Positions 1 through 64,000 of a stretch of 64,000 bases of DNA are shown one piece after another (positions within the stretch are counted from its first letter, which is position 1; every line of letters begins with the position of its first letter). Under the pieces are notes generated by a model. That model saw only the letters and a list, made by a program, of their open reading frames with translations. It did no database searches and was not told the DNA's origin. The DNA is taken from NCBI GenBank assembly GCA_965655095.1, contig OZ296657.1:27838001-27902000 (forward strand). Direction: 5' to 3'. Source of the DNA: Haplodiscus bocki (Eukaryota). The translations under genes and the position numbers were made by a program.

Positions 1-1706
1 GCGTATTTCGTAAAAAACTGGCAGACCGGCTGGGCTCGAGATATATCTTTTAAGGTTTAGTAGCATTTTGATGAAATGCCCAAATGATCAACATAGGGGC
101 ATTGCGCTGCCCGAATATGTAACGAGTTTTTCCCTCATCCGTGAACCTGTGATTTTCCCGCCTTCCCTGGAAAAAAAACAACTTTTAATTATAAAAAATT
201 TTCTTTAGCTTCTATAAAATTTCTTTTCCGCTGAATCTTCTAAATTTGGTGTAGAAAATTCAAGAGTAGGATAAATACAGGGACCTCAAGTCCCTTCCAC
301 CTGTCGATGCAGTTTAAAAAGTAAATGCTTGGTTGTATATGGCATATACTACTTTTTTAAAAGTATATTCTTTTTCTTCTGCTTGCCCAATCTCCGTCAA
401 TTTGAAGAAGTTTATTCTGTTTCTTTGTACTGAACACTTTTCTCCTGGATTTTTCATTTTACGCTTTTCACCTGGCAAGTGGCAAATCTGAACGACATCT
501 CCCTAAAAATTTTGATCCTTGTGACCAACAAAGTGAGAATTACGGCGTTATTTTTACATAATGAAAAACACACGCGCAGGAAATACATGAATATATGATA
601 CATGAAAGTCTATAATACATGTATAAATGATAGATGAAAAAACCTATACATGCCAGCTCACTGGTTCAGACCATCCAAATTATTCTCTAGACCTCACCTA
701 TTTGTGACCAAAGGCCACCAATATACCAAGTAGCGATTATATTTGCCATTCGTTATATTATCCGAATAGTGAAATATTATTACGATTCATTATGATTGCT
801 TTAGCAGAACGAGATCAATTGTAAAGTTGCATTATTGAACGATTTTACTTTTGAGCCTTTGTGGATACAAGTCTCAGATATATTCATGCTCTTTTTTGGG
901 TGTAAGTTAATGAAACGGATTCCTAGGTGAATTAGTTGAAGTGTTTTTATATTGGTTGTGAGTGATCAAAAGGTTCATGATCGTTTAGAAGAACTCAACT
1001 CATAAAAATGACAATAACATTCAAAATAGTTACCTTTCTGAAAAGTTTGTACATACTTTGTAACTGCGATCATGAATCATTTTCATCTTCTTTTAAAATC
1101 GTAATATTCAAATAAATATCACAAGATTCGCAAATGGCCCGAAGTTTGAAAGATGGACTTTCAGTTCAAATGATGATTTCAAAGACTCCTATTTTGATAA
1201 CTTTTACTTCGGTTTTTTAAAGCTTCCCTCCGTGTTTTTTTTTACTAAAGTCGTGTTTCATTGAGTGACCACAAAAAGATTAACTGTCATATTTTTAATG
1301 CTCGTTCAGTGGTTGTTGCAAATTGGAGCTGTTTTCTATGCGGATAATTCGGTGTTTTCCACATGATATGAAAAAAAGTAGCGAAAGCGACTTTTATTTT
1401 TTTTTCATTTTCCATTAAACCACAAAAATTTCTTAGCAGAGTGGTAAAAATGAGTAACTTTTGAACTTCTAAATAGCCAAAATGAGGGGCAAAACATTAT
1501 GTCATCAAATGGAATAAATTAAGCCAATGAATTTGTTCCGTATTAGGAATAATTCACTCCATTGTCGCAATTAAGTCGTTTTGCAACAACGGCAATATTT
1601 TTGTTGGAGTACTTGTCAGAGCTCAAAATATTTCCAGCCTTCTGTCCTGAAACGGTTTTCTGAATGAAAATTGACGGTTGTTTAACTGCATCACGACAGT
1701 CCCACC

Positions 1707-2006
1707 TGTCGTACCGGCTACGTGGAGACTAGAGGATTCGCGATTGCGCCTCGAACTGGACGCTTCACTGTTGCCAGTGGATTCCATTTCAGTCCGACTC
1801 GCTAGCAAAACTCACAGTTCTTCCACTCTCATAAGTATCGGATCAGTTGCTTGTTTGATCTTTTAGTCGACTGACGCCAAGGTAAGCTCATCAGCGGGTG
1901 TTTCGTCTAATACGGGCTCCATTTCCGTTTCCTGCCTTAATCTCAGCTCAATAGTTTCAGAGGAACTATCAAGTGTTTGCGTGCCGGTTTCAGTCTCTTC
2001 ATTCAT
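1707..2006 (-). pseudogene. Decayed LTR-embedded ORF (putative Gag N-terminal portion)
   Basis: Minus frame from ATG at 2006: MNEETETGTQTLDSSSETIELRLRQETEMEPVLDETPADELTLASVD*KIKQATDPILMRVEEL*VLLASRTEMESTGNSEASSSRRNRESSS. In frame with track ORF 1623-1808; two in-frame stops; preceded by TTTTTCCGCAG. Confidence 0.55.
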
Positions 2007-2414
2007 TAACTGCGGAAAAATCCGAGGGTATTGAAAATATTGAATTTTAGTGTGAGCTGAGGTTTAGCTATAGTGATCTGATAATTAAACAGAGAGTATA
2101 AGTGTACAAATCCATGTCAATACTGATAGTATCAAAGCAAGGCTGAAATTTAGGTTCCGAGGTTTCATTCTCAACAGAGTATCATGGTTGTGTTCTCAGT
2201 GACGTTTTCGCTTGATCTGCTTCGGGTAGTCGCGCCTAGTCAGTTGTGTCTTAATTGCTGTCGCAATTAAGTCACGTGACTTTTTGGGTGCTTCTTTTTG
2301 GACATTTTCACACCTAACCTTTACATTAAATCAACCAGCACCAATTATCCACATTGAATGACGCATTTCTATATCGCACCTTCTTTTGTATTTAACTTTT
2401 CATGGATTTGACCG

Positions 2415-3190
2415 CATGAGTGATGTGATAATAGGCTCACTAATTACGCAATATAATTATTTCACGACCAAAAGCACTACTGTAATTGTTCAAGATGGCT
2501 GAAGTGAGCTTATGTGCGGCTCAGTGTAATCAATCGTGTGTACTCAGCACTAACTGAATAAGTACTTGAAATAACGTCGGTAATATTTTTCATACACATT
2601 AAAACGCTTCCCGCACGTATTTAAATAGATAGCACTAGAGTGAGGTCTACTAGAGCTCACTCTCAACAATGCACTGCTGCTGCGGGGAAAGTATGAATAT
2701 TCGAGAGTGAGGTGTGGTACGGCTCACTCTCGATGATGAATTTTGACGAAGTTTTTTTTTATTGCGCTGTAGATTGATGTGCATTATGGATCACTTTAAC
2801 TGGTGATTTTAATCAAAGTTACAACGAACAGCATTTTTGGAGCGAGGTCTAAGCCGGCTCACTCTAATCAACAATTTTCAAAGCCGCTACTACAAATTGC
2901 ACTGAAGTGATGCGTATGGCAGCTCACTTCCGATTGATAGACATTTTATGACAACTGCGGTAGTGATGTATGGTAAAGCTCACTCAATTTAAAGGATTAC
3001 TTTCAGCGTGGATGTACTGCGCTTGAGATTGACGTGTACTGCGGTTCACTCTAAATTGTAATTCATTTGTAGTTCGGTTATAGCTGCAGGAAGTGAAGTG
3101 TGCTATTCCTCACTTCCGGGTGATTGTCATATTTATGGTTAAATTCCGTAACATGAATAGCTTCAGGTGAGGAGTGTTTAAGATCGTTTT
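2415..3190. repeat. Regularly spaced array of AGTGA-N13-TCACT palindromes inside the solo LTR
   Basis: Left arms start at 2419, 2503, 2639, 2706, 2773, 2841, 2906, 2962, 3028, 3092 (degenerate at 3166). Always 13 nt between arms; spacing mostly 64-68 bp. Confidence 0.85.
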
Positions 3191-4819
3191 CCAATTTTAT
3201 AGATAGTACATAATCGCGTGCATATCGTTAGGAGAGGAAGTAAGAAGACATAATGGCGTTTGTATTGCTTGTATATAATGCTGCATATATTCGTTTGTAT
3301 TAAGTGATACTAGATATACGTAGAGGCTTCATTATGGGACATTGGCTAATCGCATAGTATAATTATATAGTTCGTATTTCCTTCATGCGAGCATGACACC
3401 ACCACAATTGATGAACAACCTGAGAAAATTACAGAAAATTGCAATGTTCTACCAGGCAACTCACCCCTCTCACAAAAATCTCATGAATCTCACAAGGAAT
3501 CTATCCTTTCAACAATTTTTACAAGGAATGCTGTAAACGTCTCGAAGAAGCCGGTCGAAATGCAGCTGCTCCGTAGAGAAATTCATAATTTGCGAAACCC
3601 AGGAGAGGATCCCTTGAATAGTTATCCACCGGAGAGTCTAAAATGTAGGGTTCTTTTGTAAGGCAGACGTCTCTCATAAAAAGTTCGATTGAAATGCAAT
3701 TTATTTGAATTAGAATATCAAACGTTTTTTGCAATTCTTTACCAAGTGATAACATGGAAATTACTGAATGTAAAATCTTTTGGATTAAGTGAAATTTGAG
3801 GAATTCGATGCATACCCGCCTACAATTTGATGCGCAAATCTCCGTCCTTTTTCTACATGTACATTGGGGCTAGACTGTTTCAGGAATCTGCTTCATTTAT
3901 TCAACTAAGTATTGATAACATGAAAAAAGGTGGCCCATATTAACTGCAATTAAAAAACTTTAAACTCTCAAAACAGCTGATGTTAGTAATCAAGTTGTCA
4001 GAATTGATTTTCAGCCTCCCTGTATCGTCCGTCAGTCAACAAAACTGACATTTCCTGTCTATCTGAAGTTTTATGAACAGCAAATTCTACATTCCAATTT
4101 TGAAAGTTATCAGAGAATATTTTAGCGAAATGGTGAGATTTTCACTTTAATGTTTAAAATCAGTGGCATTATTTCTAGAAATGATAAGATAACTTTCTGA
4201 AGTGGGATTGCTCACTCATTTTTTACTGTCAGCTGTTATGGGAGCTTGAAACTTTTACGCGTGCTTATTTTCTTGGGCTTCCTTGTAAGAGGAAGAAATT
4301 AAATAAAGATGGAGTTATTTATCAAGACTAAATGACAACCAAAAATTTGCCAGAATAATTTTGGAGAAACTAATGTTGTGTCCTCCGTAAACCATGTTTT
4401 CAGTAATTTCAATAATTCTCTGTCGGCGCAGCAGATAAGTACTTATTCGTTAACAATCAAATGACTACTTGGAGTCCAGGGATCACCACAGCATTCTTAA
4501 AAAAACAACCAACGAAACATCAACACCAATAAGCTTACACGTATTTCCAGTTGAAATCATTTGTCGGTTGATGTCACGTAGCCAACTTGCTGCATTTTTT
4601 ATGTAATCTCAGAGCACAAATAGGTCGGAAACGACCAAAGTAGGTACTGCCTGTAAGGGTCATGACAACAGTGTATTTCAAGGGGGAGCTTTTGATATTC
4701 TGAAAATTTTTCTAGTTTTCTCCCGGAGTTTTTAGCATGAGAAAGGTGGGTGTTTACTATTATTTTGATTGAAAAAAATGTTGGGTCTCTTTGGTGTTCT
4801 GGAAAATTTTGAAAAAAGT

Positions 4820-4965
4820 GATGATCACACCATGATTATGCCATAAACCATGGCAATTCTGCCAAGGAACATGGCCACATGGCGTCATCATGGCATGATC
4901 TTGACCATACTTCGCCATAATCATGGTATAATTAAGCATTGTGGCAATGTTTTTCCAACTCGGGA
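4820..4965. repeat. CATG-rich dispersed repeat copy
   Basis: CATGATTATGCCATAAACCATGGCAATTCTGCCAAGGAACATGGCC... is similar to 50870-50955 (CATGATCATGCCATGAATCACGGCGACCATGCCAAGAAACATGGTC). Confidence 0.6.
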
Positions 4966-5365
4966 TAGCAAATTATATCTGGTGGTGAACGCAGGTATTA
5001 TGCTATAGATCAGTCTCATTAAATTCTCTGACGCTTGGAAAGTAGTGGGAAGGAGAATAAAGTGTGCTGATTAGAACCGGTATATAGATAGTTAAACGTG
5101 CTATCATTGTGGAGGTTATCTTTGGTAGTGTCAAAATGTCCATAGAAGAAACAAATTCCGGCTTGAGGTCTCAGAAACGATCAATCTTTTTCTGCGCTGC
5201 ATCAAAGATTTTAAAATTTCTAGCGCTGTTGATTGTTTTTCCCCAGAATATATAACCTTTACATAGAAGAAATAATTCGGCACCGATGAGAACTGAAACA
5301 GCCCTAAATCACAGATTTATCGACCTGAATTTTTGCTGGTCAGCACGTTGCCGTTGAATGTTAAA

Positions 5366-5397
5366 AACAAGAAGGCCCGCTAGCACCGGCATATTTT
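5366..5397 (-). mobile_element. 3' terminus of dispersed Helitron-like repeat family
   Basis: Reverse complement matches AAATATGCCGGTGCTAGCGGGCCTTCTTGTT, the family end motif seen 7 times in the window. Confidence 0.55.
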
Positions 5398-8049
5398 CAG
5401 CCCAGTTACAATTTTTTTAAATCAACTATTGCAAAAAGTTAAGAAACGAGAATACTGTTTTATATCTAGATTTTCCACAGACGTCAATTCCACCTCTGAT
5501 TCGTACAATTCCTGGCTTTATTGATCTATCAGGGCTCCGAAGCAAAGTATTAAACTCGAGGTATTTTTCTGAGTCACTTTCTGAAAATTCTGAGAAAAAC
5601 CACCACAAGTTGCATTTTTGCCAATTTCGGCTATGAGAGTACGAATGCAGGCAACATATTTCGGAATATGCTTATCGAGTAACCTTATACACAGATAAAC
5701 TTGTCTACTGAGACATTGATGGAAGAAGTTCAGTCGGTAGTTTTGGAGACATATGAGTTGGAATCTTGAGACACATCACATTCATCTGAATGTTTTGGAA
5801 TTCTTAGCCAATCGAGTTTCCGCTAAGAACCATGAAGAAGCATCATACATATAGATAACTTTCGGCAATTTCGGCCTTTCAAATTTCTGAAGAAAGGATG
5901 GAATGACATTGTATGGGTTTTGAATCATCTTGTACAAAATCAAAGTTGTTAATTGAGACCTTGGCGGAAAAAATCCCGACAGTTGCTTTGAGGTGAACCG
6001 AGTTTGAATATCAAGACGAATCATAACAATGTTAAAATGTTGGCTGTATTGGCTCATCAAATCTCCGTTGCAAGGAACCAAATGAATTCTTTGGCAATCA
6101 AGTAACTTCATACGAGTAAAAAATATCGATTGATGCCCTGATGGACGAAATGCAGCCAATAGTTTAGGCGAACGAAAGCTTTGATTCTCAAAACAGTCAA
6201 AAAAATTTGCATTTTCTGGACGTTTCAGTCATTAAGGTACCTGATTTCAGGAATGTTTCGCAAAAAATTATTGAATGATGCTCTTCAATTGCAAAATTGT
6301 TTAATAAAAACTGAATGTGAGAAATTCAGGTTGTTTTGAAAAGAAATGCAGACAAATCGAACAAAAATGGATTTTTTGGCATTTTCTGTCTATCAATGTT
6401 GCGTTGAGAAAAACCAAACGCAAAAATGACTGTCTCGTACGGTTTACAGCGGCTCAAAGTGTCGATTGATACCTTGCTGAATGAAATGCAACCAGTGGTG
6501 TTTGTGAGAAGATTTGTTTTCCAGGAAAAATTACAACACCTCCCCATTTTGGCTCTATCGGTCCATAAAGTTTGCGAAGCTTGGAGATTTTCCTAGAGCA
6601 ACATCCTTGAACGATGTTCTGCGGATAGAAAAATGTTGAGTGAGACCGTAATAAAGTTTATCGAGGTGGGTATTTCGAAAAGAATCAATTCTTTTTATCA
6701 CACAATAAAGCAAATATTTACAATTTGCGCGTACAAAGTTTCCGGTCGCATAAACCCAACACAAAATTCGAGTGAATTTTTAGAAGCTGAAAAACGCCAA
6801 CTGAGACATTGGTTGAAGAAATTTTACCGGCAGTTCTGTAGCCTGCAATTCAACATTTAAGTTTGAATTCCGAGAAAAATCTTATTATGCACTTTTTGGT
6901 TGAATCCGGCCGAAAAGGTTCCCATGGAAGAACCGGTATCTAAAACATCAATGTTGGAGGAACTTTTGGAATGTTAGAAAAAGTCGACGAAGGCAATGAT
7001 GGAAAGGGAACAGCTGGCAGTTTGGAAAGAAACATTTTGATTGTGAAAGTTTTTCTTACGTAAGCGGAGGTTTGGCTTCTTTCAGTCAAAGGAGTTTTTA
7101 CTGGAAAGACCAAATCGCAAAAAAAATAGTTAGTTAACAATTTTTTCAATGGTGACAACAGTTGAGTGAGACGTTGACGGATGAAATTCATCAGGTAGTT
7201 TAGAAGTAGATTTCATTATGTTTTCAAATTACAAAACTATCTGTCTGATATTTTTAAACAAAGTTGCTCCTTGCTTCAGGTGCCATGTACTTAAACTGAA
7301 AAACTTGGAAAAAGCGGAAAGTTGGCATGTGAGAAATAGTCAATTGTGAGCGTGATCGGAGAAGTGTAGTCTGTCGTTATGGAAGAAAATGACTCAGAAA
7401 GTCAAGAAAAACTTTTATTTTTGTTTCTAAAGCCCTGTCGGTCTCCACGGATTAAGTAAAAAGCTATGTATTCCCGGAGAATGTAAATTGAATTTTTGAT
7501 TTTTCAGGCACAGATGGGTAAAAATTAACAGGAACTCCAGAAATGTTTTCAGATTAAACAATTCATTTTTTAAAAAGGGAATTCATTTTTACAAAAAATG
7601 GTAAGTTTTTTGGATAAATGAAAAGTTTCGAAAATACCGTTTTTCCCAGTTTCTCTAGAAGAATAGAGCAAATTAACTTTACTAAGTGATGCATAAAAAT
7701 GAAAGGTTTTTTGAAAACTGAAAAACCCTAAAACACATCAAATAAACTATTGAGGGACAGAAAAGTCAAAAAGTGTGTTACAGTTTTGAAAACTCAAAAC
7801 AGGCCAAAAACCTTTTGTTGCCTTCTAGATCGGAGCTACTCATTTGCAGTGACACCGCTTATATGTATCATACAAGACGGTAATTAGTCTGCAACACGAA
7901 GTTTGCGTGAGTTTTGCACATTCTGGAAAGAGAAAAGTGCTCTACTCAATTGTTTGTTTTCTTTTCCGAAAGTTTATGGATTGATATCAAAACAACTTGA
8001 GAACAGATCAAAACCAACGCTGCTTCTTTGTTCTGTGCGAAAACTTCAG

Positions 8050-8500
8050 TGAATCATCGGATGGTATCACCAAAAAAATTCGAAAATTTTTTTCTCACAA
8101 TCCCTAAAAATTAGTGAGGGGCCGTTTTTGTATTCTTGATAGTCTCTGTTGTTTCTGAGAGTTTACGGTGCTGCTCATTTGTTGGGTGCAAGCTTCTTGG
8201 TGAACTGAGGAGTAGGGTATCACAAAAGTCTAAAAATCCAAAACTTTTTGTCTCCAGAAAAATTTCATGACGGGGCTCTTCTGGTGCTTCTAAAAGTTTC
8301 TGGATGTATCAAAAAACTACGCTTAACGGTGTCTCATATTACCGAAAAGGTTCACAGAAGGGCCTTTCTGGTGTTTGCGGGGACCTGATTGTGCTTGGCA
8401 AAAATTGCTGTTGCATGCGTTGGAAAAATTGGCCGGGGAAAACAATGATGGAAAAAAGTTGAAACTTTGTCGTGATTTTGAAAAAAATAATGATAATAGA
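8050..8500 (-). repeat. Degenerate copies of the ~120-bp satellite found at 61270-62960
   Basis: Motifs such as TTTTTCTCACAATCCCTAAAAATTAGTGAGGGGCC and TTTTTGTCTCCAGAAAAATTTCATGACGGGGCTC resemble the satellite reverse complement TTTTGTCTCACAGTGCCGAAAAATTTCGTAGGGGAACC. Confidence 0.5.
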
Positions 8501-9549
8501 AAGAAACCGAAATTTTCATTTTTTGCTTTTTCATTTCATAAAGCAACAACTAAAAATTGGCGGAAAATAATAATTTTGACAGGAGTAGAAAAAAACAATG
8601 CAAACAATTTCAAAATCGTAACTTTGAAGTAAAAAGTCGAGAAAATGCTTGGATTCAAATCCGTACCCAGTGTTTCAGAATCCTGATTTCTATCCATTTT
8701 GCCATGGGAACTAATGGAATTTCAGACAAACGTCAGTCAAATCATAAACCTATATGAAAGATTGGAACTCGGACATAATATTGATGGAGAAGTTTTTGTC
8801 CTTACCGCACTGCCGAGACCATTTTTTTTAAAAACAAAAATAGTTGGCAAAATTACACTGAAAAGAAGAAAAGAAAGAAACAAGGCCCTACTGAATAGCT
8901 ATTTTTTCGCAGAATTTGAAAGATGTGGCAAAAAAATTTATTAAAGAAACAGAGCTGCTTTTTGTCCGAGGAATGGGAATTCAAATAAGTGGTTTAAAAG
9001 ATAGTACCTGAGTCATCTTTATTCTCACAACATAAATTCAAATATCCATTTGTTGAATGGCTTCCATTTATGTCAAAAAACGATATTTCAATAAAAGGTT
9101 TCTTTTTGACCATGAGGAAAAAACGAACAGGAAATAAAATGCGCTGACTTCGAAAAATCTTGCTTTGAGTGGATAAAGAAATACTTGTTCTCCTGTGTGG
9201 AGTTTTAGTATTTAGGCGCTCCAAACAAACACTCAAACGAGCGAAACGACAACCAAATAAAAAACCGTCTCGTTTCTCCTTTTCTCAGATGCAATTTTCA
9301 TAATTTTATTATTAGGCGCAGTTGCATTGCATTTTTTCCCGTCAGAACAGCCCAGAAAAGGTTGATTGAACAAACAACAAATGATTTAATTATAAAAACC
9401 ACTTTTGAGAAAAAGAAAACTGCCGATGAAGATCTTGAAGGAAATTTCAGGCCGGCGGCTTTCGGAGTTCGAAAATCGACCGAATAACAACTATAGTAAG
9501 ATAACTTCGCACTTTTGGCATATCAAGATTCCAATCTCAGGAGAAATAT

Positions 9550-11330
9550 CAGAGAAAATTTAATGTAAGAGTCATCTGAAATTATAATGCTGTCAACTCA
9601 CACCTTGACTGAAGAACTCAAAGCTATACTTTTCGAGAAGAGTAAATTGGAAAATGGGTATTGGAATATACTGGAAATACGTTTGTTCGTTTTGGCCAAT
9701 CATGTTTCCGATTCCAATTAGGAAACAATTTTTATGTTTTCGGAAATTTAGTGGATCTCCACAAGTAAAGAGCTATCAATTGACACCTTGAGGAAAAGGT
9801 GAAACAGGTAGGTTTGAAGAGATATAAGTTTATTTACTGAGTTTTTTCGAAACTAATGGCACTTTCTGGCATTTCTGGTCAAACAAATTTTGACTGGACT
9901 CAGTTAAAGCAAAAATTTGTAAACTGTATTTTCTAACACATGTAGAAGCTTCAAAATTACACATTTGGGGAAGGAGTCATGTCAGTATTTTGGAGAAACA
10001 CGAGTTTGGAAGCCGAGAAGCGTCCGTATGGATTAGTTTTAAAACCATTTTCCCACTACTAGGAATTTAACACAAAAAATTGAATTGATAATTTTCAATT
10101 GTAATACTCTTTGAAGAGCAGAAAACGTTTGACTCCAACTGTGGTGGAAGAAATTAAACCCGTAGTTACGGCGATCTTTGAGTTTGGCTACCCAAATAAA
10201 CCAATATTGTAAAATTTTCTTGCAAAGATTGGAGTACAGGGATTCTGCTGCAGTGAAAAACTTCAAAGATTTTTTAATCGAACAGACTTCGAAAAATTCG
10301 AAACTTTCGATTCAGACGTTGATGAAAGCAATCAAACATGTAAGCACGGAGAATATCGAGTTTGATTATCGAAATGAATCATTAGTAATAACTCTTCTTT
10401 GAACTTTTGAGATACGGAGAGTGCATCGAATAAAACAAAATTCTCTTTTAGGAAAATTCCACGGAAAAGAAGGATTTTTCGATCGAGATTTTGATGAAAT
10501 GAATGCAACTTGTAGTTTTGAAGAAGTGAGATTTTGAAAGTGAATGAATCAATATTAAAAGCACTTTATGAAATTTTCCGTACTTTTGTTTGGCAGACTG
10601 ATGCATGGAACAAAAACAACGATTTCTTATTCGTGGCCTCCACTACACGTTGTTCGATTTCGACGGAGAAGTTGATGTACGAATTGAAACCTGTGGTTGT
10701 TTTTGGTAAACTTGGCCCATCAGAAATATGATGTATTGCACAAACTGGATAATCCTCCTTCGGAATCGGTCACTACAATTGAGAGGCTGTCTATTGAGAC
10801 GTTTATGACACAACTGTGGCCTGTATTTTTGGGCATAAATGAGTTAGATGATAGAAAAAATTTTTCATTAAAAAAACCTTTCTGGAAAAATTAGACTATC
10901 GGAATTTTGATGCATATAACAAATATAGTGCTATTCAATCGAATACTCCTTTAGAAGTTCGAAACTTTCGACTGAGACCTTGATGGAACAAATCAAGTCT
11001 GTAGTTACGGAGAAAATGACATTCAGTATCGTGATTTGTCATTTTAATTAAATCTTTCAGGAAATTTTGTATGTTAGGTTTTCAAATGGATGGAACAAAA
11101 TTGACAATCGTCCAATCGAACAGTTCTTCAGAAGTCGATAGTTTTTGATTGAGACCCAGGCCATAAAATTTGACCCTGTAGTCTTGCAGAGAAGTGAATT
11201 TCACTACTAAGAATTCAAAGAGTAAATGTTTTTTTGGGAATCCCTCAACTTGGAGAACCTTGAGCTCTAGCTGCAGCAGGATACTGTCGAAGAATTATTG
11301 TAACTTTCAGTTCTGGAAAAACTGGGAGAA
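9550..11330 (+). repeat. Highly diverged ~180-bp tandem repeat
   Basis: Recurrent core AAACTTTCGATTGAGAC.TTGATG.AA.AAAT.AAACCTGTAGTTACGGAGAA near 10123, 10301, ~10475, ~10655, ~10785, 10962, ~11140. Confidence 0.6.
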
Positions 11331-11569
11331 AGAAATAAATTGTTAACAGAAAACTGAAAAAAGTTCATTTGTTTTAATATATTACTAAACTTCTCTACGG
11401 ATTTTCAAACCTTTCTTTCAGGTTCCATCGAAATTGTAGAAGTTTTCCCATTTTTCACAGAAGATTTTGATAAAGAAGTTTGTTTTCAGTTACGTCTGAA
11501 ACTAATCACTTTTTGAGGTAAAAGCCCAGTTTCTTTTGAGTCTTTATAAAAGTGTAAGCAATGCAGCCG

Positions 11570-11640
11570 AAAAAGAGATTCGAACCCGCCATCTCTGGCT
11601 TCCCAACCGCTAAACATGGGGACACCCCACGCATATGTAT
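11570..11640 (-). mobile_element. tRNA-derived SINE head-like fragment
   Basis: Minus strand ...GTTTAGCGGTTGGGAAGCCAGAGATGGCGGGTTCGAATCTC with Pol III B-box GGTTCGAATC; no complete cloverleaf. Confidence 0.4.
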
Positions 11641-12216
11641 TATGCAATGCCCCATAGATTCTCCTCTGCAACACGACAATCAGTGCGTCATGGCCAAAAT
11701 CAGGAAAAGGAAAAACTCCGCCTACTGAAATGAACATTTTTTCTGAAAACTTTTTTCTACGGAGAGTAATAATTTCGTTGTCAGTCTGTGAAACATAAAA
11801 TTATTGTCTCTCATGTGTTTAGTCAAAAGATCAAATATGAGCGTGATTTGAGTCTCACCTTACCAGAGAAGTTCATCAGGTCTTTATTGTCTTTACCTGT
11901 GAGATTGGAGAAATTTTGTAATGGACTTTGACTAGCTAACTCTATGTTTTCGGGGATGGTTATGTTGAACTAAGACATTTGAGTATTTGAGAGTGTTACT
12001 TTGACAGATGAAAATTTTACCTGAAGTTGGCAACACATTTTCGGTTTCTGAAATCTTGATGTGTTTCTCCCTGTTGTTTACTTTGATGAGTTTGTCGATG
12101 GATCTTTGTTAAAACTTCCATTAGCTGAAAAAGGTGCAAATCACGAACGAGATAATTTTTTTCGGATCCTAATCGTTTGCTAATATCGCATTTTTTGTGT
12201 TTCGAGTGGAAACAAA

Positions 12217-12500
12217 AACGAGACGGCCGGCTACCACCGGCATACTCTGAGCCTTCCCATTTTTGTAAAGTAGGCTCTAAAATTTCAGAATGTTTTTTTC
12301 TCTCCAAAAACACACTCCTTCTTCATCAAAATCTCTAGTTCTTCCAGCGTCCGAAGTCTAGTGATTTTCTGGCAAAAAACCTCATAAATAGAGCGGAGAA
12401 GACGTTTTAAAGACGATAAAATACTATTTGATACGCATTCTGTAGCAATTTTGCCACCTTTTGCAATTTTGAAAAAATTCAAGTTTTTTTCTCGAAAAAG
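12217..12500 (-). mobile_element. Dispersed ~370-bp repeat with Helitron-like 3' hairpin (partial copy)
   Basis: Ends (minus) in ATGCCGGTGGTAGCCGGCCGTCTCGTT. Body homologous to 12970-13341, 31905-32272 and 32605-33013 (e.g. AAAGGTGGCAAAATTGCTACAGAATGCGTATC). Confidence 0.7.
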
Positions 12501-12969
12501 CCATACCTTTTACAAAAGCCATATATATAGTTATACAAATAAAAAAACAGTTAAATTTAGCTGAACTGCAGCTGCCTACAATAAAGAGTGCACAATTCAA
12601 GATGACGGTATACAAAATACAAGTGAGTGAATAAACTGAAATTAATTATTTTTCAAAACCTACTTTGACAGGCCTCCTGAAGCTTATGACAACATTTTTT
12701 TGTTTGCGTGTGCAGAAATGAGCGCGAAGGTTGTAGAGAATACGTTTGAAACTAACGAGCAAACGTCTCATTTTTCATTGAGACTTGTAAAAACCCTTCA
12801 ACAAACTTCTTTTCCCGTTTTTTATACTTTTTTACCGTCATACTCTTTAGAATATGAAAGCAATATCTTCCTCTCATCTGGAACGTTTTTTAATGAGACG
12901 TTTTCCTATTGCGTTCACGCCACATCGGCAAATATGTTCAAATTTCGGAATGTTTTTTTTTCATGGACC

Positions 12970-13341
12970 CAATGGCAACAGATTTGCCGTATAGTGCGAC
13001 TGAAAGGGTAAGATTCCTTAAAACGTCCAAATTTTGGGTCATTTTTGAAAAAATGGATGGCTTTTTTTGAAAAAGTCGCGGCTTTTTTTAAAGTCGCTAA
13101 AGGTGGCAAAAATGCTATAGAATGCGTATCGGGTGGTATTTTTTAAGAATCTTTTTTCACTCCCTTATTATGAGTTATTTTTAATTAAAAAAATGAGAAG
13201 TTTGTGAAGGTTGGAAAAAATAGAAAATATGGTGAGGAAAAAGTGTTTTATTCAAGGAAAAAACTTTCTAATCTTTCCAAATTGCCTCCTCACCAAATTG
13301 GGAAGGCGCAAAGTTTGCCGGTGGTAGCCGGACGTGTTGTT
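12970..13341 (+). mobile_element. Dispersed ~370-bp repeat with Helitron-like 3' hairpin
   Basis: Starts near ATTTGCCGTATAGTGCGACTGAAA and ends TTTGCCGGTGGTAGCCGGACGTGTTGTT; inverted relative to the copy at 12217-12500. Confidence 0.7.
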
Positions 13342-16144
13342 GTCTTTGTATTGGACCAATGTACATGTAACATTATAGATGTCTTTGATATATATTTGGT
13401 AACAGACGACCCTGCATAGATCATCGCGGTAATTCAAAACACATTGTTCCGAAAAACCTGGAGTTCCACAGCTCAAAAAACTGTCATTTCTCCGCTGATT
13501 AAGTTTCAAACATGCCAAACATAGGTCCTCGTAATCGGTACCCGAATCGTTTTTTCAATGGAATAGTATAATTCACAGTGCTCAAGGACGTTCAAAAATC
13601 ACAAATGGTATATTTTATGAACGTGCTCAGTCACTTGTAGAGTTGCACCTATAGTTTTGGTTCTGGTCCAGAACAACATTCATTTGTTTCCAGTATACTG
13701 TTTTTGTGTGAAATTTTCATTTTCTTGTTTCAGTTTTTCTAAAATTTTATTGAGATAACCGGTTTTGATGCTTTTGGCCGGTCACACGGGAAATATCTCT
13801 GGTCAACAGCCTGGATAATTGATTCCAATTTGAGATAGTTCAACAAAATGGCCTTCAGTTTTCGTTAGTCATTCGATTCGCAAGTTTGTTAACGATGGTG
13901 CTACAACGAGATTAAGAGAGCTACCAAATTTGTTCCCGAGACCATAGTAATCCCCACTATGCTTGGTTTTAAACATGAAATTATTACTTCAGCTTCATTG
14001 GTTTATATCAAAAAGTTGAACCTTCGACTTGTTTTTTTTAGTTTGATATTCTATCTTATGGTCTGCAATTCCTTTGGTCAACAGTCGTGGAATTTTCCGG
14101 TAATTTGGTCAATTCTTTCCCATCTTTTGCGCACTTGGAAGGGGAATTTCCAAAGTAGGGGGCTTTTTTGTGCCACCAAAACAATTGTTTGACCTCAATC
14201 TTTTCCGTGTTTTACATTTATTCTTACGTTCTGTTGCAATTAGTACGTACTTTGTGGAAAGGATTCTCTTGATTGCCAGAACCTTTTTTGATGTCAGGTA
14301 TCAGGCAGGTTTTTTTTGTTAGATTGTGATTGTCAAAGCTTTAAAACCAACATTCTATCGAGAACATTCTGAATGGATTTTAGAATGCTGCCATAGCAGT
14401 CTCTAGAGGTTGCGGTGCACGTTCAACTAATTAATTGCTCAATGGTTTGAACAGAAAGAGATGAAAAACATAAGTTGTGAAGAATCATTCCATTTATGCC
14501 GAGACTGCTGAAGATCTTCAGGGGAACTGAGATCACTCAAGGAGCTATATTATTGATCGGTTTATCCGAAGATACTGTCGCGGTAAGTATTATTTGATGT
14601 GCAGACATAGGTTTTAGCTGGGACTGGTGAAAAAAAAGAGATATATTTCTCGGTTTTGTAGTTTTTCTGGTTGGATCTTTTCTGATTTGTAGAAACTGTT
14701 GCCTATTGTTCCTGGTAGCAAAGGAGTTCCGACTAACTGAATGTGCAAAAAAAATTGAAGAAGTTTCGAATTTCCGCGTAACTTAAACTCGTTTTTTAGC
14801 AGAGCGACAGGCTGGCTAACATACACTAAAGTTCCATTTGAAACTTTTTACTCCCAAAGACTTTTTCGGTTCCCCATTTTGCGTCATGGATTGGAATTTT
14901 GAAAGGCTGAAAAAGCCAAAACCGTGATTATTAAATTTTTCCTTTCCTATCTGATTCTCCATACTGCTAGAGCGACCATGTTTTTTCCATAGCAAATTAG
15001 CAATCAACAGTCTTTTACACGTAGAAAAATATCCAGAAGAGTCAATGATTTTGTTTCTCCGATCAGGATCATGATACGCCGAAAATGCCATAAAACTGTT
15101 TTTACTATAAATCTTCAGTGATTTTTAAAATCATTACCTTCATCAAAATCACAATCCGATGTTTTCTACTAGAAGAAGCATGGTCCTGTGAAATATTTCA
15201 TGTTTTGTACCTTGCACAGGATTACTGATTGGTCGAAGATATCAAAAATTTTGATTAGTTTTTCCATTTCTGGCTATCTTTATGCAAGTTGTTCCCGATT
15301 TACTAGCTTGATTTTCTCCTTCAAGGTGTCAAAAAACAGCATTCTATTTGTCAAAAGTAATTGAACAAAATGCTTTCGTTGTGTTTCCTACTATTGAATC
15401 CCTGTTACGCCCACAAGGCTAAAATTTTTAATTATTAATGATGGTACGCCATATCTAATTTCATTTCCCGCCATAACTGCGGGCTGTTTTTCTTCCATCG
15501 ATGTCTTGATGGGCAGTTGTTTGTAAAAAAATTGAAATAATATGGGCTACCAGCTTGATAACCAGAATTAGCTGAAAACTGAAACTCTTATTTTTTTGAA
15601 GCTGCGTTCCATTCAAAGTACTGGGTCTCTTAGTCAAAATTATTAGATGCATTTTTGATCACGCTGTTCTGCTCCCCATTGACGGAAACTATCGCAGTGC
15701 CACTGCGTCTTTTGTTTCATAATATCTTTTTGTATTATGCCAAGTCATACTTTATACTTAGGTGTTTTTGTTTGAATTGGTTTAGCTTCAACTAACATCA
15801 TTCATGCACTATTTATTTAGACCAGGTGAATGATAATATTTTAATTTCATAATCGCAGGGAGCACAATATTGACTTTTTGAGATTGTGTCAATTGAAAAT
15901 TCGTTTTATCTCTCGAGGTTGAGACAATTTTCTGCTTTTACAATGATATGAAAAAGAAAAGGGGAACGTAAATTTTGAGCCTAAATTTTATTTGAGGGGG
16001 CGGAGGAACAACATCTAAAGGATAACGTCTCACAATCAATGTATTAAGATACGATATGAGCATGACTTTCCTTCAGACGTTTTTCCCGAAACAGGTTTAG
16101 GCGTTATTCTTTAGATGTTATTCCTGGTCTCCATTTTATTTTAG

Positions 16145-16342
16145 GTCAAGCTGGTGACTCCTTGTGAAACCAATGTGGCATATTTTCCCTTTGACGTCAC
16201 TCAGTGCAGCATTGTGATTGCGAGCTATGGGTTCACAGAGAGTTCAATCGCTTACTATTGGGACGAGAAGGGAGTCATTCTCAATTCAGACAATTTGGAT
16301 GATAACGGCTTCATATACCTATATGCCCATCTAGGGTCAAGG
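16145..16342 (+). CDS. Cys-loop ligand-gated chloride channel subunit, exon encoding Cys-loop and loop B
   Basis: Acceptor TTTTATTTTAG, donor GTCAGT at 16343; 198 nt, phase 0-0. VKLVTPCETNVAYFPFDVTQCSIVIASYGFTESSIAYYW...GSR has the C-x13-C loop with FPFD and loop B SYGF. Confidence 0.93.
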
Positions 16343-16961
16343 GTCAGTTTTTATTCACAAAATTTCATTAAAATTAGTCTATCAGATGAAAAATGGATTG
16401 ACAAAGCTTTCTAAGATACGGATAGCTTGATAATGCAGGTTCTTTTTTTATGTATTTGGAGATAGTATATATTTCAAATGAAATAAATAATGCCTTCTAT
16501 AGATCTGAAATACATTTTGTCAATTTTCCCTGAAGATTTTGAGCTTGACTGCAAGTCTGCGGAAGAAAGCTCGTCTTCAATACCATCTTCAATAGATCAA
16601 ATAGTGCACGAAATACCATCTGCAATGTGCATGTGTTCAAAAGCAGAGAAAAAAATCACCAAAACACTAATCGTTGATAATGCATTCAGTTAACGTTTAA
16701 AAAATTCATTGACACGTCCACTTAGTTAGCAGTGCCCCATTCACTGCTTATAATGGACCACACGGTTCGGAAGGTTGCACTTTGTTACATTACCGTCCCT
16801 AGCTAAAGAGAAGATTATTTTGCGTTTAAAATGTATTTAATTGAATTTGATTTTAGTTGAATACCGCTAGGTATAATAAATTAGCCATCTATTTAATGTA
16901 TCACTTCAATGCTTCAACTCTGAAGCATTGACAGATTGTCTATCTGTCGCACACTGCCGTC

Positions 16962-18882
16962 TGCGACGGACAAGTATACGACATTACGTCTGGAAGTGTC
17001 CACAACGGAAATCATGGAAGATATTTGCCCCCTTTCAAGACGGAAGCGACAACTAAAAACTTTTCCATCGTGTTATACATTACCTTTCATGTAAATATTA
17101 TCCTATATTAAAGTACATGTAAAGTAAGTCCATACAATAGACGGAAACGTCAAATTGAAGGCAAGCATAAATTTAAATACTGTACAAGCAAAGGTACAAT
17201 TGATTTTGGCGCTTCTCTATCCTCATTGGTTAATAGCCTAATAGTATATTCAATCAATTATGGTGGTGCTTGATGCTCAATTTTAATCCGCGGTCAAAAT
17301 GGCTAGCGTAGCGTAGACTGTTTTTTGACCAGCGCAAAATAAAGCAACCAAGTCGAAACAAGTCAGTGGCCGGTCTTTTGACCGGCTTACGACCTAACAA
17401 AGAAATAATGTCCTACGCAGTAAAAAAACCATTTAAAGGACTTTTGATGCGATGTATTTAACTCCTTTGATATATTAAAAGTCTTATGGTGATTCGAGCA
17501 ATACTTCACTATAACCACCCCGGAATGAAATTAAACAAGCCCAATTATTACATATGTTCAAGTTGTGACCAGTAACCCTAAATTTGTGTTGTGCATGTAT
17601 TTCATGAAATATTTCGTTTAACAAGACGAAATTTACGAAGGATGCTTTATTACCTAAACAGAACCCTATTGAGGTCCACAGATTACATATGGACTAATAA
17701 TTTGTCATCCTGGAGCTATCTTATAGATGTCGGTCAAAAACATTCTCTATGACCGGTCTTTGACCTGACTATATGGACAAACACCGGTCAGGCATCATAA
17801 TTGTGACGTGAACCAAAAACCAGTCCAAAGAAATCGCCACTAAAAGCGTCCCAACACACCTTTTAGCCCTACAACCAGTTAATATGACCACGCTGATGCT
17901 TTAAAACTTGAATACATGTATTTCCTATGAAATGTATTATGTTATAGGAAAAGTTTGTTTTTACCATAATGGTAATTTTTACTACGTTATTACTCATACC
18001 ATTTTTCCACTGACGTCACGTAATAGCGGTATATTCTTCCCTGATCCTATTTATATCTTTGGTTATAGTTACATATATACTTTTGACGTCACGAAATGAC
18101 GTGCGTTGATTGGAGGCCGAACAAAAGGTAAACAGAAGTATCAAGACCGACAATTGACCCAAAAAGATGACACAACAATTTTAGAGATAACATAAACAAG
18201 TTGCTTCTGAGAACATTGGAAAACTGATTCATTTTCCATTTGCCTGAATAATATTCATCTTCTGTTCTTTTGTGTTAATTCGATTTTTACCATTGGTTAA
18301 TTTAACTGCTGATTTTAAGACGGTTCCCACTCGAAAGGAGAAACAGCAAAATTAGAGGCTTTTTAGCCAATCAAATGAAATTGACATTGATTTTATGATT
18401 GGGCAAAGCAATCACGATGCGCAAACTAAAGGGAGAGATAGTAAAATGGACGAAGGTACTTCTTCAGAGAGCACAAACAACCCAGCTCTAGCTAATTATC
18501 CACAAGTGGATATGCACACACTTGAGGAAAGTATTGTTAGTAAAGTACGAAATGAATTGGAAAGCGTGATGACGACGGTCGAAATTAAAGTCCAAGACGC
18601 GGTTTTGACTGCGATAGAAAGTTCAGTAGTTCTTGAAGTGGAATTGCCCATGAACTCAGCCAAGGCGTCTTCAGGACGGAGTAATAACGGTGACGTAATA
18701 AAACCTGACCAGAGGTAAATTACAAGGAATTTTGAAGGCCTACAAATGACTGCTTCAAGTAGAATGAACTCATACACAGATATAAATAGAATCAACGAGA
18801 CTGGTGGCTATAGTGCCGTACAGGAAGGTGATTTGTTGGTCAACGAAAAATAATACTGACCGGCAAACACATACTCATCACA
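16962..18882 (+). mobile_element. 5' LTR (~1.9 kb) of a truncated Gypsy-type retrotransposon
   Basis: 3' end ...CTCATCACA followed directly by PBS-like TGGTGACAGGA at 18883 and gag-like coding. The 5' boundary (TGCGACGG at 16962) is approximate. Confidence 0.6.
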
Positions 18883-19730
18883 TGGTGACAGGACCAAACG
18901 CCTGACAAGAATTTCTCGAATTCTTCTCTGGGCAAATTCCAACTCATCGTGAACCTACACAATCAAGACACATGATTAGACAACTGTCGAGAGACACCAC
19001 ATTACCTGCATTGGAAAACACCCAAAAACGAGCATCCAATTACCATAACACTTCAATTAGCAGATTAGCTGAGGCAATCCCCGAAGTAGCGTCGCAACAA
19101 CCACCTACCACATCTCCAATAGCAAAACTAGCATCCACAAGCACATTAAAGTTTGATTGCAAGAAAGAGAATTTCGAACTATTCGAAGACTTTTTCCATA
19201 CAATGTTCAGAATGCAACCGGAGACGCCTGATGCAATGAAAATCAACCAGTTTCACGCACATTTGGGGAAATTTGCAAAGTTTTCGAAACATCAATGCAA
19301 CCATCAAAAAAATCTTGAAGACGTACTCATAGTTTTTTTGACGAAAATATGTTAAACCCGAATCACGAGAAACTGCTAAACAAAAATGGCACAAGCTCAC
19401 TTTTGACCCACATACAAAATCGCTCTCAGACTTTTTAGAGGAATCAAATGAGTACGCAGAACGAGCAATTGGTGATAATGCCCAACAAGTGAATGACAAT
19501 TTCCAAAACGCCAAAATGCCACCACATTTGAAGATGTCATTCAAGTTAGCATACCGCAAAAGTGGCATGTACGACCAGATAGTAGCCCATCTAGAAAAAA
19601 AACTAGCAGTTAGTGGCATAGAAAGTGACCGAAAACTCCCTATTCCCACTATGTCAGTAGCGGTAACAAGAGACAACGAAAGTAGACCAGGCTTTTCCAA
19701 GACATCATGCATTTACTGTAAAAACCCGGG
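18320..19730 (+). pseudogene. Decayed gag-like ORF starting in the LTR, truncated at the zinc knuckle
   Basis: Track ORFs 18395, 18972 and 19489 join via stops and frameshifts: ...FDCKKENFELFEDFFHTMFRMQPE..AMKINQFHAHL..., TAKQKWHKLTFDP..KSLSDFLEE, AKMPPHLK, ending in CIYCKNPG (start of a CX2CX4HX4C knuckle). Confidence 0.75.
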
Positions 19731-19734
19731 CTTT

Positions 19735-20830
19735 ACTTGGCTTGTTCAGCGTATCCGCATTCAATTGCAAAGAAGAAAGTGTGGCTTTTCGGTATTGACT
19801 ATTCATTTACAATTAGAAAATTCCTCCTTGAGGCCTTGGAAGAAAAAATCAAGTAAGTGGTTTCGAAGGAAAAGGAGTTTGAATATCGAAACAACTCCCT
19901 ACTGGTCGCTTCTTTCAGCATTTTCAATCTATGAGAATTCTGTTGCCAAGCGAACATTAGCATTTCAACATTAAAAAGAGAAAAAAATCCAAGTTTTAAG
20001 GGTTGGCTGACCTTCTTGAGTTCGAAAAATGTCGGTCACACATTGGTAGATTAATTGTCTTTGCAAAAAATTCAGCTTGAAGACCGAAGAAATTTTTTAC
20101 TGCTGGCCTTTATTGGCCCATTACAGATACCATGCTTTCTTGCAAATTATCAGAAATTGACTTGTCTTTGGTGTATGCTTTGTAATAGTGAAAAAATGCA
20201 CATTCAGGCCTTAAAGGAATATTTGAGGCCATAAAAGAAAACTTCAGTCTAGTAGTTACGGAGGAAAGGAGTTTGAAGTTTGAGGAAACTACATACTAAT
20301 GGAATGTTTTTGACATTTTCGGTGTCTGATATTTTTCTTCACGGAAAAGAAGCCTTTTTTAAGGTATTAGCTGAACTTCTACAAGTTGACATTTGTCCTT
20401 TAAGACAACGATAAAGGTAATCAAAGCAGTTACTTTGGAGACTTATGAGTTCAAATGTCGAGAAAGTCGAGACAAAAGGAAAGTTTTGAAGACTTCTGTT
20501 TCCGTAAATTCTGACAAAATTATGATCATGCCTGAGCAAAATTTTGAACGCGTTTTGAAAGATTTAAATCATTCAGTTGGGACCTTGAAGCAATGAATCA
20601 TTGCGGTTGTTAAGGAAAGAGGTGAATTTTCAAATCGAAAAGGGTAACTATTAATCTGTTTGTTTTGAAATTTCGGTCGCTCAAATGTCTTATGCAAAAA
20701 ACAAAGTGCCATAAAATAGTACTGATTGCTCTTATACAAATGTAAACGGTTGATGAGGACAATATTAGGTGAATTCAAACCCTTAGATTTGGTTAAACTT
20801 GAGTTTAACAATCGAGATAGTTCAGTACTA
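19735..20830 (+). repeat. Second cluster of the diverged ~180-bp repeat
   Basis: Cores such as CTAGTAGTTACGGAGGAAAGGAGTTTGAA (~20250), GTAAGTGGTTTCGAAGGAAAAGGAGTTTGAATATCG (~19855) and GCGGTTGTTAAGGAAAGAGGTGAATT (~20603) match the 9550-11330 unit. Confidence 0.5.
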
Positions 20831-21839
20831 TTGTAAGGTTGTGCCTTTTGAGCCAACCAGGTTTCTATTCAAAAGATCAAAACCCGTCCCTTCTTTGTCG
20901 GACGCGTTTCCACACGTAGGTGAGTTTTCGTTGGAGACTTAGAAGTAGAAATCAACGTGGTGGTTTTGCAGAGAATTGTTGTCGAATGCCCAAAAAAAAC
21001 CAATGTGCTTTTTTGCAGTCTGCGATCTCTGAGAAATTCAATCAGAAGAACAAACTGCCTGATTTCGTTTCACCACTGAACCACCTTTCAAAAATAGAGA
21101 ACTGTTTGTTGAGACTCTGGAAGAGGCAACAATGCCACTGGTTTTTTGAAACAATTTTTATGGCAAAAATGAAAATGGTAAGTACCTAAACTTTATTAGA
21201 ATTTTCCGTGTATCTGAATTCTGAGTCAAAAAAATAAAGCCATGTTGTGAATGCTCTTTGCCCTTCTAGATGTTGGGCGAGGTCGACTGAGAGATTGAAG
21301 AGAGAAACTTGCCCATAGGTTTGCAAGAAATTGAGTTTTGCTGAGTATGCAAATAATACGTTTTCAATATGTTCCAATGGGGCCAGATTGGTTTAGCCGT
21401 ACTGTGTGCACCCCATGAAGGTACAGGACACCGGTTTAAATCCTTTTGACGCAAAAAAGCTACCCGATTCCTCGTTGCTCAGATTTTATTTGTTTAGTAC
21501 CCTCTAAACATACTTGCTATCGCACTTCCGAAAAAGGTTTAATAATGATTGTAATCAACCAAGTCTTGATAAGGCACTTCTGTTTTCTTTCTGGCTTTCG
21601 CAGAAAAGTTAGGCCTTACTTCTGCCGTCGATAAGGGTTAATAACTTTTAAATACTTTTTTTGATGAGCGTTTTAGAATAATCTTTGGTCTGACAGTCAT
21701 CGAATATATGTTGGCCGTTGAGAAATTCAGCAGCTACATATTTTTTCTACCTAAAAAAATTTGAAAACTGCCGTGAACTGTCGAAAAGAGGCCATCCAAT
21801 CTTTTTGAAAAACACTACCGGAGTCAAACCGAGTTCAAC

Positions 21840-24800
21840 AACGTGTTTTCACAACCACTTCGACGGAAGGAGTTAACGTGTTCAATTGAGATCAGCATTA
21901 TGCCGTTTTTTGAGCACTGCTGCCTCAGTGTTTTTGGCTCCATCAAGGTCGAATATAACGCTGCCGTTGTTGTCTATGGAAAGTCAAAAAATAAAAGATC
22001 AACCGGGTTTCCATATCTTTAAAAATGGACCATCGGCTTGCTTGAAAGAGCAGCAAGTTTTTCATCAAGTTTCTCAAGTCTCACTTTCTCAATAAGTTGC
22101 GCAACTGATCTCTATGCTGCATCCAACTATTCCGATGGTAATTCCTGCGATTCCCTTTTTTTTACTAAAGTTGGGTGCTTGCACGTTAACAATACAAGCA
22201 ACAAATTATCAACGATCGGGCGGATTTTATCAACAGTCCGCAACTCATAGCTTTGCAACACATTTTGTTTCAAGTAGTGATAATGACACGTCAAATATTC
22301 AAGAAACCGAATGCTGTGAAATGTTGTGCGTTACAAGTGTAAGGACTAAATGCAAATCGCGACGGTAGACGTGCATTCTGCAGATTATTTCGAGCAAGAT
22401 CATGTGCTGTCTGTCTCAGCTTGCAGTCATTATTGAAATTCGGAGAAGTTGGCTAACAGGCTTGAACTTCAGGGTCCTCCGTTGAAACTCATTGTTAGAT
22501 TTATTTTTTCTCAGCAGACAGCGTTGACTCCGGTTCATTCGGGTGACTCCTGTGCCCCGTTCAATTTCAGAAGATGAGGAAAGGTCTTATCATTGGTATC
22601 GATATCATCGAGGTCAACAAAAAATTTCAACAATAGTATGCATACCCTCAGCCATTTACGCTCTGTGAGTACTGCTTAAAGTTCAACATTCATATAAACT
22701 TGGCAAAGGCGACGTATTCTTAGGGGCACAGCGAATTCCATGGCAATTTGCTGATAGCACTTTTTTGACAGTGCCAAACTTACTTGAACGTTATTTTTTC
22801 TTCTTCATTCCTGAAAACATCAGTTCGCGGTCTCCGCGGAGATAAAACGAAAGTTCCTACAAGGCGGTGTCTTTGCAATGGCGCAGACCTGCCTTTCATT
22901 TCTGTGGTTGGGAAACCTGGCACTAAACGTTGCAGTGTCCCAATACAGGAGCAAAAAATTTCAGCGCAAAAAAATCGCCAACATATGCCTCCGATGCGCT
23001 GCAGAAAACTGCCTCAGACAAGGCAGTATTACAGCTTAAAGCGGTTAGTATCGTCCAGAAAAACAGTTTTATGGACTTGGAAGGCACTTGGCAGGCTTCG
23101 CGTGTTAGAGCTGGAGTTTATAGCACCTTGGAGATGCAAATTGACAGCTATTTCATGCGGACGGACAGCAGAACCGTGCTACAGTGGCTTTGAAAAGGCA
23201 AAAAACTTGCTTTAATTTCAATTTTCGTCGCTGAAAAATTTGACTGAGCCACGATGGAAAATTGGAGTTTTGTTCGGTCCCCAGAGAATCCTGTTGACAC
23301 AAGTACACGTGGTTTTGCAGCTAGTTCGCCTGTGGAAATTAGTTGTCTGAAAAATCTCGACTTTTTGGATCATCAGATTTGCTTTTCGAGCCTTTAATTG
23401 AAATTGTCAGAAAAATCAGTTTGACCATGCAAATTCCTCACACTGAGTTAGGTTCTGAATGTCATGACACTGCAACGTTGGCCAAAATCGTGATCATTAA
23501 TACATCAACTTTCAGGGGGGGAGTTAGAGCTCACCTGCTTTTTTTTCTGCGAAATGTTTTGTATGTTTTGCGTGCGTTGCCGAAATGTAATGGTAACAGA
23601 ACACCAAATAGATCAATCACTGATGCAGGTGGGCTTATACGCGCATAAGAGTAACCTTCCTCCTAATACGGCGTGAGTCTTCCAAGGCAGAGCATAAATG
23701 CTTCTTCAAAATGTCCTCCAAGCAGAAGTGCTCAAAAGTAGTTAATTTGCCCCGTTGATCAGACCCTACAGTATAGTTGAAGCAAAGGTCCAAAAGCAAA
23801 GCTCAAATTGATAGTCCGATCATGGCAAACTTTTTGGTTATTGTTTAATGTTCCTTTCTTCTTCTTTCTCAAACAGCGAAAATGATCGCTTCAGACTCTA
23901 TTACGTGTCCGTCTAGTGGTTGACAAAAACAGCGGAGATCTCCCTCCAACTGTCTGGCCGCAAATAAATTTGAGGTGATGTCGTTATTGGACACGAGTAG
24001 TTTGGTCATCGGAATGGAGAGACCTGTTTCATGCTGTGATTTTCCGTCAGTCGTTTCGTCTGACAATGGAACCAAAATCTTAGAAATTAAAGACGAACTC
24101 AGCCAAAATATCTTTAACTGGAATCAAATCTTAGTTGATTCTGTCGTAAAGAAGGGTACTCTTTTGTAGTTTAAGCCGAGCAGCTCCCAGGTTATGGTGT
24201 TGCAGAAGAACGTTTAATGGGAAGTTTCATGCATATTTTTTACGCTCTTATTGGCAACAGATTCCGGAACGACGAAATACTCAGCATAGCAATTTTTTGT
24301 GTTCAACAGAGTCTCAATGCAAGTCCGACAATTCCAGCCAGTTCAATTTTCAACCGATCTGGAGAAATTGATTCCAAACCGTTTTCTTCTCGGATCGTCG
24401 AGCTCAAATTTACCGTCTTACTTTCCGAACGCCTTCGATCACTTTAGATACTACGTCGGCTCGCCAGCCTACTCCAAAGCAATTTGAATGAGACGACTAA
24501 AAGAGTACGATCGCAATTTGAATAGTCGATCGAAGTTGGCAACTTCTCAAAAACGAGTCTTGGAAACCGGCATTCTTGTCTGGTCACAAAGTCAACAAAT
24601 CCTTTGGGTTACTACCGCCTGGCCCGTATCATGAATTTACAAATTGGCAAGGATGCAATCGCACGTTTAGTTGAGCTGGAAACATCGTCCCGATTTCTTG
24701 TCCGCTTGCAGGTTGAATTCAGTTTGGTTCTCTCAGCAGTCTAAAACACTCCATGTGGTCTAATTTTTGTAAGCATGCAACGTAATGTTCAATGTCATGC

Positions 24801-24970
24801 GAATTAACCTTCAATGCTTTCTACAATCTTTCGGACCCGGAGGACGTTGCGTAAGCAAACAGTAGTCTTTCGTTCCAGTTTCACCGGACCAAATTGGCTA
24901 AGCAGTTGTGTGTGCGACTTAGAACCAACCGGACACCAGTTCAAGTCGCATTGAGGCAAATGTCTTCAAT
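21840..24970 (+). mobile_element. Decayed, internally deleted BEL/Pao LTR retrotransposon
   Basis: Plus-strand remnants in BEL order: protease-like SACSH.*NSEKLANRLELQGPPLKL (~22410); RNase H region MRTDSRTVLQW (~23155) and ENPVDTSTRG (~23284); integrase SLLDTSSLVIGMER...SDNGT (~23980-24070) and LIPNRFLLG. Short 3' LTR at ~24845-24970. Confidence 0.8.
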
Positions 24971-26829
24971 TCCTTTTTTCAGATATTTTACATACAAATT
25001 TTTATCTCGAAAAGCGGGCCATCACTCTCCGAAAATTGTTTGTCCTTAAGTGCAAGATACCATATCCTGATTATACATTATTGTTTTTTCTCAAGCTGAT
25101 TCATGATTTCGTCAGATGTTTCCAGGAAAAAATCTCCTTTCGATGATTGCTAGTCAGTCTTAATACAAAAACAGTGTTGAGAATATTGCAATATTTTTTG
25201 ACCGGATATTCATGGAAACTTGATTGTTCAGCCAGAAAAATCATAAACACCTTTTGGCGTTTCTGGATTAGAAGGATAAGGCAAAAAAATGCTCCAACCG
25301 AGCTATTCCTGTTTTTTGAATCACGAAAAGGAACATGCGGCGGTTGCTACTTATTTTTTTCCAGTTTTCTGAAAAATGTTTCTCAAAATTTTATCTCCTT
25401 CATTTTTTAAATTACATCTTTCTATATCTTGAATGTTTTTGTAAAAATTATGTTTTGATTAGAAATGTCAACTTCGTCTTCTTGGAGTTTCATCAAACTC
25501 CTTTGGCTTTTACCCGAAGTATTTGAAATTTCTAAAAATTTTGCACGCAGGAAGCAAAAATCAATCAAAAGCAGAAAAGAACTTTTTTGGTGTTTTCAAA
25601 CGGTTTTTTTATTTCCAAAAGTTCCTAAAAACGCCAAGCACGTTTAAAAAGTCTGGTTCTACGGCTGATCGGAGCGGGACTCTGAACGTTCGACGCCCGT
25701 CTGTTGCGGATAATCACTACTTTCAAAAAGTCAAGTATGACGTCAGTTGATGCAGCCAGAATTGGCAAACCATCGAAAAAAAATCTAAACTAAACTGAGT
25801 TGATCTTTTTATTTTCATAATATATTACCAATGACAAAAGAAGACACGCGGCTACTACCGGGACAATTTCCGCAATGCAGTTTTTAGAGGAAATTTTTTT
25901 TCAGAAAAGTAATCATTTTTTGTGTTTATAGCAATTTTCACCTCCTCCTGGGCTTTGATTTTTGTTCATTTTTTAATTCAAAATTACAAATTATCAACAA
26001 AGAAAACAAGTTTAAAGCAGTGTTACTCTTGTATTCGATTTCTAGCGGCAGTGGGCCATCTTTTCCCAGTTCATGTAAAATGTGTTTTTTTTTCAAACGA
26101 ATCAATTTTTTCCAAATGACCCTATTTTTTTCCAATTTTTAGAAGTGCTACTTTTTTTTCAACCGCAATGCCGTTAAATTTAATGCATAGTGGCGGTGAC
26201 GACTTCTCGGAAACAGAAAGTGCATTTTCATCGATTCTCGTGCATTTGGCAAGTAAACGTAAAATAACGTACCCGCTGAGTGCATGAATATCCACTCATG
26301 TTGGAATAAAGCGGAAATCAACATAGATCCTCTAGCAAATTGTGCTTTCTATCTCAAGGTCAGCCAAAATCGGACCGTGTTACTTAAATTCCCTCCAAAC
26401 GCTTGAGAGGAAAAAGTAATGAGTTCAACATAACTTTAAAATTTGCCGACATTCAAACAGAATGCTCTTTCCTATTAGCATATGTCGAGAATGGTCCTTT
26501 TAAGGCTATTATTATGCAATTCAAGTGAAATGTTGGTTTGAAAATGAAGCGCAAATGGTATACCAATCATTGAGCTTACTAGTCTTTTTACCACATTCCG
26601 AAGTTTCTGAAAAGTTTTATAGTAATAAAACAATTCTTTTCAGGAATACGTCTTCAGAGGTTCACCTGTCATGATATTGGAGATTTTCACATTTGTTTCC
26701 ATGATTGTTTCATATTTCTTGAATTAAGTGAAATAATCTGAGTGATATATGTAATTTAGTACCTCTGGGGGCATATAATAACATGCCCATCGAAGTCTTG
26801 TAATTCGAACAAAAGCTGTGTGGAAAAAG

Positions 26830-27460
26830 ACATATCAGGACAATTTTTCGATTAAACTATATTAAATTGGCCGTGGTCAGTTGTCAACAAGGCGCTCAGC
26901 AAACTTGGTGATAATTTCCGCATTGAAACTTCGGGAAAAACGTTTTAAAAATTTTAATGCAAACCCAAAAGTGTCAAAAGTTTATCAAAAGTTTACTTTT
27001 AAGCTCCAAAAAAGAATAATTTTCCCTTAATTTTTGAGAACAAAAACCCTAAATTTATGCAATAAAAACAACTTTCTAGGAACAACTGGTATTTGAATGG
27101 CATTCTATGGCAAATTTGGAATAATTTACTTTACTCAAAAATGAAAAAAAAAATGCCGTACAACTCGAAAATTACTATTTTTTTTCCGAAAAGGCATACT
27201 TTTTGGCAAAGAAAAGACAGCTATATTATGAACCGATTTTGTGAGAACCAATTGCGAATCAGCTGATAATGTGCTAGTGGGTGATAGTTATGAACGAGAA
27301 GTGAGCTAATTTTCATTAAAAATGAGCAAATTTTCATTAGGAGTCAGCAAATTCGCATTCAAAATGATCAAATTTATATTAAAATAAATTGAATTTCAAA
27401 TCGAAAAAACGTGCCTAAAAAAGAAAAATGACTCTAGCCACTGAATAGTTTTTCATTCCA
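26830..27460 (-). repeat. Dispersed repeat, inverted homolog of 38420-39230
   Basis: CTAGTGGGTGATAGTTATGAACGAGAAGTGA (~27274) is the near-exact reverse complement of TCACTTCTTGTTCATAACTATCACCCACTAG (~38544); homology extends to AAATTGGCCGTG/CACGGCCAATTT. Confidence 0.7.
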
Positions 27461-27788
27461 TATAAAAAATGGAGGCGGAAAATAGCAACAATTTTTGGTC
27501 AAAAGTGGAGCACTTTTTCAACTAAAGTGGCACCTGAAGAAGGAGCTTGACGGTACCTTGCTTCGTAGATATGTTCAAGGTTACCGTTTTAGTTAGGCTT
27601 GCATTTGATCTTCTCATGATTTCAGATATTAACTAGAATCTTTTGCATGATTTCCAAAAAAGAAACCTGTTAACAAAATTATGTCTGAGATTTTTCTGCT
27701 GCAGATCACTTATTCAAACTTCTCCCATGATTCTAGCAACGATTAGCGTGGTTTTGCAATGTACTTCCAAAATATCCTTGAAAAAGAC

Positions 27789-29522
27789 GGGAGACAGGAA
27801 TAGGATCTAATGGAGTAAGATGTAAAGGAATAAGATCTAATGGAGTAAGATCTAATGTATTAAATGTTCCACAATAGGACATCTTACTTTTTAAGAAAAA
27901 CAAAATTAACGGCCAAAATCAACTACCTCTTGGATTGTATCAAGCTCAAGGAAATCAATATTTACATTGAACACAAAAGATATTACAAACATTGACACAG
28001 TGAAACAATTTTAAAAAAATCAGCTGGGGCACCATTAAGAGAAAAGAGCTGAAAGGCATGACAATATCATTCAATTTCGTTAGAATCGATCGTTATCTTA
28101 TTAGATATTTGACATCCACATAATTGACAATTATTTTTTCTTGACGCAGTTGGTACAAATCATATGTCCGCATGGTTGGACAAGGTGGCCAATAAGTTTC
28201 TCATCACAGCCTGAGCGCAAATCTTATTCTTTCTCATCAACTTCCTCACAAAATTAATCGCTATTGTTGCAACTATTATCATCCGTGGACAACGGGTAAA
28301 CGCAGGGGTAGTTTTTGGATCCAATAACTCTCGACATAGTTATAGAACTCAACAACTTCACCCTTGCTTTTAGCTTCGATATCAACTCACCGTCGGTGTC
28401 AAGGCGTAAAAACACAGCTCTATTTTGTTTTCGGGAAGAAGAGGCAACGCCATAATTTTTCAGCCATTTCAATAATTCTTCATGTTCACCAATGCCAAGT
28501 CTTGACCACTTTCTCCACAAAGCTTGACCATAATGGAAAAATTATCGTTGCATTTGCATTTCGAAGAAATCAAATAGGAGTGATGAAAAGAGGGAATTTC
28601 AAAATTGACAACGCATTTAGTTGGCTTGAAATTGAGAGAAAATTTCGTATGGAAAAGAAAAAGGTACAATCGTTGTGATTTTGATGTCATGAGGGCATAG
28701 AACACCGGAATTAGAACGTCAGAAAAATTACATTGTAATTTTAACAACTGATAAAACTTTTTTGGCACAACCTTAAACGTACCACCGGCATAAATGACTG
28801 ACACAGTTTTCATCTGTTGGTATGTCACATCACCGAAAAACAGTAGAAAAAAAATGGTCTCCAACTTTAGTCGTTTCCCTGAAGCTTGGTGCAATAGTAC
28901 CGGCTTTCTTTTGCAGGGCTTTTTTGAACCCTTCAGCAGAGGTGGATATGGGTGGTATTTTTTCCTGCTTTTACCCATCTCCCATTGCAGTTTCACAAAA
29001 GAAGGTTGAATAATGGATTCTGTAGTGACATGACTGTCATATATCTGTCTGAGTGGCGTGCAAGTTGTACATGCAATGTTTTTATTTTAGTCTCGACGTT
29101 TTTTTCTTGACTTCGGACATTTCTGGTTCATGTTGGCATTTAATCTTTGGCTGAAAGAGGTTGCCTTGGATGAAGGCCATGCCTTAACAGCCATCTCGCC
29201 ATCGATGTCATCTTAGTCTTGTTTTCAGATAATCGGCGTTGTTTTTTGTATAAATGAAGCTTTCTTGGTCAAAATTGACTGAACCTTTACGTTTGACCTC
29301 TATTTTCTCAAAAGTTGGCAGTGCCACTTGGAAAACCAACGACAAAATCACAAAAATTTGGATTTTTTGACGATAAATTAGATGCTATTCCATTATAGGT
29401 CTTAGTCCATTTTAGATCATATTCCATTAGATCTTATTCCAATTTACATCTTATTCCAACAATGTGCAACTGAGCATGTGAAAATTTTAGATCTTATTCT
29501 TTGGATCTTGTTCCACCCTCCA
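27789..29522 (-). mobile_element. Mutator-like (MULE) DNA transposon, defective
   Basis: 9-bp TSD GAAAAAGAC (27780-27788, 29523-29531). TIRs GGGAGACAGGAATAGGATCT / rc TGGAGGGTGGAACAAGATCC with ~15-bp subterminal repeats GGAATAAGATCTAAT. Minus ORF has MULE motifs YAGGTFKVVPKKFYQL and LIPVFYALMTSKSQRLY (first catalytic Asp apparently lost). Confidence 0.88.
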
Positions 29523-30385
29523 GAAAAAGACCACCTAAGAGCAATTAAGTTTCTGCAAGTCTGTCAAACATAAAGGAAAAATTTGCGTGGCACAGGCTAA
29601 TTAGCTTAAACATAGGTGGAGTATCTAAAACAATATGTATTTCTGGTGAAAAAAATCATATTATTTTTGCGCAAAATACTGCAAAGCGTGAAATTTTGAG
29701 AGAGCCTTCTTCGGTTCAACTTTACTTAATATGGAAGGGACTTTTTGTCTTTATTTTCAATCACAATTTCGCCATAGAATGCAAATTTCAAAATTTGGCG
29801 CAGATGAGGCAGTGCTTAAAGTAATTAACTTTTGAGTTACAAGTCGGAATTTTGAACCCATTTCAATTTTTTACTACTGAGCCCTTGAACAAGTCTTCCG
29901 AAGTCAATAGCAAAAAGGGTTGTGACCATAACATAAAAAGGGTATTCAGTTAAGATAAAAGCGAGAAAGCGAAAATTATGAGCGTGATTTTTTTTACTTT
30001 GAAAACAGAGTATCTAGGCGCCACTACTGCTGCAGCAATTGATTCCAAATACCAAATATGATCCTATCGCTTGCTATGGGTAAAAAAAGTTTCAGAGAGA
30101 CATTCAAAGTTGCAACGGGGGTCCCAAAGTGGCGTTTCTTAGTCGGTTTTTTCCTTGTGGAATCGGGGAAAATTTTATTCTCTTTCTTTCTTTCCATGTG
30201 TTTTATGTAAGAAAATGCCCAGATTTGGCAATTAATACTCACAGGAAACAGCCATGTTTTTCACTTTCATGGCAGAACATTGCATGATCATACAGAGCCT
30301 CGTGGGATTTTTTGGAGAAAAATGTGGATTGAATTATGAATGATTATTTATTATTGTTCAATCATAGAAAATTCCCGATCTCAAA

Positions 30386-31050
30386 TCCCAGAGATAATCA
30401 GCGCTGATAAGCGCTGTTTCAGAGAGAATCAGCGATGAATCAGCGCTGTTCAGCGCTGATTCTCTTAAATCTTGAACATTGTGTCTTTAGCGTTGAACAG
30501 CGCTGTTTGTGCGCTGATTTACTCTGAATCAGCTCCGATATTAGCTTATGTAGGTGAGATTATCAAAATGTGATAACGTAGTCAGAAGTCATGAAAATGC
30601 ATGAAGTGGTCATTAGAAGGGCATTACTGGTATTAAAGAAAATGTTAATTTTCTAAGTTTTATACAAAAACACAGCAAAAGCTCTTTTTTTTCGAAATAG
30701 TCCTGAAAGTTCATCCCATCAAACGGGTAAATGTTTTTCAAAATTTGAACCTAATCAGTTTTGTTTTTGAGGAGCAAAAAACTTAAATTTTGAAGTTTAT
30801 GCTGTATCTTTGATGACCCATAGAAAAATTGAATCAGAATTATGTGCCTTGAAAGTGAGGTACATTGAAGAATTTCGAAACGAATTGAAAAAAGAAACCG
30901 AAAAATGTCAGTTTGAATTGGTCGAAAATCAGCGCTGTTTGAGAAAATCAGCTCTGTTCAGGTAATGAACAGCTCTGAATTAGATCTGAAATACTTCATA
31001 ATCAGACAGAGCTAGTCGGCGCTGACTGTTTCTGTGAGGTCAACCCGGAT
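30386..31050. mobile_element. Non-autonomous repeat with clustered CAGCGCTG motifs at both ends
   Basis: Many (A)ATCAGCGCTG copies at 30395-30540 and 30925-31030; a related fragment lies at 50270-50460. Confidence 0.55.
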
Positions 31051-31526
31051 TAGTCAATTGAGAAAAAATGACTCAATTTGCATTGCCAAATCACCTATAA
31101 AATTTTGATTCAATAAACCAATAATGTGACATCAAATCGATTCAGACTTGGCGTGAAAAAACAATTCAATAGGGTCACCCAAATTACTCTATTTTTGTTT
31201 TGTTTTCATCGTTTAAAAAGTATAAAGTCCAATTTTCTCTGCCCATAAGTCGCAAAATTTGGAAACAGTTTGCGACAGGTGACAGCTATGATGAAAAACA
31301 ATTCCGTCTAACTAACGTATCTTCATTCATAGGCAGTCATTTAGCAAGAAATGCATTCAAAAAGCAATTCGAATAGAAAACTTTAAGAGCTTCAGATAGT
31401 TCAGAGCTCCCATTCGAAATGCATAAATGGTTGAATGCATGGCGTCGGCCGACGTCTTTATAAATTATCTCTGCCAGATGAAATTTCTTCTTATCCACTG
31501 AGTTTATTTCTTGGTTTTTCTTTCAG

Positions 31527-31698
31527 ACTGAAATCTACGACACCGGCAACTTTTCCTTGATCGAGGCGCAGCTGTTCTTTGAACGGAGGTACAAAGTGTT
31601 TTTTGTGCAGGTCTATATACCGGCGGCTCTGATTGTCCTTCTCTCATGGCTGGGCTTCTATATCCAAAGGAATGCTACCCCTGCAAGAGCCTCCATAG
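31527..31698 (+). CDS. Cys-loop chloride channel exon: loop C, pre-M1, M1, start of M2
   Basis: Acceptor TTTTTCTTTCAG, donor GTACGT at 31699; 172 nt, phase 0-1. TEIYDTGNFSLIEAQLFFERRYKVFFVQVYIPAALIVLLSWLGFYIQRNATPARASIG includes the anion-selectivity PAR motif. Confidence 0.95.
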
Positions 31699-31904
31699 GT
31701 ACGTCAACACCCCCTCTGTTTTATCATTCTGCGCCATATTTTTATTTTGTGCCAAATTTATAAATTATGAATCATGAATAAATCATGAAAAAATGAAAAT
31801 TATTATAAATCTTCCACTCAAATGGTGCGTTTTTTTCACCCAATGTTTGCCAACTGCGTTCACAATGTTTGTTCACGTTTCTGAACGTGAATTTTTTTCA
31901 TCAA

Positions 31905-32272
31905 ATTGTAGCACATATGCCGTAGAATGCGACTGAAATAATAATATTTCTCAAAATGAACGAAATTTGTTTTTTGTTTCGAAAAACTAGATGGTTTTTT
32001 TTTCAAAAAAAATCTGGAACTTTTTCAAAATAGCTAAATGTGGCAATTTTTTGTAGAATGCCTATCCAATGGTATTATTTCCAAAAAATTTCTTTTCCAC
32101 TTTTATTGTGAGGCTTTTTGGCTAAAAATCCGAAAAATTTCAAATTTGGAAAAATTAGAAAACATGCAGAAGAAACAGAGTATTTTGAAAAAAACGCTTT
32201 CATCTTTCAAAAAGGGATCTTTACCAAAATGGGAAGGTGGCAAATATGCTGGTGCTAGCCGGCTGTCTCGTT
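31905..32272 (+). mobile_element. Dispersed ~370-bp repeat with Helitron-like 3' hairpin
   Basis: TATGCCGTAGAATGCGACTGAAA ... AAATATGCTGGTGCTAGCCGGCTGTCTCGTT. Confidence 0.7.
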
Positions 32273-32604
32273 AATTTATAAAACCAAATGGTTTTTTCAT
32301 GCCCTTTCTATTAACGTACATGGTTTACTACCTCAGGAATACGTCAGAATGGGCGCACGCCAGAGAAAAAGCCAGTCGCAAAATTTTGTTAGGAATGCCC
32401 TGTGCAGATACATACATTGTAGTAAGAATGCCCTGTACCCAGGGATACACCTTAACAAGATTACACAGCACCGAATAGGAGATACTTGGAATACATGTCT
32501 TCTTCTTCAGTTTTGTATTTTCCAGAACGAAAATGCAGTAAGAATCCAAGAGTCACTTCCGAACCAAGCCTTTCGTGCGTCTCCCGAAAATTATTATCCC
32601 GGCA

Positions 32605-33013
32605 AAAATAAATTTGCCGTAGAATGGGGCCGAACAAGTAAAAATTCTCGAACACGTGCGAAATTTGGGTTTTTTGAAAACAAATAGACGATTTTTTGAA
32701 AAAAAACTTGGATTTTTTCAAAAATGGGGAAGCTGGCAAATTAGCTGTAAAATGCGAATCAAATGGTATTATTTCTTTAAAATGTCTTTTCCTCCTTTCT
32801 TTGTAAAAATTCAGAAAAATTTTAAATTTGGAAAAATTACAAACTTTGATGAAAAGTAGTTTTGAAAAAAATTTGAAAACTTTCACATTTGGAAATTTTA
32901 CAAAGTATATGACAGAGTGTTTCCAAAAAAAAAAACGTTTTCATTTTTTTTGAAACGCATCTTTAAAAAAACTTGGAGAACGGAAAATACACGGGTGGTA
33001 GCCGGCCGTCTTG
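32605..33013 (+). mobile_element. Dispersed ~370-bp repeat with Helitron-like 3' hairpin
   Basis: AAATTTGCCGTAGAATG ... ACACGGGTGGTAGCCGGCCGTCTTGCT. Confidence 0.7.
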
Positions 33014-35249
33014 CTAATGTATGTAGTTTAATATAGTTTAAGAAATTTATCTGAATAAAAAAAAGGATCTGAGTATGTACAATTTTTTTTACTGCAAATG
33101 CTGATTCAACGGAAGCCTTGAAAGGAATCTTTGGAAACAAATCAAAAATCAATTGATCTGCCTGCCCTAAATGCCCTCAAATCAAGTTTCTAAACACCCC
33201 AATATTGCACAACACAAAAAAGTCCCTCTAAGAAAGTTTTCGGTGAGCTCATATCAAGTTTTCTGACCAGCATCATCCTACCCCCTCTTGGCTTACGAAT
33301 ATTTTTCACAAGGCAAAGTACTTTCAAATATAATAAGGCCCCACTGCGTTTTTCGAACTGGTTGAAATATATGGTTGGCCCTCTTCGGAAAATTTTACCG
33401 AAGAAGGGATTGATTCGAAGTGAGAAGAGGGTCCTACGAAAAAAACTAGTCCCTATAATAGTTTGCAATTTTTTAAGGGGCAATTAAAATTGGGAGATCT
33501 AAAAACGCCTTGTGTATGTACTATTCTACGGTTGTTGGGGCGCCAACGTCCGATAAAACTGAGAAGGTACTTTATTTGAGAAAGGAACAAAAACATAAGT
33601 TGTTCTGACAAGAACGAGTGGCGATGGAATTAATTCAAAAATACCTCAACAGTAAAGACTTTTAAACATTGGGTGAATTTTTGGCAGAATTATAGTCTGA
33701 TTGTTAGTGCACACAACCAAAGAACAAACATAGGCGCAATTAATGTTGCGCACGGGTTTCGACTATACCGAGCTCCGAAAAAGTCACAATATTCCAAATG
33801 CTGCAAAAGAAGGCGTCACTTCTGTAGCTGCTGAATGGTAGCTGCAAAAGTTCAAATCATAAAAAAGACTAAAAATTAAACTTTTGCAGCCAATCTTCCT
33901 GAGAAAAACACACCCAGAAGAAAAATTGCAGCGGGAGCAATTTGGAAAGAAATGAAATGTTCCCCGAAAAAGACATGACATATCATGTAACGATGATGTG
34001 ATACTTGATTAGATTAACAATGGCTTTAGGTGACATCTAGTTAATGTGACAAGAACCTGTTTTTTAAAAGTTTTGGCTTCCTGGAAGTTTTTTTGCCGTA
34101 TGTCACGCCTTAGGGAAAAAAGCATCTTTTAACTAACATGCTTCCGTACACTTCCTACGACTCTATGGTCGGGCAGGCGAGGAGTACTGGGAGCAACGAC
34201 AGGTGCATTTTCAATATCATTGGCGATTTTCGACAGAAGTAAATTTTTTCGGTAAACTTCAACTGTTTAAAAAATTCAACAGATAATCAAATTTGACACT
34301 GAAATGAACAATTTTTGATGGATAGGTGCCAAATTGCCCAATATTTGTGGCTAATTGGGCTCCGGGGCTATTAAAACAAAATATCTATTTTTTAATGTAA
34401 AAACTAGATTTTCTGACTAAAAGACCCGAGTTTGGGGCAAATTTTTAGCTGTCGGAAAGTTTTTCGCAATTTTCCATATTCTGCAAGCAGTTTAAAATCT
34501 TTTTACCCCATTCATGCAATTTACGAGCTGTGAGGCACTGTTCGGAGTAACTAGGGCTGGAAAATTACCGTTTTAGTATTAGAATTTTTTGACTTTTTAC
34601 GTTGTTTATGCGAAAAAAAACATGAAAAAAGTTTCGGGCAAAAATGTAGCTCAGAGAGTTCTCAAGTCGAATGAAAGTTTTCCCGCCAGGTACCAAGGGC
34701 GCTGAGATATGAGCGTTAAGGGAAGAAATTTGAGGCAGATGTCACGAAATCTGCAAAAATTGTATTGAAAAAAAAAGAGAACGTAAACAATAGGGCATTC
34801 TCGTTTCACTGGAAACCTTAATAAAATTGGCAGTTCGTTTCTATAAAAATCATGTCTGGAGGCCACGGCGATTATATTTGCATTTAGATTCAACCACAGA
34901 CTAACTTTTTCACTGATAATTTGGATTACCCGTAATCTTTTTGTGGTGAAGGGGCATTTAGGGATCAATAAAAAACCTATTCTTATTTTCTATCAATCAA
35001 ACCCTGCAAGAGCGAGATTACGCAATAGTTACATCTTCTTTCATCGTTAAATGTCCAACAGCAAACTTCTGACATAACCTATCAACCATGAAACTAATGC
35101 TTTGTCTGCTATTCATCTTTTTTTTCTACATATTTGTAGCTTAGAGTAACATCTCTTTTTATGTTACCGACAATGCTTTTTTTCTGCGTGACATGAAAGC
35201 TTTAAGTAACCACTGGCTTTTTCCAGATCAATGATCAATCGTGAGAAAA

Positions 35250-36985
35250 TGTGATGGCCTGTTTGTTTTGGTAGTTGTCGCAGCACATCTGCGAGGCATG
35301 CGGCCAGCGCCCACCAGTAGGAAAGACACCCTAATGCTCAGGAAAAACTAAACACAAACTTTATTAATGAAACTCTTAACTATGCACTCTTAGAATATTT
35401 TTAAGTACTGTGCATATACGCGGATACGTATCTACTACGTATCCCTAACAAATGCACATATAAACTGGTACGTATTTATACGGAACCAAACTGATCCGGA
35501 CTAAGACGGAACCGTTACGGAACAAACAAGTATTCAAAGAGCATTGTTAAGCTAAAAGGCGCTTTTTTATAGTAATATAAATATTTAATTATTAATTTTG
35601 AATCCACCTTTTTCAATGAACCCTGAGGGATTGATTGATTGAAATAAGTGCAGTGTAATTAGAACTTGTGATTAAATCGATGCTATGAGCACAGTAACTG
35701 ATTTTCAGTGCATTGACTCTCAGATCTCAGAGTGAATATTTGTTCCGTACGTGTTCCGTCGCTACTATTCTCGTGACTTCATCCATACTATTCTTACTGT
35801 GCCGTGCTGCATTGCTGTGGTGAATACGGAGTGATTCCGGATTCACTCCTCATTGGAGCACTGACTACTACCACTACCGGTGAATACGGGATTATCTGGA
35901 AACCACTAGTTGCTACTCGCACGAATGAGGAGTAATTTAAGAGTGCTACTAGTTCTTCCTCATTTCTAAAGAGGAACTGTTTATATATAACTGTTATAAA
36001 AAACTACGAAGTGAGCACGAGGGTGATAAATATTTATAGTTTTCACTTTATTTTAGTTTACAATATTATTGTTTCGAGACTTAAAGTCATGCATTTTGTT
36101 TTTTATTTTATTTTTCTGACTAGAGGAACTATGTAATCTTTCACCATTTATGGAAGACACTTTGGCAAACTGTAAACAATATGTCAGCGCGGGAACAAAC
36201 ACTGTGATGTCCATCTCTGACGGATTAGGACTGTCCATTTTCTGTCGGAAGAGGGAAAAATCGCGTCCTATGAGGGAAGACATGGATGGAAGAGTTGTTT
36301 ACTTCCCGCCAGAGTCGGCATTTTGACTTTGATGTTGTGATTTACAGAGTACTTTTCCCTTTTTTGTACTTTGACTTGGCGTGTAAACAGTTATGCTTCC
36401 CGCGAAGGAAAAGGTACAAATAGGAGAGGAATAAAAGAACAGAATGAGAATTTCTATTACCACTCTGTAGTACTGACGATAATACCCAGTATTGTTACTT
36501 CTAATATTACAAGACTGTAAAACAACAATTCGATTTCTCTTGAATCAAAACAATCATTTAATAATCACTGACAATCACTTTTCCCGTAGAAAATGGCAAT
36601 TTTAGAAACAAGAGGAAAGTAACACCGTTAAACAAGGAAAATTGTGAGGAACATCTTGGAAGCAACTTCGTACAAAAATCGAATGTTCCCAAATCACAAG
36701 AAGACTACATAATTGAAGTTTTGGAAGAAATTGAGGGAAGAGTCACAAGAAAGGTGCCTCAAGAGTTCAATACGACAGAAAACCGCATTTTAGGAGCGTT
36801 ATCACGTCATGACGATTTCCTCATGAACACGCTAATTCAGGGCTACTCCGGAGACGTCCCGGAACGCACATGGCCCAAACCAGGGAACGAATAAGGACGA
36901 CTCCCAGAGTGATCTTCATCCTGAAGCAGGCATTTTCTACAACCAGACGACGCAAAATTCTGGCCCAGAAAATGGCCACGACCAT
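35250..36985 (+). mobile_element. Probable solo LTR (~1.7 kb) with embedded decayed ORF
   Basis: Begins TGTGATGG, ends GGCCACGACCA. Contains TTTTCCCGTAG-AAA-ATG (36593) then RNKRKVTPLNKENCEEHLGSN...QEDYIIEVLEEIEGRVTRKVPQEF...ILGALSRHDDFLMN. Same architecture as the LTRs at 1707 and 16962. No clean TSD found. Confidence 0.6.
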
Positions 36986-37395
36986 AGTCTTTTCCCAAAC
37001 CTTTTTTAATGATCAATCAAAAACAGAAACTTTGCTGTTCTATCTGTGCAAATTTCTAACTTTCTTCAAGAATTGGATGAAAACGTTATCCGCTCGATAA
37101 GTATGCGCAAACAAGTAGCTTGCATGAGGGTTTTGAATATTTTGTGCTTGTTTTTTGAGTGTTTCCCAAAAATCATTTAGTATTATATGCCTACATCTTT
37201 TATGCGTGAAACTAAAATTGTCAAAAAAAGAAACGCATAAAAGTACAAATGCCAAATTGGGATGTTGCCAAAACTATCAACTATCTCCAAAAATGTCCAA
37301 AGCAAAATGTTTTTATTACATTATTTTGTTTACAAACGTTTTTATTTAAAGGTTATTCAGCCATTGTTCCAATATTGCAAAAGTTACGAGCCGGG

Positions 37396-38410
37396 TCAAA
37401 ATTTTGGCTGAAATTTTCTACAATAACGGCGGATCGGAGGATCTGCGGAAGAAAAATCGCAATACCGCCGGTTATTCGTAGAAAAATAATGGCGTTAGCG
37501 GCGTTTCTTACAAATTGAGTAGCGATTACCGGCGTTTCTTGGAAAATAACAGCGATTACAGCCGTTTCTTAGTAAAATTCCGCCGATAATTTACCACCCA
37601 ATTCCATCTTCCTGAAAGACCTCTCGGTGGCCCCACCGACGCGAATAAAGAAACCGGTGCTATTTATTTTTTCTGACAGGTGTACAAATTGTGCCTGGAG
37701 TGTTTTTAATTTCACCCTCATTTTTTGTGACTTCAAACATTTCTGGTTCATATTGGTATTTATTATTTAAACAAAAGTGACTGTCTTGGATGAAGGCTGT
37801 GCCTTCACAGCCATTTCGCCATCGATGGCTCTCAGTCTTGTGGAAGAATTGGCGTTGCTATTTCATAAAGAAAACCTTCATGCAAAAAATTGACTGAGCT
37901 TTTACGTTTGCCCTTTTTTTTCCTCAAAATTTGGCATTGCCACCGGAAAACTCACAAAATTATCACCCAAATTGATTTGTTTAGGATGAATTAGATGTTA
38001 TTCAACTCTTGATCCTATTCCATTTTAGATCTGATTCCCTTAAATCTCATTCCAATTGAGATTTTATTTCACCACTGTGCAACTGAGCGTCAGAATTTTA
38101 GATCTTATTTTATTATATCTTATTCTTTAGATCTTGTTCACCCTCCAGTGTATCACGACAATATAGATTTTTTAAAATATTTATTTTAACTTCTCACACA
38201 TGAACATGACAATTCTTAACTTGAACGAGTTTTTTGTAAGATATCGGTGGAATAACGGCATTTCGTTGAAAAAAAGCAACGGTCAACCTCAATTCTCAAG
38301 AAATATTCTACGAAAACGGCGCATCGGCGGTTTTTAGAATAATAACGGCGGTATCAGCGGAATTACCGGCGATCTTAGATAAATAACGGCGAATCTCAAA
38401 ATATTTTTGA
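37396..38410. mobile_element. Non-autonomous element with AATAACGGCG repeats, interrupted by a MULE fragment
   Basis: Ends TCAAAA...TTTTGA flanked by direct repeat GCCGGG (37390-37395, 38411-38416). AATAACGGCG-like units at 37420-37590 and 38250-38395. Confidence 0.45.
37600..38148 (-). mobile_element. Truncated one-ended copy of the 27789-29522 MULE family
   Basis: Shares TTGGATGAAGGC..TGCCTT.ACAGCCAT.TCGCCATCGATG and the terminal GATCTTGTTC(C)ACCCTCCAG with 29100-29522. Confidence 0.8.
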
Positions 38411-38419
38411 GCCGGGGAG

Positions 38420-39230
38420 TATTCATTTTTGACCAATTTTGGCTCAAATTAAAAGTTTTTTCATTTTGTGTCACTTTTTTCAGACCGGTTTTGCCAATTT
38501 AGAATTCTCATTTCGAATGAAACATTTCTAATGACAAAGTTGTTCACTTCTTGTTCATAACTATCACCCACTAGACCACTAGAACCTATCATCAACTAAT
38601 TTTCAATTGGTACTCGCAAAATCAATTGATATCGCTGGTTATTTTCAATAATACGTTTTCTACATTCTCGATATTGACTATATGGAAGTTTTAAATCGTT
38701 TTTATTTTCCTACCCTTTTTCATATATGAAAGGAAAATCATTTCTTCAACGTTTAAGTTTTTTTGAAAGAAAATTGCCCATTGCACAATAAGCAAAATTG
38801 CACGCCATTGTTTTTTTTGTTCCGCCAAATTGTATAATGAGATTAAAATAGCAGTTCTTCCCAGCAAAACGTTTTTCTTGCCAGACATTAAACTTTTATA
38901 GGAAAAAATTATAATTTTCAAGTTTTACCGCATTTTTTCATTTTTTTTTAGTTAATCAAAGTGTTCCAAATTTGTCGTAATATACCATTAATATACCAGT
39001 TTTACCCAAAATGTTATTTTTCTAACAATAAGATAGGGCTTTGTGTATAAAAACTTAGGAAGTAGGATTTTTTTACTTTTAAAGCATTTTTGTTTTAAAT
39101 TACATTTTTTTTCAATTTTAGTCCCTATTTTTTTGCCGGGCATCCGGTTTTATTTTTGATCCACTGGCAAAAAATTGTTTCACGGCCAATTTTATGATGA
39201 AAAAATTCTCCTGACCATCTCAAAGCCACT
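38420..39230 (+). repeat. Dispersed repeat, inverted homolog of 26830-27460
   Basis: See 26830-27460. Confidence 0.7.
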
Positions 39231-40461
39231 GACATGTTTTCAATCAAAACGCAATTCCAAATAGTAGAATATCGAACACCGAAAATTACGATTTTCGATT
39301 TTTCATGTATTCAGGTAGCATTTTGAAATTTGCAAATTTAAAGCGCCCCTTTTGAAGAAAAGCTTTAGATTTTCAATATCACAAGATGTGAGTAGTTTCA
39401 GGAAATTCATGGGATTCTTATTGGGAAGAAAAGTTATTTTCTAACAGACTCACATTTGGGGAAAAAGTGCAAAATCAAAAGAAATTGTCTTAAATGGACC
39501 CATCATGTTTGCGTATTTATCTAAATTAGTCAATGAGTTTTCTCAATTTAGGTCTATTTTGAGTACCTTGATGCGTTTATTTCAATCACTACTCTACGAT
39601 CGCAGACACATTCTGTTTTTTCGGTGCTCTAGAAACTTTAAGGCAGCAGTAATCTTTCAATTTTGAAAAACTTTCCATGCAACACATGGAATTATAGATG
39701 CGCGGCGCAAAAAATTTATTGCATCCAGATCAGGGCGTGACTGTGGAAAAATCATGAAAAAGATATCTCTCTTATAGTCTCAAAAAAGAAATCTCAAAAA
39801 CATTTCGGCCAAGTTTTTGCAAAAAAAATATTCAAAAATGGAGTAAAAGTAAATTACATGAACTGCTGTGTATAAAGAACTATATATTTGGGTCATGGCC
39901 ACTTTGTTTCGATGAAATAGCTCAGTTTTTTATTCAAAATTGCGTTGTGTTCAAGGAATCTATAGAAGCTTAAAAAAATGAGTCAACTTAATACAAGTTT
40001 TTCCTTGTTTCACGGAGTTGTAGTAAAAGTATTCCATCAACGATGTCTATTTTTGAAGTTTTGTAATGTCATTTCTGTGACGTCATGGCCTCAATAAAAT
40101 TTTAGACCTCGAGTTCTTCCACCAAAACAAGCATTCATTCCGTAATCATTAGTAATTCCCTTTAAAAAAAATAAACATTCGCAATACCCGAAGTCTGCGG
40201 AACGAAATTTACTTGAGGCAATTGATAAACTTAGGCTCCTTTAACGTCATATTATGGTCTGTTCTCTAAGAAACTAATCGCAATTATTATTCATTGTCGC
40301 ATTTCTTCTTATTTAGGACCCAGAAGTTTGGAAAAACGTGTTCTGTGATCGGAAGACTGATTAACGTTGTTTTTTAACGGACTTTTATAGCAGATTCAAA
40401 GGCTGTTAATTGTCGAATTTTCAGGAATGTAACTTCCAACTCCATTAAACCGTAGTACCAC

Positions 40462-41525
40462 TGTCCACGAGACGGGGGACGGGCCGAGATCCACAAAAAA
40501 TTATAACTCCAAAATTAATCAAGGGGAGATTCAACTTCGGAGGCGGTGGGGTTCTTCTGCAAAGTATATGCCTAACTCTGTAATTTCTACCGTTCAACTG
40601 AGAGGGGTGTCTCGTAGCTCTTGACTGTTTTAGGAAATCGAAGAATCGTTTTGCTTGCTGAAGACTTCAATTAACTTAGTCAATCCTCACAAACAAATTT
40701 TCTGAGATAATAAATACACTAATAGCAGAATAATAATTGTTAATCGAATGATAATGAGGGATAATATCACTGGTTCGCTTTCGCACATCAATTTATTATC
40801 GATTAAATACTTCAATAAATATGCAAATACCATAAACAGATTCTAGCATCAATTTAACTTGGAGACAATTTAATACTACAACCTTCCGTTGATAGTCAGT
40901 AAACTTCTCCTTTCTACCGGAATTGGATCGAACACCAAAACCACAACTCAACAATTATCAAACGAAGAATTTTCAAGTCTCACTACACTTTCGAGCGAAG
41001 AACTAATCGATTCCAACAGTCCCGGACTGTTCAACAATACTTCTCAAAATAACGATATCCCAACTTCAGTCCTTGACTAAGTTGAATAAAACAACAAACG
41101 GCTTTAAGCAAAGTAGCAACTGCCCGGCAATTCAACTCACTTTCTTTTGGCAGCGTTTATGGACACTCTTTTCGCTTATGGTTCTCTTGGTTTCGTATTT
41201 TTACCGCTAGGGCTACTTTCAGCCTTATTATTATTCATCCGGTTAATCCTGTCCAGTAATTTTTAAAATGACTTATCAATCTTGGTTGGTTATTTCGTTC
41301 ATCTCACTTCGGTACGGTATTCATCAGTTTTGGTATTACTCGGTGTTTATTTTCTCAGCTTACATCGGTTATGACTAATTGATTTTGGTTGTATCCACTG
41401 ACAAAAGGGGGGTGGTGAAAATGAGTAAGAAAGTACCCCTTCGTTTCCATTCGTTCATGTCATCATTTTGATTGACAAGCTCTATCGGTTGATGTGTCAG
41501 CTTTTCTATCCGTCTCGCGTGACCA
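40462..41525. mobile_element. Probable solo LTR (~1.06 kb)
   Basis: Imperfect inverted termini TGTCCACGAGACGG ... CCGTCTCGCGTGACCA; composition differs from flanks; no TSD recognised. Confidence 0.45.
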
Positions 41526-43454
41526 AAATATTTCCCAAATAAGTGGTTAAAATATCTTCCCTAACCACTCCCATCATAATATCCATGCATGAATAAACGT
41601 CCAAAAAAGGTGTAATTTTTGTCTAAAATTCAATATTTACTTATGTCTACCATAAATGTCGTAAAAAGAAAATGAGCACAACATTACACGCGGTTTTCAA
41701 TTCAGTTTTTGGCGATGTATACTTTGGTATAGTTATTTTCATTATTCATGGTCGAAAAATGCGATTTTCTGAAAGTTGTCAAAATCCGATATCTGAAAAA
41801 TCGATTTTTGGTCACTTTGAGGTCATTTTTCTCAAAGTATAATTTTTTTCCAGGATTGGGGTGGTTATTTCCTGTTAATACATTCAAGGAGGAGTTTTTT
41901 AAAGAAAAGATGAGTTCACTAGCTGGTCTCAAAAAAAAGTTGTTCATTTTTCTGCAAAACTACCGATTTTGGCTATTTTTGACTACCTGGGTCCACCTTC
42001 AAAGTCGATTTTCTCAACGTAGAGGCAAAATTTCCAAAATTCCTCCAACATTTTCCTGGGAAAGGCTGTTAGAAACATTGTGTTAAAATTTGAGCTTTCT
42101 ATCTTCAAAAAGGTGCGGGGGTCGCCGTTTTGCAAGTCGACATTTTCCAAATTCCGTGATTTTAGCTAGTTGCAATTTTCTGGCGGCGGCCATTTTGTGG
42201 CTTTCTATGCTCGTTCTATTGTTATTTTCCATTCTTCCCAATAATAGGCTTTTAATTGCTAGTAATATCGTTGATTTCTATTGGCTATTCGTTAACTAAT
42301 AAGCGAAAAACTGCGATTTTTGACGATTTCAGGCTATTTTGGGCGTTTTTTGGCCATTTTTCTCTCAGTTCTGTAAAATGACTGAATATAATCGATTCAT
42401 CTTTTCAGGGACTTTAGTCCATCCAAATATCTTTTGTTTAACACTATTACGGGCCTTTTTTGATGCGTAGTTCGCTCAGAAGAAATTTTTAACTGAACTC
42501 AATTCGGCAATTTCCGCAGTACACTTCTCGTTTACTACGATTTTTCAATATCTTAATTTCGTCCGATTTTGCTCATATTCCAAACTTAGGCTTTCATATA
42601 GATGTAATTTACAATGGTGAAATTCGTTTGTTGATATCTTTTTTCATTTTTGAGAATTAAGCAAGCAAACATTGGGGAACATTAAAAAAACGGGTCTATT
42701 TTTGTGCAGCGAGAGGCTAAATATGCTAATACGTGGGGTGGTGGCGGCCGTGCGCGTGGTCAAAATTCACTCCAAAAGCACTCCTATTGTATTCCTTTTG
42801 TGCTTATAACACTTTGTTTCCACTCCGCTTTCACTTTTATGCGCTTCTAAAGTTGCAACTGAACTGTGAATTCGCGATTTTACCATTTTCCGGACCGTAA
42901 TAAGTTTCGTTTTAATTTTCGAAAACTTTTAATTTTCAGAATGCGGTGATAATCAGCCAACTTGTTCGTCTTGAAATGTAGTTTTCATCGGTGAAAGCCG
43001 TTTTGCTCTATCTATAACAGTCTTCGAGAAAATGGACGTCAAAGTTAGGGTTCGAATTAGACCAACTTTTGAATTTTATGCTGCTGTTGCTTTGCTGTGT
43101 TAATACACGTGACAAGGTCGTTCCAAAATATTTAATACTTGCTCCGTGGCTTGTTCACATTCCAACGTAGTGCTTATTCAGTTCAATATTCACTTTTCAC
43201 GTATCATTCTTACTGCTAAATTTCACTCAACTCACGTGCACTGACACAGCAAATGCAGCATTGCAAAAATGGCGAATATGATTGACTTATATCCTAATTT
43301 TTGACCATCAAACTATTTTCAGCTTTTAAATACGTAACTTTAAATCGCAAATGGAAAGTGCATAATATAGATCAAGGTTAAAATATTATTAAAACAAAAA
43401 AAATGTGTACTACAAATCCCACACTAATTGTGAAAAAAATTGAATGTGTTTTTT

Positions 43455-43520
43455 CACAGGTTAGGACACAAGGGTTGAGAACTCATAGGTTGTGAGTTCG
43501 AATCTCAACTTGGGAAATAT
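43455..43520 (+). mobile_element. tRNA-derived SINE head-like fragment
   Basis: GGTTAGGACACAAGGG...TAGGTTGTGAGTTCGAATCTC with B-box; similar to 61183-61255. Confidence 0.45.
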
Positions 43521-43699
43521 ATCTGAGCCAATGTTTCGAAAACAAGGTTTAGTAAAAGCTACCCTTGGTATGTTTGAAAATCTTTGGAAAAGCCAAATAA
43601 CCACAGATTTATCATACCCCTTGCACCATTTGATTGAAACCGGTCATATGATATGAGCCTTCCCAGTTATTGAATCTTTATCTTTTCCATTGATTTCAG

Positions 43700-43990
43700 G
43701 GATAACCACAGTTCTGACAATGTTGACACTAGCCTCAGAGAGCAGCAACAAGTACGACAAGAACATCAGCAACACTATCAATGCCATAAACGTGTATGTG
43801 TGGGTATGTTTCGCTTTCGTCATAATGGCCATGGTGGAGTTCGCCCTGGCAGATTATTTCAACAAGCCCAGGTACACCCGCAAGGCCTTCTTGAAGAAAC
43901 ACAATAAAGACGGCCAGGGATCCACGGCTGATGACTCACCCCTTGCTTTCAAAAAGGTCTCATCCGGAATGGATTCCCCAGTTAGATCTG
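43700..43990 (+). CDS. Cys-loop chloride channel exon: M2, M2-M3 loop, M3, start of intracellular loop
   Basis: Acceptor CATTGATTTCAG; phase 1 completes Gly (G+GG). GITTVLTMLTLASESSNKYDKNISNTINAINVYVWVCFAFVIMAMVEFALADYF... Donor uncertain (GTTAG at 43981 or 43991). Confidence 0.92.
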
Positions 43991-46900
43991 GTTAGCTATA
44001 TTATTTGTGATAATCTATTTACTTTACATGTGTTATTATTTCGTATTTGCAATTTTTGTACTAAACTGAGTTTATGTGCGAACTACTGCAACTTTTAATT
44101 TCTTCATTTATCAATTTTATAGTAATAACAAGAAAACGATTCAAAAGTTTTTTAAAAATTGGTTTCTTCAATCACCTTATAATTTTGAATTGGCTTATAT
44201 CTGTTGACCAGCAATTATATGTCTCCAAATTGGCATAATATTTCACTGTAGTAGAAATTTCAAGTAAGTACTAGCTACGAAAAGTGGGGCAACAGTTTGC
44301 CAAGCACAGAACTACGGACAATCCATTAAGCGCCTGATTTCCTGCAGTTTTGATTCCTCAATCTCCGTGTTGGGTCTGGGAGGATTTTGAAGATTATACT
44401 GTGGATTGACATCTCACGACTTTTAGGCTTAGCACACTAAAAGAGACCCAAAATTACGCTGTTACACTAAGTTGTCATATCCGAGTAGTACTGTATTTTC
44501 AGGGGTCGAAAGCTAAATATTGAAAAAAAAACAAGAGATATTCCTTATATTAGCCCATTGAGAATATTAGCTAGGTTTATTATCTAAAGTTTGCAATCTC
44601 TGTTTTCTCTTTTTTAGGTTATCTCGGTTTAATTTCCTTCCCTGATTGACCTTGCGGAAAAAACTTGCATGTTGCTTCCATAGATGCAGACAAACTTTCT
44701 GAGAAACATGGAAAAATCAGTCATCTTTTACGGAAGTTTCAGACAGAAAATTCGGTCAATATACAAAATCTTGCAAAAAATTGCCTGCAACATGAAATAT
44801 TCTCGCGAAACCTTCATGCAAATTGAGTGAATGAAAATTTAGTTTTGGATGAACGTTCAAACACTACTTCACGTAACCAAAAGTAACAATAGCTGAATCT
44901 TGACTTTTTGAAATAAACATTCAACTCTAATTTGACGACTATTTGTAACTATGGACATTACTTTTGTTTTCAGTTGAAGAATATTGGTTTTCACCCTCCA
45001 ACATTTTTCCAGCATTTTTATGAAATTTGTGTTTTTCCGAACAAAAAACGTTGAGAGATGATTTATTTTTCCTACTTCTACTTAATTCAAACATATGTTC
45101 GATATCAACCTTTCTAGAGGCCAGATTGAAAAACCTGTGAAATGAATAAATTATCACCTTTAAAATATTTGATTAGACCTATTTAATGAAACGTGCATTG
45201 AAAATCTTCTAAACTTTGTGAAAAATTTTGCACAATAGTATTGCTGCCAGCTCAGTCAAACTTCGTAGGTTTCAAACAAAGATTATGGAAATTTTCCATG
45301 TTGTATGAAATAATCTTACTAAATTTGCCTCTCAACTGCCAAGAATATAGAATCATGTAAGTTTTTGCCTGAATATCAGAAAATTTTGGAAAATTTGCTT
45401 TGAAACAAGCAAGTTCATGGAAGTTTTCCCTGCAACGTCAACGGGGTTTGGTCGTCAGGGTTTTCTCCGAGATTTTTTGTTAACTACGGCTTTTTTTTCT
45501 CGTCTGTATAATTTTGGACTGCTCTTTTGGTGCCCAGAATATTGAAATCACATCTCTAATAGAAATTCAGAAATTTAAAAAATCGCGTAATCCCATATTC
45601 GAAGTCTCTACTGCACATATTGGTTCCATTCAACAGTGTTTTTGATTGCAGTTTTCTTTGAAAGGTTTTGGCGGAGAATTGAGATCAACTGAAATGAGTC
45701 GAGATGGTACTGGAACATTTTTTGCGACTTGTTGCTTTGATTCAAAATAAAATTGATTCAAACGATTCTTTCAGTACATAGACCTTTTTTCAGTGATTTA
45801 ACAATTCTGAGTGAAATGTTTCCGTTTTATTAGACCCCAAAGTGTTCCACCGGAGACGTAGATTGCAGTTTTGAATACCCTACCATAAACGTTTCGCTCA
45901 AAGCCGGAAAACACTTGAGAAACTAACTGTTTTTCAGCAGACAAACTTTCATCAAAATGTTCCTCTGGACAAACTCGACCTCTGAAACTTTTTCGGAGAA
46001 GATCCAAAATATTGGAGGACTATTCATTTTTTTCAGCAAAGTGTTCCTCTAGACATGCCGAATAGAGCTTTGACAAGCCTGTCGCTCTAGTTTGCCCAAA
46101 ACACAAAGTTTTTCCCTGAATGTTTGAGATAAAATTCATATCCAATATTTTTTCTCGGAAACTTTACGCAAACTTTTCCCAAATTTGTATAGTCTCAGGT
46201 TTTGATTTTGCTGATTGTCGATTCTCACTTTCATGCATGATGACACCGTTCAGTTCTCTTTCGAAGGTGTCACTCGACAGCCTTTTCCGCGAAGAAGATA
46301 TTCCAAACGAAAAACGCTGAACGTTTTTCTTTGTGTCCGAATACTGACTGCCCGAATTTGCCGCCAAAAGGTCTATTAATAAAAAAAATCTTGGTTTCCA
46401 TAATACTGATTTTTCGAAACAATCATCATAAAAGTTTGAATCAAAAATTCAAATGAGAGTTCTTTACTTGAAATAGGCTTTTCATTGATTTAACTTTCGA
46501 TTTGGTTCATTCTGTTAGATTCCTGATAGAGCAAAAACATCCAAATGGGCTTTCAATCTAGACAAATCTTGACACCCAATTTCATATTTGTCTAACTATT
46601 GGCTTGATTGCTTCCATCAGGGTTTGGCTTCATCACTACTTTACTTTTGCCGGACTATGACAAAAACAACTATTGATTTTTTTTTGTTCTGACAAGATCT
46701 CGATTACAGGAAAAAGCCAAAAAGTGTTTATAATTTTGACATATCCCGACTTTCAAATTCAATTCTCGTTAACACGTCTTGCCTCAAGCCTCCTGTTGAG
46801 GTCTCAATCAACAAATTTCAACAGCCGGAGGACTTTCAGAAAGCTCAATAAACTTATGCAAGCGTAAGCAAAATGAAGTGAGCCTAGGTTTCTCCAAACA

Positions 46901-49900
46901 CCCACACTGGACAATTCAGGCAATATCTTTACTTTCACCTCATTAATATCTGTGGAAACCTTCTAATTCTCCAGCTCTTCGAAGAATGTTTCTGGTTTCT
47001 GCAAAAGCGATACAACAAGACTCTAATCTTTAACTTACGTTTTTCCTTGTCCGGTAGTTTCTCATTAGTCTTTCGTTTTGAAAAAATCTTGAAACGGAAC
47101 TTTTTTTGGACACCTTATCAATGGCAATCGTCATTTTACAGGTCGTTTTGCTTCCGAATGCAGGGCTCCAACTTCCCTGATTTTTGCACAGGCTCAGCGG
47201 GCAGACTTTTTCTTACCACATAAAAGACTTCACTTGCGGTCCAAGACTTTTCCACGTTCTCCTGAGAGAAAAAATTTTGGAAAAGAGTTTTTCTGGGTTT
47301 TTCGACGAACACGTCTGTGCGTTTCAAAATTCTGCGTCACCTAACTTGTCAATTTGCGTCAACTTCAAATAACTATAACAGTGAAAATCAATTCTTCCAA
47401 ATATCTGCTTTTAGTTGCAAAGACGCAGTTTTTCGGTAGGTTAATTTTGCGAACAGATCTTGAAACGCAAGCTTTATTGCAGCCGTTTGGTCGAATTTTA
47501 GTCCTTTGTTCTGTAAGCAGGTCCAAAAAATTGCTTAGTTCGCATTGGCATAGGAAAAAGACATGAATTATCATATTCCTTTATTTTAGTTGCTGGTAAA
47601 AATCCTCTTGTTGGGCTTTGATGCAATGGAATTCAAAAAATGGAGCATTATCTGTTGTTCCGTGGATGTTCATCAATATAAAGTCGTTTATTTTTGCACT
47701 TGGCCTGCAGTTATCTATGGGATTTTCGTTTTTCGTTTTGCTGTCAGTGTTTCTCGATCGGTTTTTTTCCGGAAGATTTGTGAAAGTCGGGCTACTATTG
47801 ACTCAATTTTATGTCAATTAGAATCTCCTGTTTACTGAATATATGTCCAAAAAACTCCCGGTTTTGCACAAGAAGTATAAAAGGACTCGCATTATTTCCT
47901 TTTTTGAAAGGGTGATCACTTTTTAAGTCTTTTTTCGATAGGTTTTTCTCACAAGAAAAACTTCGTAACTGACATTTTTTGGCATTTTCGAATTTTTTGG
48001 CTTTTTTAGTTCTACGTTGTAAAAATTGGGCCTGAGTTTGGTCAAATTGCGTCACCAGCATAACAATAGACGCCAATTTTTTATCTGCCAACTTGTGATT
48101 GAGTTCAGGTAGTGTTTTTGGTAATTTTCCTCGCGGGATTACGTGATAATCGAATTTTTTTTTTGATTTTTTGAAGTTTCTTGTCCATTTTGCGTATCTT
48201 TGGGCAGTGATTTCTGGACATGCCGAAAATTTGCAATGAGGCTACATAGAAGCTTCTATTTTTATTTTTTTATTTCTAGGTCAGGATCGGAATGTTATTC
48301 AAAAGAATTTTAACGAAACAAACTTCATGATCGGAATGTAATAGATCGATGTAATAGTGAGACCGATTTATCAATGCCTTAGCAAATACTCTGCAATGTA
48401 TCACACACTATGTGTTAGTTGTAGTAGCAAACTTCCTTTCATAGATTTTTCCCGAAACATCAAAGTCGTTTGTCTTGATCATCTCCTAAAAGATTAGACA
48501 TGTGTCAAATCCGCGAAGCGTTGGGGTTTCTTTTGATGAGTGATGGCTTGATTTTTTAATTCTTCCGGAAATCTTGCCACGATTCAAGAACTAAGCCCTT
48601 GGTTCCTACGTTTTTTTCTTGCTTGGCATTTGTGAGAGATCAGACATGCCAAAAAAGTTATTGTTGATTTTTTTAGGTATTTGAACTCTTTTTTTATACA
48701 CAACTATGACCTTGAATTTTTCCATCGGTGGATCAAACGACACCTCTTCACTATGGAGATCGGAAAAATGTTGTTTTTTTTTCAACAGAAAAATGATGGA
48801 TCTTGATCCTGGCATCCGAATCCTGATAGTCCAAGAAGCTTAAAATTGATATTACTTTTGACATAGCTCTACATTCGGTTTCTCATTTTCCCATAACTTT
48901 TGGGTTGAGTTTTCCCATCCAGCTATTAGTTGATAGCTTTCTATTTGTAGAAAGAGCTTTGGTTTGAAATAACTTGATTTTTGCACAAAGAAATCATGAT
49001 AGCCCGAAGGTGCCGAAAAGTTCAATTTTTCCTGTTATTTTGCTGATATTCAAGCTCATATTTTTCTAAAGTTCTTCTCCGATATAACAATGCTTGCACA
49101 GGTGTGGTAAATCTTTATCATCAAGTGGTTGTAATAGAAAATCACAAATTGAAGAATTAGAGTAGAAAACAGAAGCTTGAGTTCTTCCGACAAGGTCTCA
49201 TTCGACAACGTTCTATTTAATCAAAAATTTTGTGAAAACCATTTGTTAGATGTTCGATCCATCATTTTTTCACCTTTTGACGGAAAATATCGCTCTGTGA
49301 CTGTGCCTCTTGTTTATTTTTTTTTACTGTGTGGATTTAAAATAAAGGTAATGGAACATGATAAATTGCATTTCCAATTTTTTTGTTTGCTCCTCAGACT
49401 CTAATCTCACCATTTTTTCATCTGCCCCGCTTGGATGTATCCATTTTAAACTTTGACCTTCCACAAAGGTTAGGGTCTGAAATCCAAGGCACAATTCTTC
49501 TTTTTGTGCAATTGTCATAACTTGCATGTTTTTGGTAGTAAGTAAGTTCAGTAGTGATTTGGTTAAGTGAGTCCCTCAGCAAAAAATTGAGATTGACGCT
49601 CAAAATCTTGAAAACTTAAAAGTTTAGAAAATAAGTAATAAGAAGAGCTTCCGAGATTTTGTTGAGACGACAAAGATTTTTATTTATGAAATATAAACCA
49701 AGATTCGAAGAGTTTGAAGTACCAGTTTTTGCCATTTGATCGTTTTTTCAACTTTTTTAACTCATCAAATCATGGTATTTTCTTCATTTCTTTAGCCATT
49801 TAGTTCCGTCAAGAAGTACTTGAAAACTTGGCACTCATTTTTTTGTGAGAAAGTCGACTGTTTTTGAAAATTCGCATGTTGGATGCCAAAACGGTATTTA

Positions 49901-50269
49901 CATGTATTGAGGTTGGGTATAGCGGCTCTAATTCGCTTTATAATGTGAACTTTGAGTGTAATGAATTTTTAGAAAAAGCAATATCAGGAGATTGAATGCT
50001 ATAATTTTCTTCTCAGTCTTTTTTCTATACGTTTAAGGTATTGAGATTTTTGAGAAAGTGTGAAACAATGGGCAGAAGTCAAGGCAATCATGAAATTTGA
50101 ATTGTTCGCTCAATATTGAATGAAAATAAACATCAATAAAAATTTATGAAAAGTCCGAGAAATTTTGCTTATACTAATTTTTAAAGTTGGTCTTCTTTGA
50201 AAAATTTAGGTTCAAAAATGTTTACTTTCTTCGGGAATTGACTTGAGTAGAATTTAGTTGAAGTCTCAT

Positions 50270-50460
50270 TGATTTCAGCATTGATCAGCTCTGAATTAGA
50301 AATCATCAACGATGACCTGCACTGTTTCAACGCTGATTCAGCACTGTACAATACCTGAAAAAAATTCACAGAGCACTGATTAACCTCTGATCAGCGCTGA
50401 AAACCTTAAGAGCAAGAAATGCTTTTTTCTAAAAAACGGTGCTGATTTCTTCTGATTCAA
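50270..50460. repeat. Fragment of CAGCGCTG-motif repeat family
   Basis: GATCAGCTCTGAATTAG, CAACGCTGATTCAGCACTG and GATCAGCGCTGA match 30386-31050. Confidence 0.5.
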
Positions 50461-50869
50461 AATGCCGCAAATCTAATTTGAAGTTGCGTTACAAAAAAAG
50501 CAAACAAAATTTTAGTTTTTTAGGCTTTCTACGGGCAAAAAATGTGATAAAAATGCAGTTTTTGGCTTTCTAGCACTGCTAAATTAACAGAAATGGTATG
50601 GTCTTAGAGTTTTAAGCATTTTGCTTTTCTTTTTGCAGTTCTTAATAAAATTGTAATATATATTATACTGAAGCATTGTTAAATAAGAAGTTGCTATCTG
50701 AATAACTCAGAATAAAACCCCAATGAATTTTGCTGACTCGGCAGTTTGGAGTATATTTTCTTCTAAGGCCAGTCAAGTATACGTTATAATGGTATATAAC
50801 AGTAACTATTTGAGAAAAAATCGACAATACCCATTCTTTCCAAAAAAAGAAGAAATGGAAAGCATAATC

Positions 50870-50955
50870 ATACCATGATCATGCCATGAATCACGGCGAC
50901 CATGCCAAGAAACATGGTCACGTTGCCGTCACCATGGCATGCCATGTTTTTCCGA
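50870..50955. repeat. CATG-rich dispersed repeat copy
   Basis: Homologous to 4820-4965. Confidence 0.55.
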
Positions 50956-51932
50956 CAGAGAATTTCTTTCCTCTTGAATTAATTTTGGTTATATGTTCCT
51001 GGATCAACTATTGTATGAAATCTTTCATTTTCATCCCCAAAATTACCCAAAAATGCGCTAAACGAATTGATTTCTTTAAATCAGACGTTGAAAACATGAA
51101 TAAAATCAAACAAATTTGAGGCAGTTGGAACCATAACTCAACAAAGAAATGAGAGGTCTTGTCAAATCTGCTTATTATTAAAAAATGAATACCTAATTCT
51201 GCTACTGGCTTACTTTCTCTAGAGCAGGTATGTTGCTAAAAAGTACTCTGTTTTCAACAAAAACACGTTAATGAGTTTTGTCTCTGTTCCAATCCATACG
51301 CGTTGTCCCCTTATTTTCATTTTCTTTTGAGGTGGGGCTGGGTTCTATCTATGGGTGAAGTGAAAGCAAAATTGCTGTGATAGACTTCCTCATTTTTAGA
51401 TCGGGTTCGAAACCTTGACTTTAAGATCCAATTACATGCAGTTGCATCTTGGATTCGGTTGTTTTTGTTCATTTTATTTTCATAAAACAAGTCTGAAACT
51501 TGTTGATAATGCAGCCTCAGGGTTCTTCGATAATGGTCGTTAGTTGGGAAAGAAAACGAAAGACCCCACTGAAAGAACTGAGAAATTTGAGACAAGAAGT
51601 CTGTTTAAGTTGAAAGTGTTAGCACCAGAAAATGTTGATATTTACTGGCTGCCAGGAGTAAAATGTAGGAAAAGCGAAGGTTTGACGAGGAATGAATACA
51701 TGCATGGATTGTATTTCAAGGATTGCAGACATTTCAATTCTTCAATTGGATAACAAGACTAGATTTCAGTGAAATCTGACAACTTTGCAAAATAAAACTA
51801 GTGAAAGTAGGTCTTTGGAGGCTTTCAAAGACAACCCCATGCCTTGGTTTAAAAACCAAATTGTCCCAAGATACTGTTCAGGGAATTATTAACTTTGGAT
51901 TGTCCTCAGTCTGTTCTTCCATTTCATACCCT

Positions 51933-52205
51933 GGGCCAAGTGAACAACCCCCCCCCCCCGACTATATTAGCTATCTGTAGCTGATCAGTATCGAAACCGG
52001 TGATTTAAGCACCGCTACATCGTCCGTATGCATTTCCTCGGTGCTCTCGGAGATAACTACCTGGTGTCAATAGTAACAAGTAGTAACAAGTGATACTCTT
52101 AGTTGAAGACATCAGATACGAATGTTGATTTCTCTAGCATCGATTGCTTAAAGGAACCAAGTGAACAATCTTCTCCTAGTTAGGGGGAGATTGTTCACTT
52201 GGCCC
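51933..52205. mobile_element. MITE (273 bp) with 8-bp TSD, possibly Merlin-type
   Basis: TIRs GGGCCAAGTGAACAA / TTGTTCACTTGGCCC; TSD CATACCCT at 51925-51932 and 52206-52213; internal extra CCAAGTGAACAATC at ~52157. Confidence 0.85.
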
Positions 52206-55200
52206 CATACCCTTTTCGTAAGACAAATGACTTGTTAGTTAATGGATTTCAGCTCTTCCTGGAATTTTTCATCCAGCAAAATCTTGGTGTTCGGCGATTC
52301 AGATGCATTTCAACCTGGGAGAAATTACAGGAAAATGCCGCATCTCATTGAAAAATGGATGCCGAAAAGCAAAAAGTTCAATGATCGCCTTAGTTGAACT
52401 TGCATAATAAGTTTGTATGCTGCTTTAAAGCATGCAAGAATATCTTTTAAAAAACATAGACAATTCAGGGATGTTGCATAGGAAATCATATAAAATTTCC
52501 GTGCAACTTATGAAATCTTGGAACAAAATGTATGCAACTTGCAAATTTTGGGAAAAAAAGTGTATGCGTACGTTTGAGCGACTGGGATCACTTTTTTAAG
52601 ATGCGTTCTGTTTATGAAATATTTTTCCGTCCTGAGATAAGTGTTTCCCATGAATGATTTAATTTCAAATACTACTACGGTTGACCAACGTTAAGCAGCG
52701 ACGGCAAACTAAATTCTAAACAGGCTGAAACTGTGTGGGTACATCTAATTATATGCATCACTGAGCCTTTGATGGGAACAACTGATGCCCCTCTAAGGAA
52801 ACCTCTATCAATTCGAACCATATTTTTAATCGGCGCTTTACTAAAAGGATAGATGCCTACTCTAACAATCACTGAACAAAAACTTCGCGTGATAACCACC
52901 TTTTGCATATAATATCAAAATTTTCTAAAAGGCAACTTTGACTAAAGTGGAAAAATTTTGATATTTCAAACGTCAAAATTCTTCTTGATGCTCTTTTTCC
53001 ATTTCTTTTCTCCCAAAACACAAAAGAAAAGAAAAATTTTCGTAATGGCCCCCTATCATTCGATATTATCTCTACTCTTCTATGGCCGTTCTTGTCACTC
53101 TATTATTCGCCACTTTTTCCAACTCAACATTTTACCATGCAAAATTTCCGACTGCAGTAAATCACCACTAAACTGTATAGTACACTAACTTCGATAACAG
53201 GATGAAACTCTTCGCGTGTTATTGACAATTAGTGTCACACAAATATAAAATATATCATACAGTAGTGATTTTAATTATTGCGACTCAGCAATTTTGATAT
53301 GCTTTACAAAATCCTAAGTGGAGAAATAAATAATAGGAGATCAGAGTAAACAACGGTACTCTGAGAAAACTCATTAAAAGGGCTACCGCATGGCTATTGT
53401 ATTTGCTCAAACAAGTACTTCAAAGAGGTAGAAAATTGTATCCCAAAGTTGAGTAAATAATCCATGCAAGCATTGCGAATGTTGACTAATTTTGGCAGTT
53501 TTCGTAAAAAATCTTGACAAAGATGCAAGATAGCAAGAAACAAATTACATAATTTGTCAGTTTTGGTTATTGCCTAGAATTTTCATCTTTAACACTTTCT
53601 TCACCACTTTGAATTTTCAGAAGAAATTGCAAAAAGTAAAAGTATAATTTTAACATCCTATTTTAATATATTGATTTTTAAATTTAATAGATTCAATATA
53701 AGTTTTCAAGTAGTTTTTGAAAATTTTTCCGCCGACAGATGATACCAGCTGTTGTAGAAACATCAGAGGCATCTATTGATGAAATAAAATTCCATAATAA
53801 TTTTTTTAACGTTACGAAATTCTCAAAAGAATGGAAAATTTGGCCAAAAACGCATTTTCTAGTTTTTGCTCTATTCGTTGAAAATTTTTCAAACAACCAC
53901 CATTGTAATCTCCTGAAAATTCTAAGAATATTTTGTTTCTGGTACTTTTGTCCAAAATGATTATTACCGGAGTTATTCGTGCTTAAAGTTGACTTATGCA
54001 TTAAAGTTGTCGCATTAATTAAAACACTACTGTATGGGATCACATATCATGAATCAGAAAAACGTTTCCTGCCCTATTTTCTCAGGACTAAAACCATAAA
54101 ATTTTACGTTGTTATGTTTAATAACGTGTTTTTGGCCATATCATATTTCGTCATGTGTTGTAATGATTGCAGGTAAATTCATACAAAGTGTAAAATGTGA
54201 CAACAAGCTTGAACATGGAAAAGGATATTAGGCTACAATGGAGTATTTTTGAAATAAAGCGCTTAAATTGATGTTTTAGATTAATCTGTCAGTTTTCTTA
54301 GTTGATGTTTCTTTGACGACATTGACAAGTTCAGTCACCAAATTATAAGTTTGACCGGTCTATTACGATCTTACCTCTAAGATGAAAAATAGCGACCCCG
54401 TTCTGCTGCTATGTGGCACGTACGTCAAAAATAAATCAATTGGTCATTTTAAGACCTAACTTTGAAAAGATGCTTTACTCAGCTGATATTCGACTGAAAT
54501 GAGTCAAATGCCAATTTAGGTACACCATGTACCAGCCAAGGGTGACCAAATAATTGGAGAGAAAAATATTGCAATACAATAAATAAAAAGAATTTATTTT
54601 TGATGGCCAGCATTATCAATTATTGCGAAAAATGCAAAAAATCACGGGATTTGACTGATAAATAACTGCCTCGGCCTGCTATAGAGCGCTTACGTAAGTG
54701 TGATGCAACGCGTGTCATGTGGCGTGTGTGGTTTGCTTTGCAGCTACCGCCGGCCTCCGCCGTGCAAACACAGTATGCTACATTAGCCGGCTTGTCTGAG
54801 CTATCGTAGCGTCGTGGAATTGCGTTGCTTCAGTTTTCGCAAGTTGCATGTTAATCTTTACGCATTTATATGGCGTGATGAAATATTCAATAATTGCGAT
54901 ATCAACTAAATAATTGATTTTTCGCAGTAATATATTGGGTGTCAGGACATTTCACCCCGACGACATTTCATCCCGAAGACATTTCACCCCACGGACATTT
55001 CACCCCACGGACATTTCACCCCACTTTTTGAAAAACGAATACAATGAGTCAAGCGGAATAAAAAGAAAGAACAGCTATTGCGTAATTGATGTGTAAATAA
55101 TAGAACAAATTCGATCAAAGGCCTTGAACTAAAAGCCGCCCTTAACTTTTTGAACGCATATTAGTAAACAACGATAAACAAGAATTAAGCATTACGTCAT

Positions 55201-55630
55201 CAACGCAAAATTCTTTGCAAATGCCAATCACAGATTTGTGAGGTTTTAACACAGCAAAAGCTTGTTTATGTTACATATGCCTACACAAATTTTTACTCTT
55301 GAACGAATTTTTCACAACAATATGGAGCATGAGTAGCCAGGTGGTAAAACAATTGCCAGTGGTCTGATATACATGAGCTCGTTTCTAGTCCAGTCCCCGA
55401 ATTTTTCGAAAATATTCAAGACTTCCTGAATCCCAATTTTCCCAAATTCCCTATTTCCGGGACTTGGAAGATCGGGATGGGGTGAGGGGGGAAAGGAAAA
55501 AACCTTGATATCGTCCTAGTTACTGTGCTAAAGTTTCGCTGGGAAAAGCCTTGTAGTTTTTGAGAAAACCGAATTTTTTGAGAATTCAGGCACGATACAG
55601 GAAATAATTATAATAATTTATTCATAATGT

Positions 55631-56145
55631 TCAATTTGACATTGACAAGGAAGCCATCGCTCTCAGGAAGGCAATTGTGTTTTCATGCTGATGACGTTCA
55701 ATTGCGTTTTTCACCTTCGCCTCCAGTTCTCGGTACTTTTTTCTTCTTGAAAGTTTCAAAGCCAGCGACAGTTCTGGGTCGTACAAGTTTTTCAGCCCGA
55801 GTTCGCCTATTTTACGGATAAAATTCTGCGATAAGTGGAAGAAGCATCCCGATATACTGGCATTGGGCAAAGCTTTTTCGAAGGCTTTCATAGCAGCTAG
55901 CTCAAAATCGATCAAAACTTTATCGGGAGCTGCATTCGGGAGGGGCGACAACAAAACATCCAGAAAACGTTTATATGTGCTTTCTGTTTTGTTTGGTAAA
56001 AATCCGTACACGCACAATACAAAATATTTTGGGCACAATTCCAAGCTGTGGTTAACTTTTTCTCTCTTTGCTTGTAATATTCGTATCCGTCGACTACCAG
56101 ATTTGTTTTCAATTTGCTAGATTGCACAAATTCAAGGCTACTCAT
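55631..56145 (-). pseudogene. MULE transposase remnant (FLYWCH-like start fused to part of the MULE domain)
   Basis: LVVDGYEYYKQ...AWNC (FLYWCH-like), then CVYGFLPNKTESTYKRFL...VLIDFELAAMKAFEKALPNASISGCFFHLSQ (DFE and CxxH motifs). Large internal deletions. Confidence 0.88.
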
Positions 56146-56456
56146 GGTCGTGTTGTTTTTGAGTTCAGTTGTTTAGTGAGTGAGTTTGAGATACCTTTTC
56201 ACCTCGTGGTTTCACACTTTGCTTTCACACTTGATTTTCACACTTGTTTTGAGGCAGCGGAAATGAATTACGTCGCTTTTGTGAATTGCGTCTACTTATC
56301 TAATTAAATTGCATCTAGAAACGCGGAAATATTAATGTCTTCATTGAGAACGCTAATTACCTTTAATCGATGGGCATAATCATATTATAGATTGCTACTG
56401 GTTTATAAAGAATGTCGTTAGGCCACACTAATTATTAAATTCGGAGTGACGTCCTT

Positions 56457-57170
56457 GGGGTGAAATGTACATGGGGTGAAACGTACATGGGGTGAAACGT
56501 ACGTGGGGTGAAACGTACGTGGGGTGAAACGTACGTGGGGTGAAACGTACGTGGGGTGAAACGTACGTGGGGTGAAACGTACATGGGGTGAAACGTACGT
56601 GGGGTGAAACGTACGTGGGGTGAAACGTACGTGGGGTGAAACGTACGTGGGGTGAAACGTACGTGGGGTGAAACGTACGTGGGGTGAAACGTACGTGGGG
56701 TGAAACGTACGTGGGGTGAAACGTACGTGGGGTGAAACGTACGTGGGGTGAAACGTACGTGGGGTGAAACGTACGTGGGGTGAAACGTACGTGGGGTGAA
56801 ACGTACGTGGGGTGAAACGTACGTGGGGTGAAACGTACGTGGGGTGAAACGTACGTGGGGTGAAACGTACGTGGGGTGAAACGTACGTGGGGTGAAACGT
56901 ACGTGGGGTGAAACGTACGTGGGGTGAAACGTACGTGGAGTGAAACGTACGTGGGGTGAAACGTACGTGGGGTGAAACGTACGTGGGGTGAAACGTACGT
57001 GGGGTGAAACGTACGTGGGGTGAAACGTACGTGGGGTGAAACGTACGTGGGGTGAAACGTACGTGGGGTGAAACGTACGTGGGGTGAAACGTACGTGGGG
57101 TGAAACTTACGTGGGGTGAAATGTACCGGGCTGAAATGTCCCGGGTTGAAATGTCTTCGGGGTGAAATGT
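56457..57170. repeat. 16-bp minisatellite (GGGGTGAAACGTACGT)n, roughly 40-45 copies, within the MULE TIR
   Basis: Nearly perfect tandem units; the opposite TIR has only ~5 related units (GACATTTCACCCCACG) at 54946-55024. Confidence 0.97.
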
Positions 57171-60100
57171 CATGTAACCAATATATTGTTTCTTGCCAAA
57201 AAACAATACAATAATTGTATTGTGGAGATGCAATATTTTTGCAATAAATTATTGGTCACCCTTGGTACCAACACGAGGCTAATAAATGTGACTGTGATGA
57301 GACCAGCGATACATTAAGTAAAGGATGTATCTCTTTAAAATTGTTGTGTGCAATTATGAATAAACGATTGGATATGATCGTTACCGGTCACAGTTAAATT
57401 TTTGACCTATTTTTGAAAATTATGCAATGAATTTATAAAACTAAATGAGAGCTCAAATAAACGAAGAATAGTCCGATATGTTGCACAAACCCTGATGTAT
57501 TATATTAGTATTTTTTTTATTGATGTAAACAATTTCATAGTCAGGTCAAAGATTGAGGTCAATCAACATATGTTGTAATTTATTCTACAGAATCACTCAA
57601 GAGCCGTCATATCAAACAATAGTTAACTCACTTGATCCCATGTGCAATATTTTGCTCAACACAAACGAGACAGGTCAAAATCAAGTCAACGCCTATTTTT
57701 TTTGTATTCTGACTTTTCTCATGAAGTGAAGAATGAAGTCATGAGCGCATAGACATAAGGTTTAACACAAGAATCTATGCTTTGTGGAAAAAAATACCGA
57801 GGCTAAACAATTCTTCAACAACACTTGCAACATATGGGTGCCTACCTGTAAACGAAAACCAAAAAATAGCCAGCGTAAAAAAGACGCCGAAATCAATCGA
57901 AACCAGGAAAGTTCATTTTTTTGAATTGATGTACGCTCAAAAGCTAACCGAAAAATTCTTTAGTTTTTAAAACATTATATTTCCGGTTGATTCACACCGG
58001 AACCTTGAAGTCTATTATTCAGTTTCCTCTGAGAACACGTTCAATAGGTTGCACTTACCCTAATTGAATAAATTGTCGACTTTTTCGAGTACAAGTAAAC
58101 ACATTTCATTGAAAAAAGCAACTGACGACTTCTGCAACTTTTATTAGTGACCTCCAAGTACGATAAATCAAATGAGTTTGATGGAATGCGAGAGATATAA
58201 TTGAAGGAAACGATGCTGGCAAAAGACCAAACATAAAACTCCTTTGCTTTACTTTTTACATGATATGAGATTTCACTAGAGAAAGATAAGTCAGAACTTC
58301 GGCGCTCCCTCCGTTGATCCTTAGGAGAACGATTTTTCGAAGTAATCATGAATCGGCAATGTTTGTATAACAGTCTACAAGAAAGCACCTTCGAAGAACG
58401 AGAACTTATAAAACTTTTAGTTCTTCATTTAGATTTTGCACATTTTTAGTCACAAAGTTATAAAACAGCTGAAACCTGCCAATAGGAAGGCCTCTAAAAA
58501 GTAGGCAGCTGAATTTGGGCTTGATGAACACAATTTGACTGGTAATTGTAATTGAACACACTTTCAATGAACGACACATTTAAAATTTTTCACTTTAACT
58601 TCGAAGGTACCAATTAGAGTATGGAAGTTCCTCCGAAAACATTTCAAGTTGCAAGTTTATGAATAAGCGCTAGATGGACCCAATACAGCTAGTAGTCAAA
58701 GAGGAAAACAACATTGAGCAATGACGAAAGTGCTGAGTTCACTTCTTCGTTTTCGTATCGTTATCGTACAAAAAGTACCAGTCAGGGTATCCAAATAACA
58801 TTGCTGAACGTCTAGACCATGAGTAGTTCAATCGGCAGTGGACCAAAATTTTGCGAAAATTATACACTGAAGTACACTTTTAATGATTGATCGAAATAAA
58901 ACCATCACTGGGTTTCAGAATTTCTTCTATAGTTTCAAATACGGACCACTGTAGTTGTTGTCATCAAGCAACACGAGGGGACAGACGTAACACAAAGCCA
59001 CGTGAAAAAGTTTTGACAGGCAACAACGCAGCTTGAACCAACTCCAACTCGTACTTTCCAAGCAAATGCATAAATAGCGCGTTGGAGAAGCACGCAAATG
59101 AAACGAGAGTCGTCTGTAACACACATCACTTCGCTTCACTTGCTTCCTTTGTAATTATTCATTCAAAACTATTTTTTTTTTCGTCTGTTTTAATGTAATC
59201 ACGTGGTGGTTCCCCACTTTTTATTTTCCTTTTCATCAGTTTGGCGTTACGCAAACCGTGGTATACTTACTTTAGCCATTAGTTCACATCGTATTTAAAG
59301 CTATAGTTAAACATGTGACATCACCTTCGGAGACAACTTGGTTGGATGACAAACGGAAAGACATCCGAAAAGGATTCAACTTATGGATGACCGCAATTTC
59401 ATGACAATTGTCTGATGTACAGCTTACACTTCTGTTGCCTGGAAATGTCGGAAATACAGTAAAAAAATTGTCTCACTCAGTTGGATTTGTTTCACAGCAT
59501 TTTGTTGTTGAAAAGTTGGCGATAATAAAACTTGAATCAATTCAGTTGGGTAAACAAACTTGATTCACAGCAATGAAAACAATCAAATTGAAACTCAGAT
59601 CGAGGAGGAAGGCTACGGGAACTCTTTCTAACATCTAGACAGTTTTTTTCTTCAATTTTCAAGCGAATTCACAAGTCTTTTAAAACACTATATTTGCAAG
59701 GGTTAGATAAGAAGTATATTTTGTCTTCACAGCAGGTAGAAATTGACATCGCAACGCTATTTGGACCACCATGGAGAAAATTTTCTGACCAAGAATGGCG
59801 ATAGAAATACGATCAACAAAAAATCCTTAGGACGTTACAGCAGTGATTTGAACAAATGCGATCATGGAAACTTCTCTCCGAATGTGGAATAATTTCACTA
59901 ATGACCACATATATCGGCTTACACTTAATTAATAAAGCTGTTGATATGTGATCAGAATGAGGGTGCTCTTTCTAGTCTTGAGATTAAACTAAGACGTGCA
60001 AACCCACACGTACCATAATTAGATAATACGACTTGGACAAACTTTTGGTCAGCGACTGTCCTCAAGTATCCATTCAAATTTTCTTCAGAAAGACGCGGGC

Positions 60101-61009
60101 GGAAAACGAAGATTAAAATAAGTTGCTTTGGTGTACTAAATTTTTTTCAAAAAATCTCAATCATCAAATTCTCCCGTTATTAGTATTCTGAGCCATCTTA
60201 GATCCTTGATGACTGGTTGGTTCCAGTCTTTCCAAGAAGTTTACAGACTCAAGGGTACATTTTGCAAACAAGTATTTTTTAGTCGAGACTAATGGAGACA
60301 AGTATCACTAGTTGCAAATTTCTGGCAATGTAGGGAACAAACTTGAAAACAGTGGAAAAGACGAAGCTTCTACGATTGATGAATCGTCCGATGCGATCAA
60401 TGATATCCAACTGGGAGTTTCGGAGAAAAAAAACAGTTCAAAAATAATAAAAATTGCACAAGTAATTTAAAATTTTGGCATTGTTGCCCTATCAAGAGTC
60501 GGATGGAAGAAGTAAAACCACAACGTATTATGAAGAATCTTTTTCAAAACGGAAAAATGTCAATTAAGACCTGGATGGAAGAACTCGAGCTGGCAGTTGG
60601 GAAAAATGACTACAAAAAAGTAGAAAAGGAAGACTAAATGCACTTTTTGACGTTTTCGACCAATCTGGATTCCGATCAAAATTATCAAAAACTAGTATCA
60701 AGACCGTAATTTTTACTGTGAGTAGCACTTCTACCAAAAAGCATTCTATCGATTGAAGCATTATTGAAAACAATCTAGTGGGTGCTTTTGAATGAAGAAA
60801 ATGATTTTCATTATCTTTTTGGCATTTTCCATCTAGCAGGATTCCGATGTTGAAGAACAACACCAGAAGAATATTTTTCCAGAACCTTTTTACAAAAAAT
60901 TGAAAACTGTAGGCGAAGCTCTCTGTGGAAGACATGCGTCCGACTTTTGTCTTAGGAATTTTGTAGGAAAATGAATTCGAATATGGAGAAAAATCAAAAC
61001 GAACTGCAT

Positions 61010-61140
61010 TTTTATTTTTCGCAGTATATGTAATATACAAGAAAAATTATTCATTCAGTAGGGTCGTTTTTCTTTTTTTTATTTTTCGCAGTATATGTAA
61101 TATACAAGAAAAATTATTCATTCAGTCGGGTCGTTTTTTT
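61010..61140. repeat. 67-bp tandem duplication
   Basis: TTTTATTTTTCGCAGTATATGTAATATACAAGAAAAATTATTCATTCAGT.GGGTCGTTTT present twice (GCAGT at 61021 and 61088). Confidence 0.9.
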
Positions 61141-61182
61141 TCAGACTAAAACTGCCAACTTTTTATTCAAAAATAAATGACA

Positions 61183-61255
61183 GCAGTGGGGTTAGGACAA
61201 CAAGGTTCTCAAGTGGTAGGTTCGGGGTTCGAGTCCCTCTCGTGTCAAACTTTTT
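61183..61255 (+). mobile_element. tRNA-derived SINE head-like sequence
   Basis: A-box-like AGTGGGGTTAGG and B-box GGTTCGAGTCCC followed by a T-run; no acceptor stem or anticodon arm recognisable. Confidence 0.5.
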
Positions 61256-61269
61256 TACGATTTATCCTC

Positions 61270-62960
61270 AACAGTTTTTGATACCCGAATTAGTGAAACA
61301 CTAAAGGGTTCCTTTAGGAAGTTTTTCGATTTTCGACACTGTGAGACAAAAAATTTTCGACGGAAAATCTTGATACTCCCCCCTTATCTTATCCAAACTT
61401 TGTCGATACCCGAAATTAATGCAACAGTAAAGGATTCCCCTACAGAAATTTTCGGCACTGTGAGACAAAAAATTTTAGACGGAAAATCTTGACACCCCCC
61501 CCCCCCCCTCTTGTCCAAACTTTTTCGATACCCGAAATTATTGCAACAGCAAAGGATTCCCCTACGGAAATTTCGGCACTGTGAGACAAAAAATTTTAGA
61601 CGGAAAATCTTGACACCCCCCCCCTCTTGTCCAAACTTTTTCGATACCCGAAATTATTGCAACAGCAAAGGATTCCCCTACGGAAATTTCGGCACTGTGA
61701 GACAAAAAATTTTCGACGTTAAATCTTGATACTCCCCCCCCGTCTTATCCATAAACTTTTTCCCTACCGTAAATTTTCTGAAACACAGCACAGAACAGTT
61801 CACCTACGAAACTTTTCGGCACTGTGAGACAAAAAAATTTCGACAGAAAATCGAAAATTGTGGCATAACCCTCCGAAGCATAAAAATTTTCGATACCCGA
61901 AATTAGTGAAACACTAAAGGGTTCCTCTACGAAATTTTTCGGCACTGTGAGACAAAAACTTTTCGACGGAAAATCGCGATACTTCCTCCCCCCTCTTATC
62001 CAAAATTTTTCGATACCCGAAATTAGTGAAACACTAAAAGATTCCCCTACGAAATTTTTCGGCACTGTGAGACAAAAAAATTTCGACAGAAAATCAAAAA
62101 TTGTGACATAACCCTCCGAAGCATAAAAACTTTCGATACCCGAAATCAGTGAAACACTAAATGGTTCCCCTACGAAATTTTTCGGCACTGTGAGACAAAA
62201 AAATTTCGACAGAAAATCGAAAATTGTGACATAACCCTCCGAAGCATAAAAACTTTCGATACCCGAAATCAGTGAAACACTAAAGGGTTCCCCTACGAAA
62301 TTTTTCGGCACTGTGAGACAACAAATTTTCTATAGAAACTCGTGATATGCCCCCTCTTATCCATAAATTTTTTTCGATACCAGAAAACTTCCGGAAAACA
62401 GAAGGGTTCCTTTACAAAGCTTTCCGTTTCGGTCCTGTGAGACAAAAAATTTCGACAAAACCAAGATGCCCCCCCCTCCTATACATGAAAATTTTCGATA
62501 AAAGAATTTTTTGTGAAACACCAAAGTGTTCTCCAATGAAATATTTCGGTACAGTGAGACAAAAACTTCGACGGAAAATCGTGATACTCCCCCCCCCTCT
62601 TATCCATAAAATATTTTTCCCTAGCAGAAATTTTCTGAAACACAGAATGGTTCCCTGGCGAAGTTTTTTCGGTCCTGTGAGATAAAAAATTTTCGACAAA
62701 ACCGTGAAGCTTCCCGCCTCCTTTGCTTGACATTTTTCGATACCAGAATTCTTTCGAAACACAGAAGGGTTCTCCTACGAATTTTATCGGCACTGTGAGA
62801 CAAAGATTTTTCAACGGAGTTTAGTGATATCCCCTTCTTATGCATAAAATTTTTCGCTACCCGAAATTTTCTGATTCACCGAAGTGTTCCCCAACGAATT
62901 TTTCGGTACTGTGAGACAAAAAATTTTGAACGAAAAGTCGTGATACCCCCCTCTTTTGCA
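61270..62960. repeat. Satellite-like tandem array, ~115-125-bp unit, ~14 copies
   Basis: Repeated TTTTCGATACCCGAAATT...AAAGGGTTCCCCTACGAAATTTTTCGGCACTGTGAGACAAAAAATTTTCGACGGAAAATC with variable C-tracts and at least two subtypes. Confidence 0.95.
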
Positions 62961-63083
62961 TAGAATATAGAAATCAGTGGTGGAATTGATGTTTGTAGAA
63001 AACTTTCGCAAACCAGATTTTAAACAGTAGTCTCGTTTTTAACTGTGGGCAAATATGTTGATCAAAATATTTGTATTCCTGCG

Positions 63084-63117
63084 AAAAATATGCCGGTGCT
63101 AGTCGGCCGTCTTGTTT
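63084..63117 (+). mobile_element. 3' terminus of dispersed Helitron-like repeat family
   Basis: AAAATATGCCGGTGCTAGTCGGCCGTCTTGTT. Confidence 0.6.
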
Positions 63118-64000
63118 GTAATTCCACGACTTTGGAGAAATGCACGAGACTTTCATGCAAAAACATCAATGAATTTTGTGTTATTCCGGGGCCCAGAGTC
63201 TAACCTGAACGGTCAACAACAAGGACACCGAAAGTCCGGAATAAGTCCGGAAAGTTTCATTTGATAACGTTGAAATTCCTGGTTTTTAAATTTGGTTCTA
63301 TATTTTTTTTCGGGTCCTTTACACAAGCGAAGATTTGCAGCACTTTTTCTCAAAGACTTTTTTGAAAACGCGTTGTGTGAGTGGTTAGCAAAATAGAACT
63401 TTATTTGGGGAAAATGAGAACATTTTCTTGTAAACCCCGTAAATGCTATCGAGAAATTTTTTCTACTGCGAAAAGTTTTGAAAGGTGTATAAAGTTTTTG
63501 GAAGTAGACAAGTAACGCCTTGTAGACTGACTTGAATTTGGTACCTCTTGATCACCTAACCGCGGTAACACGGTGCCAATGACTGCATCACGAAGTCTGT
63601 GTGTCATGCGTAATTTCTAGAAAAGAAAAAAAACCTCCACTACCGAAATAATTTTTCTTTGAAAAAAAAATTCAATGGAAAATATAGACTTCGAAATTCC
63701 CAAAATTGGTCTCTAAATTTCCAGAGGAGTTTTTTGAGCCATCGGGTTAGGAAAGTTTATGAATTCTTGGAGTTTCTCTAACTCAAGGCGAAAAATATTC
63801 GACTGGTGTCCGAAACTGTTTTGGGGCTATCCCAAAAAGCATATTCATAATATGGCACAGTGAATATCCATCACGTTTTAACTTAACTACGCGAAGTAAA
63901 CATAGCTAATTAAAAATGGTGGGACAGTTGGAGTTCAGTTCACGAGCAAAAATACGAATTGATCGTTCACGCGGAGTTAGCAAATCAGCGCCTGAGAAAG

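What the first reader, a model, noticed from the sequence alone, without database searches (positions are those of the whole stretch)
2415..3190. CRISPR-like repeat-spacer array of covarying palindromes inside a retrotransposon solo LTR
Seen: ten units of AGTGA-N13-TCACT (arms at 2419, 2503, 2639, 2706, 2773, 2841, 2906, 2962, 3028, 3092). The arm-to-arm distance is always 13 nt. The period is mostly 64-68 bp, with one 136-bp gap equal to two periods. Loops differ in every unit (loose consensus GGTGTG..GGC) and the ~40-nt spacers do not visibly repeat. Outer stem bases change together: TCGAGAGTGA/TCACTCTCGA (2701-2733), AGAGTGA/TCACTCT (2637), GAAGTGA/TCACTTC (2904), GGAAGTGA/TCACTTCC (3089). 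Inference: an ordinary decaying tandem repeat should not keep only the palindromic arms, the loop length and compensatory pairs, so the array appears selected. Possible roles are serial RNA stem-loops (processing sites releasing ~66-nt RNAs, or packaging/export/localisation signals) or phased sites for a dimeric DNA-binding protein (~6 helical turns apart). No cas or recombinase gene is visible, so the CRISPR resemblance is architectural only.
Basis: partly seen in the sequence, partly recalled or inferred. Interest (0 to 1): 0.82.

Follow-up and report, generated by a model that had tools for sequence, protein, structure and literature searches.

The report
Palindrome-bearing repeat array in retrotransposon LTR
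The ten "hairpins" are real, but they are what is left of an old 66-base tandem repeat inside the terminal repeat of a very abundant gypsy-type jumping gene; only a short mirror-image motif has been kept by selection, most likely as a repeated docking site for a regulatory protein, and nothing about it works like CRISPR.

Summary
Ten AGTGA-N13-TCACT units lie at the stated places: 6 exact matches against 0.05 expected, 10 with one mismatch allowed.

The host is a 1,692-bp solo LTR (window 1707-3398, TG..CA ends, 5-bp duplication CCACC) of a Ty3/gypsy-type element with over 1,000 candidate copies. The element's sense strand is the window's minus strand.

The CRISPR analogy fails. Every copy examined (about 40, at 70-85% identity) has the same units, order, loops and spacers. 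The array is an old degenerate tandem repeat: a ~66-bp unit plus a ~187-bp three-unit higher-order period.

The arms are under constraint:
- They are 63-93% alike between units, while spacers are at chance level.
- Variants shared between copies are depleted in the arms; singletons are not.
- In the most diverged relative the arms are 86% identical, against 55% for spacers.

Pairing evidence is thin. Compensatory changes between copies are almost absent, unit-specific flank complementarity is modest (P=0.013), and one diverged copy shows a few mirror-symmetric changes. Only about 3-5 of 10 units would fold stably as RNA.

The array lies about 400-1,100 nt upstream of a gag start codon that sits inside the LTR. 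It is therefore probably in U3. Best guess: serial binding sites for a dimeric factor (an enhancer module). Serial RNA hairpins remain a live rival. No RNA data exist.

The parts
1702..1706 (.). Left target-site duplication, CCACC
   Evidence: The same 5 bases recur at 3399-3403. Other copies each have their own 5-bp duplication.
1707..3398 (-). Solo LTR, 1,692 bp, with TG..CA ends. It belongs to a Ty3/gypsy-type retrotransposon whose sense strand is the window's minus strand.
   Evidence: 29 other copies share exactly this span and have unrelated flanks. In L042, L043, L044 and L047 a primer-binding site (TGGTGACAGG...) and gag follow the end that corresponds to 1707. L052 shows the order gag CCHC, protease, RNase H, integrase.
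3399..3403 (.). Right target-site duplication, CCACC
2419..3114 (.). Array of ten palindrome-bearing units, at positions 285-980 of the LTR in sense orientation
2419..2441 (.). Unit 1, AGTGA-N13-TCACT. Most copies read GGTGA, which gives an outer G.T pair. The stem is 5 bp only.
2503..2525 (.). Unit 2. The right arm is TCAGT in this copy and TCACT in most others. In the diverged copy L031 it is an 11-bp perfect stem with a changed core.
2637..2663 (.). Unit 3, 8-bp stem AGAGTGAG/CTCACTCT
2701..2733 (.). Unit 4, 11-bp stem TCGAGAGTGAG/CTCACTCTCGA. This is the archetypal motif GAGTGAGGTGTGGTACGGCTCACTC. The stem is 14 bp in L031.
2773..2795 (.). Unit 5, degenerate (ATTGA/TCACT). The left arm is lost in one subfamily and intact in L031.
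2841..2863 (.). Unit 6. It reads AGCGA here and AGTGA in most copies. The flank pairs run up to 4 bp and include a G.T pair.
2904..2930 (.). Unit 7, 7-bp stem GAAGTGA/TCACTTC
2962..2984 (.). Unit 8, 5-bp stem. In L031 it reads AATGA/TCATT, a two-sided change.
3028..3050 (.). Unit 9. It reads ATTGA here and AGTGA in most copies. The right arm is lost in one subfamily.
3089..3117 (.). Unit 10, 8-bp stem GGAAGTGA/TCACTTCC
3166..3188 (.). Degenerate eleventh unit: GGTGA-N13-TCGTT here, TCATT in most copies
1707..2006 (-). N-terminal 100 codons of gag, encoded inside the LTR. The ATG is at 2006-2004 and this copy has a stop at 1865-1863. This places the transcription start upstream of 2006 in sense orientation.
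   Evidence: 17 of 30 copies are fully open to the LTR end. Third codon positions vary twice as much as the first and second (0.168 against 0.09), and a control region shows no such phase.
2251..2280 (.). Two adjacent conserved palindromes between the array and the gag start: TTAATTGC-N4-GCAATTAA and GTCACGTGAC (an E-box/G-box core). They are likely promoter-proximal factor sites.

Best explanation
Window 1707-3398 is a solo LTR of a high-copy Ty3/gypsy-type retrotransposon. Its middle part holds an old, degenerate tandem repeat. The repeat began as a ~66-bp unit and was later duplicated as a ~187-bp block of three units.

In the replicating lineage, selection has kept only a 23-25-bp core of each unit: (G)AGTGA, a 13-nt segment with a few fixed positions, then TCACT(C). 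The spacers were left to decay.

The array lies about 400-1,100 nt upstream of the gag start codon, and that codon itself lies inside the LTR. The array is therefore most likely in U3, upstream of the promoter. There the ten cores would act as serial binding sites for a sequence-specific, probably dimeric, DNA-binding factor. That would make it an LTR enhancer module of the kind seen as tandem U3 repeats in retroviruses and ERVs.

Shown here: the LTR, its orientation, the repeat origin, the constancy between copies, and the selective retention of the arms. Inferred: the U3 placement and protein binding on DNA.
For: - LTR identity and orientation.
- The same ten units and spacers in all copies.
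- Tandem origin: the best self-offsets are 187 bp (z 4.5) and 66 bp (z 3.4), and three-unit blocks align at 55-59% (z 4-7).
- Constraint on the arms between units: arm positions are 0.63-0.93 alike, while spacers are 0.2-0.4.
- Constraint between copies: singleton variants are equal in arms and elsewhere (0.86 against 0.84-0.87 per column), but shared variants are depleted in the arms (0.48 against 0.67-0.71; Mann-Whitney P=0.0008, Fisher P=0.04).
- Constraint between subfamilies: against the most diverged relative, L031, arms are 86% identical, loops 62% and spacers 55%.
- The arm sequence itself, and not only its complementarity, is the same in all ten units. Units with only a 5-bp stem, which fold no better than shuffles, are kept as well.
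- Position: the gag ATG lies inside the LTR at 2006, with a codon-phase signature. Conserved CACGTG and TTGCG..CGCAA-type palindromes lie between the array and gag.
- Known analogue: the ERV9/LTR12 U3 has 5-17 tandem ~41-nt repeats of four subtypes that carry recurrent NF-Y/GATA/MZF1 sites (PMC11853044).
Against: - No transcription start, poly(A) site or RNA data exist for this element, so the U3 placement is inferred.
- TATAAA words present in about half of the copies lie upstream of the array in sense orientation, at LTR positions 175 and 198. The array could therefore be part of a long leader.
- No factor can be named.
- A 13-bp gap between 5-bp half-sites is unusual for a simple dimer.
- The conserved inner positions (GT on one side, GC on the other) are not mirror-symmetric.
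- Unit-specific complementary flanks and the mirror-symmetric changes in L031 (an 11-bp and a 14-bp perfect stem; AATGA/TCATT) are not needed for a DNA site. They fit a hairpin better.
Confidence: 0.42

Rival explanations
1. The array encodes serial RNA stem-loops. U3 is transcribed at the 3' end of the genomic RNA (or the array lies in a long 5' leader). Each unit then forms a hairpin with a 6-11-bp stem and an 11-13-nt loop. The inner stem and the loop edges are read by a protein, the outer stem is free to covary, and the function would be export, stability, packaging or dimerisation.
For: - Unit-specific complementarity outside the core: native flanks form 2.07 Watson-Crick pairs of 5, against 1.61 when paired with another unit's flank. 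Contiguous extension is 1.23 against 0.53. The permutation test on the window copy gives P=0.013.
- Different outer pairs occur in different units (G-C or A-T at -1; G-C or T-A at -3).
- The diverged copy L031 has two-sided changes that keep or lengthen pairing in units 2, 4 and 8.
- Units 3, 4 and 10 fold far better than shuffles (z -3 to -7), and the whole array on the sense strand gives z -3.15.
- The conserved loop positions next to the stem are asymmetric.
Against: - Between 30 copies, only 3 two-sided changes occur against 138 broken pairs in the core. This is expected for dead copies, so it is uninformative, but it gives no support.
- Five of the ten hairpins fold no better than shuffles in this copy.
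- One subfamily has lost an arm of unit 5 and another an arm of unit 9.
- There is no strand bias between G.T and A.C intermediates (86 against 73).
- The independent covariation events number about four, and several are shared through the three-unit duplication.
- There is no Rfam match and there are no RNA runs.
- The sense-strand loops are C/A-rich, which is unlike known nucleocapsid-binding, G-rich packaging loops (general knowledge).
Confidence: 0.3
2. The array is a by-product of replication mechanics with no present function. Fold-back or template switching during reverse transcription created the quasi-palindromes and keeps correcting them, and slippage duplicated them. On this view the symmetry is mutational, not selected.
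For: - The arms evolve mirror-symmetrically, and in L031 they become longer perfect palindromes (11 and 14 bp). Quasi-palindrome correction produces this pattern (general knowledge).
- Earlier notes describe other LTR families of this genome that also carry palindrome-bearing arrays (these notes are unchecked).
Against: - Correction keeps complementarity, not a particular sequence, yet AGTGA/TCACT is the same in all ten units and in diverged subfamilies.
- Shared variants are depleted in the arms while singletons are not, which points to selection in the active lineage and not to a mutational cold spot.
- The 13-nt distance is fixed while spacer lengths vary from 33 to 61 nt.
Confidence: 0.12
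3. The array is a CRISPR-like or otherwise adaptive repeat-spacer system, with spacers acquired from other sequences.
For: Only the superficial architecture of a conserved palindromic repeat with dissimilar 40-nt intervals.
Against: - The spacers are identical in position and sequence across all copies and subfamilies examined.
- They retain faint homology to each other at the 187-bp register.
- The array is part of a eukaryotic retrotransposon LTR with over 1,000 candidate copies.
- The window has no ORF of 200 aa or more apart from a low-complexity repeat.
Confidence: 0.01

Closest known systems
Tandem U3 enhancer repeats of ERV9/LTR12 (5-17 units of ~41 nt in four subtypes, with NF-Y, GATA-2 and MZF1 sites; PMC11853044). 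The 72/75-bp direct repeats of murine leukaemia virus U3 are a second example, cited from general knowledge.
   Same: - A run of diverged tandem units in the upstream part of an LTR.
- Each unit keeps a short conserved motif.
- Unit subtypes are arranged in a higher-order pattern.
- The array is inherited with every solo LTR.
   Different: - The kept motif here is a 23-25-bp palindrome with a fixed 13-nt centre, not a short asymmetric site.
- The unit number is fixed at ten (perhaps eleven) in all copies seen, whereas it varies in LTR12.
- Neither the placement in U3 nor factor binding has been shown.
Cis-acting RNA elements in retroelement 3' regions and LTRs: HTLV RxRE, HERV-K Rec-responsive element, MPMV CTE, MusD/IAP transport elements (general knowledge)
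   Same: - They lie in or next to U3.
- They are built of stem-loops and are read by a protein.
- They can contain internal repeats.
   Different: - Those are single complex structures or two-fold repeats, not ten near-identical short hairpins.
- No RNA evidence exists here, and half of the hairpins are weak.
CRISPR arrays
   Same: Partly palindromic repeats at a regular period, separated by dissimilar intervals.
   Different: - The intervals are fixed and inherited, not acquired.
- The repeats are only 5-11 bp of conserved arms.
- The setting is a eukaryotic retrotransposon.
- There are no associated genes.
Other palindrome-bearing repeat arrays in LTRs of the same genome, noted earlier in this scan (s1-376425: a 59-nt unit; s1-376539: paired ACGT boxes; s1-359407: the same AGTGA-N13-TCACT motif in another copy)
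   Same: - The same genome and the same kind of host (gypsy-type LTRs).
- Short palindromes repeated at a regular period.
- Arms kept mirror-symmetric.
   Different: - Two of the three have different motifs and unit lengths.
- These notes are unchecked AI notes and were not re-tested here.

Membership tests
Solo LTR of a Ty3/gypsy-type LTR retrotransposon | TG...CA termini and a short target-site duplication | tested here: met
   The LTR reads TGTCG...TGACA and is flanked by CCACC on both sides. Other copies each have their own 5-bp duplication.
Solo LTR of a Ty3/gypsy-type LTR retrotransposon | Many dispersed copies with the same boundaries and unrelated flanks | tested here: met
   41 scored matches out of 1,163 candidates. 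The boundaries fall at 1706/1707 and 3398/3399 in nearly all of them.
Solo LTR of a Ty3/gypsy-type LTR retrotransposon | Full-length relatives with a primer-binding site next to the LTR and the order gag, protease, RT/RNase H, integrase | tested here: met
   A primer-binding site TGGTGACAGGAGTCC lies directly after the LTR in four loci. L052 has zf-CCHC, gag-asp_proteas, RT_RNaseH_2, Integrase_H2C2 and rve in that order. All hits are weak because the copy is decayed, and most fall below Pfam's cut-offs. The polypurine tract and the 3' LTR of the same element were not seen.
LTR U3 tandem-repeat enhancer (ERV9 LTR12 / MLV type) | Tandem units that lie in U3, upstream of the transcription start | tested here: inconclusive
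   The array is 400-1,100 nt upstream of a gag ATG that lies inside the LTR. No start site is mapped, no RNA runs exist, and TATAAA words occur on both sides of the array.
LTR U3 tandem-repeat enhancer (ERV9 LTR12 / MLV type) | A conserved short motif in each unit, kept by selection | tested here: met
LTR U3 tandem-repeat enhancer (ERV9 LTR12 / MLV type) | Binding of transcription factors and enhancer activity | not testable with these tools
   This needs EMSA or pull-down and reporter assays. Words resembling Runx, T-box or KLF sites occur in only 2-3 of the ten loops, so no factor is assigned.
Structured RNA element supported by covariation | Compensatory base changes that keep pairing across homologues | tested here: inconclusive
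   Between 30 copies there are 3 two-sided changes against 138 broken pairs in the core. Between paralogous units there are about four events, and native flanks pair better than cross-unit flanks with P=0.013. A few two-sided changes occur in L031.
Structured RNA element supported by covariation | Folding clearly more stable than shuffled sequence | tested here: inconclusive
   Units 3, 4 and 10 give z -3 to -7, unit 7 about -2, and the rest no better than shuffles. The whole array gives z -3.15 on the sense strand and -1.6 on the antisense strand.
Structured RNA element supported by covariation | Match to a described RNA family | tested here: not met
   No Rfam match at E<=1 in window 1-12000.
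CRISPR array | Spacer content differs between copies or strains (acquisition) | tested here: not met
   The spacers are the same in all copies and subfamilies.
CRISPR array | Near-identical full-length direct repeats | tested here: not met
   Only the 5-bp arms and a few loop positions are shared. Tandem Repeats Finder reports nothing.
CRISPR array | Adjacent cas genes | tested here: not met
   The window has no ORF of 200 aa or more except a low-complexity repeat without any Pfam hit. No dedicated Cas profile search was run.

The most novel reading that the evidence does not exclude
The ten cores are hairpins that act on single-stranded nucleic acid, either on the element's RNA (U3 as the 3' UTR, or a long leader) or on its reverse-transcription intermediates. 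A protein reads the inner stem and the loop edges. The mirror symmetry of the arms is actively maintained. The same solution has arisen repeatedly in several unrelated LTR families of this genome, which would point to a host or element factor that recognises arrays of short hairpins.
Probability: 0.25. Interest if true: 0.6.

Novelty: new member of a known kind. Interest (0 to 1): 0.3.

Why it matters
With over 1,000 candidate copies, this LTR has spread the same block of ten conserved palindromic motifs across a 1.5-Gb genome. If the motifs bind a factor, every solo LTR is a ready-made regulatory module, and the family would be a large source of coordinated cis-regulation.

The case also gives a clean natural experiment. 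Dead copies show neutral decay, while differences between subfamilies show which parts of an LTR are selected. The mirror-symmetric evolution of the arms is the one feature that ordinary enhancer logic does not explain. Earlier notes report it for other LTR families of this genome too.

Tried and rejected
- **Tandem Repeats Finder:** it found no array in 1-8000, because the units are too diverged.
- **Rfam:** no match.
- **Spacer-to-spacer alignment at the 66-bp register:** the result is indistinguishable from shuffles. Homology appears only at the three-unit register.
- **Covariation between copies:** none usable.
- **Strand test using G.T against A.C intermediates:** no bias.
- **First orientation guess (plus strand):** rejected. 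LTR end plus TGG on the plus strand gave unrelated flanks, while the other end gave a shared primer-binding site and gag.
- **Fetching more copies or full-length elements:** The between-subfamily analysis therefore rests on loci L031-L052.
- **Naming a factor:** Runx-like TGTGGT/TGCGGT, T-box-like AGGTGTG and KLF-like GGTGTGG words occur in only 2-3 loops, so none is assigned.
- **Pol III A-box resemblance:** it exists only in this copy's mutated unit 2, so it is rejected.
- **DNA cruciforms:** unlikely with loops of 11-13 nt (general knowledge).
- **Organism:** not identified. The Atlas look-alikes of the integrase piece are from invertebrate animals and fungi.
- **Consensus sequence:** none was built for the LTR or its genes. 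All statistics were computed per copy or per column.

Full report
**1. The observation**

The pattern AGTGA-N13-TCACT occurs six times exactly in the 64-kb window. All six lie between 2419 and 3114 on one strand, against 0.05 expected from shuffles. The arm-to-arm distance is 13 nt in every unit. The periods are 84, 136, 67, 67, 68, 65, 56, 66 and 64 bp. A degenerate eleventh unit follows at 3166-3188. The 136-bp interval holds no recognisable palindrome. Tandem Repeats Finder reports nothing here, and Rfam has no match.

**2. The host sequence**

A search of the window's own 1.5-Gb genome with 2100-3400 gave 1,163 candidates. The 41 scored matches were 78-85% identical. Comparing the window with 29 fetched copies shows that the shared segment is 1707-3398, with unrelated flanks.

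The segment starts with TGTCG and ends with TGACA. It is flanked by the 5-bp duplication CCACC (1702-1706 and 3399-3403), and the other copies each have their own 5-bp duplication.

Searching for either LTR end followed by TGG settled the orientation. The 3398 end is followed by unrelated sequence. The 1707 end, read on the minus strand, is followed in four loci by the same TGGTGACAGGAGTCC and a shared internal region. The element's sense strand is therefore the window's minus strand.

One decayed full-length relative (L052) carries the following domains in this order: a gag with CCHC knuckles, an aspartic-protease motif, an RNase H-like domain, and an integrase with an H2C2 finger and an rve core. 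That is the Ty3/gypsy arrangement. The Pfam hits are weak because the copy is broken.

**3. The array is an inherited, degenerate tandem repeat, not a repeat-spacer system**

In an alignment of 30 copies, every unit, loop and spacer is found at the same place with the same sequence, apart from scattered point changes. The same holds for a 75%-identical subfamily and for relatives down to about 60% overall identity. Nothing is acquired or reordered.

Within a copy, the spacers align to each other no better than shuffled sequence at the 66-bp register (mean score -6.7 against -8.35). The best ungapped self-offset, however, is 187 bp (z 4.5), ahead of 66 bp (z 3.4). The three blocks 2639-2840, 2841-3027 and 3028-3215 align at 55-59% identity (z 4-7), and spacers in that register keep faint homology (z up to 3.3).

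The array therefore grew by duplication of a ~66-bp unit and later of a three-unit block. That block duplication also explains why units 7 and 10 share the GAAGTGA/TCACTTC type and units 6 and 9 share the TTRG...CTAA flanks.

**4. What is conserved**

Averaged over 30 copies, the identity between the ten units of one copy is as follows:

| Region | Identity between units |
|---|---|
| Arm positions | 0.63-0.93 |
| Loop positions 6, 7, 16, 17 | 0.57-0.72 |
| Rest of the loop | 0.24-0.48 |
| Spacers | 0.2-0.4 (chance is about 0.27) |

The kept core is thus AGTGA-n-GT-n8-GC-TCACT. The archetype GAGTGAGGTGTGGTACGGCTCACTC (unit 4) recurs in diverged relatives elsewhere in the genome.

Between copies, most differences are neutral decay after insertion. 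Singleton variants are equally frequent in arms (0.86 per column) and elsewhere (0.82-0.87). Variants shared by two or more copies reflect change in the replicating lineage, and these are depleted in the arms (0.48 against 0.65-0.71 per column). The minor-allele fraction gives P=0.0008 by Mann-Whitney, and shared against singleton variants gives P=0.04 by Fisher's test.

Against the most diverged relative available (L031), the arms are 86% identical, the loops 62% and the spacers 55%. The arms, and to a lesser degree parts of the loop, are therefore under purifying selection.

**5. Is pairing itself selected?**

Between the 30 copies the answer is uninformative. In the core stems, 1,240 cells keep the commonest pair, 61 keep a pair through a one-sided change, 3 through a two-sided change, and 138 are broken. 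That is what dead copies should show.

Between the ten paralogous units there is some signal. The five positions flanking each core form 2.07 Watson-Crick pairs with their own partner flank, against 1.61 with the flank of another unit. Contiguous extension is 1.23 against 0.53. In the window copy, the native total of 26 pairs is reached by 1.3% of permutations. The outer pairs differ between unit types (G-C or A-T at -1; G-C or T-A at -3), which amounts to about four independent events once the block duplication is taken into account.

The diverged copy L031 adds three cases:
- Unit 2 has become an 11-bp perfect stem with a changed core (AAGGAGC/GCTCCTT).
- Unit 4 has become a 14-bp perfect stem.
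- Unit 8 reads AATGA/TCATT instead of GGTGA/TCACT.

Against pairing:
- One subfamily has lost the left arm of unit 5, and another has lost the right arm of unit 9.
- Five of the ten units fold no better than shuffled sequence as RNA on either strand. Only units 3, 4 and 10 are clearly stable, and unit 7 less so.
- The global fold pairs arms of different units with each other.
- G.T and A.C intermediates are equally common (86 against 73), so neither strand is favoured as the RNA.

**6. Position within the LTR**

In sense orientation the array occupies LTR positions 285-980. The last 300 nt of the LTR are coding. A conserved ATG (window 2006, minus strand) opens a frame that runs to the LTR end and on through the primer-binding site into gag. 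In 17 of 30 solo copies all 100 codons are still open. Third codon positions vary twice as much as first and second (0.168 against 0.095 and 0.086), while a neighbouring control region shows no such phase. Earlier notes of this scan describe the same arrangement in other families of this genome.

The transcription start must therefore lie upstream of 2006 in sense orientation. Two well-conserved palindromes lie between the array and gag: TTAATTGC-N4-GCAATTAA at 2251-2270 and GTCACGTGAC at 2271-2280. A conserved CCAAT also lies there. This looks like a promoter-proximal region, which would place the array in U3, 370-1,100 nt upstream of the start.

This placement is inferred. TATAAA words present in about half of the copies also lie upstream of the array, no conserved AATAAA was found, and no RNA run holds the sequence.

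**7. Mechanism**

The most conventional reading fits most of the facts. The array is an LTR enhancer module made of tandem units, each keeping one binding site. A well-studied parallel is the U3 of ERV9/LTR12, which has 5-17 units of ~41 nt in four subtypes with recurrent NF-Y/GATA/MZF1 sites (PMC11853044). The palindromic arms with a fixed gap suggest a dimeric factor.

Two observations favour recognition of the sequence over a requirement for a stable hairpin:
- The arm sequence is invariant across all units.
- Units with only 5 bp of complementarity are retained.

Three features are not explained by a DNA site: the unit-specific complementary flanks, the asymmetric conserved loop positions, and the mirror-symmetric changes in L031. 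These keep the RNA-hairpin rival alive. On that model, U3 serves as the 3' UTR, and the inner stem and loop edges are read by a protein while the outer stem is free to vary.

A third possibility is that fold-back or template switching during reverse transcription creates and corrects the palindromes. This could account for the symmetry. It could not account for the constancy of the AGTGA sequence, nor for the depletion of shared variants in the arms.

My odds are about 0.4 for DNA sites, 0.3 for RNA hairpins, 0.1 for a mutational by-product, and the remainder for something else. The structural conclusions are much firmer, at about 0.9: a solo LTR, its orientation, a degenerate tandem repeat with a selected palindromic core, and no CRISPR-like behaviour.

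**8. Novelty and limits**

Tandem repeats with conserved motifs in LTRs are well known. This is a new example in an unnamed invertebrate-like genome, and its motif is unusual: a 23-25-bp palindrome with a fixed centre.

Limits of the analysis:
The between-subfamily comparison therefore rests on a handful of decayed copies, and L031 is a single locus.
All measures were taken per copy or per column.

Noticed in passing
window 1707-2006, minus strand: The LTR encodes the first 100 codons of gag. A conserved ATG at 2006 opens a frame that runs to the LTR end and through the primer-binding site. It is open in 17 of 30 solo LTRs, and third codon positions are twice as variable as the others. This copy has a stop at 1865-1863.
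   Followed up: yes
window 2251-2280: Two adjacent palindromes are conserved in nearly all copies: TTAATTGC-N4-GCAATTAA and GTCACGTGAC (CACGTG core). They look like promoter-proximal factor sites between the array and the gag start.
   Followed up: partly
L031:500-1360 (a diverged relative of the same LTR): Unit 4 is a 14-bp perfect palindrome and unit 2 an 11-bp perfect palindrome with a changed core. The arms have evolved mirror-symmetrically in this lineage.
   Followed up: partly
window 2639-3215: There is a higher-order period of about 187 bp (three units). The blocks 2639-2840, 2841-3027 and 3028-3215 align at 55-59% identity.
   Followed up: yes
window 5704-11013: A second, unrelated degenerate repeat: 14 copies of a 46-nt core, spaced mostly 172-187 or about 335 bp apart, in two clusters (5704-7385 and 9593-11013).
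   Followed up: no
window 56418-57233, minus strand: A 271-codon open frame made of a 48-nt (16-residue) tandem repeat, TFHPTYVSPHVRFTPR, in a stretch with strong GC skew (0.255). It has no Pfam match and is probably a satellite, not a gene.
   Followed up: partly
window 61745-62311, minus strand: An open frame with four to five copies of a repeat of about 40 residues (PKNFVGEPFSVSLISGIE.FYASEGYVTIFDFLSKFFCLTV). Its nature is unknown.
   Followed up: no
window 18972-19974: Overlapping ORFs with a gag-like look (FELFEDFFHTMFRMQPETPDAMKINQFHAHL). They probably belong to another decayed retroelement.
   Followed up: no
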